From: Verrucomicrobiota bacterium
GTDB taxonomy: Bacteria; Verrucomicrobiota; Verrucomicrobiia; Limisphaerales; CANJSG01
Assembly: GCA_038209745.1 (NCBI GenBank)
Contig: JBBQXJ010000023.1
Coordinates: 1 to 56,532 of the forward strand
Length of the DNA stretch: 56,532 nt
Direction of reading: 5' to 3'
In this document: positions 1-56,532 of the stretch, piece after piece
Layout: each line of letters begins with the position of its first letter
Numbering within the stretch: position 1 is the first letter of the stretch
Program-made: the position numbers and the translations under genes
Notes under the pieces: generated by a model
Databases searched by the model: none
Seen by the model: the letters and a program-made list of their open reading frames with translations, nothing else
Told to the model about the DNA's origin: nothing

Positions 1-566
1 GCCGTCAAGCCTGTTTGTCGGAATTATACGGACAACCACGGGGTTTTCCGGGCGAAACGGCCTTCCGCCGACCCTTGTCGAACCGACGCGCGGATCGCCC
101 TCCCAGGCCCCTTCCACGCGGTCATACGCCCTCTGTTTTCCCAAGGCTTTCGGCCACCGTTGCGTTTTTGGAGGGCCATTTTTGAGGCTGGGGATTTGCT
201 TCGATCCGACAATGTCGGAAAACACACCTGTTTCGGTAGCTGGAATTAAGATAAATAATATAAGAACCATTGATTCCGGCATGATTGTGTTCGCTGGGGA
301 ATGAAATTGAACCTCACACGCCAACCAAGGCACGCTTGCTTGATGCGAACGGAATTGAAGCGGAACAAGCTTCTCGGCTGCGAACCATTCACATGAGAAG
401 GAAAGATGGCCTACGTCAGACTGAACAAACCAACGCTATGCCCGTCTCGGGGCGCGGCCCCGGTCAACGCAGGGGCCTGGTTTTGCGAGCTTGTTTCATC
501 CCAGCACGCCCGGTTCGCCTTCGGTCAGGGTTGCGACTCGGTTCCGCGATGTCGCGCGAAACAATA

Positions 567-593
567 CAAAGGGACAGGTCAACAGTTTGAGAA
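567..593 (+). repeat. 27-bp direct repeat, copy 1 (CAAAGGGACAGGTCAACAGTTTGAGAA)
   Basis: 24/27 identical to 1102-1128, first 16 bp identical; marks the left edge of the Rhs fragment. Confidence 0.9.
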
Positions 594-1101
594 CCACTAC
601 CTATTCCTATGGGTTTGACGGGAGTTCCAAGGACGGAGACCTTGCCGCCGTGGCCTATTCCAGCGATCCCGTCTCCACTCCCGGGGCCAGCTACACCTAC
701 GACCGGATGGGCCGCCAGCAGACGGTGTCGCGTGGGGCCACCACCACGACCTTGGCGCTCAACTGGCTCGGGACGCCCATCGCCGAGTCCTACAGCGGCG
801 GCACCCTCGCCGGACTGTCCGTGACCAACGGCTACGACACTTACCTGAGACGGACCAAGCTCTACGCCAGTCCCGCCGCGTTCAGCGTCACCTACGGCTA
901 CGACTCGGCCTCCCGCCTCCAGACCGTCTCCGACGGCACCTATTCGGGCACCTACACCTACCTGCCGAACTCGCCGCTCGTCTATCAGCTGGATCTCAAG
1001 GAAACCACCAATCTCCGGCTTTCAACGATCAAGCAGTATGACACGCTGAACCGGCTCCAGACCGTCTTCAACACCCCGGCCTCAGGGGCGCTGCCCGTAT
1101 T
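594..1101 (+). pseudogene. Internal Rhs/YD-repeat protein fragment
   Basis: Within ORF 491..1120: YTYDRMGRQ, NGYDTYLRR, YGYDSASRL and QYDTLNRL YD-repeat units. No credible start, no Rhs core end or toxin tip; the Rhs-like sequence starts and stops at the direct repeats. Confidence 0.8.
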
Positions 1102-1128
1102 CAAAGGGACAGGTCAATAGTTAGAAAA
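1102..1128 (+). repeat. 27-bp direct repeat, copy 2 (CAAAGGGACAGGTCAATAGTTAGAAAA)
   Basis: Matches 567-593; sits between the Rhs fragment and the transposase (18 bp before its GTG). Confidence 0.9.
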
Positions 1129-1146
1129 ACCTTCGAACTCCATCCA

Positions 1147-2124
1147 GTGGCCTATTACCACTGCATTTCCCGGGTCGTGGACCGCCGGTTTATTTTGGGC
1201 GATGCGGAACGGGAACAGTTCGCGGCCTGGATGCGGCACTACGAAGCCTTCTGCGGGGTGCGCGTCGTCACCTACTGCATCATGTCCAATCACTTCCACA
1301 TTCTCGTGGAAGTGCCGCAACGGCCGGAAACCTTGCCGTCGGACGAAGTGCTGCTGGGCCAGTTGGAGCTCGGCTACAGCAAGGGTTTCGCCCAGACCAT
1401 CCGGCAACGATTGGAGATGTTGCCGGAGGACGAGCGGCAGGCGTTGCGGGAAAGCTTCTTCGCCCGGATGTGGGACCTGAGCGCGTTCATGAAGCTCTTG
1501 AAGCAGCGGTTCACCCAGTGGTTCAACAAGCAGCAGGGCCGCAAGGGCACGTTGTGGGAGGAGCGCTTCAAGAGCGTGTTGGTGGACGGAGCCGGGGAGG
1601 CCTTGGCCACGATGGCCGCTTATATCGATCTGAATCCCGTCAGGGCCGGCTTGGTGGACGATCCTAAGGACTACCGCTGGTGTGGCTACGCGGAGGCGGT
1701 GGCCGGGAAACGTGCCGCCCGGCAGGGCCTGCGCACCGTGATCATCGCCGCGCAACGGGCCGAAGCCACCTTGAACGAGTCTTTGACCCAATACCGCGTC
1801 TGGCTCTTCGGCCAAGGCGACCCGGAAGGGGTGAACCAACCGGGAGAGAGGCCGACGGTCCGGCGCGGCATCGATCCGGAACGCGTGAAGTCCGTGGTCG
1901 GCGACCATGGCAAGCTGGCGGTAACGGACTATCTCCGCTGCCGAGTCCGTTACTTCGTCGATGGCGCGGTTCTCGGCACCCGCGCCTACGTGGACGACGT
2001 GTTTGAGGAGAACCGGGAACGGTTCGGTCCAAACCGCCGGGACGGAGCCCGCAAACTGAAGCATCTCCAGTCCAACGCCCTCTTCAGCCTGCGGGATCTT
2101 CGGGTGCAGGCCGTAGTGGGATAG
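1147..2124 (+). CDS. REP-associated tyrosine transposase (RAYT; Y1/HUH, IS200-like)
   Basis: YYHCISRVVDRRF N-terminus, HUH motif YCIMSNHFHILV, GTLWEERFKS, catalytic-Tyr motif YIDLNPVRAGLV..P.DYRW; start uncertain. Confidence 0.9.
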   Translation: MAYYHCISRVVDRRFILGDAEREQFAAWMRHYEAFCGVRVVTYCIMSNHFHILVEVPQRPETLPSDEVLLGQLELGYSKGFAQTIRQRLEMLPEDERQALRESFFARMWDLSAFMKLLKQRFTQWFNKQQGRKGTLWEERFKSVLVDGAGEALATMAAYIDLNPVRAGLVDDPKDYRWCGYAEAVAGKRAARQGLRTVIIAAQRAEATLNESLTQYRVWLFGQGDPEGVNQPGERPTVRRGIDPERVKSVVGDHGKLAVTDYLRCRVRYFVDGAVLGTRAYVDDVFEENRERFGPNRRDGARKLKHLQSNALFSLRDLRVQAVVG

Positions 2125-2202
2125 CACGGTGACGCCGGCTCCCGTCGGCTCCGTGCTTCTATTCCGCACTTTGAGCGAGAAAAGTCCTTGCCTCTGGATT
2201 GG

Positions 2203-2228
2203 GTCCGCCTCGCCACCTCGGCGGCTAC
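2203..2228 (-). repeat. GTAG-headed REP-like palindrome (GTAGCCGCCGAGGTGGCGAGGCGGAC)
   Basis: GTAG head followed by CCGCC...GGCGG stem, between the RAYT and glgP stop codons. Confidence 0.6.
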
Positions 2229-2232
2229 GGGC

Positions 2233-4437
2233 TCACTTCGGCGCGTAATACTTGGTGGCGTAGTCCTTGACCATGCGGTTGGTGCTGAACTGGGCGGCGA
2301 GCGTGGCCATGGAGTGGCGGATCTTCTGGATCCATTTCCGCGGCACGCCTTGGGGGTCGCGTTCGAAGAAGCAGGGGACCACTTCCTCGGTCAGCGCTTT
2401 GTAGAGGTTGGCGCTGTCCTGCTGGTCCTGTTCCTCGACGTTGTCCGGATTGGAGTCGTCGCCGATGGCGAAGCCGTTGTGGCCGTCGTAGCCTTCCCTC
2501 CACCAGCCATCAAGGATGCTCAGGTTCAAGCAGCCGTGGACGGTGGTCTTCATGCCGGAGGTGCCGGAGGCTTCGAGCGGTCGGCGGGGGTTGTTCAGCC
2601 AGACGTCGCAGCCGGAGACCATCTGGCGGGCGACGTGGATGTCGTAGTTTTCGAGGAAGACGAGGTTGCCCTTGAGCTCGCTGAACTTGCTGAGGTGGAT
2701 GACCTTCTGGATGTATTTCTTGCCCTCGTCGTCACGGGGATGGGCCTTGCCGGCGAAGATGAACTGGACGGGGCGCTGGGCGTCGTGGACGAGCTTCACC
2801 ATGTTGTCGAACTGGTCGAAGATGAGCGGCGCGCGCTTGTAGGTGGCGAAGCGGCGGGCGAAGCCGATGGTGAGCGCGTCGGGATTGAGCAGGTGCTCGA
2901 AGGTGATGAAATCGTCCTGGGCCGTGCGGTGTCCCTGGGCCATGAGCCGTCGGCGGGCGAATTCGATCAACTCGCGGCGGAGCCGATAGCGGAGGGCCCA
3001 GAGCTCTTCGTCGCTGATGAATCCGGGGTCGGTGACCATCTTCCAGAATTCCGGGGTGTCGACTTCCTGCTCCCAATGGCTTGCGGATTTGGCTCTCCAG
3101 AAGCTGGTGATCTCACTGGAGACCGCTCCCGCGAGGGCGGGGTTGGCGGCGATGGCGGTTTTGCGCTTCCAGAAGCGGCGGACGGGGCCCTTCATCCAGC
3201 CCATGATGTGGATGCCGTTGGTGATGTGTCCGATGGGGACATCTTCGACCTTTTTGCCAGGGTAGAGCTCCTTCCACATGTGGCGGCTGACTTCGCCGTG
3301 GAGTTCGCTGACTCCATTGGCAGCACGGGAGAAGCGGAGGGCGAGCACGGTCATGCAGAAGGGCTCCGTCACGTCGGTCGGATCGACGCGGCCCAAGGCC
3401 ATGATGTCGTCGAATGTCACTTTGAGGCCGGTGGGCACCTTGTTCAGCGCATAGCCCATGAGATCCGCACTGAAGCGGTCGTGTCCGGCTTCGACCGGGG
3501 TATGGGTGGTGAAGATGCATTCCTGCGAGGTCAGGGCCTTGGCCTCTTCCAATGATTTGCCGGCAGTGAGCTTCTCGCGGATCAGCTCGAGGGTGAGGAA
3601 GGCGGCGTGGCCTTCGTTCATGTGGAAGGTGGAGGGCTGGTAGCCGAGCGCGCGCAGCAGGCGGACGCCGCCGATGCCCAGGAGGATCTCCTGCATGATG
3701 CGCGTGGTGCTGTCGCCGCCGTAGACCCGGAGGGCGAGATCGCGGAAGCGCGGTTCGTTCTCGGGCCGGTTGGTGTCGAGCAGGTAGACGGGGACGCGCC
3801 CGACGTTGACGCGCCAAGCCTGGAAGAAGACCTGCGTCATCGCGATGACCACGGAGCAGACGACCGGTTCGCCCTTGGGATCCAGGACGGGCTCCATGGG
3901 GAGGTTTTTCGGGTTCAGCAGGGTGTAGTACTCCGTCTGCCAGTTGTCCGGATTGATGGCCTGCTGGAAGTAGCCCTCCCGGTAGAACAGGCTGATGCCG
4001 GCAAAGCCGAGATCCAAATCGCTGGCTGCTTTGGTGTGGTCGCCGGCGAGGATACCAAGGCCGCCGGCGGCGATGGGGAGACTCTCATGGAAGCCGAATT
4101 CGGCCGAAAAATAGGCCACATGGCGCTGGTGGAGCTCGGGCGCGTTCTTTCGGCCCCACGTGTTCTGGTCGGCCATGTAGGTCTCGAAGTCCTTGAGCAC
4201 CTCGCGAACGCGCTTGGCGAACTCGGAATCCATCAACCGGGCGCGAAGCTCGGTCTCGCTCACCTCGTGGAGCACGGCGACGGCGTTGTGGTAGAGGTTC
4301 TGCCAGCCGCGGGGGGAAAGCTCCTGGAAGACTTCCTGGGCGCCCTGGTTCCAAGTCCACCATAGGTTGCGAGACAGCTTGTGGAGGCCGGCGATGGTCG
4401 CGTTGATGTCGCTCAGAGAAACAATGGCAGTGCTCAT
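2233..4437 (-). CDS. glgP: Alpha-glucan (glycogen/maltodextrin) phosphorylase
   Basis: NLWWTW, AYFSAEFG, GGLGILAGDH.K, HMNEGH, FARRFATYKR and PLP-site EASGTSGMK motifs; ATG at 4437 chosen as start. Confidence 0.95.
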   Translation of the reverse strand: MSTAIVSLSDINATIAGLHKLSRNLWWTWNQGAQEVFQELSPRGWQNLYHNAVAVLHEVSETELRARLMDSEFAKRVREVLKDFETYMADQNTWGRKNAPELHQRHVAYFSAEFGFHESLPIAAGGLGILAGDHTKAASDLDLGFAGISLFYREGYFQQAINPDNWQTEYYTLLNPKNLPMEPVLDPKGEPVVCSVVIAMTQVFFQAWRVNVGRVPVYLLDTNRPENEPRFRDLALRVYGGDSTTRIMQEILLGIGGVRLLRALGYQPSTFHMNEGHAAFLTLELIREKLTAGKSLEEAKALTSQECIFTTHTPVEAGHDRFSADLMGYALNKVPTGLKVTFDDIMALGRVDPTDVTEPFCMTVLALRFSRAANGVSELHGEVSRHMWKELYPGKKVEDVPIGHITNGIHIMGWMKGPVRRFWKRKTAIAANPALAGAVSSEITSFWRAKSASHWEQEVDTPEFWKMVTDPGFISDEELWALRYRLRRELIEFARRRLMAQGHRTAQDDFITFEHLLNPDALTIGFARRFATYKRAPLIFDQFDNMVKLVHDAQRPVQFIFAGKAHPRDDEGKKYIQKVIHLSKFSELKGNLVFLENYDIHVARQMVSGCDVWLNNPRRPLEASGTSGMKTTVHGCLNLSILDGWWREGYDGHNGFAIGDDSNPDNVEEQDQQDSANLYKALTEEVVPCFFERDPQGVPRKWIQKIRHSMATLAAQFSTNRMVKDYATKYYAPK

Positions 4438-4449
4438 AGGGAAAAACTG

Positions 4450-4485
4450 GAGGTCGCGACCGAAACTTTCGTCGGCCGCGACCTC
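4450..4485. repeat. 14-bp inverted repeat (GAGGTCGCGACCGA / TCGGCCGCGACCTC) just upstream of glgP
   Basis: Stem with one mismatch and an 8-nt loop, read directly. Confidence 0.55.
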
Positions 4486-4523
4486 GCGGAGGTTATGGAG
4501 GTCCAACTCCGACTCGCAAACGG

Positions 4524-4555
4524 AAAAACCCGCGGCTTTCGGGGCCGCGGGTTTT
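4524..4555 (-). terminator. Rho-independent terminator after the 4579..4893 gene
   Basis: AAAACCCGCGGC...GCCGCGGGTTTT perfect stem with A/T runs on both sides (possibly bidirectional). Confidence 0.75.
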
Positions 4556-4578
4556 GGAAACTGGGCTGTGGGAGCCGG

Positions 4579-4893
4579 TTACTTAGCCTTCGTCGTTTCG
4601 ATCTTGGAGATCGTGAGGATCTTTTTGCCGTCCTTCTCACTGACGGTGCCGGTGGCTTTGGCAGCGTGGGCTTCGGAGCATACTTCCTTGTGGAAGCCGG
4701 ACACGGGCTTGCCTTCGAGGTAGTAGGTGACGGTCTTTCCGTCCTTCTCGACCTGCAGCACGGTGGCGCAGGTCTTGGACAGCTTGAGGTCGCACTTGGC
4801 GCAGGTGGCTTTGCCACTGAGCGTCAGTTCTTCGGCCGAAGCGCTAAGGGCTGCGGCAACGAACAGACCGGTAAGGAGAGCGAGAGATTTCAT
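4579..4893 (-). CDS. Small secreted CxxC protein (DUF6370-like)
   Basis: Signal peptide (..ALSASA/EE), TLSGKATCAKCDLK, H.EVC, Lys-rich; followed by a terminator. Confidence 0.75.
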   Translation of the reverse strand: MKSLALLTGLFVAAALSASAEELTLSGKATCAKCDLKLSKTCATVLQVEKDGKTVTYYLEGKPVSGFHKEVCSEAHAAKATGTVSEKDGKKILTISKIETTKAK

Positions 4894-5040
4894 AAAGAGT
4901 TGTGTTTGGTTGACGGACGAAGAGTAGAAGCGCCTTGGCGGAGATCAAATGGAAAGTTTTCGGGTTTGACGCGAATTTTTCAGCTTGGTTGAGCACTGCC
5001 GCAACGGCCGCTGTCGAGTTTATTGCGGGAAATCAACGCC

Positions 5041-5307
5041 ATGAAAAAAGTCGAAGTATCGGTGCCTTGGTCAAAAGGGCTTCACTTGAGACCAGCCGCG
5101 CATCTTGTGCGGACGGCGAGTTGTTTCAGTTCCCAGATTCTCCTCAGACTCGGCACCCGGATGGCGGACGCCCGGAGCGTTCTCAACATTCTCCTGCTCA
5201 GCGCGACATTGGGCTCGACGTTGCACATCGAGATTTCTGGATCGGACGAGCACGAGGCGGAGCGGGCCATCCAGGACGTCTTCCGGGATTTGGACGTCCA
5301 GCCTTGA
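5041..5307 (+). CDS. ptsH: HPr-family phosphocarrier protein
   Basis: GLHLRPAA (His15 site), DARSVLNILLL (Ser46 site), GSDE.EA; 88 aa. Confidence 0.85.
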   Translation: MKKVEVSVPWSKGLHLRPAAHLVRTASCFSSQILLRLGTRMADARSVLNILLLSATLGSTLHIEISGSDEHEAERAIQDVFRDLDVQP

Positions 5308-5376
5308 TCGCAGGGAAAGGGTCGTTCCCGCGAAACTTCGTTGCTGCACCGGCGGGTGCGTTGACAGTGTCCTCCG

Positions 5377-6348
5377 ATGACTCATCTGTCGCGGGCCCGG
5401 GAAGTGTTCGATATCGAGATCGCCGCCCTCCAGTCCGTCCGGGACGGGCTGGACAAGTCCTTCGAGCTTATGGTCGCGCTGCTGCTGGAGATGCTGGCGC
5501 GGCGCGGGAAGATGGTCCTCGTCGGCATCGGCAAGTCCGGCAACGTGGCCCAGAAGATCGCCGCCACTTTCAACAGCACCGGCTGCACGGCCTTCGTCCT
5601 CAGCAGCGTCGATGCGCTCCATGGCGATGTGGGCATCGTCAGTGATGGCGACGTGGTCTTCGCCATGAGCTACTCGGGCGAGTCCGAGGAGTTGCTCCGT
5701 CTGCTTCCGGCCCTACGGCAATTCTCCGTCCAGATCGTGGCCCTGACCGGCGCGGCCCGTTCCTCGTTGGCCGAGGAGAGCGATCTGGTCCTCAACTGCC
5801 GTGTGCCGAAGGAAGCGTGCCCCTTCAATCTCGCTCCGACTTCCAGCACCACCGCCATGCTCGTGATGGGCGACGCATTGGCGATGGCGCTGCTCGATGC
5901 GCGGGGATTCAAGGAAAAGGACTTCGCCAGGCTGCATCCCAGCGGCGCCATCGGTCGGGCGCTCCTGCTGCGGGTGAAGGACATCATGCGTGCGGGAGCC
6001 CGCAACGCGGTCGCGCTGCAAAGCCTGACCGTCAAGGAAGCCTTGATGGTCATGACCAAGGCCAAATCGGGCAGCGTGAGCGTGGTGGACAAACGAGGCA
6101 AACTGACCGGCGTCTTCACCGACGGCGACTTCCGCCGTAGCATGGCCGAATCCGACTCCGTGCTGGGAACGCCGCTGGCCGAGGTGATGACGAAGAACCC
6201 TGTCAGTATCCGCGAAGACGCGCTCGCCGCCGAGGCGCTCCGCATCTTCAACGAGCGGAGCATCGACGACCTGATCGTGGTCAATGCCAAGAGGGAGCCC
6301 GTGGGGATGATCGATTCCCAGGATCTGCCGAAGCTGAAGCTGACGTGA
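5377..6348 (+). CDS. kdsD: Arabinose-5-phosphate isomerase (KpsF/GutQ family; SIS + 2 CBS)
   Basis: GIGKSG, ALHGDVG, SYSGES, EACPFNLAPTSST, FARLHPSGAIG, FTDGD. Confidence 0.92.
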   Translation: MTHLSRAREVFDIEIAALQSVRDGLDKSFELMVALLLEMLARRGKMVLVGIGKSGNVAQKIAATFNSTGCTAFVLSSVDALHGDVGIVSDGDVVFAMSYSGESEELLRLLPALRQFSVQIVALTGAARSSLAEESDLVLNCRVPKEACPFNLAPTSSTTAMLVMGDALAMALLDARGFKEKDFARLHPSGAIGRALLLRVKDIMRAGARNAVALQSLTVKEALMVMTKAKSGSVSVVDKRGKLTGVFTDGDFRRSMAESDSVLGTPLAEVMTKNPVSIREDALAAEALRIFNERSIDDLIVVNAKREPVGMIDSQDLPKLKLT

Positions 6349-6446
6349 TGGTGCGGGACCGCATCGCGAGGAGCGCCCTTTCGATGCTGCGATTTCCCTG
6401 GGTGGCAATGGGTTTCCCGTGAAACCAACTGGGGAACGGAGCGAGA

Positions 6447-7508
6447 TCAGGGGGCAACGATCTCTGCCGGTTTGGAGAAGAGCTGCCAGTGGTCCGGAGG
6501 GACATTTCTGAACGCCTCGGCAAAGCGGGGACTTGTGGACGCCTCGCCGGTGACGTCACGGATCAGGATTCGTCGGATCTGGTCGGGATGTGCGCGGAAG
6601 ATGGTGCCGTAGGTCTCGGGGTCCTTCTCACCGGAATCGCCGACGAGGATGAAGTCCCGCAGGGGAAACTGAGCGAGCAAATGGCGGAGTTCCCTCAGCT
6701 TGTATTCTTCCGACGTGTCGGTGCCGAAGAGTTCGTCGCGGATCCGGATGGCGCGCATCACGACGGAGCGTGAGGGAAAGCCGTTGGTGTGGAGGAAGCC
6801 GTCGAGGGCGGGGTAGAGTTGCCAGGGTCCGGCGGAGAGATAGTGGAAGGCCGCACCGTCGCGGGTGTGCCAGTTTCGATAGAGCGGCGCCATGTTGGCG
6901 ACGGCTTGGAACGGGCGGGCGAACGTGTTCAGCGACGCTTCATGATGGTTCCGCACGTCGGTGATCTTGATGGTGTCGTCGATGTCCGAGACGACGGTGA
7001 GCCCGCGTTTTGAAACGAACTCCACCGGGCCGGTGAAACGGCGTTTGTCTCCCGAAGGCAGCACGGCTTCGACCGCCAACGGCTTCTCCAGGTTTGGATC
7101 GGAAGGGATCAGCACAATTCCGGCAAACGCCCCGGAGCCGTCGGTGGGCGCCAGATCTTGGTCCACTGGGCCGATACGAACGCGGACCGTTCTCCGGCTT
7201 TCGGCGTCGATCAGGAACGGCTTGGTCCGCTCGAGGAAGATGCGGCGTTCTTCGTCCGACCAGGTGTCGTCGTCGAGGCCGAGGTATTTGCGGAGCACGA
7301 GCCTGGCGCCGGGCCGGCTTTCGGGTTCATACACGAAGCCTCGTACGGAGATCTCCCAGCCATCGGCAGTTTCGCGGGCGATGGCGGGCAGGAAGACGAT
7401 TTGCTCGTCGGATTTGACCTGGGCCGCAGTCATCCGGCGCCCCGTCCACAGGCATGCGATGAGGATGGTCGCTGCAGCGACGGACCGGCAAATGCGGCGG
7501 GTGGCCAT
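6447..7508 (-). CDS. App1/DUF2183-type phosphatidate phosphatase family protein
   Basis: VSDIDDTIK (DxDxT), HYLSAGPWQLY, LVGDSGEKDPETY, ILIR. Confidence 0.8.
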   Translation of the reverse strand: MATRRICRSVAAATILIACLWTGRRMTAAQVKSDEQIVFLPAIARETADGWEISVRGFVYEPESRPGARLVLRKYLGLDDDTWSDEERRIFLERTKPFLIDAESRRTVRVRIGPVDQDLAPTDGSGAFAGIVLIPSDPNLEKPLAVEAVLPSGDKRRFTGPVEFVSKRGLTVVSDIDDTIKITDVRNHHEASLNTFARPFQAVANMAPLYRNWHTRDGAAFHYLSAGPWQLYPALDGFLHTNGFPSRSVVMRAIRIRDELFGTDTSEEYKLRELRHLLAQFPLRDFILVGDSGEKDPETYGTIFRAHPDQIRRILIRDVTGEASTSPRFAEAFRNVPPDHWQLFSKPAEIVAP

Positions 7509-7530
7509 GGAGTGAAGCGGTGCCGTGGAC

Positions 7531-8661
7531 TCAGGCCGCGGCCGGTTTGTTCGCCATCATCGCGAGAGTCGCCTCGCAGACGGCGCGGGCGGCATCGGGC
7601 CGGCCGAGGGCCTTCGCGGCGGCGGCGGTCTGCGCGAGTCTGGCGGAGCCGAGGAGTTTCTTGAGCTGGAAGCCGAGGTCTTGCACGCGGTTCGCTTTGA
7701 AGGCGGCACCGTGGGAAAGGAGGAAGTCGCTGTTGGCGGCTTCCTGGCCGGGGATGGGATTGAGGATGAAGAGCGGTTTGCCGAGAGCCAGCGCTTCGGA
7801 AGAAGTGAGCCCTCCGGGCTTGGTGATGATGAGATCCGAGACGGTCATCAGCTCGTGCATGTTCTTGCTGAAGCCGAGGACATCGGTGGCGTGGGTTCGG
7901 TCCTGCACGGCGAGTTCGCGGCGCAGAGCCTCGTTGCGGCCGGCAACAACGAGCGTTTGAAAATGGCCCGGCACCTTGTCGAGTTCCGCCAAGATTTCCG
8001 CCACGGGCCCCATGCCGAAGCCGCCGCCGAGCACGAGCAGGGTGGGGATGTCGTCCCGCAGGCCGTAACGGCGACGGACTTCGAGCCGGTCGATCGGTTG
8101 GCTGAACTTCGACCCGATGGGGATTCCGGTGACGACGATCTTCGCCGGGTCCATGCCCCTGGCGGCCATGCTCGCGCCGGTTTCGTCCGCGGCGACGCAG
8201 ACAAGGTCGGCTGAAGGCTCCAGCCAGAAGCTGTGCGCCTCGAAGTCGGTGACGATGCAGACAGCCCGGGTGTCGAGGCGCTGCTTCGACCGCAAATGGC
8301 CTATGATCTCCAAAGGCAGGTAGTGCGGGCAAAGGACGACGTCGGGCTGGAACTCGGCCAGCAGCTTGGCGAAGCCGCGCGCGCTTTTGTGGGAGAGGCT
8401 TCTCCGGAAATCGAGCGTCCGTGCCAGCTTGGCGGGGTCGTCCGACTTCTTGAAAGCGTAGGCGTAGAGCTCAGGAACCGCTTCGACGAGCTTCACATAG
8501 CCGTCGACGTAGAATTTGCGGATCAGCTTCGGGGCGAAGTCGAGGACGTCGACCGTCTGGATGGTGTCCTTCGGCCGGAGCGATTTCCACGATTCCTCCA
8601 AGGCCCGGGCAGCGGCCAAGTGTCCCGCTCCGGCGGTGACGGTGGCGATGAGAACGCGCAT
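7531..8661 (-). CDS. MGDG synthase/UgtP-like GT28 diacylglycerol glycosyltransferase
   Basis: GAGHLAAA.AL, VTDF.AH..W, TGIPI, ITKPGGLTSSEAL, PIPGQEAAN. Confidence 0.88.
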   Translation of the reverse strand: MRVLIATVTAGAGHLAAARALEESWKSLRPKDTIQTVDVLDFAPKLIRKFYVDGYVKLVEAVPELYAYAFKKSDDPAKLARTLDFRRSLSHKSARGFAKLLAEFQPDVVLCPHYLPLEIIGHLRSKQRLDTRAVCIVTDFEAHSFWLEPSADLVCVAADETGASMAARGMDPAKIVVTGIPIGSKFSQPIDRLEVRRRYGLRDDIPTLLVLGGGFGMGPVAEILAELDKVPGHFQTLVVAGRNEALRRELAVQDRTHATDVLGFSKNMHELMTVSDLIITKPGGLTSSEALALGKPLFILNPIPGQEAANSDFLLSHGAAFKANRVQDLGFQLKKLLGSARLAQTAAAAKALGRPDAARAVCEATLAMMANKPAAA

Positions 8662-8846
8662 GTGGGAATCGGTGTATCAGCCGACGTGCGGATGTGCAGC
8701 TGGAAACCAACTGAATCGGGCGACGCTTCGGGATATCGGGAAATTCCCTACGAATCATGAGGGGTGAAGGGCAGAACCAATCAGCCAAGGGGAGCTTGCA
8801 TCTATTCTTGGTATCTGTCAGAAGTGTCCAAGATTTGAGCATATCA

Positions 8847-9608
8847 ATGAATTCTATATCGGTCAGCGCGCTGGGTCTGATGCTGTTTGCGCCCGTTGTT
8901 TCGGTGCAGGCGGTCACCCTGACTTTGGTTGGCTCGGAGGCCGCCCTGCCATGGTCTTTGGCGGACGACTTCGAAGGCCTCAGCTATTACGGGTCGTCGG
9001 GAGTTGCTGGAGTGACCCCCGTGACCGCTCCGCTGAGCGTCCTCGGCGGTCTTGGAACCCTGAGCCTGTCGCCGTCCTCCGGGAATCTGGTCGTTTACGG
9101 AAATCCGCCGTTGGGTGCCGGAGCTGCCTCCGGCTCGGGAGTGCCCTCGTCCAGTGCCAGCTACCCCGGTTTCAGGCTCAATGGCAGCTTCGCCGGCACG
9201 GCGCAGTCCAGCGCCAAAGCGTTGGGAGCCGATGCTCCGGCCGCATCTGTCACGATTGATTTCAGCCAACCGGTCGACGCGTTCGGATTCTATGGGGCAG
9301 CGGAAATGTCGGCGATGTTCGGTGTCAGCTTGTTCGACACCACCGGCACTTTGATCGACGTCGCCCAAGACATGCCGAGCTCCTCTGCAGCGCTCGACTT
9401 TTGGGGTTGGCAGTCCCCGGTGGGGATCGGCAGCGTCAAGATCACCGGTGACTATCTCGCCTTTGACCGATTGCTCGTGAAGGGCAGTGGATTGAATCAA
9501 TTCGCTCCGCCTCCAATTCCTCCGGCAGTCCCGGAAGTGGCTGTCGTCGCGCCAGTGTTGGGTGCGGTCTTGATCGGGTTCGAGCTCGTCCGTCGTCGTC
9601 GTCGGTAG
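8847..9608 (+). CDS. PEP-CTERM-like sorted surface protein
   Basis: Signal peptide ending VQA; C-terminal VPE, hydrophobic segment and RRRRR. Confidence 0.8.
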   Translation: MNSISVSALGLMLFAPVVSVQAVTLTLVGSEAALPWSLADDFEGLSYYGSSGVAGVTPVTAPLSVLGGLGTLSLSPSSGNLVVYGNPPLGAGAASGSGVPSSSASYPGFRLNGSFAGTAQSSAKALGADAPAASVTIDFSQPVDAFGFYGAAEMSAMFGVSLFDTTGTLIDVAQDMPSSSAALDFWGWQSPVGIGSVKITGDYLAFDRLLVKGSGLNQFAPPPIPPAVPEVAVVAPVLGAVLIGFELVRRRRR

Positions 9609-9632
9609 CCTTCTTTCTCCAGCTGATTTGAG

Positions 9633-9668
9633 GACATCCGGGATTCCATCCCGGATGTCTTTGTTTTG
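9633..9668 (+). terminator. Rho-independent terminator
   Basis: GACATCCGGGAT-TCC-ATCCCGGATGTC followed by TTTGTTTT. Confidence 0.75.
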
Positions 9669-9727
9669 GGAGGCTTGGGGAGGGGAGATTGACACTTCGC
9701 ACCTTGATGCCTCTCTTTGTCGGCCTT

Positions 9728-10156
9728 ATGAGCGAACCGATCATCTATCCCCGCAGCCCCCGCGAAACCATGGCGGGCTGGGTGTATCTGCCGCGCTACG
9801 TGGACAAGATCCGCCTCCACCTCGCCGGAAAGCTGCATCCGGACTATCGGGAGAATCTGGGGAAAGGGTTCGACGGGCTTTGGCTCAAAGTGGCCGGAAC
9901 GACGCACGAACAGATGGTGGAGGTCGTAAAGCATTCGGCCATCGACGGGCAGGTCTGTGACTGGGTCCGGGCCAACGTGAAGACCTCCGTTGCAGACCAG
10001 GATTCGCACCGGGACCATGTGCTGAATCATCCCCGCGCCACGGACCAAACCGCCGTGGCCCGTCTGCAAACGAGGAAGGAAGAGAGCGGTCTGGGAGCGC
10101 GGATGGAACTGAATACCTTTATCGACTATATCGACGCGGACGAGAAGCGGCTTTGA
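9728..10156 (+). CDS. DUF5069-like protein
   Basis: PRSPRETMAGW.YLPR..DK.R and C-terminal TF.DYIDADEKR pattern. Confidence 0.7.
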   Translation: MSEPIIYPRSPRETMAGWVYLPRYVDKIRLHLAGKLHPDYRENLGKGFDGLWLKVAGTTHEQMVEVVKHSAIDGQVCDWVRANVKTSVADQDSHRDHVLNHPRATDQTAVARLQTRKEESGLGARMELNTFIDYIDADEKRL

Positions 10157-10275
10157 GCTTCTCCCGCCCGGCTTTTCCGACCCGAAATCGGCCCAGGAAG
10201 GCCGATATGGGAGGACAAGTTTGTAAACTGCCATTGCCAAACCTGTTCTGGCGTGGCTAAAACCCGGCACATTTC

Positions 10276-13080
10276 ATGGGAAAAGCGTTAATCATCGCCG
10301 AAAAACCGTCCGTCGCGGCCGACATCGCGAAGGCGTTGGGGGGCTTCAAGAAAGAGGCCGACTTCTTCGAGAACGACGAGTTTGTCGTTTCCTCGGCGGT
10401 CGGGCATCTGTTGGAGCTGGCCGTGCCGGAGGAGTTCGACGTCAAGCGGGGCAAGTGGACCTTCGGCGCCCTGCCGCACCTTCCTCCGGAGTTCACCCTG
10501 GCGCCGATCGAGCGGAACGTGAACCGGTTGAAGGTTCTCCAGAAACTAATCAAACGGAAGGATGTCGACCGGTTGGTCAATGCGTGCGACGCCGGCCGCG
10601 AGGGCGAATTGATCTTCCGGAACATCGTCGCCCACACCAAGGCGAAGCAGCCGATCCAGAGGCTTTGGCTCCAGTCCATGACGCCCCAGGCGATCCGGGC
10701 TGGATTCGAAAACCTGCGGAGCGACGCCGAGATGGTGCCCCTTTCCGATGCGTCCCGGTCCCGGTCCGAAGCCGATTGGCTCGTGGGCATCAACGGCACC
10801 CGGGCCATGACCGCCTTCAACAGCAAGGCGGGCGGATTCTACAAGACCACCGTCGGCCGGGTGCAGACTCCCACCCTGGCCATCGTGGTGGAACGCGAGG
10901 CGAAGATCCGGAAGTTCGTGTCGCGGGACTACTGGGAGGTGCTGGGATCCTTCCATGCCTTGGCCGGCGCCTATCAAGGCCGTTGGTTCGACGAGACCTT
11001 CAAGAGAACGGACGGCAAGGACGGGGACGCCGAGCAGAGGGCCGAGCGCCTATGGGAAAAGACCCGGGCCGAAGGTATCCGGGCCAAGTGCCTCGGGCAG
11101 CCGGGCACCGTCACCGAGGAGAGCAAGCCCGCCACGCAGCTCTCGCCGCTCCTCTTTGACCTGACCACCCTCCAGCGCGAGGCCAACGGCCGCTTCGGCT
11201 TCAGCGCCAAGAACACGTTGGCCATCGCCCAGTCGCTCTACGAGAAGCACAAGGCGCTCACCTATCCGCGAACCGATTCGCGCTTCCTCCCGGAAGACTA
11301 TCCGGGAACGGTCCGCGACACCTTGAGGGCTCTTGGAGACACGGTCTTCGCACCGTTCGCCGGCAAGATCCTGAAGGAAGGCTGGGTCCATCCCAACAAG
11401 CGGATCTTCAACAACGCGAAGGTCAGCGATCACTTTGCGATCATTCCCACCGGACAGCTGCCCAAGAACCTGAGCGAGCCCGAGCAAAAGCTGTTCGATC
11501 TGGTGACCCGACGGTTCCTCGCCGTGTTCTATCCGGCGGCCGAATTCCTGGAGACGGTCCGCATCACCCGGGTGGTGGGGGAGCCTTTCAAGAGCGTCGG
11601 GAAAGTGCTGGTCAAAGCCGGCTGGCTCGAAGTCTACGGCAAGGAAGCGCAGACCGATGGCGACGCCCCGACCCTGGCTCCCATCCGACCGAACGAAGAA
11701 GTCCAGACGACCGACGTCGAGGTGAAACAGACCGCGACCAAGCCGCCGGCGCGCTACACCGAGGCCACGCTGCTCGGCGCGATGGAAAGCGCGGGCAAAC
11801 TGGTCGACGACGAAGAACTGCGCGAAGCCATGAGCGAGCGCGGTCTCGGCACACCCGCCACTCGGGCGGCCACGATCGAGGGCCTCATCACCGAGGAATA
11901 CCTCCTGCGCAACGGACGCGAGCTCCAGGCCACGGCCAAGGCGATCTCGCTCGTCCAGTTGCTCGACGGACTCGGCGTCAGCGAACTGACCAAGCCCGAG
12001 ATGACGGGCGACTGGGAATTCCAGCTCAAGAAGATGGAGCGTGGGCAATTGCCGCGCGACCAGTTCATGGGCGAGATCCGGCGCTTCACCGAGGAGATCG
12101 TCAGCAAGGCCAAGCGCTACGACAAGGACACCATTCCCGGCGACTTCGGCGTGCTCCAGACGCCATGCCCGAAGTGCGGCGGCGTGGTCCACGAGAAGTT
12201 CCGCGAGTTCAAGTGCCAGAGCTGCGACTTCGCCGTCAGAAAGGTGCTTTCCAGCCGGATGTTCGAACCCGCCGAGGTCGAGACGCTGATCCGCGACAAG
12301 CAGATCGGGCCGCTCCAGGGCTTCCGCAGCATGAAGGGCTTTCCCTTCGCCGCATTGATCAGGCTGTCCCCCGAGAACGAGGTGAAGTTCGACTTCGGCG
12401 AGGACAAGAAAGACGAGGACGGCAAAGACGCGGCCCCGGTCGACTTCAGCGGCAAAGAGCCGCTCGGCGTCTGTCCGAAATGCGGCGCGCGCGTCTTCGA
12501 AAACGGGATGAACTACGTCTGCGAAAAAGCGGTCGGCCCCGGCAAGTCCTGCACCTTCAAGACCGGCGCGATCATCCTCCAGCAGCCCATCGACAAATCC
12601 CAGGTCACCAAGCTCCTCGCCAACGGCCGGACCGATCTGCTGGACAAGTTCATCAGCAAGAAGACCAACCGCGCCTTCAAGGCGTTCCTCACCCTCGACA
12701 AGGACAAGGACGTGAAGTTCGAGTTCGAGAAGCGCGACGCCAAGGGCAAGGGAGCGAAGTCCAAAGAGCCGGCGGCGCCGGTCGATTTCACCGGCCAGGA
12801 ACCCATCGGCAAATGTCCGAAGTGCGGCGGCAACGTCTTCATCGGGCCGAACGACTACCTCTGCGAGAACACCCAGCGCGAGACCAGACGCTGCACCTTC
12901 AAGAGCGGCAAGGTCATCCTCCAGCGCGAAGTCTCCGTGCCGGAGATCCAGAAACTGATGGCGACGAAGAAGAGCGACCTGCTCGAGAAGTTCGTCAGCA
13001 AATCCGGCAAGCCCTTCTCCGCCTGGCTGGTCCTCGACGCAAAGGGCAAGGTGACCTTCGAGTTCCCCGATCGGGAGTAG
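10276..13080 (+). CDS. topB: Type IA DNA topoisomerase III with C-terminal Zn-ribbon/Toprim_Crpt repeats
   Basis: IAEKPSVA, NACDAGREGELIF, GRVQTPTL, active-site TYPRTDS, GLGTPATRA; three CPKCG motifs. Confidence 0.93.
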   Translation: MGKALIIAEKPSVAADIAKALGGFKKEADFFENDEFVVSSAVGHLLELAVPEEFDVKRGKWTFGALPHLPPEFTLAPIERNVNRLKVLQKLIKRKDVDRLVNACDAGREGELIFRNIVAHTKAKQPIQRLWLQSMTPQAIRAGFENLRSDAEMVPLSDASRSRSEADWLVGINGTRAMTAFNSKAGGFYKTTVGRVQTPTLAIVVEREAKIRKFVSRDYWEVLGSFHALAGAYQGRWFDETFKRTDGKDGDAEQRAERLWEKTRAEGIRAKCLGQPGTVTEESKPATQLSPLLFDLTTLQREANGRFGFSAKNTLAIAQSLYEKHKALTYPRTDSRFLPEDYPGTVRDTLRALGDTVFAPFAGKILKEGWVHPNKRIFNNAKVSDHFAIIPTGQLPKNLSEPEQKLFDLVTRRFLAVFYPAAEFLETVRITRVVGEPFKSVGKVLVKAGWLEVYGKEAQTDGDAPTLAPIRPNEEVQTTDVEVKQTATKPPARYTEATLLGAMESAGKLVDDEELREAMSERGLGTPATRAATIEGLITEEYLLRNGRELQATAKAISLVQLLDGLGVSELTKPEMTGDWEFQLKKMERGQLPRDQFMGEIRRFTEEIVSKAKRYDKDTIPGDFGVLQTPCPKCGGVVHEKFREFKCQSCDFAVRKVLSSRMFEPAEVETLIRDKQIGPLQGFRSMKGFPFAALIRLSPENEVKFDFGEDKKDEDGKDAAPVDFSGKEPLGVCPKCGARVFENGMNYVCEKAVGPGKSCTFKTGAIILQQPIDKSQVTKLLANGRTDLLDKFISKKTNRAFKAFLTLDKDKDVKFEFEKRDAKGKGAKSKEPAAPVDFTGQEPIGKCPKCGGNVFIGPNDYLCENTQRETRRCTFKSGKVILQREVSVPEIQKLMATKKSDLLEKFVSKSGKPFSAWLVLDAKGKVTFEFPDRE

Positions 13081-13199
13081 AAACGCGGCGGTCGGGGCGG
13101 GGAGCCTGGCGTTTCGCGCGGGTTTGATGGTGGTTCTTGTTCTGGACTGGTCGCCTGTGGATGTAGAATCCGCTGTTGTCGTTCGGTTTCAATTTGAAC

Positions 13200-15653
13200 A
13201 TGCCAATCGCCTCTCTCTTCCCGGTTCGCGGGCTTCATCGCCTCCGGTCGCTTCTGGCCGCCGCCGCGTTGGTGGGCTGCCATCAGATGAACGGCCCGTC
13301 TGGGGCGCCGAAGTCTCCTGCCATTGCTCCTGCACCGCTCGCCTCTGCCAGGTTCACGGTCATCGATGGAGCGATCGAACGCTTCGTCACCAATGGCGAC
13401 ATCCCCGGGGCGACGTTCTGGCTGGGCCATGGCGGAGCTTCGTATCACCGGGCCTACGGGCAGAGATCGGTCGCGCCGACGCGGGAACCGATGACGGAAA
13501 GCACGGTCTTCGACGTGGCTTCGTTGACCAAGGTGGTCGCCACCACGCCGTCGATCATGGTTCTGGTGGAACGGGGGCGGATCGACTTGGACGCGCCGGT
13601 CTCGCGCTACCTCCCGGAGTTCACGGGAGGCGGCAAGGACGCGATCACCATCCGGCAGTTGATGACGCACACGTCGGGCTTGAGACCGGGTCTTTCGGCG
13701 CAGCCAGCGTGGTCCGGCTACGACGCTGGAATTGCTCGGGCCTGCGCCGAGACAGTCGCTCTGCCCCCCGGCACCGCGTTCAAGTATTCCGACATCAACT
13801 TCATCGTCCTCGGCGAAGTGGTCCGCCGGGTGGGAGGGTTGCCGCTGGACGAATTCGCCGCCAAGGAAGTGTTCCGGCCGCTGAAGATGAAGGACACGGG
13901 CTTCTGGCCCCTGAAGCGCATGGCGGCCTCGCGGATCGCGCCCACGGAATTGATCGATGGAGCGCCCCTGCGCGGCGTGGTGCATGATCCGACTTCGCGG
14001 CGGATGGGCGGCGTGGCCGGACATGCCGGATTGTTTTCCACCTCGGCGGATCTGGCGCGGTATGCGCAGATGCTCTTGAACCTGGGGGAACTGGACGGCG
14101 TGCGCGTCTTGAAGCCCGAGACCGTGCGTCTCATGTCCTCCGTCCAATCGCCCGGAGCGGTCGAGGCGCGGCGCGGGCTGGGCTGGGACATCGATTCGCC
14201 CTACAGCCGGCCGCGCGGCACGGTCTTCCCTCTCGGCTCCTACGGGCACACCGGCTTCACCGGATGCATTCTTTGGATGGATCCGTTCTCGAAGAGCTTC
14301 TACGTGCTGCTGTCGAACCGCGTGCATCCCGACGGCAAGGGCAGCATCGTGGCGCTTTATCGCGAGATCGGCACGCTCGCCGCCGAGGCGGTGGGGGACT
14401 TCGATTTCACCAAAGTGACGGGTGCGCTGGCGCCGCGTCCGGCGGAGGTGGGTGCCCTACCGGCGAAGTCCGGTGCGGTGCTGAACGGCATCGACGTGCT
14501 GAAGCGCGACGGCTTCGCCAAGTTGAAGGGCAGGCGCGTCGGCCTGATCACGAACCACACGGGTCGCGACCGCGAAGGCAACGCCACCATCGACCTGCTT
14601 CACCAGGCTCCCGGAGTGACGCTCGTCCGCCTCTTCAGCCCCGAACATGGCATTCGCGGCGCGATCGACGACAAGGTGGGCGATTCGGTGGATGCCAAGT
14701 CCGGCCTGCCGGTCATCAGCCTGTATCCGGCGGCGCCAAAGCGCCCGACCGGCATGTCGGACGCGGATTACACCGCGCGGGTCATGGAGACGCGCAAGCC
14801 GAGGCCCGAACAGTTGAAGGATCTCGATGTGCTCGTCTTCGACATCCAGGACATCGGCTGCCGGTTCTACACCTACATTTCCACGATGGGCGGCTCGATG
14901 GACGCCGCCGCCAAAACCGGCATCGAGTTCATGGTCCTCGACCGCGTCGATCCCATCGGAGGCGCGATCATCGAGGGTCCGGTCCAGACCCGCTTCCAGA
15001 GCTTCGTGGGCTACCACTCGATCCCGGTCCGGCACTCGATGACCGCCGGTGAATTGGCCGGAATGTTCAACGAGGAACTGGGCTATCGGGCCAGGCTCAC
15101 CGTCGTGCCGGTCGAAGGCTGGAAGCGCGGCATGTGGTATGACGAGACCGGGCTGCCCTGGATCGATCCTTCGCCCAACATCCGCAATCTGACCGAGGCC
15201 ACGCTCTATCCGGGCATTGGTTTGATCGAATTCAATCCGGTCTCGGTCGGCCGCGGGACCGACACGCCGTTCGAGCACGTGGGTGCGCCATGGATCGACG
15301 GCGATCGACTGGCGAATGAAATGAACCGCTTGAAGCTGTCCGGCATCCGGTTCGAGCCGACCCGCTTCACGCCCGCGAGCAGCGTCCACGCGAAGAAGCC
15401 CTGCAGTGGCGTGAAGTTGATCGTGACCGATCGTGACACGCTCCGCTCCGTCGACGTCGGCGTCAGCCTCGCGATGGTCCTTGGCCGGCTCTATCCGGCG
15501 GAGTTCCAGAGCCCCCGGTTCGCCACCCTGATCGGGGACGCGGCCAGCGTGGAACTGATCGAAGAGAACGCCGGGTTGGATCGGCTGCACCAGCTCTGGG
15601 CCCCATCAACGACCGAGTTCATCTCCCGCCGGACCCGCTACATGCTGTATTGA
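13200..15653 (+). CDS. Lipoprotein: beta-lactamase-like serine hydrolase fused to DUF1343 (NamZ-like exo-N-acetylmuramidase)
   Basis: Lipobox ALVGC; SLTK (SxxK), YSD, GHTGFTG; then GLITNHTG, FSPEHGIRG, FDIQDIG.RFYTY, PSPNI, SVGRGT. Confidence 0.88.
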   Translation: MPIASLFPVRGLHRLRSLLAAAALVGCHQMNGPSGAPKSPAIAPAPLASARFTVIDGAIERFVTNGDIPGATFWLGHGGASYHRAYGQRSVAPTREPMTESTVFDVASLTKVVATTPSIMVLVERGRIDLDAPVSRYLPEFTGGGKDAITIRQLMTHTSGLRPGLSAQPAWSGYDAGIARACAETVALPPGTAFKYSDINFIVLGEVVRRVGGLPLDEFAAKEVFRPLKMKDTGFWPLKRMAASRIAPTELIDGAPLRGVVHDPTSRRMGGVAGHAGLFSTSADLARYAQMLLNLGELDGVRVLKPETVRLMSSVQSPGAVEARRGLGWDIDSPYSRPRGTVFPLGSYGHTGFTGCILWMDPFSKSFYVLLSNRVHPDGKGSIVALYREIGTLAAEAVGDFDFTKVTGALAPRPAEVGALPAKSGAVLNGIDVLKRDGFAKLKGRRVGLITNHTGRDREGNATIDLLHQAPGVTLVRLFSPEHGIRGAIDDKVGDSVDAKSGLPVISLYPAAPKRPTGMSDADYTARVMETRKPRPEQLKDLDVLVFDIQDIGCRFYTYISTMGGSMDAAAKTGIEFMVLDRVDPIGGAIIEGPVQTRFQSFVGYHSIPVRHSMTAGELAGMFNEELGYRARLTVVPVEGWKRGMWYDETGLPWIDPSPNIRNLTEATLYPGIGLIEFNPVSVGRGTDTPFEHVGAPWIDGDRLANEMNRLKLSGIRFEPTRFTPASSVHAKKPCSGVKLIVTDRDTLRSVDVGVSLAMVLGRLYPAEFQSPRFATLIGDAASVELIEENAGLDRLHQLWAPSTTEFISRRTRYMLY

Positions 15654-15666
15654 GGGTGCCGGCGGT

Positions 15667-16818
15667 CTAACCGAGGCGCTCGGCCCAGTGATCCTCGGCC
15701 ACGGCGAAGGAGCGGGTCATGCCGGCGCCGCCCAGGGCGTTCATCACGGTGAGGCCGGCGGCGGGCTCCGCGATCCACTCCGTCCGCGAAGGATGCTTCG
15801 CATAGATCCCGTGCCAGCGACCGGCGATCTCCCATGAGGGCAGCCGGACGATCTTCCGCAGTTCGCGCAGCATCAGGTCGTCGATCTCCGCGCGGTCGAA
15901 GGGCGTGATGGCGTCGTCGTATTCATGCGAGTCGCCGAGGACGAGGCCGCCGTCGGGATGCTGCGAGGCCATGACATGGATGCCGAAGCGGTCCAGTTCC
16001 GGGGTCTCCCGGGCGACCCGTTCCTTCAACGCGACCAAGCTCCGGCAATCCTGGAAGATGGCGTAGTGCCGCAGCGTGAGGCCGCTGGCGATCATCGGGC
16101 CCAGAGACCACCCCTCCGGCTGCGGGGCCGTTTTCAACATCTGAAGTTTGCATCGGCGAATGCCCGAACCGGCGAACGCTTCGGGCAGCAGTTGCCGGAA
16201 ATCTTCTCCGCTACAGACCACGGTCCGAGAAGCTTTCCAACGATTCCCATCCCCGGTCCAGACCCCATCCTCCGTCACGCGGCTTACCGGGCAGTCGAAG
16301 ACGAAGCGCACGCCATGTTTGCGGTGCAGGAATCCGGGCAGCGCCGCGACGACGGCGGGCGGGCAGACACAGGCCTCGGTCGGACTCCATAGGGCCCCGA
16401 GCAATCCGTCGGCAAGCGGGGCGGGGGATCGCTCCAGAGTCTGGCTCGGCGTCAGCATCACGGCGTCGACCCCGCTGGTCATGGCCTGACCGGCGAATTC
16501 CTCCAACACGGCGGCCTCGTCCTCGCGGTGCGCCAAGTGCAGCGAGCCACAGGCTTCGAACGAGAAGCCGGCCTCGGCCGCCAGCTCGGCCCAAAGGTCA
16601 CGGCTGCGGCGGGCTTGATCGTGGAGGGCGCCCGCCGGTTGGCCGATGGGCCAGACCATGCCGAAGTTGCGGATGGAGGCGCCGACCGCGCGTGGATGGC
16701 GCTCCAACACGGTGACGCGAAGGCCGCGGCGGGCGAGGGCCAGGGCGTTGGCCAATCCGACAATGCCTGCACCGATGACAATGGCGTCGCTTTGTTCGGC
16801 CGTGGCGGGAGGTATCAT
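15667..16818 (-). CDS. FAD-dependent oxidoreductase, TIGR03364/HpnW type (PbfC-like aminophosphonate oxidase)
   Basis: IGAGIVGLA, GASIRNFGMVWPIGQ, CKLQML, GDSHEY, GGAGMT; divergent from the phosphonate operon. Confidence 0.85.
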   Translation of the reverse strand: MIPPATAEQSDAIVIGAGIVGLANALALARRGLRVTVLERHPRAVGASIRNFGMVWPIGQPAGALHDQARRSRDLWAELAAEAGFSFEACGSLHLAHREDEAAVLEEFAGQAMTSGVDAVMLTPSQTLERSPAPLADGLLGALWSPTEACVCPPAVVAALPGFLHRKHGVRFVFDCPVSRVTEDGVWTGDGNRWKASRTVVCSGEDFRQLLPEAFAGSGIRRCKLQMLKTAPQPEGWSLGPMIASGLTLRHYAIFQDCRSLVALKERVARETPELDRFGIHVMASQHPDGGLVLGDSHEYDDAITPFDRAEIDDLMLRELRKIVRLPSWEIAGRWHGIYAKHPSRTEWIAEPAAGLTVMNALGGAGMTRSFAVAEDHWAERLG

Positions 16819-16869
16819 GGTTATGACGGTAGTCTTGCTGCCTGCGTGCGGATCCTGTCCAGAGGGCTT

Positions 16870-16953
16870 CGGCGACGATTCGGTGACAATTTCAAACAGG
16901 CCTCGTCACCGGACGCTAACCGGTTCGTCACAGGGCGGTCCGATGTTTGTAAC
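16870..16953. promoter_or_regulatory. Putative PHO-box array in the divergent promoter
   Basis: Plus strand GTCAC(16905), CTAAC(16916), GTCAC(16927), GTCCG(16938), GTAAC(16949) at exact 11-bp spacing; minus-strand pair TTGTCAC-N4-TCGTCGC at 16872-16889. Confidence 0.65.
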
Positions 16954-17154
16954 CCGCAGTTGGCATTAGTTTATCCGGCGGAGCGACTGGTCGCATCTGG
17001 TTGTCATTTCAATCGAAGACGCTGTCCCTCCCCTGCATTGGGGGCTGGACGGCTGAAGCCAGATCCTGCGTCCTTTGGATTGTAGGGTGAGAGTATCCCA
17101 GTTTTGGGACGCTTGTTGTTTCGCTTTTCAATCTGCCCGAGCCGGAATCTCTCT

Positions 17155-18003
17155 ATGAACCTTACCTTGTCGCGGTCCCAGCCCAAAGCTCGGGGATTCA
17201 CCCTGATCGAACTCCTGGTGGTCATTGCCATCATCGCCATTCTCGCCGGCATGTTGCTGCCGGCGTTGGCCGCCGCGAAGGACCGTGGAAAACAGACGGT
17301 GTGCTTCAATAATCTCAAGCAGATAGGACTGGCGGCCACGCTCTACGCCGACGACAACCGGGACACCTTCCATAATGTGAACGGAAGCATCCCGAACGAC
17401 GGGCAGTGGACCTCAAGTCCTCTCTCCACGAAGCTGTTGGATCCGGCCGATCCCAAGGCGTATTGGGCGATCGCCTATGCGCCCTACGCCGGATTCAAGT
17501 CCGCTCAAGTCAGCTACTCCAACGGCTACGGCAAGGGCGGCTCGATCCGGCTCTGGCGCTGCCCGTCGGCCGATATCGTGGACGAATGGCACGACGATGG
17601 AAGGAACTACCCGCACGACTGGTGGTTGGACTCGAGCATCGGCATCAACGGGTATCTAACGACTTGGTTTTCGGCGGGTCGTTCCGGGGTGAAGAAAGTC
17701 ACGTCCTACACGAGCCCGGCCGAAATGGTGTTCTCCCAGGATGCGTCAGAACAGAAGATGGAAGGAGCCGACGATACCTTGGGCCGGTTTCCGGGGAAGG
17801 CTGAGTGTCTGACCCAATGGAAATACAGCTTAGCCGGACTGTATCCCGGGGTGAAGCTGGAGAACGGCTGGTGGCGGCACAACCGGAACAAAGCGTGCAA
17901 CACCATCTGGGCGGACGGCCATGTCACCGCGATGCCCTACACCAAGACCGGCGTTGATTATCGCTGGTATGCCGGCGAACCGGGCCTTCCGGCCTATCCG
18001 TGA
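17155..18003 (+). CDS. Prepilin-type N-terminal cleavage protein with C-terminal H-Xn-DG motif (DUF1559-like)
   Basis: [43 protein letters not shown]...CN.IWADGHV. Confidence 0.9.
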
Positions 18004-18027
18004 GCGGCTCCATTTCATAACAACTTC

Positions 18028-18393
18028 ATGAAACGATTTTTAATCGCCTGTTGCCTTGCGGGAATGATCGTCGGGGTCGCCGGCTGCGGGAAAAAGACTC
18101 CTGCCGTGGTGGAAGTGGCCGTCGATCCGAGCGCGGTTTCACAGGCCTTCTCCAACGCACCGCCGGAGGCACGGCAAGAAGCCAGCCAAGCGCTGGATTC
18201 CCTGCAAAGCGGCAACGCGGTGGCCAGTTTCGAGCAGCTCCAACGCTTGGAGACCAAGGCCGGATTGACCCCGCAGCAGATGCGGGAAGCGGGGCGGGCC
18301 AAGGCGGCGGCGTTGCAGCAGGTCCAGAAAGCGGCGGCGGCGGGCGATCAAAGAGCCCAACAGACCATGGACCAATACCGATCCAGTCGGTAA
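18028..18393 (+). CDS. Small helical lipoprotein
   Basis: MKR plus hydrophobic stretch and lipobox VAGC; in operon with the prepilin-like gene. Confidence 0.75.
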   Translation: MKRFLIACCLAGMIVGVAGCGKKTPAVVEVAVDPSAVSQAFSNAPPEARQEASQALDSLQSGNAVASFEQLQRLETKAGLTPQQMREAGRAKAAALQQVQKAAAAGDQRAQQTMDQYRSSR

Positions 18394-18454
18394 TGCCCGC
18401 ATCTAGCGAATCGTAATTTCGACAATTCCTCCGTTTCTACACCAACCAACTAAA

Positions 18455-21400
18455 ATGAAACATACACGTTACCTCGGACTCGCCGCGCTTTGCGGCCTGG
18501 TCGTCGGTGCCTCGGCCCTTCAGGCCCAGGTCGTCGGCCAGTGGGACTTCGACACCGGCAACCTCAACGCGACGGCCGGCAACGCGCTGACGTATCGCGA
18601 CGGCGATACCCAGATCGGCACAAAGTTCGGTTCCACGACAACCCTGGGCCTGCCCTCCATCAATGGAGCCGTCGCCAAGGTCATGGGCGTCCCCACTGAC
18701 GTCACCGGAGTCGGTGGCTACACCTTCGATGTGCCCTCCACGCCCAATGGCGGCAGTGCTTCGACGGTGAACGACTACACCCTGATTCTCGATGTCCTCT
18801 ACCCGGCCACGTCCCAGGGCAAGGTCCGGGCCATCTTGAACTCCAACTTTGCGATCGATCCCAATGCGGATCTCTTCATCGGCGCCAACAACGGAATCGG
18901 AGCCAACACCTTCAGCGGCTTGTTGCTCGACAACACCTGGCACCGCATCGCGTTCGTGGTCGGAAACGGCTCGATCGAGAAATACATCGACGGCGCGTTC
19001 GTGGGTGAAGAAACCGGGGTTCAGATTGACGGCCGCTGGGCTTTGATCGCGGGCGGGACCGCCGATCTGTTCAGCGACGACAATGGTCAAAGCCAGCCTG
19101 GATTCGTCAACAGCATCCAGCTTCGGACCGAAGCGCTGAATCCGGGGCAGGTGCTGGCCTTGGGCGGCCCTTCCGCCGCCGGCGTTCCGCAGACCATCCC
19201 GCCCGTTCCCGCCTACTTTTCGACGCGAAGCCCGAACGTGAACGCGACCGGCGTGGGTCCCTTGCCCGCCATCTCGGCCACGCTCAAGTCAGGTGATAGC
19301 ACCATCGTCGGTGGCTCGGTCGGCCTGCGCTTCGACGGCGCATCCGTGCCGGCCATGGTCACGATCGGCATCGTGGACGGCTACTTTATCAACTACCAGA
19401 TCACGAACCTCCTGGCCCCGTCCTCGACCCACTTGGTGTCGGTGGTGTGGACCGATGCGGCGACCGGACCGAAGACCAACAGCTGGTCGTTCACCGTGGG
19501 TTCCTACCAGTCGGTCACGCTGCCCGCCCCGCTCTATTTCGAGAACTTTGACAGCTACGCCGAAGCCAGCCTTCCCACTGGCTGGACCCTGACCAACAAC
19601 ACCGTTTCGCTGACCCCGGGCCTCGACCTTGGAGATCCAAACTCCGATTCCTTCCTCGACTGGTCCTTGATCTCCAGCAACACGCTTCGAACCACCTTTG
19701 GAGACCGCCGGTTTAACCATAATCCAATCGTGCTGAACGGCTCTCTCTTGGACGAGCTGGTCCATGGCAACGTCATGTATGCGGAATCCGACAATCGCGG
19801 CCAGAGCCAGGTGCAGGCGATGTTCTCGAAGGACTACGATGTGACGGGCAAGAGCAACATCTTCGTGGCCTTCTTTAGCTCCTACGAGCAGAACCAGGAC
19901 AACATGGACTGCCTGGAGTATTCCATCGACGGCGGTGCCAACTGGCTTCCCGCCATCTACTTCATCGACGACCAGGACATGGCTGCCGACGTGGTTCGAA
20001 CGAACGGGGTGATCGATGTGGCCGCCACCTTCGGGACCGCTCGCGGCGACCAGGCCTACGGCACGAACTACGGAGCCTACGTCGCGGCCCCGATCTCCTC
20101 GATCAAGCCCGAGAACATCTCCGGCCGGATCAACGACGATTCGTATGAGTCCAAGCGCATCGAGGTCATCCGTCTCCCCAAGGCCGACGGTCAATCGAAG
20201 GTCCGCTTCCGCTTCATGCAGGCCGGCACCGGCAGTTGGTATTGGGTGGTCGACGACTTCGGCCTCTACAGCATCAACACCCCGGTCATCTCCACGCAGC
20301 CGATGACCCAGACGATCGATGCCGACAAACCGGTGACCTTCACCGTCGCCGCCACGATCAACCCGCCCTACACCTACCAGTGGCAGTTCAACAATGCGGA
20401 CATCAGCGGAGCGACCAACCAGTCCTTTTCGATCGCGTCGGTCCAGCCGATCAACGGCGGCGCCTACAACGTGCTCGTGAAGAACTCGGACGGCACGACC
20501 AAGAGCGCCGCCGCCTCCCTGATCGTGGTGGACGCCCCGATCATCACGGCCCAGCCGCAGAACCTCGTGACCAGCGCGGGCAATCCGTTGTCCCTGCCCG
20601 TGTCGGCCCGTGGCCGCGCACCGCTCTCCTACAACTGGCTCAAGTCGGGAACTTCCGTGCAGAGCGGATCCACCGCTGCCTTGACCCTCGCTTCGCCTGC
20701 TGCCGCCAACTCTGGCAGCTATCAGGTGGTCGTTTCCAACGCCTCTGGCAGCGTGACCAGTTCGGTCGTTTCGCTGGAGATTTTCGCCGGCACGATTTCG
20801 GACGGCCTCGTGAGCCACATCAAGTTCGACGGCAGCGCTTCCGCCGCCTACAACGACGCTTCGGGCCGTGGCAACAACGCCACGGCGGTCGGCGCCCCCG
20901 TCATCGTCGCGGGCAAGATCGGTTCCGGGGCCATGCAGTTCACCACGGCCCAGGACGGATCTTCGTTCAACTACGCGACCCTCGGCACGCCGGAGGATCT
21001 TCTCTTCGGTTCCACCAACGACTTCACCGTCTCCATGTGGCTGAAGGTTGCTCCCAACAGCTTCAAGGGCGACCCCGCGTTCTTCGGATCGAAGAACTGG
21101 GGTTCGGGCGGCAACCAGGGCCTCGTGTTCTTCTGCACCGGTCCCCTTCGCTGGAACTACCGGGAAGGCACGACCGGAACCCGGGTGGACTACAATCCGG
21201 GAGGCAACTACGCCGACGGCATCTGGCACCACCTCCTCGTTTCGTTTGATCGTGGCGTCGGAGCCAAGACCTACATCGACGGCCAACTCCTGGCCACGAC
21301 GGCCATTGGCACGGATGTCATCTCGATCGATCCGCCCTCCGGGCTCATGTGGAACCTCGGCCAGGACGGCACCGGCTCCTATACCGATGGTGGCGGGGTC

Positions 21401-21721
21401 GGCATCACCAACGCGGTGATGGACGACGTCGGCATCTGGCGCCGCGTGGTCACCCCGCAGGAGGTCGCTTCGATCTATGCGCAGGGCCAGGCCGGCATGG
21501 ACCTCACGACGGCCACTACGGTCACCATCGGCTCGATCACCATCGTTCCGGCCGGAACGAGCGTGACTCTGAACTGGACCGCCGCCGCCGGCGTCAAGCT
21601 GCAGAGCTCCACCAGCCTGACCGCTCCCGTGGTCTGGGCGGACGTCGCCGGCACCACCGGGGTCGGCACCATCACGCAGCCTGCCTCCGGCACGGCCACG
21701 TTCTATCGCCTGACGAAGTAG
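18455..21721 (+). CDS. Large secreted LamG/concanavalin + Ig-domain protein
   Basis: Signal peptide; LamG motifs WHRIAFV..YIDG and WHHLLVSF..YIDG..DDVGIW; two Ig units (YTYQWQFN, LSYNWLK); C-terminal FYRL domain. Confidence 0.88.
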   Translation: MKHTRYLGLAALCGLVVGASALQAQVVGQWDFDTGNLNATAGNALTYRDGDTQIGTKFGSTTTLGLPSINGAVAKVMGVPTDVTGVGGYTFDVPSTPNGGSASTVNDYTLILDVLYPATSQGKVRAILNSNFAIDPNADLFIGANNGIGANTFSGLLLDNTWHRIAFVVGNGSIEKYIDGAFVGEETGVQIDGRWALIAGGTADLFSDDNGQSQPGFVNSIQLRTEALNPGQVLALGGPSAAGVPQTIPPVPAYFSTRSPNVNATGVGPLPAISATLKSGDSTIVGGSVGLRFDGASVPAMVTIGIVDGYFINYQITNLLAPSSTHLVSVVWTDAATGPKTNSWSFTVGSYQSVTLPAPLYFENFDSYAEASLPTGWTLTNNTVSLTPGLDLGDPNSDSFLDWSLISSNTLRTTFGDRRFNHNPIVLNGSLLDELVHGNVMYAESDNRGQSQVQAMFSKDYDVTGKSNIFVAFFSSYEQNQDNMDCLEYSIDGGANWLPAIYFIDDQDMAADVVRTNGVIDVAATFGTARGDQAYGTNYGAYVAAPISSIKPENISGRINDDSYESKRIEVIRLPKADGQSKVRFRFMQAGTGSWYWVVDDFGLYSINTPVISTQPMTQTIDADKPVTFTVAATINPPYTYQWQFNNADISGATNQSFSIASVQPINGGAYNVLVKNSDGTTKSAAASLIVVDAPIITAQPQNLVTSAGNPLSLPVSARGRAPLSYNWLKSGTSVQSGSTAALTLASPAAANSGSYQVVVSNASGSVTSSVVSLEIFAGTISDGLVSHIKFDGSASAAYNDASGRGNNATAVGAPVIVAGKIGSGAMQFTTAQDGSSFNYATLGTPEDLLFGSTNDFTVSMWLKVAPNSFKGDPAFFGSKNWGSGGNQGLVFFCTGPLRWNYREGTTGTRVDYNPGGNYADGIWHHLLVSFDRGVGAKTYIDGQLLATTAIGTDVISIDPPSGLMWNLGQDGTGSYTDGGGVGITNAVMDDVGIWRRVVTPQEVASIYAQGQAGMDLTTATTVTIGSITIVPAGTSVTLNWTAAAGVKLQSSTSLTAPVVWADVAGTTGVGTITQPASGTATFYRLTK

Positions 21722-21764
21722 CCCTTCGTCGGGACCGCTTTCGCTTCTGAGTGGAAGTGATTCA

Positions 21765-21813
21765 CCGGCGGGTCGGTGTGTGTGAATCCGTGTGTCACAC
21801 GCCGGCCCGCCGG
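21765..21813 (+). other. Intercistronic 18-bp stem-loop (loop TGAATCCGTGTGT)
   Basis: CCGGCGGGTCGGTGTGTG / CACACGCCGGCCCGCCGG with two G-U pairs; no U tail. Confidence 0.6.
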
Positions 21814-21842
21814 ACATATTAAAGCCACCCGCGTCCCGCCCC

Positions 21843-22763
21843 ATGAACCACGTCGTCCGCACCCTGATCATCGCCCTGGCCCTGTCCGCCACGTGTCTGC
21901 CTTCGCGGCTGGGAGCGCACGTTCCCGGGGTGAAGCATGTCATCGTCCTGGGGTGCGACGGCATGGGCAGCGTGGCCTTCCGCGGAACCAACGCCCCGAA
22001 TCTCGCGGCGCTGATGAAACGGGGTTCGTGGACCTTGAAGGCCCGGGGCGTCATGCCCACGTCGAGCAGTCCGAACTGGGCCTCGATGATCATGGGTGCC
22101 GGCCCCGAACAGCATGCGGTGACCTCCAACGAGTGGGAAACCAACCGCATGGAGTTCACCGCCTCGGTGGCCGGGCCATCGGGGCATTTCCCCACGATCT
22201 TCCGGCTCCTCCGCGAACAGCGCCCCGCGTTCAAGCAGGCCGCCATCTATGACTGGAGCGGCTTCGGGCGCCTGATCGAACCGGGCATCCCCGACGATTC
22301 CGAACACGTCAAAGGCTCCATCCTCACCGCCGAACGGGCCATCGCCTATTGGAAGGCGGAGAAGCCCTCCTTTCTGTTCGTGCACTTCGACGACGTGGAC
22401 CATGCCGGCCACGGCTTTGGTTGGGAATCGCCGCAATACTTCCAGATGGTGGACCTGGTGGACGGCCTCATCGGCGGCGTGGTCAAGGCCGTCCGCGACA
22501 GCGGCGAGGAAGACAGCACCGTGGTCATCATGACAGCCGACCATGGCGGCGTCGGGACCAGGCATGGTGGAAACACCATGGCGGAACTGCTCATTCCGTG
22601 GATCATCGCCGGGCCGGGCGTGGCGCAGGGCCACGAACTGGCGTCACCCGTCAACACCTGGGACACCGCCGCGACCATCGCCCATCTCTTCGGCGTCAAA
22701 CCGCCCGAAGCCTGGATCGGGCGTCCGGTGCGCGAGGCGTTCCGTTCCGAGAGCAGTCAATGA
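21843..22763 (+). CDS. Secreted alkaline phosphatase-superfamily (NPP/phosphodiesterase-type) enzyme
   Basis: LGCDGMG, PTSSSPNWAS, DDVDHAGHGFGW, TADHGG; signal peptide. Confidence 0.85.
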   Translation: MNHVVRTLIIALALSATCLPSRLGAHVPGVKHVIVLGCDGMGSVAFRGTNAPNLAALMKRGSWTLKARGVMPTSSSPNWASMIMGAGPEQHAVTSNEWETNRMEFTASVAGPSGHFPTIFRLLREQRPAFKQAAIYDWSGFGRLIEPGIPDDSEHVKGSILTAERAIAYWKAEKPSFLFVHFDDVDHAGHGFGWESPQYFQMVDLVDGLIGGVVKAVRDSGEEDSTVVIMTADHGGVGTRHGGNTMAELLIPWIIAGPGVAQGHELASPVNTWDTAATIAHLFGVKPPEAWIGRPVREAFRSESSQ

Positions 22764-23644
22764 TGAAGATTTCGCGGAGTCGATTTAGCAGCCTGGTTCC
22801 GGCCCTTTTGGGTGCGCTTCTTGTTTCGGCATCGGCCGCGGCGCCGCCGCCGCTGCCGCGGACCCACTCCCACAACGACTACGAACACGCCCGCCCTTTG
22901 TTCGACGCGTTGGACCAGGGCTTCTGCAGCGTGGAGGCCGACATCTATCTGGTGGATGGCAAGCTCCTCGTGGCGCATGACCGGGACAAGGTCCGGCCGG
23001 AACGGACCCTGGAGGCGCTCTACTTGGATCCGCTGCTGGCCCGCTGCAAAGCGAACGGCGGCCACGTCTATCCCGAGCTGGGCCGGGATCCGAAGCTGCG
23101 GCGTCCCTTGGCCGCCACCGCGCCGGACGTCGAATTCACCCTGCTCATCGACATCAAGACCGACGGTGCGGCGATCTATCCGGTGCTGCGCGAAACCTTG
23201 CAGCGCTACGCCGCGATGTTGACCCGCTACACGCCGACCGACACGCGGTGCGGCGCCGTCACCGTGATTCTCAGCGGCGACCGGCCCACGGCTCTGGTGG
23301 CGGCGGAGCCCGAACGGCTCTGCTCCATCGACGGCAGGTTGTCCGATCTCGAGGACGGCAAGGCGTCGGTTCATCTCATGCCGCTGGTCAGCGAAAGCTG
23401 GCAGACCGTGCTGGAGCGACAAAAGGAGGCGGTCGCGAAGGCGAAGGCGAAGGGGACGTTCAACCCGGCCGACTTCATGCCGCGTCGCGAAATCAATCTC
23501 GCCCACGAGCAGGGCAGACGGGTGCGCTTCTGGGCCGTGCCGGCGAACCCGGCGATGTGGCGGGCCTTGAAAGACGGCGGCGTGGACCTGATCAACGCCG
23601 ATGATCTCGCCGGCTTGGCCCGTTTTCTGAAGGGAAAACCGTGA
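22760..23644 (+). CDS. Secreted PI-PLC/GDPD-like phosphodiesterase
   Basis: HSHNDYEH, SVEADI, VAHD, LLIDIK, RFWA.P, GVDLINADDL; ATGA overlap with the upstream gene. Confidence 0.82.
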   Translation: MMKISRSRFSSLVPALLGALLVSASAAAPPPLPRTHSHNDYEHARPLFDALDQGFCSVEADIYLVDGKLLVAHDRDKVRPERTLEALYLDPLLARCKANGGHVYPELGRDPKLRRPLAATAPDVEFTLLIDIKTDGAAIYPVLRETLQRYAAMLTRYTPTDTRCGAVTVILSGDRPTALVAAEPERLCSIDGRLSDLEDGKASVHLMPLVSESWQTVLERQKEAVAKAKAKGTFNPADFMPRREINLAHEQGRRVRFWAVPANPAMWRALKDGGVDLINADDLAGLARFLKGKP

Positions 23645-25032
23645 GCGATCCCAGGGCTGAATCGAACCTCGATTCTCTCCGCTCCGAGGGAGACATAAAC
23701 CTCTCGGCGCAGCGCCGGGAATGGAGCGCGGAGATGCTGGGCGACGGGACCCGGGCTCTGCTGAAGGCGGATGCGGACGTCTTCCTCCACCAGTCGTTGT
23801 CCACACCCTGTCTGAACGCGCTCCAGAGCGCGGAGGGTTCCTGGATCGAGGACGTCGAAGGGCGGCGGTATCTCGACTTCCACGGGAACAACGTCCACCA
23901 GGTCGGCTTCGGGCATCCTCGCGTCCTCGCGGCGGTAAAGGAGCAGCTCGACCGCATGTCCTTCTGCACCCGGCGCTACACCTGTGAGCCGGCCGTGGAG
24001 CTGGCGCAGCGGTTGGTGGAGATCGCTCCTCCGGGATTGACCCGCGTGCTCTTCGCTCCCGGCGGCACTTCGGCCATCGGCATGGCGCTGAAGCTCGCCC
24101 GCGTGGCCACGGGGCGGTTCAAGTTCGTCTCGCTCTGGGACTCTTTCCACGGCGCTTCGCTCGACGCCATCTCGGTCGGCGGCGAAGCGGCCTTCCGCAA
24201 GGGCATCGGCCCCCTGCTGCCGGGCTGCGAACATGCCCCGCCTCCCGAGCCGCACGGCTGTCCGTTCCGTTGCGGCGCCACCTGCAATCTCTCCTGCGCC
24301 GACTACATCGACTACGTGCTGGCGAAGGAGGGCGACGTCGCCGCCGTCATCGCCGAGACCGTGCGCTGCACGCCGTTCATCCCGCCGGCCGACTACTGGA
24401 AACGCGTCCGCGCGGCGTGCGACCGGCACGGTGCGCTGCTGATCCTCGACGAGATTCCCATCGGCCTCGGCCGCACCGGTCGGATGTTCGCCTGCGAACA
24501 CTACGACGTCGTGCCCGACATGCTGGTGCTGGGGAAGGGGCTGGGCGGCGGCGTGTTTCCCCTGGCCGCGCTGCTGGCCAAGGAGTCGCTGAACGTCGCT
24601 TCCCACACCGCGCTCGGCCACTACACCCACGAGAAGAACCCTGTCGCCTGCGCCGCCGGTCTCGCCACGCTGGACATCATCGCCTCGGAGAATCTCGTGG
24701 GCCGCACGGCCGAGCTGGGCGAGCTGGCCCTTGATCGGATGGACTTGATGGCGCGGCGACATCCGTTGATCGCGGAGGTGCGCGGACTCGGTCTCCTCCT
24801 CGGCATCGTCCTGCGCAGGCCCGACGGAGCGCCCGCGATCGACGAGGCCGAACGCGTGATGTATGGCTGCCTGCGCCGGGGGCTGAACTTCAAGGTGACG
24901 ATGGGCTACATCCTGACGCTGACGCCCGCGTTGACCGTTTCGGAGAGCGAGCTGGACCTCGCCCTCAAGATTCTCGACGACGCCCTCTCCGAAGTGGAAG
25001 AAGCGTCCGCCGCCGACGCCGCCCTTGCCTGA
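23641..25032 (+). CDS. pbfA: (R)-1-hydroxy-2-aminoethylphosphonate ammonia-lyase (class III PLP enzyme)
   Basis: EGDINLS..R, FLHQSLSTPCL, DFHGNNVHQVG, WDSFHGASLDAISVGGE, DEIP, GKGLGGG, GHYTHEK; next to phnA and phnY. Confidence 0.85.
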   Translation: MSDPRAESNLDSLRSEGDINLSAQRREWSAEMLGDGTRALLKADADVFLHQSLSTPCLNALQSAEGSWIEDVEGRRYLDFHGNNVHQVGFGHPRVLAAVKEQLDRMSFCTRRYTCEPAVELAQRLVEIAPPGLTRVLFAPGGTSAIGMALKLARVATGRFKFVSLWDSFHGASLDAISVGGEAAFRKGIGPLLPGCEHAPPPEPHGCPFRCGATCNLSCADYIDYVLAKEGDVAAVIAETVRCTPFIPPADYWKRVRAACDRHGALLILDEIPIGLGRTGRMFACEHYDVVPDMLVLGKGLGGGVFPLAALLAKESLNVASHTALGHYTHEKNPVACAAGLATLDIIASENLVGRTAELGELALDRMDLMARRHPLIAEVRGLGLLLGIVLRRPDGAPAIDEAERVMYGCLRRGLNFKVTMGYILTLTPALTVSESELDLALKILDDALSEVEEASAADAALA

Positions 25033-25041
25033 ACCAATTCC

Positions 25042-26352
25042 ATGACCGCCTGTTCCACCACGCCCTTCTCGGCCAATGGCCGCCACTACCATCCCCCGGC
25101 CCGGCCCGTTGTCGTCGTGTGTCTCGACGGCAGCGCGGATGAATACCTCGATGCCGCCATGGCGCGGGGACTGATGCCGCACCTCCAGTCGATGTCCGTC
25201 AACGGCTGGCGTGGATTTGCCCGTGCGGCGATGCCCACGTTTACCAATGTCAACAACACCTCCATCGTCACCGGCGTGCCGCCCGCCGTGCACGGCATCA
25301 GCGGCAATTACTTCCTCGATCCCTTGACCGGCCAGGAAGTGATGATGAACTCCGCCTCGTTCCTGCGGGCGCCGACGCTCTTTCCCGCCGCGGCGAAGGC
25401 GGGCCGGAAGGTCGCCGTGGTCACCGCCAAGGAGAAGCTGCGCGACATCTTCGCCTCGGGCCTCGTAGGCCGGGCTTCCAGCCCGGCAAGTCCGTCCGAC
25501 GCGGAAGGGGCAGGCAGGATGCCGGCCCTGCCCGGCGGCATCGCCTTCTCCTCCGAAAAGGCGAGGGACGCCCGGCTGGAGACCCACGGCATCGAGGGCG
25601 TCGAGGCGCTCGTCGGCCCGACGCCCCAGATCTATTCCGGCGACGCCTCGATCTATGTGTTGAAGTCCGGAGTCCGGATTCTCGAAGCGGGCCGGGCCGA
25701 CTTCCTCTACTTGAGCACGACCGACTACATCCAGCACGGCTACGCGCCGGACGAGGCCGGAGCGCTGGAGTTCTACGCCGGAATCGACCAACAGATCGGC
25801 CGCTTGCTCGAACTTGGAGCGGTCATCGGAGTCACGGCCGATCACGGCATGAACGCGAAGCAGACGGCGGACGGAGCGCCGAACGTCGTCTATCTGGAGT
25901 CGGAACTGGTCCAGGCGTTCGAGGCCGAGTTCCGCGTCATCCTGCCGATCACGGATCCGTATGTGGCCCACCACGGCGCGCTCGGCTCGTTTGCATGGGT
26001 GCATCTGCCGGAAGGGATGGATTCGTTCAAGATCGCCCGCTGGCTCTGCGAACGCGCCGGCATCACCGAGGTGCTCGGCCGCGCCGCCGCCGCCCGCAAG
26101 CTGCAGCTGCCGGCCGATCGCATCGGCGATCTGGCCGTGTTGGCGGGGCGCGACACCGTTCTGGGCCGCACGCCGGAACACCACGACTTGTCGGCGCTGC
26201 ACGGCGGGCTGCGGTCCCACGGCGGGCGCTACGAGGAGATGGTGCCGTTCCTCCTCAGCCAACCGTTGAAGCCCGCTTTCAGGGCCCGCGCGATGGCCGA
26301 CGTCCGCAACTTCGACATCTTCGACTTCATCTGCAACGGAATCGCCCTGTGA
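25042..26352 (+). CDS. phnA: Phosphonoacetate hydrolase (carries an in-frame REP insertion)
   Basis: VVVCLDG, MPTFTNVNNTSIVTG, HGISGNYF, YLSTTDYIQH, TADHGMNAK, PITDPYVAHHGALGS, LRSHGG, RNFDIF. Confidence 0.93.
   Translation: MTACSTTPFSANGRHYHPPARPVVVVCLDGSADEYLDAAMARGLMPHLQSMSVNGWRGFARAAMPTFTNVNNTSIVTGVPPAVHGISGNYFLDPLTGQEVMMNSASFLRAPTLFPAAAKAGRKVAVVTAKEKLRDIFASGLVGRASSPASPSDAEGAGRMPALPGGIAFSSEKARDARLETHGIEGVEALVGPTPQIYSGDASIYVLKSGVRILEAGRADFLYLSTTDYIQHGYAPDEAGALEFYAGIDQQIGRLLELGAVIGVTADHGMNAKQTADGAPNVVYLESELVQAFEAEFRVILPITDPYVAHHGALGSFAWVHLPEGMDSFKIARWLCERAGITEVLGRAAAARKLQLPADRIGDLAVLAGRDTVLGRTPEHHDLSALHGGLRSHGGRYEEMVPFLLSQPLKPAFRARAMADVRNFDIFDFICNGIAL
25465..25531. repeat. REP doublet in frame within phnA
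   Basis: GTAGGCCGGGCTTCCAGCCCGGC (25465-25487) plus inverted degenerate copy GCAGGCAGGATGCCGGCCCTGC (25510-25531); encodes VGRASSPA...AGRMPAL. Confidence 0.8.
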
Positions 26353-29105
26353 ACCACCTCCTCGCGCGGTTAGTTGTCTGGATTGTCGCGGGGTTAACCT
26401 TCGCCGGATCGGCCGGCGCCGCTCCGCCCGGCGATTGGCTCCTCGATCCAAGCTTGGCCAAGGCCCGCGTCAGCCAGCTCGACGACGAAGTGGTCCTCGA
26501 AAACGGCCTCGTCCGCCGGACCATTCGGATCGCTCCCAATGCCGCCACCATCGGGCTCGATAACCTGATGACCGGGGCCAGCGTTCTGCGCGCGGTCGAG
26601 CCCGAAGCCCAGCTTACGCTGGACGGGCACACCTACGCGGTGGGCGGGCTCTACGGACAACGGGACCGCGCCTATCTGCTGCCCGAATGGATCAAAGGAC
26701 TGACCAACGATCCGGGTGCGTTCCAGTTCGTCGAAGCGAAGACCACCCCGGTGGCCACGCCGTTCGCGTGGAAGCGGACGCGACATTCCGCCGATCTCCC
26801 TTGGCCTCCCGCCGGTGCGGCCGTCGATCTGGTCTTCCGTGGTCCCGATGAAGCCACCCGCGGCTTGAGCGTCACGGTGCACCACGAAATCTATGACGGT
26901 GTGCCGGTCCTGGGAAAATGGCTCGTGGTCAGCAACGGCACGGACCACGTCGTCACCCTGGATCGGTTCACCAGCGAACGGCTCGCGGTGGTCGAAGCCG
27001 AGGCGGCGGTGGACGATCGGCCCGGCGTCAGTTGGCGAACGCCCGCGCTCGACGTGTTGAGCGACTACATGTTCCACGGCATGGACGTGGTGACCGGGAA
27101 CCAGGTGGCGTCTTGGCAGGCGGATCCGGCGTTCACCACCCAGGTCAGCTACGCCTACAAGACGCCCTGCCTATTGGTGGTGCAGCCGCCCATCGGTCCC
27201 GCCGCGAGGCTGGAACCCGGGCAGTCGTTCACCACTTTCCGCAGCTACGTCGTCGTGCATGATTCCACCGAGCGCGAGCGCCAGGGACTGACGCTCCGCC
27301 GCGTCACCAAGACGCTCGCGCCCTGGACGACGGAGAATCCGCTGATGATGCACGTCCGGAACGCCGACTCGAAGTCGTTCCGGCTGGCGGTGGACCAGTG
27401 CGCCGAGGTCGGCTTCGAGATGATCATCTACACCTTCGGCAGCGGACTGGAGATGGAGAACCAGTCGCCGGACTACCTTGCGAAGATCCGGGCCGACGTG
27501 GACTACGCCCATGCGAAGGGGATCCAGGTGGGAGCCTATTCGCTCTTCAGCAGCCGCCGGATCGACGACGCGAACGACGTCGTCAACCCCGCGACCGGCA
27601 AACCGGGTGGTGCGATCTTCGGCAACGCGCCCTGTTTCGGCAGCGCGTGGGGACAGAAGTATTTCCGCAGCCTGACCAACTTCATCGCCCGGACCGGGTT
27701 CGACCTGCTGGAGCACGACGGACCGTATCCCGGCGACCTCTGCGCCTCGACCCATCATCCCGGCCACCGCGGCGAAGCCGATTCCCAATGGGTCAACTGG
27801 CGCATGACCGCCGACCTCTACGCGTGGTGCCGCGAGCGGGGCGTCTATGTGAACCAGCCCGACTACTACTTCCTCGCCGGCGGCAGCAAGACCGGCATGG
27901 GCTATCGCGAGGACAACTGGTCGCTGCCCCGCGCCCAGCAGCTCATCCACGGCCGCCAGAACATCTACGACGGCACCTGGACCAAGCCGCAGACCGCCGG
28001 CTGGATGTTCGTCCCGTTGACCGAATACCACGGGGGCGGCGCGGCCGCGACCTTGGAGCCGCTCTCCGAACATCTCTCCGACTACGAGGACCATCTCGCC
28101 AACAATCTCGGCGCCGGCGTCCAGGCCTGTTGGCGCGGGCCGCGCCTCTACGACACCGACGCCACCCGCGATCTGGTGAAGCGCTGGGTCGCCTGGTTCA
28201 AAGCCCACCGCGACATCCTTGAATCGGACATCATCCACTGTCGTCGCGCGGACGGGCGCGATATCGACTATCTGCTCCACGTGAATCCGCGCCTCAAAGA
28301 ACGCGGCTTCGCCATGATCCACAATCCGCTGGATGAACCGGTCGAACGCACTGTCACCCTGCCGCTCTACTACACGGGCTTGACCGACTCCGTCCGCATC
28401 CGTGAACAGGACGGCGAGCTGCGCTCGTATCGATTGGATCGACAGCAACGAGCATCGGTCTCCGTCAAGATTCCCGCGAGGGGCCGGACCTGGCTCGTCG
28501 TCGAAGCCCCGGTGTTGAAATTCGAGGGCGCCTATCACGGCCAACATCCTGTAGGCATCGCCAGCAGGTTGAATGGGCGGCCTTCCTCGTTGCCTGTTTC
28601 GGATCCAGCGGGCACCCGCGCGCCGTGGGTCGAGCAGGATGTCCGGGTGGCGCCGTTCAACGACCTTGAAACTTCCCGCACCCCCATCGCCGCGCATGCG
28701 GAGGAATTGGGCGGCGGCTTCTCCATCGGAGCCTACGGAGGAAACGGCGCGCTGATGGACACGGTGAACGCGCACCGGGCAGTGGCCGACCACCACGATT
28801 GGTCCGCGTCCACCACCGGGGGCAATTCCGCGGCCAGCGCGGCCGGCGAAGCCGGTCAGGTGCTCGGCGACGGACCGCTCGCCCAGCTCGCGTTTTCCGC
28901 CGCGCCCTTCACCGATCAGAAGTCGTGGCTGGCCAGCGTCCGGGGCCGGGCCCTCATGCTCGAGCTGCTGCGTCGCCGGGTCTTCCTGAACCCGATGGGA
29001 ACGAGGCTCCATCTCTCGCTCGCCCACGATGACTCCGTCATCCGCGAGTTTGGTGGACGCCTGTCCGAGGCGCTCGTCGCCACATCCCCTCTGCGCAAAC
29101 CATGA
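26349..29105 (+). CDS. Secreted alpha-galactosidase-like (GH36/clan-D-like) protein with an in-frame C-terminal aminotransferase remnant
   Basis: GTGA overlap with the phnA stop; signal peptide; ENPLMMH, VGFEMII.TFGSG, LEHDGPYPGD.CAS, MGYRE.NWSLPR; the glycosidase-like part appears to end near TWLVVE (~28505). Confidence 0.72.
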   Translation: MNHLLARLVVWIVAGLTFAGSAGAAPPGDWLLDPSLAKARVSQLDDEVVLENGLVRRTIRIAPNAATIGLDNLMTGASVLRAVEPEAQLTLDGHTYAVGGLYGQRDRAYLLPEWIKGLTNDPGAFQFVEAKTTPVATPFAWKRTRHSADLPWPPAGAAVDLVFRGPDEATRGLSVTVHHEIYDGVPVLGKWLVVSNGTDHVVTLDRFTSERLAVVEAEAAVDDRPGVSWRTPALDVLSDYMFHGMDVVTGNQVASWQADPAFTTQVSYAYKTPCLLVVQPPIGPAARLEPGQSFTTFRSYVVVHDSTERERQGLTLRRVTKTLAPWTTENPLMMHVRNADSKSFRLAVDQCAEVGFEMIIYTFGSGLEMENQSPDYLAKIRADVDYAHAKGIQVGAYSLFSSRRIDDANDVVNPATGKPGGAIFGNAPCFGSAWGQKYFRSLTNFIARTGFDLLEHDGPYPGDLCASTHHPGHRGEADSQWVNWRMTADLYAWCRERGVYVNQPDYYFLAGGSKTGMGYREDNWSLPRAQQLIHGRQNIYDGTWTKPQTAGWMFVPLTEYHGGGAAATLEPLSEHLSDYEDHLANNLGAGVQACWRGPRLYDTDATRDLVKRWVAWFKAHRDILESDIIHCRRADGRDIDYLLHVNPRLKERGFAMIHNPLDEPVERTVTLPLYYTGLTDSVRIREQDGELRSYRLDRQQRASVSVKIPARGRTWLVVEAPVLKFEGAYHGQHPVGIASRLNGRPSSLPVSDPAGTRAPWVEQDVRVAPFNDLETSRTPIAAHAEELGGGFSIGAYGGNGALMDTVNAHRAVADHHDWSASTTGGNSAASAAGEAGQVLGDGPLAQLAFSAAPFTDQKSWLASVRGRALMLELLRRRVFLNPMGTRLHLSLAHDDSVIREFGGRLSEALVATSPLRKP
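28512..29105 (+). pseudogene. Internally deleted HemL-like class III aminotransferase remnant
   Basis: KFEGAYHG, APFNDLE, LGGGFSIGAYGG, STTGGN and LSLAHD present in order; N-terminus, EP, DEV and the PLP-lysine GK segment absent. Confidence 0.75.
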
Positions 29106-30517
29106 TGAATCTCCATAGCCTTGTGGCCGGGCAACCCGTGCGGACCTCCGACCTCCTGACCGTTGTCAGTCCCTACGACGGGGCTCCGGCGGGCACCGTG
29201 ACCCTGGCGGGCCGGGCCGAGACCGAGGCCGCCATTGCCGCCGCGCTCGCCTTCACCGCAACGCCGACCCGCTATCAACGTTCCGAGATCCTCGACCGCA
29301 CTCGGCTCGCGCTGGAAGCCAGCCGCGAGGACTTCGCCCGGTTGATCGTCGCGGAGTCGGGTCTTTGCCTCCGGGAAGGCCGCTATGAAGTGGGCCGCGC
29401 GTTGGACGTGTTGCGCTTCGCCGCGATCGAAGCGCTGCGCGACGACGGGCAGATCTTCTCCTGCGACGTGTCGCCACAGGGCAAGGCGCGCAAGATCTTC
29501 ACGACCCGAGAGCCGCTCCATTGCGTCGTGGCGATCACCCCGTTCAACCATCCGTTGAACCAGGTCGCCCACAAAGTCGCTCCGGCCATCGCCGCCGGCA
29601 CGCCGATCATCCTGAAGCCGTCGGAGAAGACGCCGCTGACCGCGCTGAAGTTCGCCGAGCTGCTCTATGCCGCCGGCCTGCCTCCGGCGATGTTGAGCGT
29701 CCTGCTTGGGCCGACCTCGGAGGTGGCCGAGGTGTTGGTGCAGCATCCGAAGGTCGATCTCGTGGCCTTCACCGGCAGCGTCGCGATCGGTAAACGCATC
29801 GCCGCCACGGCCGGCTACAAGAAGCTGGTGCTGGAACTCGGCGGCAATGATCCGTTGATCGTGCTGGACGATGCCGACATGGAGACGGCGGTCACGCTGG
29901 CGGCGGAAGGCAGCTTCCGGAATTCCGGCCAGCGCTGCACGGCGGTGAAGCGGATCCTCGTGCAGGACGGGATCGCGCCGGAGTTCACCCGGCGCTTCGT
30001 CGAGAGGGCCAAGGAGTATCTTTGCGGTGATCCGATGGACGAAGCGACCCGGGTTGGCACGGTGATCGACGAAGCGTCGGCGAAGCAGCTTGAAGCCGTC
30101 TTGTTGGAGGCGGTCGCGGCCGGGGCCAAGGTCCTGAGCGGTGGCCGGAGGGAAGGCGCTTTGCTCCATCCGACCGTCCTCGCCGACGTGCCGCGCGACT
30201 GCCGGATGGTGATGTGCGAGAGCTTCGGCCCGCTCGCCCCGATCCTTGCGGTGCGCGATCTCGACGACGCCATCGCCGTGGCGAACTCGACGGACTACGG
30301 GCTGAGCGCCGGCGTCGTCACGACGAACCTCCAGCATGCGTTGAAGGCCGTGAAGCAGCTGCGCTGCGGCACGGTGAACATCAACGAGGTGCCGGGCTTC
30401 CGCATCGAGAGCAGCCCTTTCGGCGGGATCAAGGACAGCGGTCTCGGTGTGAAGGAAGGCGTGGTCGAGGCGATGCGCGGCTACAGCTATGTGAAGACCT
30501 TCAGCCTGCCTTGGTGA
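29102..30517 (+). CDS. phnY: Phosphonoacetaldehyde dehydrogenase
   Basis: ALDH motifs ITPFNHPLNQV, KPSE, FTGS, LELGGND, NSGQRCTAVKR, ESFGP; DDGQIFSCD and terminal KTFSLPW typical of PhnY; operon context. Confidence 0.9.
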   Translation: MMNLHSLVAGQPVRTSDLLTVVSPYDGAPAGTVTLAGRAETEAAIAAALAFTATPTRYQRSEILDRTRLALEASREDFARLIVAESGLCLREGRYEVGRALDVLRFAAIEALRDDGQIFSCDVSPQGKARKIFTTREPLHCVVAITPFNHPLNQVAHKVAPAIAAGTPIILKPSEKTPLTALKFAELLYAAGLPPAMLSVLLGPTSEVAEVLVQHPKVDLVAFTGSVAIGKRIAATAGYKKLVLELGGNDPLIVLDDADMETAVTLAAEGSFRNSGQRCTAVKRILVQDGIAPEFTRRFVERAKEYLCGDPMDEATRVGTVIDEASAKQLEAVLLEAVAAGAKVLSGGRREGALLHPTVLADVPRDCRMVMCESFGPLAPILAVRDLDDAIAVANSTDYGLSAGVVTTNLQHALKAVKQLRCGTVNINEVPGFRIESSPFGGIKDSGLGVKEGVVEAMRGYSYVKTFSLPW

Positions 30518-30561
30518 TCTAGACGGACATCCCAATCCCGGCGAAAGCCCGCGTTGAATCC

Positions 30562-31815
30562 ATGAATCCTCACGACAAAGAATCCGCGATGGTCTCGCGG
30601 CCCCGCGCCTGGTTTTTGATCGGAACGTTGGTGATGGGCTATATCGGCATCTATCTGTGCCGGAAAAACCTGTCGGTGGCCGTGCCGCTGATCCAGACGG
30701 CCTTCGGCGTGGGCCGGGCGGAAGTCGGTATCGTGGCGTCGATCAGCACCCTCGCCTATCTCGCCGGAAAGATCCTGCTCTGCCCGTTGGTGGACCGCAT
30801 GGGCGGACGTCGGGGATTCCTCATATCCTTGATCCTCGTGGCGGTGTTCGGGGCGCTGGGCGCGCTGGCTCCGAGCCTCTTCGCGCTGACAGTGGTCTAC
30901 AGCTTGAACCGGTTCTTCGGAGCGGCTGGCTGGGGTTCAATGGTCAAGCTGGTGCCGGATTGGTTTCCGTCGAAGAGCATGGCCCTGGCAATGGGCGTTC
31001 TCAGCCTGAGCTTTGTCGTCGGCGGGGTGCTGGCGTCGACGTTGGCGGGAGTGATCGTGCGGCATTTCCACACGTGGCAGGCGGTCATGGGACTGCCGTC
31101 CGTGGTGCTGCTCGGACTCGTGGTGGTGGCGGCGTTCATCCTGCCAAAAGATGCACCCGAGCGAAAAAGCCTTGATCAGAAGACCGGTGCGAAGAGGTCG
31201 TTGAGCGGTTACTGGCGGCTCTTCCGGAACGGCCAGTTCCTCGTGGTCTGTGCCCTGAGCTTTACGCTCACGCTGATGCGGGAAACCTTCAACACGTGGA
31301 CGGTGGACTACCTCCACACGCTCGACCCGCATGGAAAAGTTTCCGACGCGGCCTTTCTTTCCACCTTGTTCGACGCGCTCGGGATCGTCGGCATCCTCGG
31401 GATGGGCTGGCTCTACGGACGGTTGGGTCCGGGCGCTCGGCGATGGACATTGTGCGGGATCATGCTGGCCGTGGGAGGGGTGTTGGCGTCTCTGCCGGCA
31501 GTGGGCGCGTATGGCGTCGGCTGGGCGGCGGTGGCCGTGGGCGCCGTGGGGTTGCTGGTCTACGGACCCTACAGCCTGCTGGCGGGAGTGCTGTCGGTGG
31601 AAGTGGAAGGCAAGGAGCGGGCGGCCACGGTGTCCGGACTCGTGGACGCGGCGGGTTATCTCGCCGGGGTGGTCTCGGGGTGGGGCTTCGGCCAATTGGT
31701 CGACACCTACGGATACAATACGGGGATGCGGGTCCTGGCCCTGCTCATGGCGCTGTCGGGCGGTCTCTGCCTGATGTTGTTTCGCAGAAAGCCGGACGAA
31801 GAGGCCGCCGCCTGA
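30562..31815 (+). CDS. MFS transporter, GlpT/UhpC (organophosphate:Pi antiporter)-like
   Basis: GYIGIYLCRKNLS TM1 motif, DRMGGRR, ~12 hydrophobic segments, AATVSGLVDAAGY. Confidence 0.82.
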   Translation: MNPHDKESAMVSRPRAWFLIGTLVMGYIGIYLCRKNLSVAVPLIQTAFGVGRAEVGIVASISTLAYLAGKILLCPLVDRMGGRRGFLISLILVAVFGALGALAPSLFALTVVYSLNRFFGAAGWGSMVKLVPDWFPSKSMALAMGVLSLSFVVGGVLASTLAGVIVRHFHTWQAVMGLPSVVLLGLVVVAAFILPKDAPERKSLDQKTGAKRSLSGYWRLFRNGQFLVVCALSFTLTLMRETFNTWTVDYLHTLDPHGKVSDAAFLSTLFDALGIVGILGMGWLYGRLGPGARRWTLCGIMLAVGGVLASLPAVGAYGVGWAAVAVGAVGLLVYGPYSLLAGVLSVEVEGKERAATVSGLVDAAGYLAGVVSGWGFGQLVDTYGYNTGMRVLALLMALSGGLCLMLFRRKPDEEAAA

Positions 31816-32217
31816 GAGCGGCTTTGCGTCGGATGCGGGCGGCGAGTTTCTGCATCGATCCGGTTGGACGGGAGAACCGCTGCTGACGGCGGCTTTCCGT
31901 CTTGTCCGGCAGCGGATTTGAGCAAGGTCCGGCAGAGCGGTTTTCTGGGAATGAATCCCGCCGGCGGGGATGGGTCAATGGCTGGATCGATTCGACCGGC
32001 TATCACGAGGGTCTTCCACCCAACAGGCGTGGAAATCTTCCGCCGTCCCATAGCCTCCGCGTCCCCGCAACCTTGGGTTGGATCAGGACGGGCGGTTGGC
32101 CCTCGTGCGCCTTGGGTTTGATTTTCTACTGGCTGGAAAGGGGTTCCAGCCCGATTGCACGGATGCTCTGAAATCCTCTTGGGCTGGTTCGTCGTCTTGG
32201 GGCAGGCTCTCTGGCTC

Positions 32218-35200
32218 ATGAGCGACGTGAAGCTCTCCGATCAATTTTTCCAGAAGACGGCCGGTTGGGAGGCCGTGAAGCAGGCGCGTAGTCTCGTGGA
32301 GCGCGGCAACGTGTTGTCGTCGAACTGGACGCCGCCGCTGCTGAAGGGCGTGGTGCAGGAGGGCGGCGCCAGCTATCGCGCGGGTCTGGTCATCAAGGGC
32401 GAGACCGATGTGGAGAACATCTGTTCCTGCCGGCAATCGCGGGAGTGGGGGACGATCTGCGCGCATTCGGTCGGGGTGGGGATCCATCATTTGAAGAAGC
32501 TGGCCGAGCCTCCGGCCAACGCGGCGGAGCAGGGGGGCAGGGTGGGTGGTGGGCAGGGGAAACCGGGAGCGAACTCGGTGCCGGTGAATCCGGCGCCCAG
32601 GCTGAAGCGCGGAGACGGGGGCGAGCCGGCGGAGCTGTTCTTCATTCTTCCTCCGAACCTGGGTGCGGCGCTGGAACGTGGGCGGGTGATGCTCTGTGTG
32701 GAGGCGAAGTGGGCGCGCGGCCGGGGACCGATCAACGGACTGCCATTGGAGAAGGTGTGGGATTTTTCCGACGAGGATCTGGCGCCTTTGGAGGTGCTGG
32801 AAGGGATCACCCGCGGCGAGCCACCGGGGATGATCCAGCTTACAGCGGCGGAGCTGGCCAAGGTATTGGATCGGCTGAAGAAGCATCCGCGCGTCGCCAT
32901 CGGACGGAACACCGAGCTGGAAGTGAGCGAGGAGCCGTATCGATTGAAGGTGAAGGCGACCTTGGAAGCGGACGGCCAGATCGTCGTGGGCCGGGCATCC
33001 CGCCCCGCCCAAGTGGCGTTTGTCGGGGCTTCATCGGGCGTGTCCGAAGGAAACTTACCGGGCAGGGATGCCCGGCCCACGGGGGCGTCTTGGATCTTCG
33101 CGGCGAATCGCTTTCAACCGATGGCCCTGCCAAACACGGTGGCGGACATCCTGGCGAAGCCGGTCGTGGTGTCGCGCGGGCGCGTGCCGCTGTTCCTCAT
33201 ACAAGAGTGGTCGGCGCTGGCGGCGGGCTGCGAGGTGGAGGCGAATTTCGAGCCGCAGGATTTCCAGTTCGATCCGCAACCTCCGAAGTTTCTGCTGCAC
33301 TTGGCCGGCGGTTTGGCGCAGCTCTCGGCGCAGCTGCAATGCGCCTACGGTCCCCGCATCATGACCCTCGGCGTGAGCGATCCGAACGAGTCGCTCTGGG
33401 TGGCGGATCCGGACAATGTGAAGCGGTATTCCACCCGGGATCTGGCGGCGGAACAGGCGGCGCTGACCCGGCTCACGAAATATGGTTTCCGTCCCGGCAA
33501 GGCGGCGGGCACCTACGAACTGGCGGGGCAGAACCAGGTGCTGACGTTCTTGGCGCGCGAACATCCGAAACTCGAGAAGGAGTGGAAGGTCACGCTGGAG
33601 GAGCGGCTGGAATTCAGCGCGAACAAAAACCTGGAGCGCATCGAACCGAAGTTCCAGATCACGCCGTCGGGCGTGCAGTGGTTCGATCTGGACATGTCGT
33701 TCGGGACCAAGGCGGGCGAGACGTTTTCGCAGGCGGACATCCAGCGGCTGCTGCTGGGCGGGCAGAGCCACACGCGGCTGAAGAACGGCAAGTTCGCGCT
33801 CATCGACACCGGTGCGGTGGAGGAATTGCAGGAGGTGCTGCTGGACTGCAATCCGCAGCAGACGGGCGCGGGCTACCGGATGAACGCCACGCAGGCGGGC
33901 TTCCTCGAGTCGACGCTGTCCGAGAACGGGTGGCAGGCCTCGGCCCCGACGGCCTGGAAGGAACGGGCGAAGACCCTGGCCGGCGAGGCGGTGCTGGCGT
34001 GTCCACCGCTCGGGAAGCTGGAAGACGTGCTGCGGCCCTATCAGAAGCACGGGGTCGGATGGATGCACTTTCTGCGAAACAACGGATTCGGCGGCATTCT
34101 TGCGGACGAGATGGGACTGGGGAAGACGCTGCAGGCATTGGCGTTCTTGAGTGCCGTAGGCCGGGCATCCCTGCCCGGAAAGTCGGTTTCGGAGAATCGG
34201 AGCGTGCTGAAATCCGAGAACGCCCACTTGCCGGGCAGGGATGCGCGGCCTGCGGGGGGGCGGCCCCACTTGGTGGTTTGCCCGACGTCGCTGGTGTTCA
34301 ACTGGGCGGCGGAGGCGGCGAAGTTCACCCCGGAACTGAAGGTCGTCACGCTGCAAGGTCCGGATCGACACAAACGTTTCGCGGAGATCGCGGACGCCGA
34401 CCTGGTGGTGACGAGCTATGCGCTGGTCCGGCGCGACGCGGAGCGCTACAGGGCCATCGAGTTCGACACGGTCGTCTTGGACGAAGCGCAGCACATCAAG
34501 AACCGGCAGACCCAGAACGCACAGGCGGTGAAGGCGATCCGGTCGCAGCATCGGCTGGTGCTGACCGGCACGCCGTTGGAGAACTCGGTCCTGGATCTGT
34601 GGAGCATCTTCGACTTCCTCATGCCGGGCTATCTCGGGACGGCGCAGGATTTCCGTGACCGCTACGAGCAACCGATCACCAAGACCCGGGATGCCGACGC
34701 GCAGGCGCGGTTGGCGCGGCGGCTGAAGCCGTTTTTGCTGCGCCGTCTCAAACGGGAAGTGGCAAAGGAACTGCCGGACAAGCTGGAGCAGATCTCGTTC
34801 TGCGACCTCTCCGACGAGCAGGCGCAGGTCTACAAGCAGGTGCTCGATGCGACGCGGCGCGAGGTCGTCATGGCCGTCGATCAAAACGGATTGGCGAAGA
34901 GCCGGATGGTCGTCCTCAGCGCGCTGCTGCGACTGAGGCAAATCTGTTGCGATCTTCGGTTGTTGAAACTGGAGGAACCCGTAGGGCCGACATCCATGCC
35001 CGGCGAGTCCGTGTCGGAGAATCGGAACGTTCCGAAATTGGAGGACGCCCAATTGCCGGGCAGGGATGCCCGGCCTGCAACGCCGGCGCCTTCCGGCAAG
35101 CTGGAGATGTTCTCGGAACTTTTGGAGGAGGTCGTCGACGGTGAACACCGCGTGCTCGTCTTCAGCCAGTTCGTCGGAATGCTCACCCTGTTGCGCGAGC

Positions 35201-35595
35201 GGTTGGAGGCGGACGGGATCGAGTATTGTTACCTCGACGGCTCGACCAAGGATCGCGGCGAGGCCGTCAGGGGATTCCAAACCGGGAAAGCACCGGTCTT
35301 CCTCATTTCGCTCAAAGCGGGCGGCGTCGGCTTGAACCTCACGGGGGCGGACACGGTCATCCATTTCGACCCTTGGTGGAACCCGGCAGTGGAAGATCAG
35401 GCCACGGACCGGGCGCACCGCATCGGACAGACTCGGGTCGTCACCAGCTACAAGTTGATCACCCGGGGAACGATCGAGGAGAAGATCCTCCAGTTGCAGA
35501 AGAAGAAGCGGGACATCATCGCCGCGACTTTGACCGGCGAGGAAGCTCTGACCGGCAGCTTGAATTGGGCGGAAATCCAGGACCTTTTGGGCTGA
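32218..35595 (+). CDS. SWIM Zn-finger SNF2-family helicase with three in-frame REP-derived insertions
   Basis: CSC..ICAH SWIM; LADEMGLGKT, DEAQ, LTGTPLEN, VFSQF, SLKAGG.GLNL, WWNPA.EDQA.DRAHRIGQ. Confidence 0.92.
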   Translation: MSDVKLSDQFFQKTAGWEAVKQARSLVERGNVLSSNWTPPLLKGVVQEGGASYRAGLVIKGETDVENICSCRQSREWGTICAHSVGVGIHHLKKLAEPPANAAEQGGRVGGGQGKPGANSVPVNPAPRLKRGDGGEPAELFFILPPNLGAALERGRVMLCVEAKWARGRGPINGLPLEKVWDFSDEDLAPLEVLEGITRGEPPGMIQLTAAELAKVLDRLKKHPRVAIGRNTELEVSEEPYRLKVKATLEADGQIVVGRASRPAQVAFVGASSGVSEGNLPGRDARPTGASWIFAANRFQPMALPNTVADILAKPVVVSRGRVPLFLIQEWSALAAGCEVEANFEPQDFQFDPQPPKFLLHLAGGLAQLSAQLQCAYGPRIMTLGVSDPNESLWVADPDNVKRYSTRDLAAEQAALTRLTKYGFRPGKAAGTYELAGQNQVLTFLAREHPKLEKEWKVTLEERLEFSANKNLERIEPKFQITPSGVQWFDLDMSFGTKAGETFSQADIQRLLLGGQSHTRLKNGKFALIDTGAVEELQEVLLDCNPQQTGAGYRMNATQAGFLESTLSENGWQASAPTAWKERAKTLAGEAVLACPPLGKLEDVLRPYQKHGVGWMHFLRNNGFGGILADEMGLGKTLQALAFLSAVGRASLPGKSVSENRSVLKSENAHLPGRDARPAGGRPHLVVCPTSLVFNWAAEAAKFTPELKVVTLQGPDRHKRFAEIADADLVVTSYALVRRDAERYRAIEFDTVVLDEAQHIKNRQTQNAQAVKAIRSQHRLVLTGTPLENSVLDLWSIFDFLMPGYLGTAQDFRDRYEQPITKTRDADAQARLARRLKPFLLRRLKREVAKELPDKLEQISFCDLSDEQAQVYKQVLDATRREVVMAVDQNGLAKSRMVVLSALLRLRQICCDLRLLKLEEPVGPTSMPGESVSENRNVPKLEDAQLPGRDARPATPAPSGKLEMFSELLEEVVDGEHRVLVFSQFVGMLTLLRERLEADGIEYCYLDGSTKDRGEAVRGFQTGKAPVFLISLKAGGVGLNLTGADTVIHFDPWWNPAVEDQATDRAHRIGQTRVVTSYKLITRGTIEEKILQLQKKKRDIIAATLTGEEALTGSLNWAEIQDLLG
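32986..33080. repeat. REP doublet 1, in frame in the SNF2 gene
   Basis: GTGGGCCGGGCATCCCGCCCCGC ... CCGGGCAGGGATGCCCGGCCCAC; encodes VGRASRPA...LPGRDARPT. Confidence 0.88.
34156..34253. repeat. REP doublet 2, in frame in the SNF2 gene
   Basis: GTAGGCCGGGCATCCCTGCCCGG + 52-bp spacer + CCGGGCAGGGATGCGCGGCCTGC; encodes VGRASLPG...LPGRDARPA. Confidence 0.92.
34981..35078. repeat. REP doublet 3, in frame in the SNF2 gene
   Basis: GTAGGGCCGACATCCATGCCCGG + 52-bp spacer homologous to doublet 2 + CCGGGCAGGGATGCCCGGCCTGC. Confidence 0.9.
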
Positions 35596-35770
35596 GCCGC
35601 TCGGAATAGGGCGGCGGTATTATTTCAGATACAATTGTGGCAGAACAATATAGGTCAAAAAATTGCCAAAATCAGTTGGGAAGCCCTGTTCGTTGACGAT
35701 AAGTTGGACAGAATGCCGAAGATAGGGCACTAGTTGCCCTCATTTTCCGGTCCGCCGCCTTGCCCAACGT

Positions 35771-36811
35771 ATGACGCAGAACACAGCCTCCTCGCCCGAT
35801 CTTCTCGATGAAGAGCAGTTGCCCAGTCTGCGCGATCTTTCGCGCAAGTTCGAGACCCCGTCGGTTCCACGCGCCACATGGCAGTTGCTGAACACGCTCG
35901 TGCCCTATTTCGGGCTCTGGGTGGCGATGTATTTCGCGCGATCGGCCGCTTGGTGGGTGATGGCGCCGATGGCCCTTCTGGCCGGGATGCTGCTGGTCCG
36001 CGCGTTCATCATCTTCCACGATTGCGGCCACGGCTCTTTTTTCCCCTCCAAGACGGCGAACACGATCGTCGGCTGGGTCACCGGGATCCTGACCTTCACG
36101 CCCTATCACCATTGGCGCAGGGAACATTCCATCCACCACGCGACTTCCGGGAATCTGGACGAACGTGGCGCTGGCGACATCTGGACGTTGACCGTCCGCG
36201 AGTATCTGGCGCTTTCGGGCTGGAAGAAGCTGGCCTATCGACTGGTGCGGAATCCTCTGGTCCTTTTTGGACTGGGTCCGTTGTTCATCTTCATCGTCTG
36301 GCAACGTTTCGCTCCGGCAAACACCCGACCCCGTGAGCGCCGTGAAGTGCATCTCACGAATCTGGCGCTGCTCCTGATCGCGATCGGGGGGAGTTGGTTG
36401 TTCGGCTGGAAAACCTACCTGGTGCTCCAGCTCTCGGTGATGATGGTTGCCGGAGGGCTCGGGCTCTGGATGTTCTACGTGCAGCACCAGTTCGAGGACG
36501 GCTATTGGGAGGGCGATTCGGCTTGGGACTACACCGCGGCGGCCATGGCGGGCAGTTCCTATTACAAGCTTCCGCGGATCCTGCAGTGGTTCTCCGGCAA
36601 CATCGGCTTCCACCATATCCATCATCTGAATTCGCGGATCCCGAACTACAATCTGGCGCACTGCCACGCGGTCAATCCGGAGTTCCAGAAGGTGAAGCCG
36701 GTCACTCTGGTCAGCAGCCTGAGAACGCTTCGGCTTCGTCTATGGGACGAGGAAAGACGGACAATGGTCGGTTACAGCGCGCTCCGGCGCCGTCACGCTC
36801 GCAAGGCCTGA
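35771..36811 (+). CDS. Membrane fatty acid desaturase (Des-like)
   Basis: His boxes HDCGH, HSIHH and HHIHH; YVQHQFE; RIPNYNL. Confidence 0.9.
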   Translation: MTQNTASSPDLLDEEQLPSLRDLSRKFETPSVPRATWQLLNTLVPYFGLWVAMYFARSAAWWVMAPMALLAGMLLVRAFIIFHDCGHGSFFPSKTANTIVGWVTGILTFTPYHHWRREHSIHHATSGNLDERGAGDIWTLTVREYLALSGWKKLAYRLVRNPLVLFGLGPLFIFIVWQRFAPANTRPRERREVHLTNLALLLIAIGGSWLFGWKTYLVLQLSVMMVAGGLGLWMFYVQHQFEDGYWEGDSAWDYTAAAMAGSSYYKLPRILQWFSGNIGFHHIHHLNSRIPNYNLAHCHAVNPEFQKVKPVTLVSSLRTLRLRLWDEERRTMVGYSALRRRHARKA

Positions 36812-36878
36812 CGCGGGGTGAGACGGGGTTGGGCGTGGGGCGGGTTTCTTCTTGGCGGATCCCGACGGCGGGTGTCCG

Positions 36879-38132
36879 CTAAACTTCCGCGATCGTTCGA
36901 CCGGTTTTCGTGCGGCGATCGGCGGGCGGATGTCGTTTCAGGGTCTTCAGGGCTACGGCCAGCGCGGAGAACGTCAGCAATCCCCCCAGCCAGAACGGAG
37001 CCCCGGGCAGATGCGCGGGTGCAGTGTCGCTGATGAAGTAGCCGAAGAGGCCCGTTCCGATGAGCGGCGCGATGAAAGCCGCCACGCTCCCGAGACTCGC
37101 CAACGCTCCTTGGACGGCCCCCTGTTCGTTCGCGGGCGTGCTGCATGAGATCAGCCCCTGCATCGCCGGCCCCGCGATGCCCCCCATCGAGCCCACGACG
37201 AGCAGCGCATAGATCATCCACCCTTCCGTGGCGAAGCCATAGCCTGCCATGGCCAGACCCGCGACGATCAATCCGGACTTCAGCGACAGCACTTCTCCCA
37301 GCGCTGGGATGATTCTCCGGGTCAGACCTCCCTGCACGATGGCCGCCGTGAGCCCGACCGTGGCCAAGGACAGTCCGACCTGCCCGCTCGTCCAGCCGTA
37401 GCGGTATCCGGTATAGAGCACCCAAGTGGCGTGCAGCGAATACTCGGAGAGCTTTTGGAGGAAGAAGCTGATCGAAAGTCCGGCGACGACCGGGTGGCGC
37501 TTCAGGGCGGCGAGGGAGCCCAGTGGATTGGCCCGCTTCCAGGAGAACTCGCGGCGGTTTTCCGGGGCGAGCGATTCCGGCAGGACGAACCAACCATAGA
37601 GCCAGTTGACGAGGGTCATTCCGGCCGCGACGAGGAAGGGCAGGCGCAGGTCGTGGTTGCCCAATAGCCCGCCCACGGCGGGTCCGGCGATGAATCCGAG
37701 GCCGAACGCCGCACCGATGATCCCGAAGTTCGCCGCGCGTTTTTCGGGCGGACTGATGTCGGCGATGTAGGCCGTGGCCGCCGTGATGTTGGCGCCGGAA
37801 ATGCCGTTGATGGCCCGCCCGATGAAGAACCAGGGCAGGGTCGGTGCGAAAGCCAGCAGGAGGTAGTCGAGCCCCGATCCGAGCAACGAAGAGAGGATCA
37901 CCGGCCGGCGACCGAACTGGTCCGAAAGGCTGCCGAGAATCGGAGCGAAGACGAACTGCATGAGTCCGTAGAGCGACGCCAGCGCTCCGACCGTATGGGA
38001 TGCGGCGGCGACATTTCCTCCCTGAAGGCTCTCGACCAGTTTTGGGAGAATCGGGATCACCAGCCCCACCCCGAAGATGTCGAGGAAGAGAGTGATGAAG
38101 ATAAAGACGAGGGCGGGTTTGCGCGGTGCCAC
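36879..38132 (-). CDS. TetA/TCR-family MFS efflux transporter
   Basis: LDIFGVGLVIPILP, GSLSDQFGRRPV, AYIADIS, GFIAGP, EQGAVQG; GTG start preceded by GGAGAA. Confidence 0.88.
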   Translation of the reverse strand: MAPRKPALVFIFITLFLDIFGVGLVIPILPKLVESLQGGNVAAASHTVGALASLYGLMQFVFAPILGSLSDQFGRRPVILSSLLGSGLDYLLLAFAPTLPWFFIGRAINGISGANITAATAYIADISPPEKRAANFGIIGAAFGLGFIAGPAVGGLLGNHDLRLPFLVAAGMTLVNWLYGWFVLPESLAPENRREFSWKRANPLGSLAALKRHPVVAGLSISFFLQKLSEYSLHATWVLYTGYRYGWTSGQVGLSLATVGLTAAIVQGGLTRRIIPALGEVLSLKSGLIVAGLAMAGYGFATEGWMIYALLVVGSMGGIAGPAMQGLISCSTPANEQGAVQGALASLGSVAAFIAPLIGTGLFGYFISDTAPAHLPGAPFWLGGLLTFSALAVALKTLKRHPPADRRTKTGRTIAEV

Positions 38133-38160
38133 GACGTTCTCCACCGATGAAGCCCGCCGC

Positions 38161-39654
<1,494 letters not shown>

Positions 39655-39829
39655 AGTGACCGCAGGTCGCGGCGGAACGTAGCAACGGTGGCGGTCTTTG
39701 CACCGCCTTTTTTGGAATGGGGATTTGGTTCGGCCGGTGGGTCGTTTGGAGGAAACCCAGTGTCATCCACCGGAGCTTCGCGGTCCGGGACGGCTTTCGC
39801 CGCCGCCCAGGCGAAACAGCGGGTGCCCT

Positions 39830-42800
39830 TCAGTCCTCCGAGAACAGATATTCGAGATCCGTCTGCGAGAGGCTCTTCGCGAAGCCTTCTTCGCCGAGGA
39901 CGTCGGCGATGGTCTGGGACTTGCGCTGCTGGAGGTCCCAGATCTTTTCCTCGACGGTGCCGGGCGCGATGAGGCGGTAGGCGTTGACCGTGCGGGTCTG
40001 GCCGATGCGGTGGGAACGGTCGATGGCCTGGGCTTCGACGGCGGGGTTCCACCACGGATCGTAGAGCACCACGTAGCTGGCGGTGGTCAGGTTGAGGCCG
40101 GTTCCGGCCGCGCGGAGGGAGAGCAGGAATATCGCGCCGTCTTTCTCGTCCTGGAAGGCGTTGACCACTTCCTGCCGGTCCTTGGTTTCGCCGGTGAGGA
40201 TGTAGGTTTTGATGGCGCGTTTGCCGCACTCGGTCTCCAGCAGCTTCAACATCTGCACGAACTGGGAGAAGACGAGGACCTTCTGGTTGTCGGCGAGCAG
40301 GGGCTCGAGCAGTTCGAAGAGCGTCTCGGTCTTGCCGGAAGCGGAGTCGTTGCCAACAAGCGTGGGGTGGCAGCAGATCTGGCGCAGGCGGGTGAGCGCG
40401 GCGAGGACGTGCATCTTGCTCTTCGCGAGGCCCTTTTCCTGGACGGTCTGCATGACCTGTTCGCGGCTGCGACGGAGTTCCGCGAGGTAGAGCTTGCGCT
40501 GGGCTTCGCCGAGATCGCAGTCGCGGCGTTCCTCGATGCGGTCGGGAAGGTCCTTGGCGACCTGCTTCTTGAGCCGGCGCAGCATGATCGGGCGCAGCTT
40601 GGCGGCGAGGCGGCGACGGGCGATGCGTTGGGTGGATTCGGCCTCTTCGCCGGTGCCCTTGGGATCGTAGGTCTGGGCGAAATGGTCCTGGTCGCCGAGG
40701 TACCCGGGTTGGACAAAGTCGGCGATGGACCAGAGGTCGGTCAGGCGGTTTTCCAACGGGGTGCCGGTCAGGGCGAGGCGTTGGTCGCCCTTGAGCTGTT
40801 TGACGCTGAGGGTGACCTGGGCGCCGGGGTTTTTGATGAACTGGGCCTCGTCGAGGATGATGGCGCGGAAGTTGAACTTCTGGAGCCATTCGAGGTCCCG
40901 GCGGAGAAGCGCGTAGTTCGTGACGATGATGTCGTTCTCCGGGATCTGCTTGCGGAGGTTGTGGCGCGCGGCGCCGCTCTGGAGCACAAGCACCTTGAGA
41001 TGGGGAGCGAACTTCTCGGCCTCACGGCGCCAATTGTGGAGCACGGAGGCGGGGCAGATGACGAGGGCGGGGCGGTGGGCCTTCTTGCTCTCCTGATGGA
41101 GCCAAGCGAGCCAGATCAGGGTCTGGAGCGTTTTCCCGAGGCCCATGTCGTCGGCGAGGATGCCGCCCAGCTTGTGGCGGGAGAGATGGGCCAGGAAGTT
41201 GAAGCCGTCGCGCTGATACGGGCGGAGTTCGGCGTTGATGCTCGGGGGAACGCCGGTGTCGGGCACCCCCTTGAAGTTGGCCAACGAATTGCGGAGGGCC
41301 TTTGACTGGGCCGAGTCGCCGAATTTGGAGAGCGCGGTGTCGTCGAGGTGGGCTGCCTGTTCCATGCCGACCTTCTGGGCGTTGGGCATCAGACCCTCGA
41401 TTCCAAGGTCGGCGAAGGTCTCGTGCGCGGCCTGGACGGCGCCGGCGTCGAGCTCGACCCATCCGGCATCGGGCAGCTTGACGAAGCGGCCGGTGGCGGT
41501 GGCGAGGCGGTGGAGATCGGAGGGGGAGAGGCGCATCCCTTCGGCTTCCCATTCGGCGGAGACGGAGAACCAGTCGATGCCGCTGCCCTTGACGACGAGC
41601 ATGGGTTTGACCTGGCGCGGGCTGAGGAAGAGGCGGCGGAAGGATTCGTTGCCGAGGTATTCGGCCTCGGCGGGGCGTTGCGGCCAAGCCACCGCGAGGA
41701 CGTTGAGGAAGTTCTCGTTGGCGTCGCCGACCCACAGGCCCGGTTCGGGGGTGAACCAGTCCAGCTTGCGCAGCCAATGGGTGGCGGCTTCGAGGCGGGA
41801 GTCGTCGAGGATCTCGGGCTTGCCTTGCTTGTGATGGCCAGCGGAGTCGCGCTGCCATTCGTGGCCGGTCCAGTGCCAGAGGGTCTGATCGGTCTCGCTG
41901 CGGGCGAGGAGGCGGAGGCGGACGGTGTCGTCGCTCAGTTCGAACATGAACTGGGGGACCGCCGAGTGCGTGTTGCACAGCTGGCCCCAGTCGACGCCGT
42001 TCTTCGGTTGGGTCTGTCGCAGGCGCGTCAGCACGCGGTGGCTGAGGCGGCTGACGGGGAGCGAGCCCTTTTCCAGCCACTTGCCGAGGAAGCCCGACGG
42101 GGGCGCCTTGCGCAGCAGATGGAAGGCGCCGCCGACGAGGGCGAGCGTGGGCTTGCCGGAGAAGAACACCGCCTGGTCCAGATCGTGCGTGCCGGAGGCG
42201 GTGACGACGTGGTGGGTGAAGGCGAGACCGTCGGCATTCTTGTCGAGGTGCGGCTTGAGCTCCGCGACCTGGCCGTGGAAGTGGTGGAAGTTCGGCGTGT
42301 TGACGATCTCCAGGCGGTTCATGTCGCCCCAACGCACGAGCCATTGGAGGAGGTTCGTGCCGGAGAGGCGGAATTCCTCGGTGGCGCCGGCGCCGGCCGC
42401 GAGATCGCCGGCGAGCCATTGGATGAATTCCCAGTCGGCGGGCGCGAAGAGCTCCTGCTCATGGGCGGCACGGGTGGTGAGCTCGACAAGTTCGGCGGCG
42501 GTCTTCTGCTTCTCGCCGGTGCGGGGCCGGAAGAGGAAGAACTGCACGGCCATCTCGTGGAGACCGGGGGTCTTCTCGTCCTTCACCGGGCTGCAGACGA
42601 TGCGCAGCGTGGCGCGGGGCGAGTCGAGGTGCGACGGGGCGGGCGGGAACATCCAGGTCTCCAGCGCGACGACGAGCTCCTGTTCCTTCTCGGCCTGTTC
42701 GACCTCGGCGAAGCGGTCGAAATTGGCGTGGGACAGCAGCTCGGTGGGCAGCGACCGGTTCGAGCGCATGAAGAGCAGCGCGAGTTCCTCGAGTCGCGCC

Positions 42801-43099
42801 TTGCCCAGGACCGCGGTCATCTTGGGCCACCATTCCGAGGCGACGAAGTCCTTCCGCGACAGGTTCAGCTTTTCGAAATAGTCCTCCAGCAGCAGCCACG
42901 CGCGCTGCGAGTCGGCGCAGGCGCCGAACATGTTCAGCACCTCCGTGCGCTCGGCCACGGCGGTCTTGGACTCGGCCAACTCCTTCCGGAGATCGGCGAG
43001 CGCGCCATACGTTTTCTGCAGGACGGTGTGATGACCGTCATAACGGGCCGCAGCAGCGGACCGGGTGACAATTCCAGTTTTTCGGGACGTTCTCGCCAT
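39830..43099 (-). CDS. SNF2-family helicase (second paralog)
   Basis: LADDMGLGKT, DEAQ, LTGTPLEN, VFSQF, GLNLT, WWNPA.EAQA.DR.HRIGQ; start uncertain (43099 or 43138). Confidence 0.9.
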   Translation of the reverse strand: MARTSRKTGIVTRSAAAARYDGHHTVLQKTYGALADLRKELAESKTAVAERTEVLNMFGACADSQRAWLLLEDYFEKLNLSRKDFVASEWWPKMTAVLGKARLEELALLFMRSNRSLPTELLSHANFDRFAEVEQAEKEQELVVALETWMFPPAPSHLDSPRATLRIVCSPVKDEKTPGLHEMAVQFFLFRPRTGEKQKTAAELVELTTRAAHEQELFAPADWEFIQWLAGDLAAGAGATEEFRLSGTNLLQWLVRWGDMNRLEIVNTPNFHHFHGQVAELKPHLDKNADGLAFTHHVVTASGTHDLDQAVFFSGKPTLALVGGAFHLLRKAPPSGFLGKWLEKGSLPVSRLSHRVLTRLRQTQPKNGVDWGQLCNTHSAVPQFMFELSDDTVRLRLLARSETDQTLWHWTGHEWQRDSAGHHKQGKPEILDDSRLEAATHWLRKLDWFTPEPGLWVGDANENFLNVLAVAWPQRPAEAEYLGNESFRRLFLSPRQVKPMLVVKGSGIDWFSVSAEWEAEGMRLSPSDLHRLATATGRFVKLPDAGWVELDAGAVQAAHETFADLGIEGLMPNAQKVGMEQAAHLDDTALSKFGDSAQSKALRNSLANFKGVPDTGVPPSINAELRPYQRDGFNFLAHLSRHKLGGILADDMGLGKTLQTLIWLAWLHQESKKAHRPALVICPASVLHNWRREAEKFAPHLKVLVLQSGAARHNLRKQIPENDIIVTNYALLRRDLEWLQKFNFRAIILDEAQFIKNPGAQVTLSVKQLKGDQRLALTGTPLENRLTDLWSIADFVQPGYLGDQDHFAQTYDPKGTGEEAESTQRIARRRLAAKLRPIMLRRLKKQVAKDLPDRIEERRDCDLGEAQRKLYLAELRRSREQVMQTVQEKGLAKSKMHVLAALTRLRQICCHPTLVGNDSASGKTETLFELLEPLLADNQKVLVFSQFVQMLKLLETECGKRAIKTYILTGETKDRQEVVNAFQDEKDGAIFLLSLRAAGTGLNLTTASYVVLYDPWWNPAVEAQAIDRSHRIGQTRTVNAYRLIAPGTVEEKIWDLQQRKSQTIADVLGEEGFAKSLSQTDLEYLFSED

Positions 43100-43182
43100 A
43101 CCAACAAACAGCTTTAAGTCAGGATCCTGAATATCCACCCGTTTTGCCCAATGGGGTCAACGGTTAATTGCCTTCTCATTGT

Positions 43183-44370
43183 TCAAACCTTCCCGATCCA
43201 CTTCCGATCCGCCCACACGGACCGGATGGAGGTGATGTTTCTCCGGTCGAAGACATGCTTCGCGGCGCTCAAGAGCCGGCCTCGCCGCAGCGCGTGCCAT
43301 GCGTCGCTCGCGCTGATGGCCACGAACTGCAGCACGCTCGGGTCGCGGTAGCAGTCGATCATGCAGCGGGTGCAGCCGTCGCGGATGACCTTCGAGTCGT
43401 CCCAGTCATACACGTTGCACATCGGCGTTTCCCAGAAATGGCAACGGTAGAGGTTCAGATGCCAGTCGAGGTAGAAATACTTGTGTCCACCCAGGCAGGC
43501 GAAGCGTTCCTTTTCCCCGCGGAGATGCCGCTGCATCTCGTCGAGCGACTCCGTGGGGTTCACCACGGGGAAACCGCTGCGGTGCTTCAGTCGCTTGATC
43601 TTCTCGAAGAGTTCGACGAGTTCGTCACGCGTGAAGCTGACCAGGCCGCCGTCGCTGAAGCTGAGGTAGCTGCTGGCCAGCGAAGTCAGCGGATAGCTGA
43701 AGGTGCAGCTGGTGAAGCCGAGCGATCCGAGGAACGCGGGCAGTTGGTCGTAGTCCTCGACCAGGCGGCTGGCCGTGACGCTCGCCGTGGTCTGGATGCC
43801 GAGTTCGCGGAACACCTCGTTGGCCCGGCGCATCTTCCGGCACACATCGGGCAGGCCCCGATTGGCCTCGTGCTTGCCGACGTCGTGCGCGTCCACGGAC
43901 ATGATGACGCTGCTGAGTCCGGCGGCCGCGAAAGCGCGCATGTTCGCCTCCGTCCACAAAGCGCCGTTGGTGCAGACCATCGGATGCAGGCCGCGTTCCG
44001 CGGCGTAGCGGATCATCGCCTCCAGGTCGCGGTGGACCAGCGGCTCGCCGCCGACGAAGAGCAGGTAGCCGATGTGGTTCTTCACCGCGATGTCCACCAC
44101 GTCCTTCGCTTCCTGCAGGGTCACGCTGCGGCGGGTCCTGGGATCCAGCTTGGAACGGGCGAAACCGCAGAAACCGCAGTCGGCGTTGCAGAGGTTGGTG
44201 ATGGCGAACTGGAGGTAGCCCGGGCCGCCGTGGCGAAGGACTTCTCCGACGAGTTTGAGGACGCTTTGGCGTGGCCGTTGGACCGGACCGGGGACGGGCT
44301 CTCCAAAGGTTCCATCGGCGACGGACGCTGATTCATGGAAAGGACCTTGTGTCATGGTTCTGTCCACCAT
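43183..44370 (-). CDS. Radical SAM protein with a C-terminal SPASM/twitch-like Cys cluster
   Basis: CNADCGFC (CxxxCxxC), GGEP, TNG; C-terminal CLGG..C..C..CTRC..DC; start uncertain. Confidence 0.85.
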   Translation of the reverse strand: MVDRTMTQGPFHESASVADGTFGEPVPGPVQRPRQSVLKLVGEVLRHGGPGYLQFAITNLCNADCGFCGFARSKLDPRTRRSVTLQEAKDVVDIAVKNHIGYLLFVGGEPLVHRDLEAMIRYAAERGLHPMVCTNGALWTEANMRAFAAAGLSSVIMSVDAHDVGKHEANRGLPDVCRKMRRANEVFRELGIQTTASVTASRLVEDYDQLPAFLGSLGFTSCTFSYPLTSLASSYLSFSDGGLVSFTRDELVELFEKIKRLKHRSGFPVVNPTESLDEMQRHLRGEKERFACLGGHKYFYLDWHLNLYRCHFWETPMCNVYDWDDSKVIRDGCTRCMIDCYRDPSVLQFVAISASDAWHALRRGRLLSAAKHVFDRRNITSIRSVWADRKWIGKV

Positions 44371-44457
44371 CTTACGCCCAACCCGCGACGATCCGGCAAC
44401 GGGAATCTGCTGAGGGGCCCGGGCGACGGATTCGATTGCCGCTCCGGCGATTTTGTC

Positions 44458-44484
44458 GCATCCAAAATGCTGCGGGGATCGTTT
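44458..44484 (+). promoter_or_regulatory. Putative ECF promoter (GCATCC-N16-CGTTT), likely autoregulatory
   Basis: Same CATCC-N16-CGT architecture as 55776-55802; upstream of the ECF gene. Confidence 0.55.
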
Positions 44485-44614
44485 CTATAGCTGAATGGTC
44501 ACCGCTTGCCCAATCGAATGGGAACCGCTACACAGTCCGGGGCTTGCCTCGTGGTTTGTGCTTCCGGTCGTTCCGGTCACATTCGCCGATGCAGCCGGCG
44601 CGGGGCGGCACTTC

Positions 44615-45184
44615 ATGGATCACTGCACGACAGCCACAACGGATGAAAGCCTGATGGGCGAGATAGCCCTTGGGGACGTGGATTCCTTCACGGAGTTCTA
44701 CGATCGCCATTCCCGGCTGCTGTTCTCCGTCGCGGTCCACATTCTCCGGGATGAACGCGAAGCCGAGGACGTCCTGCAGGAGGCGATGGTCGCCCTGTGG
44801 GAACGCGCCGCCCGCTACGATGCTTCTCTGGGCAAGCCGGTGAGCTGGGTCGTGACAATGACGCGCAACCGGGCCATTGACCGGTTGCGGGGGCTTAAGC
44901 GGCGTCCTCAGGCGACCGCGGTGGAACTCGAAGAACCCGACGCGGTCTCGGACGAGGCCGACTCGGCGACCGCGCGGATGATGTCCCACGAATCCGCGCT
45001 GTCGCTGCGGAAGGCGCTGGGTCAATTGCCGGAAGACCAGCGTCGCGCGATCGAGTTGGCATTTTTTGGAGGATTGACCCATGTCGAGATCGCGGAGTCC
45101 ACGGCGACTCCTTTGGGCACCGTGAAGGCCCGTATCCGACGGGGAATGCTGCAGCTGCGCGACGGACTGGATGGACTTCTATGA
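44615..45184 (+). CDS. ECF RNA polymerase sigma factor (SigK-like)
   Basis: EAEDVLQE, W..A.RYD, RNRAIDRLR, LPEDQR..IELAFF.GLTH.EIA...PLGTVKARIRRG; alternative start at 44495. Confidence 0.9.
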   Translation: MDHCTTATTDESLMGEIALGDVDSFTEFYDRHSRLLFSVAVHILRDEREAEDVLQEAMVALWERAARYDASLGKPVSWVVTMTRNRAIDRLRGLKRRPQATAVELEEPDAVSDEADSATARMMSHESALSLRKALGQLPEDQRRAIELAFFGGLTHVEIAESTATPLGTVKARIRRGMLQLRDGLDGLL

Positions 45185-45783
45185 ACTGCGACGAACTCCA
45201 ACAACTTGCGGCGCTGAGCGCTTTGGGCGTATTGCCTGAGAGCGAGACGGTCGCGTTGAACGCTCGTTTGGCCGACGACGAATCGGCCCGCGCCGGTCTG
45301 GCCCGGTTCATCGATGTCGCGGCGGCGCTGGCCGGGCTCGTGCCGCAACGGCCTGCGCCGGCCGCGTTGCGGCAGCGCATCCTCGACCGGATCCGGAAGA
45401 CGCCCCAGTCATCGGACTCGCCGGCGGCCCAGGGTGGTTCCGCACCCAATCCGTTCCACTTCATGGGCCACGACGCGCCGTGGCTGCCGACACCGATCCC
45501 CGGAATTCGGCTGAAGGTTTTGTCCGCATCGCCTTCCGCCGAATACGCGATGCTTCTCGCGGAGCTAGGCCCTGAAGCCGTCTATCCCGAGCACGAGCAT
45601 GAAGGGGTGGAGGAAACCTACGTGCTCTCGGGAGACCTCACCTGCCAAGGCAGGGTGATGGGCCCCGGCGACTACTTCCATGCTGAGGCGGGAACGCACC
45701 ACGATCCGCTCACTTCGCGCCACGGATGCACGGCGATCTTTGTCGTGCCGCGCAAGGCGTTCCTGGAATTCGTCGGCTCGTGA
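45181..45783 (+). CDS. Anti-sigma factor with ChrR-like cupin domain
   Basis: ATGA overlap with the sigma gene; N-terminal anti-sigma-like helix, P.ALRQRIL, cupin HEH.G.EE.YVLSG..GDY..A.AGT.H. Confidence 0.82.
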   Translation: MNCDELQQLAALSALGVLPESETVALNARLADDESARAGLARFIDVAAALAGLVPQRPAPAALRQRILDRIRKTPQSSDSPAAQGGSAPNPFHFMGHDAPWLPTPIPGIRLKVLSASPSAEYAMLLAELGPEAVYPEHEHEGVEETYVLSGDLTCQGRVMGPGDYFHAEAGTHHDPLTSRHGCTAIFVVPRKAFLEFVGS

Positions 45784-45922
45784 TTCTTCAGGTTGGGCTG
45801 CGACGCGGCTGCGTTGAACGGCTCCGGTGTGCGAACCACAAACCGAGATCGGCTTGCGCAGCTCTCTCTTCGTGGTCCTGGAGCAAGGATATTCACTGCC
45901 CGGCCGATGTCCCGGTCCGGAG

Positions 45923-46876
45923 TCAGGGAGCTTGGAGCTTGAGGCGGATGAAGGCTGCTCCGTCTGGGCCGATGCTGTTGGTGATCGACATCGGCATGTC
46001 TGCGGACGATGTGATGTTCGTCACGAACTGCCAGTTGGGGAGGGTCAGGTCGGTGGTGGCTTCCTCGCGATAGACCACCCCGGTCTGAGCCGGGAAGGTC
46101 AGGACCAATTGGCCACCCATGTTCTGTGCTTCCATCGCCGGAGCTGCTGCCAGTGAAAGGAGGGCAGGTTGACTGGTGGCGGTGCCGTTCGCATTGACGA
46201 CCGTGACCGTATAGGAACCGACGTTGTTCGTGGTCACGGCGGTCAGGGTAAGAGTCGCGTTGGTGGCCGATGGCAGGGGATTCGTGCCCAGTTTCCACTG
46301 GTATGACAATGGGGGAGAACCACTTGCGGCGACCGTGAAGCTCGCATCTCCCCCAGGGACCACGTGGATGCTGGACGGCGCGGAGGTGATAAAGGGCGGA
46401 GTAGCGCTTGAGACGACTACGATGCCGAAAGATATGGAGGTTGTGTTCCCTGAATCTGAGCTGTCGGTGGCCGAAACCGTGACCCAGTTCGATCCGGCTT
46501 GGGTGGGGGTGCCGTTGATGAATCGTGTTTTGCCCGAGGTGCCGCTCAGGTTGAGACCGACCGGTAGGGATTTCGCGGTCCAAGTGGCGGGCATGGCGGC
46601 GTGTTTTCCGGAAAGATCCATGCGAAACCGGTAGGCGGCCCCGTTGGTCCCCGTAGGTGCGGGATTTTGGGCCAGCACGATGAAGGTGTCGCTCGCCCCG
46701 GACACTGCGTCCGCCGCGCCCAGGAGGGCGGCGGTGCCGGCGGAGAGACGGAGAACAACGGCCCAAGCCGATTGCGGCGCGAGGAGCGATTGGGAACTCA
46801 TCCAGCGGACGAGCGGGGCCAACTGAAGCAGGACCGCGAGGAGGACGGGAGGGATCTGGAGGAACCGGGAACGCAT
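45923..46876 (-). CDS. Secreted Ig-domain protein carrying a flavinylation-like DAVSGAS motif
   Basis: Hydrophobic N-terminus, DAVSGAS, He_PIG-like LPVGLNL..INGTPTQAG, Ig unit PPLSYQW..GSYTVTVVN, C-terminal TDL..W..FIRL domain. Confidence 0.8.
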   Translation of the reverse strand: MRSRFLQIPPVLLAVLLQLAPLVRWMSSQSLLAPQSAWAVVLRLSAGTAALLGAADAVSGASDTFIVLAQNPAPTGTNGAAYRFRMDLSGKHAAMPATWTAKSLPVGLNLSGTSGKTRFINGTPTQAGSNWVTVSATDSSDSGNTTSISFGIVVVSSATPPFITSAPSSIHVVPGGDASFTVAASGSPPLSYQWKLGTNPLPSATNATLTLTAVTTNNVGSYTVTVVNANGTATSQPALLSLAAAPAMEAQNMGGQLVLTFPAQTGVVYREEATTDLTLPNWQFVTNITSSADMPMSITNSIGPDGAAFIRLKLQAP

Positions 46877-46932
46877 GTGAAAAGGGAGTTGAAGTTCAGC
46901 AATACGAAAGCTCTTCTGGACGAGGGATTGGG

Positions 46933-47157
46933 TCAGTTGCAACCGCAGCCGCCGCCACCCACGCCTCTTCCACCGGACGCGGCTTCGCGGGAAAACCACA
47001 CGTGCTCGTTCAGCGCATCGGTCAGCGGATCACGATCCGATCGCATCGTGTAGTCGGCCAGGGTGCCGCGCTGCCAGGGTTTGACGTTGGCACATCCTGT
47101 CCCTGCAAGGACCATGCCGAGCATCGAAATGAGAATGAGATCCTTGTGACGTTTCAT
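46933..47157 (-). CDS. DUF4266 small lipoprotein
   Basis: Lipobox GTGC, VKPWQRG.LA, H...SRE..SGG.G.GGGGCGCN. Confidence 0.9.
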   Translation of the reverse strand: MKRHKDLILISMLGMVLAGTGCANVKPWQRGTLADYTMRSDRDPLTDALNEHVWFSREAASGGRGVGGGGCGCN

Positions 47158-47179
47158 GGCGAAGTTCGGCTGGGCTGGA

Positions 47180-47707
47180 TCACTTCAGAAGCTCTTCGAT
47201 CTGTTTTTCGTATTCGACCCGGGTCTTGTCGCCCTCGAACCCTACGTGGGTGAACCGGATCTTGCCTTCGCGGTCGATGAGGAAGCTGGTGGGCATGGTT
47301 GCGACGTCGGCGGCGGCGACGAGCTTCTGTTGGCCGTCGCGCACCACGGAAAAGGTGACGGGCGTCTTCTTGAGGAACTTCTCCATGTCGGATTTGTCCT
47401 CGTCCACGTTGACGGCGATGATGACGAGTCCCTTTTCGCGATACTTCTTCAGCAACCCGTCCATGACGGGAAAGGACGCCTTGCACGGAGCGCACCACGA
47501 GGCCCAGAAGTCGACGATCACGACCTTGCCCTTCGTCTCGGGCAGGGTGCCTTCCAGATTGAATTTCGCCAGGTCGGGAAGGGAGTCGCCGACCTTGAGG
47601 CCGGCGCCGATGGCCGGAAGCAGCACCATTCCCGCGATGGCCGCGCCGACGGCGAGCGGACGAAGGGCCCGTGGCCAGTTCCGGACTTTAAGAGACGCAG
47701 TATTCAT
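47180..47707 (-). CDS. TlpA-family thioredoxin-like disulfide reductase
   Basis: GKVVIVDFWASWCAPCK, MPTSFLIDREG. Confidence 0.9.
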   Translation of the reverse strand: MNTASLKVRNWPRALRPLAVGAAIAGMVLLPAIGAGLKVGDSLPDLAKFNLEGTLPETKGKVVIVDFWASWCAPCKASFPVMDGLLKKYREKGLVIIAVNVDEDKSDMEKFLKKTPVTFSVVRDGQQKLVAAADVATMPTSFLIDREGKIRFTHVGFEGDKTRVEYEKQIEELLK

Positions 47708-48662
47708 AGAAATTTCGGGTGTGGATCCGCTCGCGATCACCGGAGACGACACCTGCCGCTCCCGCCTGGGTTTCAATCAGGCTCACGCCTTCCCGCATCC
47801 CGAGCACGAACGCCGTGGTGGAGAGGGCTCCAGCCAAGGTGCAGGAGGGTGCTATAACGGACACCGCTCTGACGCCGTTGTCCACCGGATAGCCGGTCCG
47901 AGGATCGACGATATGGCCGATGCGGCGACCGTCCAGAGTCCGGTTCCGCAGGTAGTCGCCTGAGGTCGCCACGGCCCGGTCTTTGATGGCCAAACCGCAC
48001 CAGACGCGGCCGGGTTGCGCCGGATCCTCGAGTCCGATGTGCCAGAATGGTTTGGCCGGGGGCAGGCCGATGACTCGGATATCCTTGCCAAAATCCACCA
48101 GCGCTCCGCGAGTGCCGGCTTCCGCAACCATGAGAGCGACGCAATCCACGGCGTATTCTTTGCCGATGCCTCCGAGATCGACGGCCATGCCCGGAGCGGT
48201 CAGTTGAATGGCGCCCTTGCGATGTTTCACTTTTCGCCATCCGACGAGCGCCCGGGCGTGCTCGACCTCCATGTCGGTCGGGAGCCGCGTGGAGGTTCCC
48301 TTCCAGTCCCACAGCTTCAGCAGCGGCAGGGAGGTCGGGTCGAAGGCGCCACGGGTGAAGAAATGGAGCTGGTCGCAGAGCGCGAAGATCTTGTCCGTCT
48401 CGGCATCGACCTCGGTCCACTCTCCCGCCGGAGCGGAGTTGATGCGCGAGATCAAACTGTCTGGCTGGAACCTCGAATACTTCATCTCGAAGGCGGCGAC
48501 CCAGTCGCGGATCGCCTCACCCAGCGGCCGGATTTCGTCGGCTCCAGCGGCGAAGCGGACTTGGCAAAGGGTGCCCATCGCTTGGAACGAAAGCGAGGCG
48601 ACTCCGTCGGCCGACGCCCAAGCCGTGGTGCGGCGGATCCTTTCTTGGACGGGGTGCTCCAT
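47688..48662 (-). CDS. apbE: FAD:protein FMN transferase
   Basis: AMGT, SRFQPDS.ISRIN, GAFDPT, DLGGIGKEYAVD, ATSGDY, HIVDPRTG.P. Confidence 0.92.
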   Translation of the reverse strand: MEHPVQERIRRTTAWASADGVASLSFQAMGTLCQVRFAAGADEIRPLGEAIRDWVAAFEMKYSRFQPDSLISRINSAPAGEWTEVDAETDKIFALCDQLHFFTRGAFDPTSLPLLKLWDWKGTSTRLPTDMEVEHARALVGWRKVKHRKGAIQLTAPGMAVDLGGIGKEYAVDCVALMVAEAGTRGALVDFGKDIRVIGLPPAKPFWHIGLEDPAQPGRVWCGLAIKDRAVATSGDYLRNRTLDGRRIGHIVDPRTGYPVDNGVRAVSVIAPSCTLAGALSTTAFVLGMREGVSLIETQAGAAGVVSGDRERIHTRNFYEYCVS

Positions 48663-49921
48663 CAAAACCATACCCGGAGTCCAACCGTCCAGACATTGGC
48701 CGTGGGATAGGCGCTGGGGCTCGTCACGTGGTCGAGGCCCTGCATTTCATAGCGCTTGTAGGCGGCATCGAGGGAGACGCGATCTTTGATCTTCCACGTG
48801 ATGCCCATGCCGTAGGTGAAGGTGTTCATCCGCGAGAGGCGGAAGTCCGACGAGTAGTAGCTGGGCCAAGGCGGGGCGACGTTCACTCCGAACGGCGGTA
48901 TCCCGAGGTCCGCGCCGATGTCACCTCCTCCGGGGTAGCCTTGGTCACCCGAAAAGACCGTGCCATAGAACGAAGCGGCGGACTGGTTGTAGAAACGGAA
49001 AAAAGGCGACACCACGATGTTCTGGCCGAGCTTCTGTAGCCAGGTGAGCGTCATGGTATGGGAGAAGATCCCGTAGTCGTTGTGGAAGAAGCGATATTCG
49101 GTGTTCAGGCTGCCATCGAGCGATTTGAAAAAGTGGCTGAGCGAGACTTCGGCGACCTGGTCGAAACGGTGGCGGGGCCGCGATTCCTCGAGCGGAAACA
49201 GGGTATTGAAATCCGGATTGAAGAGCGGATCGGGATAAGCGTAGTAGAAGTTGACGTTCTTGTAGGGATCCGCGAGGAAGCCGTCGGAGTAGATCAGGGT
49301 CAGATTGCCGGAGAGCAGGGTCTGGGGATCGAGGATCTGGCTGAGGCCCACGAGCAGCGACGTCTTGTCTTTCTTCTGGTACAACGGCTGGTTCGCCCCC
49401 GAGACCCGGTCGAAGTCATGGCTGCCTCCAAAACTAAGGACGGTGTTCTTCTGGTTGAACTCGAAAGTATAGGTGCCGGCGACTCCGGTGGATTCGTAGT
49501 CGCTCTCCTTGCTGTAGGCGACCTGGGGTGCGAAGCCGTGGGGGCCGAACTTCAAGGGAACTTCCAGGTTGTAGCCGCGACGGATATCCTTGATCTGCAC
49601 CGTGGGCACCTGGTCCGAGCCGTTCTTGGGCGCTTCACCGGTGGGGGTTGCTCCCGAGATTCCGTCGTAGACGTAGGAACCCTTCACCGTCATCCAAGGC
49701 TTCAGATCCGCCGCGAACGCCGCGGAATGTGTCTGGACGTGGATGCGGCCGTTCTCTTCTTTGTAGTCCTCGTATTTGTAGTCGAAGTGGTCCTCCGCAT
49801 GGACACCGGCACTCGCGCAGATTTTGGCGCCACAGAGACACAGAAGCCATCGGCGCGCAAAGCGGGGAGTTCCCGTTTCGATCCAACGACCCAACTGTGC
49901 AACGGCAGGCCGGAAATACAT
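48662..49921 (-). CDS. DUF3570 outer-membrane beta-barrel protein
   Basis: DGISGATP, SKESDYES, GFLADPYK, SSDFRLS, terminal aromatic (RVWF); canonical neighbour of apbE/TlpA/DUF4266. Confidence 0.82.
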   Translation of the reverse strand: MYFRPAVAQLGRWIETGTPRFARRWLLCLCGAKICASAGVHAEDHFDYKYEDYKEENGRIHVQTHSAAFAADLKPWMTVKGSYVYDGISGATPTGEAPKNGSDQVPTVQIKDIRRGYNLEVPLKFGPHGFAPQVAYSKESDYESTGVAGTYTFEFNQKNTVLSFGGSHDFDRVSGANQPLYQKKDKTSLLVGLSQILDPQTLLSGNLTLIYSDGFLADPYKNVNFYYAYPDPLFNPDFNTLFPLEESRPRHRFDQVAEVSLSHFFKSLDGSLNTEYRFFHNDYGIFSHTMTLTWLQKLGQNIVVSPFFRFYNQSAASFYGTVFSGDQGYPGGGDIGADLGIPPFGVNVAPPWPSYYSSDFRLSRMNTFTYGMGITWKIKDRVSLDAAYKRYEMQGLDHVTSPSAYPTANVWTVGLRVWF

Positions 49922-50097
49922 TTCTGGTTGTTAACCTAAGAACGAGCCAATTCGGTGTCATCGAAAAAAACACTGGATTAGCCTAAAATAATAGTTGGTG
50001 AATCTGCGGTGCTCTGCATCAGCTCCCGATCCGCCCCTGGCTGTCTCCGCTGGCGTCTTCCATTGGGGGGAGATCACTAAAACCTTATGGCTCAGAA

Positions 50098-51465
50098 TTA
50101 TGCTCCGAAAACGGGGTCGTTCTTTACCCGTTCGAAACCGTCGCGATGGCGCTCCGAGAGGGCTTCGGGCTGGTAGAAAGTGTCGTAGAACCCAGCGTCA
50201 ATGTGGCCGGTCTGGAACCCCAGGCCACAGCGAAAAGCAGGCACATGGACGGGGAAGCGTGCGTAGCGTCGCCATAGGTAGGTGCAGTAGGCGGTGGTTG
50301 CCGCGATCGCCCGTTCACTGACGGGCCGCACGCCGCCGGTGACCGCTGAATGGTTCTGCCAAGCGGAGACACCGTCGGGGCGGCGGAACACGCCTTTCTC
50401 TCCTGTCTTTTGCGCGACCACGGCCCGGACCACTTCGTCCATGGAGCCGTAGTTCGGTGGACACAGCGCCTTCATCAGCTCTTCGCCCTTTGCTTCCAAT
50501 CCGAGGAAGAACGGCACCTCGGGATTTTTTCCTGTCAGGTTCATGCCGAGGGTCACCAAGGGTCCTGCGCCGAGATAGCGGCTGGCCCTCATGGGGACCG
50601 ACCGGAATCCGAGCGCTTGGAACCAACCGAGATCGTGGTTGGCGAAGTGCGGGAATCCGCCGAGTCCAAGCGCCTCGGTCATCAGGCCGAGGTTCTGGAG
50701 CATCATTCCCTGTTCGAGATTCACGAAGTCCGTCACGAGCTGCTCGACGTGTTTGATCGTGGCCACGCGGCCGTTCGACGGGTTGTCGTCGAGATGACCG
50801 CCGCAGCTCTTGGCGAAAGCGCCGAGACCGGCCGGGCGGAAACCCGCGCGCTCGTCGAGAATGAAGGCGCCCGTATCCTCGTTCAGAATCTCCAGCAGAC
50901 CGTTCACATACATGAAGGTGAGATCGTTGATCGGCAGGAAGCAGCAGGTCCCCGGAGCGTGCAACGACCAGCGGTTGGCGTTGATGTTGAAGAGCGGTTC
51001 CATCGGTGGATGAACCCGATGGTCGAAGAGCCGGACGCGGCTGCGCCGATACGTTTCGATGAATTCGCCGGCGCGGTTCAGACGGATCAATTCCCGGATT
51101 TCATCGGGCGAGAAGTTCTGGGGCCGACGCACGAACCACGTGCCGGAATCGTTGATCACGGCCAGCGCCACGGTCTGGAGGCAGTCGCCGCTGGCGATGG
51201 TCCGACCGACCAGTCCCGACATGATGCTGCCGCCATGACCGGGAGCGTAGCAGAGGTCGGCGAGGGCTGGCCCGGTGACGCCGCAGGCCGAGTAGACAAG
51301 GGCCGCCTCTTCGGCTTCGGTCAACGGGACGGGCTGATGCCTGCTCCGATAGGCCAGCGGCCCGCCGGGCATGGTCATGCCCGGTGCGAAACGCCGCGAT
51401 CGCCGGTTCTTCAGGGCGTCGAGCAGCGTGCAGTCGGGCGGGCCGGGATTGGGCGCGGTGTCCAT
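50098..51465 (-). CDS. Uncharacterised nitroreductase-fold-like protein
   Basis: LLDALKNRRSRRF FMN-phosphate-like motif, PLTEAEEA, EQGMMLQNLGL..EALGLGG. Confidence 0.65.
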   Translation of the reverse strand: MDTAPNPGPPDCTLLDALKNRRSRRFAPGMTMPGGPLAYRSRHQPVPLTEAEEAALVYSACGVTGPALADLCYAPGHGGSIMSGLVGRTIASGDCLQTVALAVINDSGTWFVRRPQNFSPDEIRELIRLNRAGEFIETYRRSRVRLFDHRVHPPMEPLFNINANRWSLHAPGTCCFLPINDLTFMYVNGLLEILNEDTGAFILDERAGFRPAGLGAFAKSCGGHLDDNPSNGRVATIKHVEQLVTDFVNLEQGMMLQNLGLMTEALGLGGFPHFANHDLGWFQALGFRSVPMRASRYLGAGPLVTLGMNLTGKNPEVPFFLGLEAKGEELMKALCPPNYGSMDEVVRAVVAQKTGEKGVFRRPDGVSAWQNHSAVTGGVRPVSERAIAATTAYCTYLWRRYARFPVHVPAFRCGLGFQTGHIDAGFYDTFYQPEALSERHRDGFERVKNDPVFGA

Positions 51466-51532
51466 TCCCGGAAAATGTAGGAGGGCAAGTGCGAACGCCA
51501 GTCGGGAGGACCGCCTTTCGGCATCCGGCGAA

Positions 51533-52702
51533 TCAAAACGGCATGAAGACCAGATTGAAGATCCGCTCCACGCACCATCCGCCGGCGACGAGGCAGATGA
51601 CGGCCGATCCGGCTTGGAGCGCCATCCTCCGGTAGACCCAAGTGGACCGCATCAGGAACGCGACCGGCATGAAGAGCGAGACGATGGCGAGCTGGCCGAT
51701 CTCGACGCCGAGATTGAATCCCACCAGGCCCGAAGCCAGCGCGCTGCGGGGCAGGTCGAGCTCTCCCAAGGCACTGGCGAAGCCGAAGCCATGCACCAGC
51801 CCAAAAGCAAACGCCACGATCCAGCCGCGGTCGCGGAAGAAAGGTTTCAGGTTGTTCGCGGCGGCCAGCACCACGCTGGCGGCGATGGTCGATTCGACGA
51901 GGCGCGAGGGCATGCGGACCACGTCGAGGACGGCCAGGCTGAGGGTCAACGAGTGGGCCAGGGTGAAGGCGGTCACGACCTTCAGCACGTTGATCAGAGC
52001 CGGCTTGAAGGCGGGCGTCGGATGCCATTGGCGACCGGAGTGGACGAGCACCGCCGGCAGGAGGAGGGCGATCAGGAAGAGGATGTGGTCGTAGCCGGTC
52101 CAGATGTGCCAGACGCCTTCGCGGACGAACTGGAGGAAGCCGAAGGACGTGGTCGAACGGGTGACGGCGGGATCGATGGAGAAGCCGAGCGAGCGGCGGT
52201 CGGACGCGAAGATTCCCGTCTTCGTGGTCCCGTCGATCTCGAGTTTCAGCAGCCCGAGATGCAGCGGATCCACGTCGAACATGAGGCTGTAGTTCAAGGT
52301 GAGCTCGTGTCCGCCTTTCCACGGACCGGTGATCAACGGGACGACCACGTAGCCGCCGTCGTTGCGCTGGTTTATTTGGAGCGCTTGCGCCCGGAATGCG
52401 ACGGGAGTGCCGTCCACAGCCGCTGCCAAGCGGGTCTGGACGTAGGCTTTGATCTCCGCTTCGCGCCGTTGGACTTCGCCCCACGTCACGTTGCCGTCGC
52501 CGTTGGCGTCGAGTCCGAGAGACTGTTCGAAGTCGTGGAGCGAAATCTCGAGCCGGCCGACGAGCTGCTGGTTGGTGACGGTGAGCGAGAGGTAACCGTC
52601 GCTGAGCTTGTGCGCGAGGGCGGGGAAGGTGCCGGCGAGGAGGAGGAGAGCGACGGCCCAGCAGCGGGGCCAGTGGCGCGGAGAACGACGGGTTGCCTTC
52701 AT
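51533..52702 (-). CDS. HupE/UreJ-family membrane protein
   Basis: Signal peptide then AH; GVWHIWTGYDHILFL, TAFTLAHSLTL, FGLVHGFGFA, FNLGVEIGQ. Confidence 0.9.
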   Translation of the reverse strand: MKATRRSPRHWPRCWAVALLLLAGTFPALAHKLSDGYLSLTVTNQQLVGRLEISLHDFEQSLGLDANGDGNVTWGEVQRREAEIKAYVQTRLAAAVDGTPVAFRAQALQINQRNDGGYVVVPLITGPWKGGHELTLNYSLMFDVDPLHLGLLKLEIDGTTKTGIFASDRRSLGFSIDPAVTRSTTSFGFLQFVREGVWHIWTGYDHILFLIALLLPAVLVHSGRQWHPTPAFKPALINVLKVVTAFTLAHSLTLSLAVLDVVRMPSRLVESTIAASVVLAAANNLKPFFRDRGWIVAFAFGLVHGFGFASALGELDLPRSALASGLVGFNLGVEIGQLAIVSLFMPVAFLMRSTWVYRRMALQAGSAVICLVAGGWCVERIFNLVFMPF

Positions 52703-53913
52703 TGGTTCGAGCTGGCGGCGACTGTCGTCGTGGCCAGCTTGGCTGCCAAGTTCCGAATCGCCGCGTCTTCGTAGCGGTTCGCTTTTATCCACTCGAGCAC
52801 CGGTTGGGCCGCAGCGGGCTGGTGCGCGGCAATTGCGGATTCCAGGACAAGACGGACGTCGGCGGGTTCGTGCTGAAGAGTCCAGTTCTCCAGCGCGACG
52901 CCGAGTGCGGTCGCGGGGTCGGCTTTCAGGCGGAGCAAGTAACGGGCTTCCTCGCGCTGATGAATGAAACCGGGGCGCAAGTGGCCTGCGGCAAATCCAG
53001 CGTCGAGTCGCTCGATCAATGCGGGAAGCCCGGCTTGGTCGTCTGCGGAACCGCGTTGATGGCGGGCTTCTGCGAGGCGCAGCGCGAGCGAGTCTTGCCG
53101 TTCATGATCGACCAAGAGGTCGATGACTTCAGCCGGGCGCTGTTGGTCGAGAAGGAAGTCCGCCCACGCGCCGAGCAGATAGGCATCCGACCCGTCGAGG
53201 AGCAGGGCGGCACGGAAGCTCTTTTCTGCGGCGGCGGCGCGGTCGAGACGGGCGTTCATCTCGCCCGACATCGTGAGCGCCCAGCGACGAAGATCGGGCG
53301 CGGCCTCGGGGTTGTTCTTCAGGAGGGAATCAAGGCGATCAATTCCGCCTGCCGTGCGGCCGGTCATCGAGCCGATGTTGGCCGCGACGGTTACGGCGGC
53401 GAATTCTTGGCCACGCTGGAGCAGTCGCAGGCAGGCTTGGCGTGATTCGTCGAAGCGGCCCTGGAGCGTGTCGATGGTGGCGAGGGTGAGCCATGCTTGG
53501 ACGTTGGATGGATCGCGGCGGACGGCTTGCTGCAGATCGATCCGCGATGCTTCGAACTGGTGCAGGCTCTGGAGGATGGTGGCGCGAAGGACCAGCGCGG
53601 GAATGGGCGGCTCGGTTTCGGTCCACCACGGGCGCAGCGCAGCTTCGGCGTAGCTGAGGTGGCGTGGATCGGAGGTGGCCCGGGCGCGGCCCACCAGTTC
53701 ACGCGCGACACGGCAGGCGAGATCGAGGTTGTCGGGCGTGGCGGTGAGCTGGGCGCGGAGGGATTTGAGTTCGCGTTCCGCCGCAGGGCTGGAGCCGGTC
53801 GCCAAACGACCGACGACTTCGTTGGGCGAGGCGGGCGTGTAGGGCGAAGCCACCAGGCTGGGTCCGAAAATCAACGAGGCGGCCAGAACGATCGTTGGAA
53901 GGGAGGAGAGCAT
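52699..53913 (-). CDS. Secreted TPR-repeat protein
   Basis: Signal peptide, Ala/Leu-rich helical repeats (LVLRATILQSLHQFE, AWLTLATI, NW..Q.EPAD); coupled to the HupE gene. Confidence 0.8.
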   Translation of the reverse strand: MLSSLPTIVLAASLIFGPSLVASPYTPASPNEVVGRLATGSSPAAERELKSLRAQLTATPDNLDLACRVARELVGRARATSDPRHLSYAEAALRPWWTETEPPIPALVLRATILQSLHQFEASRIDLQQAVRRDPSNVQAWLTLATIDTLQGRFDESRQACLRLLQRGQEFAAVTVAANIGSMTGRTAGGIDRLDSLLKNNPEAAPDLRRWALTMSGEMNARLDRAAAAEKSFRAALLLDGSDAYLLGAWADFLLDQQRPAEVIDLLVDHERQDSLALRLAEARHQRGSADDQAGLPALIERLDAGFAAGHLRPGFIHQREEARYLLRLKADPATALGVALENWTLQHEPADVRLVLESAIAAHQPAAAQPVLEWIKANRYEDAAIRNLAAKLATTTVAASSNQ

Positions 53914-54029
53914 GGGCGCTTGAAATCGGTGGGTGGGAAGTCCGTGGGGACCGAAACGGAGGGGACGAACACCGGCTTGGTGGCCGTTGTTCTGGTTGCC
54001 GGGATCCTCCGGCGACGATTTTCAAGATT

Positions 54030-54075
54030 GGCGGGTGCCGGCTGACACACGGGGTTAAAACGACCGGCACCCGCC
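54030..54075 (-). other. Intercistronic stem-loop after DUF4331 (loop ends CCGTGTGT)
   Basis: GGCGGGTGCCGG / CCGGCACCCGCC perfect 12-bp stem. Confidence 0.6.
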
Positions 54076-54098
54076 TTCCTGTCACAAGACGAGGAAAC

Positions 54099-55736
54099 TT
54101 ATTTCACCTGGACCTTGAACTCGGTCGCGGTGGTGGTGGCGTTGGTCAATGTGACCTTGCCGTCGGCCTTCAACCGGAGGAACCCAGCGCTGCCGGCCGG
54201 CTTGGCCACGGTGAGCGTGCGGGTTTTCGCATCGTAGGTGCCGGGCACGCTGCTGAAGGGTCCGGCCACGATCGCGGCGGTTTGCGGGACGATCGTGATC
54301 GACTGTTCGTTGGGGGATCCCGGGATCGGCGGATTCAGATACGGGAAGTGGTCCATGAACATGTTCGAATCGACGTAGGCGCCGTCGGTGAACGGAACGT
54401 CTCCGGCGGGAGCTTGGTCCGGAGTGCCGAAGAGGCCGAGTTTGATGAGCTTGCCCATGGACACGCGAAGGGCGATGTCGACGACGTCGTCGCCGGGGCG
54501 GCGGCCATTGGGGAATCCGGCGTTGTCTCCGGCGATGACGCCGAGGTTGTTCTGGGCACCCTTGGCCACGGTGGGAATGTCCATGTTCAAGCGGAGCATT
54601 TCACCGGCGCCGCCGTTGGCGTTGAGGCCGGTGACACCCGTCACGAAGGCCGCGACGAGGTCGGTGCGGGGGAACAAGGTCGGAGCAACGGCGCCCGCGC
54701 TGCCGTAGAGGAGCTCGATGATCGCGGGGAGGGTCGGATGAGTGACGTAGTCGGCGAAGTTCGCCAAGTCGTTCTTGGGTTCGCTGGCGTTGAAGTTGTC
54801 CTTGTCCTTCACACCGATGACGAGTTCGTTGACCAACGGGCTGCCCAGCCGGGAGACCTGGTTGGTCACGCCGTCATGGACGAGACTGGCCGTGGTCCAA
54901 CCGCCGATAATACCTCCCTTGCTGCCGCTTCCACGGAGGAAATCCTTCGGCAGTTCGAGAATCAGCGAGGTCACGTTCTTGTCGCGGAGGCTGTCCTTGT
55001 TGGCGTCGACCGGGCCCAGCGGACTGGTGGAGATGTTCACCAAGTCGAAGGTCTCTCCGAGGTTCACGACGAAAGGATCTTTCTTCTGGCCGACGAAGAG
55101 CTTCGCCTTGTTGGTCGTGCCGGGAAGGTTGATCTCGTAGACGTAGGCGTTCGCGTAGGAATTGTAGTCCGGGAAAGTTTTCTCTCCGACGTAGTCCTGC
55201 GGTTTGGTGAAGACCGCGCTTCCTGCGTGCATCAACGGGGTGACCGTGCCGGTGCGGCGCGGACCGTTGATCAGCGAAACCGTGTAGGTCTGGTCGACCA
55301 GCAACGATGATTGGTCTGCAGCGGTGATCTGGCCCACGGCGAGCACGGGGACGGAGTTGGTCTTCCGATTGCCTGCCGGGCCGACCGGTAGAGCAAAGCC
55401 GCGAGGCGTGTTCTGGAAACGGAACTGGAAGGTGAGGTTCTCAACGGCGTCGCCCGTGTTGTCGATGTGGATCTCGTAGAGGGCGTTCGGATCGAGCTGG
55501 AAGTAGTTCGGCCCGCCGTAGGCGTCCTGCAGGGGGAGGTAGTTCGCCACGACCGTCACATAGTTGGAACGACCGGTTTCGTAGCTGTTGAAGAGGTAGA
55601 AGTCCGATCCGTCGACCTTGGGAGTGGACGTGATCAGCGGGGCTTCGCGATGGCTGGAAGCGGCCGCCGGGAGAACGGCGGAGGCTGCGAGCGCCAAGGC
55701 GGCGGTCGTCTTTCGCAAACTGGAAGAGGTATGCAT
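54099..55736 (-). CDS. DUF4331 secreted protein
   Basis: ASSHREAP after the signal peptide, DPFVVNLG, QVSRLG.PLVNE, GFPNGRRPGDDVVDI. Confidence 0.9.
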   Translation of the reverse strand: MHTSSSLRKTTAALALAASAVLPAAASSHREAPLITSTPKVDGSDFYLFNSYETGRSNYVTVVANYLPLQDAYGGPNYFQLDPNALYEIHIDNTGDAVENLTFQFRFQNTPRGFALPVGPAGNRKTNSVPVLAVGQITAADQSSLLVDQTYTVSLINGPRRTGTVTPLMHAGSAVFTKPQDYVGEKTFPDYNSYANAYVYEINLPGTTNKAKLFVGQKKDPFVVNLGETFDLVNISTSPLGPVDANKDSLRDKNVTSLILELPKDFLRGSGSKGGIIGGWTTASLVHDGVTNQVSRLGSPLVNELVIGVKDKDNFNASEPKNDLANFADYVTHPTLPAIIELLYGSAGAVAPTLFPRTDLVAAFVTGVTGLNANGGAGEMLRLNMDIPTVAKGAQNNLGVIAGDNAGFPNGRRPGDDVVDIALRVSMGKLIKLGLFGTPDQAPAGDVPFTDGAYVDSNMFMDHFPYLNPPIPGSPNEQSITIVPQTAAIVAGPFSSVPGTYDAKTRTLTVAKPAGSAGFLRLKADGKVTLTNATTTATEFKVQVK

Positions 55737-55775
55737 GGATTAGAATGGTTGGTGGTTATGACTTTCATCCATTCC

Positions 55776-55802
55776 TTACGACCCGGATGGCGGTCTGGAT
55801 GC
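55776..55802 (-). promoter_or_regulatory. Putative ECF promoter (GCATCC-N16-CGTAA) for the DUF4331 operon
   Basis: Minus strand GCATCC AGACCGCCATCCGGGT CGTAA, 40 bp upstream of the ATG. Confidence 0.62.
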
Positions 55803-55892
55803 ATCCGGACCGGAATAACTTTCCCCTAGCGCGAGCGGCCGGGGTTTCTCAAAGTCCGGGCGTCGAATTTTCCGGGCCCACGCCCGTCGCCC

Positions 55893-56138
55893 ATGAAAGC
55901 AAAGATCATCATCACGCCGAAGCAAGCCGTCCTGGATCCACAGGGCATCACCGTTGAAAGCGCCCTCGCCCACATGGGCTACAAGGGAGTCACCGGGGTC
56001 CACGTCGGGAAATACGTTGAGATCGACCTCGCCGAAGGCACGGACAAGGTGGTGGCGGAGAAAGCTTTGAACGAGGCGGCCCACCGCTTCCTGAGCAATC
56101 CGGTGATCGAGGACTACAAGTTGGAGATCGTGGACTGA
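55893..56138 (+). CDS. purS: Phosphoribosylformylglycinamidine synthase subunit PurS
   Basis: [21 protein letters not shown]. Confidence 0.95.
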
Positions 56139-56140
56139 CC

Positions 56141-56532
56141 ATGAACTTCGCCGTCCTCCAGTTTCCCGCCTCCAACTGCGATCAGGATGCCGTCCACGTC
56201 CTGAAAAACGTCTTCGGCCAATCCGCCCGCTTCGTCTGGCACAAAGAATCGTCCCTCGGCCCGGTGGACGCGGTCATCGTCCCGGGCGGCTTCAGCTTTG
56301 GCGACTACTTGCGCTGCGGGGCCATCGCGCGTTTCAGTCCGGTTATGCAGGCCGTGAAGCAATTTGCCGACAACGGAGGGATGGTCCTCGGCATTTGCAA
56401 CGGTTTCCAGGTTCTCTGCGAGGCCGGGTTGCTGCCCGGTGCGCTGATCCGCAATCGGTCGCTCCAATTCCGCTGCGAGCAGGTCTATTTGAAGACAGCG
56501 ACGCCGGATTCACCCTTCACGAACAAGATTCC
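56141..56532 (+). CDS. purQ: Phosphoribosylformylglycinamidine synthase glutaminase subunit PurQ (runs off the window end)
   Basis: [49 protein letters not shown], translated by hand from 56141. Confidence 0.95.

Follow-up and report, generated by a model that had tools for sequence, protein, structure and literature searches.

The repeat pair, the Rhs fragment and the truncated Y1 gene

The locus lies near the start of the window, by which we mean the whole 56.5-kb stretch of DNA analysed. It consists of a direct repeat whose two 30-nt copies, at positions 564-593 and 1099-1128 of the plus strand, enclose a piece from the interior of a large Rhs/YD-repeat gene (594-1099, plus strand) and precede a Y1 HUH transposase gene of the RAYT/TIRYT type (1141-2124, plus strand) whose 5' end is missing. 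The evidence drawn from the repeats, the Rhs frame, the Y1 gene and the bridging contigs, given below, therefore agrees with the layout described in the initial annotation: repeat, Rhs piece, repeat and Y1 gene.

The two repeat copies, which form a TIR/REP-like motif, are 87 % identical, differ by an indel and have a start-to-start spacing of 535 nt. When both strands of the window are scanned, their core AAAGGGACAGGTCAA is found exactly twice, at 568-582 and at 1103-1117, for a chance expectation of 0.07 matches, and none of 100 shuffles reached two. The repeats had been called direct and non-palindromic, and this holds: both cores are on the plus strand, and as single-stranded DNA neither copy folds better than shuffled sequence (z -0.78 and -0.71). 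The first copy belongs to the sub-type AACAATAC...TGAGAACC, like the motif copy at C85:19997 elsewhere in the genome (95 % identity over 41 nt), and the second to the sub-type TAGTyAGAAAAACCTT, like the copy at C79:18284, its nearest relative. Ranked by similarity to either copy of the window, the other copy comes only 8th of 19; they are not mutual nearest relatives and therefore do not stem from a fresh duplication. Their different sub-types point to the juxtaposition of two motif copies that would have existed beforehand. An Rfam search of positions 1-2400 (E <= 1) gave no relevant match.

The Rhs/YD fragment measures 506 bp and encodes about 169 residues of a protein of roughly 1750-2700 residues, in a frame readable from a TTG at 587 to the TAG at 1118-1120. 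As had been claimed, Rhs coding is confined between the repeats: protein-level homology to the full-length Rhs genes of relatives covers nucleotides 593-1099 only, which in the frame 491-1117 correspond to residues 35-203, and ends at both repeats, the residues coded by the repeats themselves lie outside it, and the end of the frame, F-K-G-T-G-Q-TAG, with its stop codon, is supplied by the second copy. The Pfam RHS_repeat model matches the frame at E 8e-4, below its cut-off. In 17 of 41 genomes the fragment has counterparts, at 41-54 % identity, inside open frames of 1136-2731 residues. The search for the donor Rhs gene, which the initial annotation had put forward as a check, found none in the genome to which the window belongs (G000, 140 contigs, 92 % complete); the sole match there is a stretch of 91 nt at 93 % identity, which corresponds to the start of the Rhs piece and is situated directly after the motif copy C85:19997.

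Upstream of the first repeat lies a leader module of about 250 nt (304-557, plus strand), 74-79 % identical to sequences in C102, C91, C33 and C16. Elsewhere in the genome this module precedes rhs-type genes with a signal peptide; in C33 and C16 it is followed by MKRWLPFVFLLLL... YD-repeat open reading frames that are cut by the contig ends. The module of the window is without its gene and runs directly into repeat copy 1.

The first usable start codon of the Y1 gene is a GTG at 1147, and the open reading frame 1147-2124 matches the Pfam Y1_Tnp model above its cut-off (E 2e-12). The NCBIfam model REP_Tyr_transpos gives 61.6 bits in two stretches, below its cut-off of 80, and transpos_IS200 gives 18.7 bits for a cut-off of 55. 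The translation contains the HUH motif (HFH) and the tyrosine motif YIDLNP, the roles of these residues being those deduced from the family. This protein family is very large, with at least 7999 of the 8000 candidates scored at E <= 1e-20, and its source labels read 'REP element-mobilizing transposase RayT' or 'transposase'. The genome holds one gene of this type; a Y1_Tnp match in a 1694-residue frame of C11 was rejected, this long GC-rich frame being spurious.

At its junction with repeat copy 2 the Y1 gene lacks its native start codon together with about 11 codons (MRQARLKAPEH). In three other sediment runs there are contigs with about 98 % identity to the window over 1140-2600, which continue upstream of 1140 into the native coding 5' end; among the candidates scored, the closest database protein, P0001 (338 residues, 97 % identical), starts with MRQARLKAPEHHPVAYYH, and more distant members start likewise. 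In the window the repeat stands 44 nt before the GTG at 1147, a short distance that is due to the 5' deletion in the gene. A coding role of the repeat for the Y1 N-terminus (MSRETIQRDRS...) was considered and given up, the native N-terminus being MRQARLKAPEHHP. The initial annotation had suggested comparing strains for the gain or loss of repeat-bounded fragments; with respect to the contigs of about 98 % identity the locus is derived, the 5' end of its Y1 gene being lost.

Downstream, the Y1 gene converges with an alpha-glucan phosphorylase gene (DUF3417 and Phosphorylase domains; 2233-4506, minus strand), a native flank kept in the 98 % identical strains. Between the stop codons of the Y1 gene and of this glgP-like gene lies one copy of a GTAG-tagged REP-like repeat (GTAG with CCGCC...GGCGG; 2205-2228, minus strand), which we regard as context only. 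With as many as 3 mismatches allowed, it has 24 copies in the genome, whereas the reversed control gave 0; it occurs in 21 of 41 genomes, often as inverted pairs and with up to 217 copies. It was considered as the partner of the Y1 gene and rejected: its counts do not track this Y1 family, and it is abundant in genomes in which the gene was not found (217 copies in G035, 143 in G030, 119 in G010).

A stray Rhs fragment landing in a single motif copy, with duplication of its target or with an error of assembly, would also leave direct repeats around a single insert, and the coverage of the probable source run is low (depth 3-6). We hold this explanation to be extremely improbable. The copies share only 87 % identity and differ by an indel, and seven other members of the family are closer to each of them than its partner is; the event is younger than the divergence of about 2 % from the strains that keep the native Y1 start. 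Furthermore, contigs of a second assembler from that run (records 389-651 and 644-2278) bridge both repeat copies without differences at k=31, and the exact sequence common to the motif copies is shorter than this k, which makes a k-mer chimera unlikely, the underlying reads being the same and the two assemblies consequently not independent. An adapter or assembly artefact as the origin of the repeat itself was rejected on account of the variation among its copies, of its presence in MAGs of several projects and of the same k=31 contigs.

The motif family in the genome and the patches at its copies

The repeat pair belongs to a family of 20 copies in the genome (profile search, nhmmer E <= 0.0065, the next match having E 3.5). 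The 15-mer is present in 12 exact copies and 6 copies with one mismatch, with 0 in the reversed control. The conserved unit of about 35 nt can be written (g)AATAC-AAAGGGACAGGTCAATAGTCAGA-arACC, with the core AAAGGGACAGG, generally (G/T)GACAGG, and the flanks of the copies are otherwise unrelated. The copies occur in both orientations, and 17 of the 20 lie less than 2 kb from a contig end, in zones that make up only 12 % of the genome. Single copies carry no GTAG tag and, with z from -0.78 to +1.05, do not surpass shuffled sequences in their folding; an inverted doublet in C122 folds as a strong REPIN-like hairpin (z -7.1). Several copies are followed by a purine-rich, Shine-Dalgarno-like tail, and in three copies adjoining Rhs fragments start codons stand just beyond the motif. 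A role of the motif as the site of a nearby tyrosine integrase was examined and discarded: a full-length integrase in C40 is without the motif, and the closest integrase copy is cut at the motif.

As to the association of the repeat with Rhs genes, which had been proposed for verification, leader and/or YD-repeat pieces adjoin 8 of the 20 motif copies. Other copies adjoin short patches of genes situated far away. One of them, of 373 nt, duplicates the 3' portion of acrB with 98.9 % identity to its intact counterpart in C33 and begins 13-15 nt past the motif core; its far (right) edge is abrupt and has no motif, nor does the donor site have one. A simple exchange from motif to motif therefore cannot explain every patch, and the case speaks against a purely enzymatic exchange. 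Patches of 277 nt (90 % to C29) and of 80-85 nt (90 % to C50) follow other motif copies, a 350-nt patch (95 % to C80) precedes one and stops at its 5' edge, and a fragment of an integrase C-terminus adjoins yet another. Patches occur on either side of the motif, and in either orientation. Paralogues elsewhere in the genome exist for 19 of 40 flanks of motif copies; among controls placed equally far from a contig end the figure is 51 of 240. This enrichment of about twofold is not decisive, because the contig-end regions are rich in repeats and the control rate already reaches 21 %. Junctions of excised or circular forms were not seen in the read layout, and the joints over the repeats have sides of only 20-32 nt, which may stem from other motif copies.

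The initial annotation had gone further and proposed that the Y1 enzyme builds an array beside its gene, like an integron or a spacer array, by successive end insertions that would capture foreign fragments, the Rhs piece being one such cassette. This reading gains something from the direct-order motif pairs enclosing segments of 535, 689 and 669 nt (C23, C24 and C91) and from the patches, which duplicate distant genes whose donors are intact, but just 3 motif loci out of 17 hold direct pairs, and the patches stand on either side of the motif and in either orientation. The window itself speaks against it as well: it holds only two copies, which are of different sub-types and are not sisters, the Y1 gene is truncated by the junction itself, the Rhs donor was not found in the genome, and in this genome only one motif locus adjoins the gene. 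The comparison with relatives, which bears on both the array and the link with the enzyme, is given in the next section.

The motif and the Y1 family in relatives

The initial annotation had proposed to search relatives for the repeat. Beyond the species of the window, four of six species of its genus have the 21-mer, which was found in none of 34 genomes from other families of the order, and an exact 20-mer is also present in MAGs from other projects labelled Chthoniobacter or Chthoniobacteraceae. A motif with the (G/T)GACAGG core lies about 40-140 nt upstream of homologous Y1 genes in three other species of the genus (G006, G001 and G004) and in three further genomes of the order (G034, G025 and G026). 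In G006 the Y1 orthologue is 79 % identical and the motif stands about 100 nt before a conserved GTG. Past the motif, G001 and G004 have 45 nt, then an ATG with 13 Y1 codons, and then a break into DNA that carries a tyrosine integrase. The number of motif copies within the genus (7 in G004 and 2 in G001, both with a truncated gene, 5 in G005, where no gene was found, and 3 in G006, which has the gene) does not cleanly track the state of the Y1 gene, all these genomes being incomplete MAGs. The neighbours of the Y1 genes vary among the species of the genus. The gene order around rhaA (C45) and tig (C75) is not kept in the genus, and these two places therefore offer no usable comparison with an empty site.

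Elsewhere in the order the Y1 family is multi-copy, with 7 matches in G012, 8 in G015, 7 in G025 and 4 in G034. In G034 three copies of an element form a unit of about 1.1-1.45 kb, bounded on one side by GGTGACAGGCTC... at -121 to -123 and on the other by the inverse motif about 232 nt past the Y1 stop, the inverse motif of the third copy being a variant. In G025 a forward motif at -138 is accompanied by inverted copies at +219, +251 and +284. Inverted downstream copies stand 220-420 nt after the Y1 stop in several relatives, and inverted flanking on both sides is also found at the metagenome loci L126, L134, L166 and L168. For the Y1 gene of the window, no inverted motif copy was found downstream when both strands of the whole 56.5 kb were searched. 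Among 64 metagenome loci whose Y1 proteins are 40-64 % identical, 31 have a motif match within 150 nt upstream of the gene, in either orientation, with a profile that was partly built from 20 matches in 16 of the same 64 loci; inside the Y1 genes, of about 1 kb each, there are 3 matches, in 2 of the 64 loci.

The genome G026 contains 36 motif copies arranged in clusters (reversed control 0), and 10 of them lie beside its two Y1 genes. These same-sense clusters next to the enzyme, together with the apparent status of the motif as a cis element of the Y1 family, count in favour of the idea of an array of captured fragments. Their spacers, however, measure 20-260 nt and are partly tandem duplicates of one another, so that the clusters resemble REP clusters and not series of captured genes. 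With the objections from the window and from the patches, the construction of such an array is in our opinion unlikely, and the corresponding claim of the initial annotation is not supported.

Could the motif simply be a regulatory site, that is, a promoter, an operator or a 5' leader, maintained before the Y1 gene and put to use again at other genes, without any role in DNA breakage or joining, the Rhs piece being the product of ordinary rhs decay? The conserved position of the motif before the start codon, from -42 to -140, would suit such a function, as would the Shine-Dalgarno-like tail of several copies and the start codons that directly follow the motif in the three copies with Rhs fragments. 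Against it, the motif reappears inverted past the stop codon, where it bounds a conserved unit in G034 and G025, and forms clusters with tens of copies; moreover, upstream copies are found in either orientation, and others adjoin genes truncated at the 5' or the 3' end and not gene starts. We therefore judge this explanation very unlikely.

In some lineages the core is carried in the loop of a REP-like hairpin, for which two stem types can be distinguished by eye, ATAAGGGG-ACAGG-CCCCTTAT versus CACCTGG-TGACAGGCT-CCAGGTG; in the genus of the window the 3' arm of the hairpin is gone. The comparison of these sequences shows a putative GACAGG recognition core that would have been kept while the surrounding stem was changed or lost. 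The initial annotation had proposed that the repeat is a signal for this HUH enzyme, and the presence of the motif upstream of the Y1 gene in the six genomes named above and at the 31 metagenome loci speaks in its favour. According to the available part of the study of Di Nocera, De Gregorio and Rocco 2013 (PMC3733652), RAYT-like genes may be flanked by TIRs instead of REPs and are then called TIRtrons or TIRYTs. The fit of our repeat to these elements therefore supports the proposal, and the cross-genome comparison supports the repeat as the probable cognate DNA signal, or cis element, of this RAYT-like Y1 HUH family.

A model for the locus and its relation to known systems

The model that we propose, and which we consider likely, is that the 27-30-bp repeat is the version proper to the genus of a TIRYT cis element, and that the window contains a rearranged locus in which motif copies probably served as sites of cutting and rejoining. 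The locus is thus a decayed example of an element type already described and not a new capture system. In this rearrangement the rhs leader is joined, by way of one motif copy, to the 506-bp internal Rhs piece, which is linked in turn, through another motif copy belonging to a different sub-type, to a Y1 gene that lacks its start codon and about 11 codons at the joint. The motif copies would act as places where DNA is cut and rejoined, either because the Y1 enzyme works at a pair of motif copies on single-stranded DNA, or through repair or template switching at nicks made at the motif. By either route the flanks would be exchanged, and short copies of distant DNA would be pasted beside the motif.

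The motif of the window has no hairpin, unlike the substrates of the Y1 enzymes that have been studied, and this counts against the model, as do the lack of an inverted copy downstream in the window, the motif counts that do not cleanly track the state of the gene in the genus, and the location of most copies in repeat-rich regions near contig ends.

A stronger form of the same idea would make the motif copies active joints, at which the Y1 enzyme or the repair of nicks pastes gene copies of 80-500 nt and swaps the flanks, in a shuffling comparable to that of Helitrons and concentrated in and around the rhs loci. We regard this extension as doubtful; if it were true, new Rhs reading frames could arise at these joints. 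More generally, if the patchwork were driven by the enzyme, Y1 transposases that are domesticated or half-domesticated would become a source of gene-fragment duplication and of Rhs diversification in the Verrucomicrobiota. What the model of a rearranged TIRYT locus brings in any case is a genus-specific, non-palindromic repeat of 35 nt that is tied to an enzyme family by the comparison of genomes. Our literature search found no published paper on this particular repeat.

Several known systems offer points of comparison. Integron arrays are made of ordered same-sense cassettes with folded attC-type sites, served by a site-specific tyrosine recombinase. The likeness of the locus to integrons, as to IS91/ISCR elements and Helitrons, would be one of outcome only, by analogy, in that short repeats bound unrelated gene pieces whose donors are intact. 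It differs from these systems by the absence of an integrase at the locus, by an unfolded motif, by the lack of an ordered same-sense array at the gene, by the absence of an oriIS/terIS pair and by patches on both sides of the motif.

Elements of the IS200/IS605 group, such as IS608 and ISDra2, transpose by a single-strand 'peel and paste' mechanism and have hairpin ends without terminal inverted repeats. The Y1 HUH chemistry and the short subterminal elements at both ends of the one-gene unit of G034 would, by analogy, recall this group. The ends of the G034 unit, however, are inverted repeats, the match to the IS200 model is below the cut-off, and the protein of the window family has an additional C-terminal part of about 150 residues.

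The RAYT/REP/REPIN systems, which are reportedly the subject of the papers of Nunvar (2010) and of Bertels and Rainey (2011), are closer. The Y1 gene is single-copy in the genome of the window, as a vertically kept RAYT would be, and the inverted doublet of C122 recalls the hairpin of a REPIN. In the accessible portion of Bertels 2017 (PMC5581495), the frequency of the commonest flanking 16-mer is given as a hallmark of RAYTs, groups 1 and 4 having values of 12 and 14; the over-represented flanking oligomer of our genome, with its 12 exact 15-mers, comes near the values of 12-14 reported there. The differences are that the motif of the window lacks both a palindrome and a GTAG tag, that the Y1 family is multi-copy and behaves in an insertion-sequence-like manner in G012, G015, G025 and G034, and that the score of the NCBIfam RAYT model stays below the cut-off.

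The TIRtrons/TIRYTs share with the locus a RAYT-like Y1 HUH gene accompanied by short repeats that are not REPs and apparently stand at a set distance from it. The text available from PMC3733652, which distinguishes four groups of TIRYTs, reports that some TIRs share the sequence GGGGWSAS, lie at a similar distance from the coding sequences and form moderately abundant families whose members occur as dimers or clusters. With respect to this description, GGGGACAG of the relatives L171 and L172 fits the shared core and AGGGACAG of the window agrees at 7 of 8 positions; our repeat likewise forms a dispersed family, of 20 copies here, whose members are single, in dimers or in clusters and are self-complementary in some versions. 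The window departs from the type in that both of its copies lie upstream of the gene in direct order, with no inverted partner downstream, and in that the gene is truncated at its 5' end; flanking on both sides, absent from the window, is present in G034 (3 copies), in G025 and at the four metagenome loci cited above. A further difference is the occurrence of gene-fragment patches at the repeats, which the portion of PMC3733652 at hand does not describe. On the basis of these sequence comparisons, the closest published kind that the locus appears to fit is that of the TIRtrons/TIRYTs, the sister of the RAYT/REP systems.

Partial copies and doublets of the motif

About half of the copies of the motif, the ~35-nt TIR/REP-like repeat tied to the Y1 family of the window, are preceded, at a gap of 0-6 nt, by a partial tandem copy of the motif's own first 10-13 nt, as seen in the source genome at C41:39507, C24:55024 and C85:19997 and in locus L055 at 20-66. 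The sequence variant of each partial tandem copy is that of the motif copy it precedes, and these partial copies could represent a half-site, the product of slippage or a footprint. Longer tandem repeats, of ~105-125 nt, adjoin motif copies at C91:16700-17340 and C127:140-570 of the same genome; those of C91 lie between two motif copies, downstream of a patch, a short stretch copied from elsewhere in the genome, here from C29. Among the 20 motif copies of the source genome, a REPIN-like doublet is found only in C122 (C122:7620-7710; locus L021, 1629-1712), where two inverted copies 16-18 nt apart are predicted by folding to pair over ~30 bp, giving a hairpin of -29.4 kcal/mol (z -7.1).

A Y1 remnant facing a tyrosine integrase

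Two other species of the genus have in common a structure, found in G001 (locus L053, 172-1425; contig C130) and in G004 (locus L052, contig C107), in which the motif is followed by 45 nt, the first 13 codons of a Y1 gene and a convergent gene for a 339-aa tyrosine integrase. The closest copy of this integrase in the source genome is in pieces, split across C57 and C79, and a motif copy constitutes the end point of the C79 piece.

Other repeated elements of the window

The left part of the window contains a conserved module of ~250 nt (304-557), present in 5-6 copies with 74-87% identity and located elsewhere 5' of signal-peptide Rhs genes. The motif lies before it in C110, after it in C23 (the window) and C91, and inside it in locus L049. 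The module, for which Rfam gave no match, could be a promoter plus a long leader, or an RNA element. At the extreme left (1-165), ~140 nt share ~70% identity with roughly 10 other places, several of them exactly at contig ends (C90:1, C83:1 and the end of C4). The stretch probably marks the border of a further multi-copy element, one that broke the assembly.

A GTAG-tagged REP-like repeat (GTAG + CCGCC...GGCGG) occupies 2205-2228 on the minus strand. It has 24 copies in the source genome and is carried by 21 of the 41 genomes of the order (maximum 217 copies), frequently as inverted pairs ~45-50 nt apart. Across these 41 genomes, its copy numbers do not track the Y1 family of the window; two ~150-aa IS200/RAYT-like genes, in C137 and C12, are candidates for its putative partner.

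A motif-bounded segment resembling an insertion

At C24:54300-55100 of the source genome, two same-sense motif copies, 689 nt from start to start, enclose a segment which is flanked by a 46-nt direct duplication (95.7%). In this arrangement the segment resembles an insertion that left a long duplication of its target.

What the first reader, a model, noticed from the sequence alone, without database searches (positions are those of the whole stretch)
32986..35078. Three REP doublets (REPIN-like) inserted in frame in one SNF2 helicase, each adding a ~32-aa peptide
Seen: three 95-98 bp elements, each a GT[AG]G-headed palindrome (consensus GTAGGCCGGGCATCCCTGCCCGG), a spacer and an inverted copy. 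All start on a codon boundary (Val) and give VG[RP][AT]S..P....LPGRDARP. Elements 2 and 3 have homologous 52-bp spacers (KSVSENRSVLKSENAHL vs ESVSENRNVPKLEDAQL), so the whole doublet appears to have been copied as a unit. The paralog at 39830-43099 is an internal control: it has short loops at the same two places (between helicase motifs I and Ia, and between LRQICC and SGK). Known: GTAG-headed REPs/REPINs are linked to RAYT transposases and are normally intergenic; coding insertions are known mainly from Rickettsia palindromic elements. Inference: this REP family colonises protein surface loops in a frame that avoids reading GTAG as a TAG stop, adds new peptide sequence, and has a hotspot in this gene.
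Basis: partly seen in the sequence, partly recalled or inferred. Interest (0 to 1): 0.85.

Follow-up and report, generated by a model that had tools for sequence, protein, structure and literature searches.

The report
REP hairpin repeats translated inside genes
Three copies of a small palindromic mobile DNA repeat sit in frame inside one helicase gene of an uncultured Verrucomicrobium and add floppy loops of about 32 residues; this habit of such repeats was already described in 2013 for another Verrucomicrobium, so it is a clean new example and not a new phenomenon.

Summary
Window 32986-33080, 34156-34253 and 34981-35078 are three inverted dimers of a 28-nt GTAG-headed hairpin repeat. All three start on a codon boundary of an intact 1146-aa SNF2/SWIM helicase ORF.

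The family is restricted to one genus: 7 to 156 arms in each of its 7 genomes, and 0 to 2 in each of 24 other genera of the order. It is used in two reading frames, on both strands, and also between genes, so it is DNA-level repeat sequence and not a protein motif. In this genome 15 of 18 dimers lie inside genes with Pfam domains, including MutS, UvrA, PolA and NadE.

Congeners and other genera lack the inserts at the same three sites. The closest solved homologue (1z63) has about 7 residues where inserts 2 and 3 lie, and AlphaFold2 models all three as low-confidence coil. Independent metagenome contigs carry them.

No cognate RAYT transposase was found.

Intragenic GTAG REP dimers in Verrucomicrobia, favouring DNA-repair and helicase genes, were catalogued by Di Nocera et al. 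2013 (PMC3733652). Verdict: a new member of a known kind.

Two points go beyond that paper. Fill and empty states across congeners do not fit the flank phylogeny, and some resident copies look exchanged in place.

The parts
32155..35595 (+). Host gene: SNF2-family helicase with an N-terminal SWIM-like region (P0001, 1146 aa). The ORF is intact.
   Evidence: Pfam finds SNF2-rel_dom at 629-935, Helicase_C at 982-1091 and SNF2_assoc at 375-592. Orthologues occur in 31 of 31 related genomes.
32986..33080 (+). REP dimer e1 (95 nt), covering residues 278-309. The left arm 32986-33013 is degenerate. The right arm is 33053-33080.
   Evidence: The same site is filled in G004 and G001 and empty in G005, G003 and G006. 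AF2 pLDDT is below 50 for residues 293-309.
34156..34253 (+). REP dimer e2 (98 nt), covering residues 668-700. It lies between helicase motif I and the strand of motif Ia. Arms are 34156-34183 and 34226-34253.
   Evidence: z = -7.8. The site is empty in G001, G003, G006, G002 and in all other-genus orthologues. The 1z63 alignment breaks at 668-702. pLDDT is below 50 for 673-700.
34981..35078 (+). REP dimer e3 (98 nt), covering residues 943-975 in the linker between the two RecA-like lobes. Arms are 34981-35008 and 35051-35078.
   Evidence: The site is empty in G005, G003, G001 and G002. The 1z63 alignment breaks at 939-978. pLDDT is below 50 for 928-982.
25465..25492 (+). A single arm of the same family, in frame (phase 0) inside a type I phosphodiesterase ORF (25033-26349).
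   Evidence: nhmmer hit at E = 0.05. Pfam PF01663 spans residues 26-384 of that ORF.
39830..43138 (-). Paralogous SNF2 helicase (P0002) without inserts. It serves as an internal control.
   Evidence: 39% identity, with gaps opposite inserts 2 and 3.

Best explanation
**What the elements are (shown).** The three segments are copies of a genus-specific family of GTAG-tagged REPs. Each unit has a GTAG head, an 8-bp stem with a 4-nt loop, and a short tail. The units are arranged as head-out inverted dimers (REPIN-like) around spacers of about 40 nt.

**How they got there (inferred from filled and empty alleles).** They entered the coding sequence of an SNF2 helicase as DNA, at three loops that vary in length among orthologues.

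**Why the gene survives.** The inserted length is 3n: the GTAG-to-CTAC span plus one flanking base. The head also lies in a stop-free phase. Together these keep the ORF open.

**Consequence (translation not tested).** The repeat is presumably transcribed and translated as 32-33 extra residues rich in Gly, Arg, Pro, Ala and Ser. These form disordered surface loops tolerated by the enzyme.

**What selection does (inferred).** Selection acts only as a filter, removing copies with the wrong phase, the wrong length or a harmful position. The peptide itself has no role.

**How copies spread (inferred, enzyme not found).** The most likely route is a Y1 HUH transposase of the RAYT type acting on single-stranded hairpins. 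Resident copies may then act as landing pads or gene-conversion partners for later copies, which would explain the clustering in this gene.
For: **REP anatomy.** In 93 arms from G000 and G004, columns 1-4 (GTAG) and the stem columns are each at least 90% conserved. Stem cells pair in 91.6% of cases, against 21-41% when the partner column is slid. The loop-closing pair switches between A-T and G-C with few mixed states: 18 double-change cells against 6.4 +/- 2.0 in shuffles, with 0 of 500 shuffles reaching that number.

**Distribution.** Arm counts in the 7 genomes of the genus are 34, 63, 7, 23, 156, 42 and 59. Of 24 other genera in the order, 21 have 0 and 3 have 1-2. The reversed control gives 0 in all 31 genomes.

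**DNA-level element, not a protein motif.** It is used in two phases and on both strands. In a sample from G004, about 29 of 41 elements lie outside coding frames.

**Genome-wide habit.** 15 of 18 dimers and 7 of 10 single arms lie inside ORFs that carry Pfam domains in the same frame.

**Length filter.** The GTAG-to-CTAC length is 2 mod 3 in 14 of 18 dimers. My binomial estimate for this is about 1.5e-4. A C precedes the head in 17 of 18 and a G follows the tail in 16 of 18.

**Empty sites.** Each of the three SNF2 sites is unfilled in 3-4 congeners, and no other-genus orthologue in the alignment carries this repeat there.

**Structure.** Solved homologue 1z63 has about 7 residues where the query has 35 and 40. 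AF2 (mean pLDDT 70.2, 17-sequence alignment) models the inserts as coil with pLDDT below 50 between confident secondary-structure elements.

**Not an assembly artefact.**
- A 6999-nt contig of run X5 spans 32900-35200 with no gaps.
- An X2 contig spans 33118-35174 with no gaps.
- A contig of X18, a soil metagenome from another study, spans e2 with no gaps.

**Precedent.** Di Nocera et al. 2013 (passages and Additional file 3 read).
Against: **No mobilising enzyme identified.**
- None of the 4 Y1_Tnp loci of G000, nor 18 such loci fetched from G001, G004, G005 and G006, has an arm within about 1.5 kb.
- G003 has 23 arms but only one weak Y1_Tnp match.
- The RAYT-like gene on this contig (window 1147-2124) was found in only 2 of 7 genomes of the genus.

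**Filled and empty alleles are not related by a clean insertion.** About 30 nt of the empty allele is missing from the filled one. The insertion mechanics therefore cannot be read off.

**Most spacers are unrelated.** Median identity is 48%. This is not what a single replicating REPIN master copy would give.

**Transcription and translation are untested.** No RNA run holds the stretch.

**The structural model is weak.** pTM is 0.37 and the alignment is shallow. Low pLDDT over the inserts partly reflects their absence from most aligned sequences.
Confidence: 0.85

Rival explanations
1. The copies did not arrive by transposition. They were spread and homogenised by recombination, either gene conversion or template switching at hairpins between resident copies. 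No dedicated transposase is involved at present.
For: No cognate RAYT was found.

G004 site 1 and G001 site 1 share flanks that are 94-98% identical, yet their spacers are only 66% identical. In contrast, sites 1 and 2 within G004 are 80% identical.

Within G000, e2 and e3 are the closest pair of all dimers.

The loop-closing pair differs in a concerted way between genomes.
Against: Gene conversion cannot create a copy at a naive site. Yet copies occur in at least 20 unrelated genes and in many intergenic places. Copy number also varies 20-fold among congeners. The genomes are MAGs, 78-93% complete, so a transposase gene flanked by repeats could simply be unassembled.
Confidence: 0.1
2. The segments are ancestral, functionally selected loops of this helicase, that is, a protein-level motif. 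The DNA palindromy would be incidental.
For: The UvrA copy is retained at the same site in 4 of 5 genomes compared and is degenerate in the fifth. In e1, residues 288-290 are modelled as a strand, at a place where a conserved host strand is missing.
Against: The same DNA is read in two different frames in different genes and also occurs between genes. Orthologues in other genera and 3-4 congeners lack the segments. The stem positions covary at the DNA level.
Confidence: 0.03
3. The inserts are present in the DNA but are not part of the mature protein. They would be removed at the RNA level or bypassed in translation.
For: None was obtained. The long hairpins (about -32 to -38 kcal/mol as DNA) would be strong structures in mRNA.
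Against: Copies in coding sequence keep an open frame and show a 3n length bias. Neither would be needed if the segment were removed. No intron or intein signature was seen (Pfam).
Confidence: 0.02

Closest known systems
Intragenic GTAG-tagged REPs and REP dimers (Di Nocera, De Gregorio and Rocco 2013, BMC Genomics 14:522, PMC3733652), above all in Opitutus terrae
   Same: - GTAG head with a short G+C-rich stem-loop.
- Inverted dimers with variable spacers.
- In-frame location inside known genes, encoding about 20-30 residues, sometimes twice per ORF.
- A Verrucomicrobial host.
- The same kinds of host genes: UvrA, DNA polymerase I, HrpA and other helicases, HI0933-family protein, Ser/Thr kinase, ABC transporter.
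- Sub-families with alternative complementary stem residues.
- The TAG of the head serving as the stop of a neighbouring ORF.
- A Thioalkalivibrio UvrA dimer in their Additional file 3 that encodes a peptide beginning like the one here.
   Different: - A different repeat sequence in a different order (a Limisphaerales/Pedosphaera-like, uncultured genus).
- Three dimers in one gene.
- In this genome the family is almost confined to coding sequence (22 of 28 elements).
- Congener comparison gives filled and empty alleles, which the 2013 survey of single genomes did not.

I did not see their Figure 1 consensus sequences, because figures are not held. I therefore could not test whether this family matches one of GTAG-1 to GTAG-24.
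REPINs and their RAYT transposases (Bertels and Rainey 2011, PMC3116915; abstract read)
   Same: REP doublets in inverted orientation which, together with the spacer, fold into a long hairpin. The family is restricted to a lineage and appears to be inherited vertically. There is some evidence that the doublet plus spacer is copied as a unit (e2, e3, the MutS copy and the copies in congeners).
   Different: REPINs are described as lying in extragenic space and next to a cognate RAYT. Here the copies studied are intragenic, most spacers are unrelated, and no RAYT flanked by the arms was found.
Rickettsia palindromic elements (RPE; Ogata et al. 2000, as cited in PMC3184786 and PMC10969869; passages read)
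   Same: Palindromic repeats inserted in frame in many unrelated housekeeping genes. They add peptide segments that appear compatible with the fold and function of the host protein.
   Different: RPEs are about 105-150 bp and unrelated in sequence, in an obligate intracellular alphaproteobacterium. According to Di Nocera et al., the short intragenic R. conorii repeats belong to the CGTC-tagged superfamily, not the GTAG one.

Membership tests
GTAG-tagged REP superfamily (Di Nocera et al. 2013) | Conserved terminal GTAG tetranucleotide at one end of the unit | tested here: met
   Columns 1-4 (G, T, A, G) are each at least 90% conserved in 93 arms.
GTAG-tagged REP superfamily (Di Nocera et al. 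2013) | Short (20-40 bp) unit with a 6-9 bp stem and a small loop | tested here: met
   The stem is 8 bp and the loop 4 nt. 91.6% of stem cells pair, and there is one covarying pair. A single arm folds at -9 kcal/mol, z = -3.3.
GTAG-tagged REP superfamily (Di Nocera et al. 2013) | Dispersed multi-copy family, often as inverted dimers | tested here: met
   34 arms on 22 contigs of G000, forming 18 dimers. Congeners have 7-156 arms.
GTAG-tagged REP superfamily (Di Nocera et al. 2013) | Mostly intergenic location | tested here: inconclusive
   In the G004 sample about 29 of 41 elements lie outside coding frames. This rests on a codon model only, and the sample was biased towards near-perfect arms. 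In G000 only 6 of 28 lie outside genes or are unresolved.
REPIN (Bertels and Rainey 2011) | Two REPs in inverted orientation that fold, with the spacer, into one long hairpin | tested here: met
   I2, I4; MFE structures pair arm with arm; z from -4.5 to -7.8.
REPIN (Bertels and Rainey 2011) | The doublet including its spacer is the replicative unit, so spacers are conserved among copies | tested here: inconclusive
   e2-e3 spacers are 81% identical, MutS-e2 67%, and the SNF2 copies of congeners 56-80%. The median over all 153 pairs is 48%.
REPIN (Bertels and Rainey 2011) | A cognate RAYT gene flanked by the same REPs (REPtron) | tested here: not met
   No arm lies near any of 22 Y1_Tnp loci examined in 5 genomes. 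The RAYT-like gene at window 1147-2124 scores 61.6 bits against NF047646, whose cut-off is 80. It has no arms nearby and was found in 2 of 7 congeners. Because these are MAGs, absence is not shown.
REPIN (Bertels and Rainey 2011) | Extragenic location | tested here: not met
   The three copies of the finding, and 15 of 18 dimers in G000, are inside ORFs.
MITE | Terminal inverted repeats plus a target-site duplication | tested here: inconclusive
   Inverted ends are present. No direct repeat flanks the copies. There is only a conserved C before the head (17 of 18) and a G after the tail (16 of 18), which extends the palindrome by one pair.
Rickettsia palindromic elements | Sequence membership in RPE families 1-10 of Rickettsia | not tested
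   No RPE sequence was compared. The host phylum and the element length differ. Only the behaviour is shared.
SNF2 family helicase (host gene) | SNF2-related ATPase domain plus the helicase C-terminal domain | tested here: met
   PF00176 scores 257.7 bits and PF00271 scores 80.2 bits. The best solved relative is 1z63 at E = 2.9e-94.

The most novel reading that the evidence does not exclude
Once a loop of a gene has been colonised, it becomes a fixed landing pad at which REP-type occupants are exchanged in place. The exchange would happen by re-insertion or by short-patch conversion between copies. The same codon positions would then carry different or freshly replaced palindromic cassettes in sister species, and fill and empty states would move among lineages independently of the gene's own phylogeny. 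In effect this would be a cassette-exchange process that makes a few loops of DNA-repair and helicase proteins hypervariable.

The evidence that leaves this open is as follows.
- **States that do not fit the flank tree.** The states at sites 1/2/3 (F = filled, E = empty) are FFF in G004, FEE in G001, EFE in G005, EEF in G006 and EEE in G003. They cannot be fitted to the flank tree ((G004,G001),G003,(G005,G006)). The empty alleles are nonetheless homologous to one another.
- **Fast-diverging spacer.** The site-1 spacers of G004 and G001 are 66% identical inside flanks that are 94-98% identical.
- **Several occupants at one site.** One PolA site carries at least three different hairpin-type occupants plus a collapsed remnant among five congeners.
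- **Other genera.** Unrelated palindromic inserts occupy the same two SNF2 loops in two other genera.
Probability: 0.3. Interest if true: 0.55.

Novelty: new member of a known kind. Interest (0 to 1): 0.33.

Why it matters
The case shows, with filled and empty alleles from seven congeners, that selfish hairpin repeats can live inside working housekeeping genes for long periods. It also shows that in one genome the coding copies have outlasted the intergenic ones. For annotation, such segments should be recognised as repeat-derived loops and not as lineage-specific protein features. For evolution, the genus offers a natural series for asking how intragenic REPs are gained, replaced and lost: copy number varies 20-fold, and the same sites are filled, empty or differently filled. 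It also allows a test of the 2013 suggestion that their preference for repair enzymes and helicases is more than tolerance of long linkers.

Tried and rejected
**RNA evidence.** The look-up of sequencing runs listed no RNA holder, so expression and read-through could not be examined.

**Empty alleles in the population.** Read laying found no contig that cleanly skips an element. The few 'skip' joints have short sides (21-32 nt) and fit other repeat copies or other organisms.

**RAYT search.**
- PF01797 in the own genome and in 30 relatives.
- Arm scans around 22 Y1 loci.
- NCBIfam naming.
- Distribution of the contig's own RAYT-like gene.

None of these linked an enzyme to the family.

**Earlier notes of this scan.** A look-up by place gave only an unrelated note, and a look-up by sequence found nothing.

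**Closer DNA alignment, not done.** The boundaries therefore rest alone.

**e1 as two single arms around a host strand: rejected.** I considered that e1 in G000 consists of two single arms flanking a retained host strand. The e1 spacer is 66-70% identical to the e2 and e3 spacers, so it is repeat-derived.

**Assembly breaks hiding intergenic copies: rejected.** I considered that intergenic copies in G000 are hidden by assembly breaks. Arms are not concentrated at contig ends, although MAG assembly could still under-represent them.

**Rows dropped from the census.** These are nhmmer arm hits with E above 0.07 and no partner (C5 2537, C21 530, C37 29227, C85 12699, C86 12454), the overlapping hits inside C27, and C70 6186, which was seen only.
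Full report
**1. The observation**

The window is a whole contig (C23) of a 4.58-Mb, 140-contig, 63% G+C genome.

ORF 32155-35595(+) encodes a 1146-aa protein. It has SNF2-related, Helicase_C and bacterial SNF2-associated domains.

The three elements lie at 32986-33080, 34156-34253 and 34981-35078.
- Each is an inverted pair of about 28-nt arms around a spacer of about 40 nt.
- e2 and e3 are 84% identical over 100 nt.
- As single-stranded DNA the elements fold arm against arm, with z = -4.5, -7.8 and -5.0.

The paralogue at 39830-43138(-) aligns at 39% identity, with gaps opposite e2 and e3.

**2. The repeat family**

*The unit.* An alignment of 93 arms (40 from this genome, 53 from congener G004) shows three parts:
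- a conserved GTAG head;
- an 8-bp stem with a 4-nt loop;
- a short conserved tail.

91.6% of stem cells pair, against 21-41% when the partner column is slid. The loop-closing pair is A-T in most G000 arms (26 of 40) and G-C in most G004 arms (34 of 53), and mixed states are rare. There are 18 double-change cells against 6.4 +/- 2.0 in shuffles, with 0 of 500 shuffles reaching that. Related copies can inflate this measure, and it could equally reflect two sub-families.

*Distribution.* The 23-mer pattern, at 2 or fewer mismatches, occurs as follows:

| Genomes | Arms |
|---|---|
| G000 to G006 (the genus) | 34, 63, 7, 23, 156, 42, 59 |
| 21 of 24 other genera of the order | 0 |
| 3 of 24 other genera of the order | 1-2 |
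| Reversed pattern, all 31 genomes | 0 |

Titles of related records place the organism in Verrucomicrobiota, in the Limisphaerales/Pedosphaera group.

**3. Where the copies sit in this genome**

nhmmer with an arm profile gave 51 hits at E <= 1. I grouped them into 18 dimers and 10 single arms. The dropped rows are named under Tried and rejected.

A codon-usage model trained on 681 long ORFs, spanning-frame analysis and Pfam place 15 of 18 dimers inside ORFs with domain hits in the same frame. The hosts are:
- MutS;
- UvrA;
- DNA polymerase I;
- NAD synthase;
- two class-III aminotransferases;
- an acyltransferase/AMP-binding protein;
- an HI0933-family flavoprotein;
- an FtsX permease;
- an Oxidored_FMN enzyme;
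- an ABC exporter;
- a carboxyltransferase;
- the SNF2 helicase, three times.

The other three dimers differ:
- C7 lies in phase 2, and its TAG is the stop codon of the adjacent minus-strand gene.
- C115 lies between two genes, at the start of a HAD-type hydrolase.
- C5 is unresolved and lies near a contig end.

Seven of 10 single arms are also internal, in HrpA, HrpB, a Mur ligase, a Ser/Thr kinase, a ferredoxin/DmsC fusion, an aminotransferase and the window's phosphodiesterase.

*Phase and length.*
- Ten internal dimers are in phase 0 and five in phase 1. None is in phase 2, as must be true for a copy that is read through.
- Copies occur on both strands relative to the contig.
- The GTAG-to-CTAC length is 2 mod 3 in 14 of 18 dimers.
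- A C precedes the head in 17 of 18 and a G follows the tail in 16 of 18.
- The unit that fits the frame is therefore this span plus one base.

*Comparison with G004.* I fetched 40 stretches around arms listed. The sample is biased towards near-perfect arms.
- It gave 41 elements, of which 12 are dimers.
- About 8 are clearly inside coding frames.
- 4 are at gene ends or ambiguous.
- About 29 are outside coding frames.

This classification uses the codon model only, without Pfam. The family therefore behaves as an ordinary, largely intergenic REP where it is abundant. In G000 the coding copies predominate.

**4. Insertions, not ancestral loops**

I aligned 20 orthologues: 7 genomes of the genus and 13 other genera. 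The states in the genus are:

| Site | Filled | Empty |
|---|---|---|
| 1 | G000, G004, G001 | G005, G003, G006 |
| 2 | G000, G004, G005 | G001, G003, G006, G002 |
| 3 | G000, G004, G006 | G005, G003, G001, G002 |

No other-genus orthologue carries the repeat.

At the DNA level, the filled allele lacks about 30 nt that the empty allele has. The event was therefore not a simple insertion into the present empty sequence.

The solved homologue 1z63 aligns in three blocks that break at residues 668-702 and 939-978. About 7 residues of the chain lie opposite each break.

AlphaFold2 on a 17-sequence alignment gave mean pLDDT 70.2 and pTM 0.37. It models residues 293-309, 673-700 and 928-982 as coil with pLDDT below 50, between confident helices and strands. 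This low confidence partly reflects the gaps opposite the inserts in the alignment.

Independent metagenome contigs carry the inserts without gaps:
- X5 spans the whole 32900-35200.
- X2 spans 33118-35174.
- X18, a soil metagenome from another study, spans e2 and shows a 6-nt in-frame deletion at the right edge of e3.

**5. Hotspot and turnover**

*Clustering in one gene.* Under length-weighted random placement of 16-18 dimers on 3332 proxy genes, the chance that any gene receives three is about 5e-4.

*Flank phylogeny.* Flanking codons give a stable grouping in all six segments tested:
- (G004, G001) are 94-99% identical.
- (G005, G006) are 89-94% identical.
- G003 lies between these two pairs.
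- (G000, G002) are about 84% identical.

*Fill states.* At sites 1/2/3 (F = filled, E = empty) the states are FFF in G004, FEE in G001, EFE in G005, EEF in G006 and EEE in G003. They do not fit that grouping. The empty alleles are nonetheless homologous to one another.

*Spacers.* The site-1 spacers of G004 and G001 are only 66% identical. Sites 1 and 2 within G004 are 80% identical, and e2 and e3 within G000 are 80-81% identical.

*Other genes.*
- The orthologous PolA site is filled by this family in G000 and G004. It holds a collapsed remnant in G003 and other hairpin-forming inserts in G005 and in G001/G006.
- The MutS site carries a perfect arm in G000 and a degenerate remnant in four congeners.
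- The UvrA copy is shared by G000, G004, G005 and G001 and is degenerate in G003.
- In two other genera, unrelated palindromic inserts occupy SNF2 loops 2 or 3, with z = -4.2 and -5.6.

I read these data as recurrent use of a few permissive sites, with some in-place exchange of occupants. The present data do not separate recombination between lineages from re-insertion.

**6. The enzyme**

PF01797 matches four loci in G000.
- None is flanked by the arms.
- The locus on C137 is flanked by a different set of hairpin repeats.
- The 325-aa gene at window 1147-2124 is RAYT-like: NF047646 at 61.6 bits, below the 80-bit cut-off. It was found in only G000 and G006 of the genus.

Eighteen Y1 loci of four congeners also lack nearby arms.

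Mobilisation by a RAYT is therefore an inference from the repeat's anatomy and from the literature, not a result of this work.

**7. What is known**

- **Di Nocera et al. 2013** (PMC3733652). I read passages and part 1 of Additional file 3. They describe intragenic GTAG and CGTC REPs in many species, with the most in the Verrucomicrobium Opitutus terrae (70 rows). More than half are dimers encoding 20-30 residues, sometimes twice per ORF. The hosts are notably uvrA, polA, helicases, dnaE2 and ligase, and also HI0933, Ser/Thr kinase and ABC proteins. The paper also reports sub-families with complementary stem changes, TAG stops supplied by the head, and different REPs at about the same recB site in two Xanthomonas species.
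- **REPINs and RAYTs.** Bertels and Rainey 2011 (abstract read).
- **RPEs and other in-frame repeats.** Passages in PMC3184786 and PMC10969869.
- **Search for prior reports.** Searches for in-frame palindromic repeats in Verrucomicrobia, and for REPIN/RAYT with coding, returned nothing on this genus.
- **This scan's own notes.** They hold 34 findings of the same kind on other genomes, among them another Verrucomicrobium.

**8. Verdict**

The observation and the core reading are right. The phenomenon is genome-wide here and well documented elsewhere, so this is a new member of a known kind.

The incongruent fill states and the apparent in-place turnover are the only parts that go beyond the literature I saw, and they remain unproven.

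Noticed in passing
window 1147-2124 (+): A 325-aa Y1 HUH transposase-like gene. PF01797 matches residues 3-58. NCBIfam 'REP-associated tyrosine transposase' scores 61.6 bits, below its 80-bit cut-off. No arms of the studied family and no clear terminal inverted repeats lie around it. It was found in only 2 of 7 genomes of the genus, but also in 4 other genera.
   Followed up: partly
G000 contig C137, about 900-2100 (locus L021): A 127-154-aa Y1_Tnp gene is flanked on both sides by clusters of three other perfect hairpins with 7-8-bp stems. This resembles a REPtron of a second, unrelated repeat family in the same genome.
   Followed up: no
L135-L139 and L032 (PolA orthologues), at the codon equivalent to G000 C48 21583-21668: The same PolA site carries different contents in different congeners:
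- this REP dimer in G000 and G004;
- a 23-nt collapsed remnant in G003;
- a different double hairpin in G005;
- an insert of about 150 nt with several other hairpins in G001 and G006.
   Followed up: partly
L008 (SNF2 loop 2) and L055 (SNF2 loop 3): Orthologues from two other genera carry unrelated, strongly palindromic inserts in the same two helicase loops (DNA fold z = -4.2 and -5.6).
   Followed up: no
G000 C7 70944-71042 and C115 3077-3178: In C7 the TAG of the GTAG head is the stop codon of the adjacent minus-strand gene. In C115 the dimer lies directly after a stop codon and before a HAD-type (GmhB-like) ORF, and an ATG inside the right arm could serve as that gene's start.
   Followed up: partly
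L004, L005, L006 (SNF2 site 2, empty alleles): The empty alleles of G001, G003 and G006 hold a homologous segment of about 30 nt that is strikingly A+T-rich for genomes of about 63% G+C. In G001 it contains a short internal direct repeat. Its origin is unclear.
   Followed up: no
window 32986-33080 (residues 278-309 of P0001): In G000 the conserved host segment that follows site 1 in all other orthologues (about 8 residues, a strand) is missing. AF2 models residues 288-290 of the repeat-encoded peptide as a strand, so the insert may have taken over a structural role.
   Followed up: no
L165, L172, L175, L181 (G004): Several intergenic arms in G004 are embedded in a longer conserved composite repeat: the same sequence follows the arm, along with further hairpin-like units. 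This suggests BIME-like clusters.
   Followed up: no
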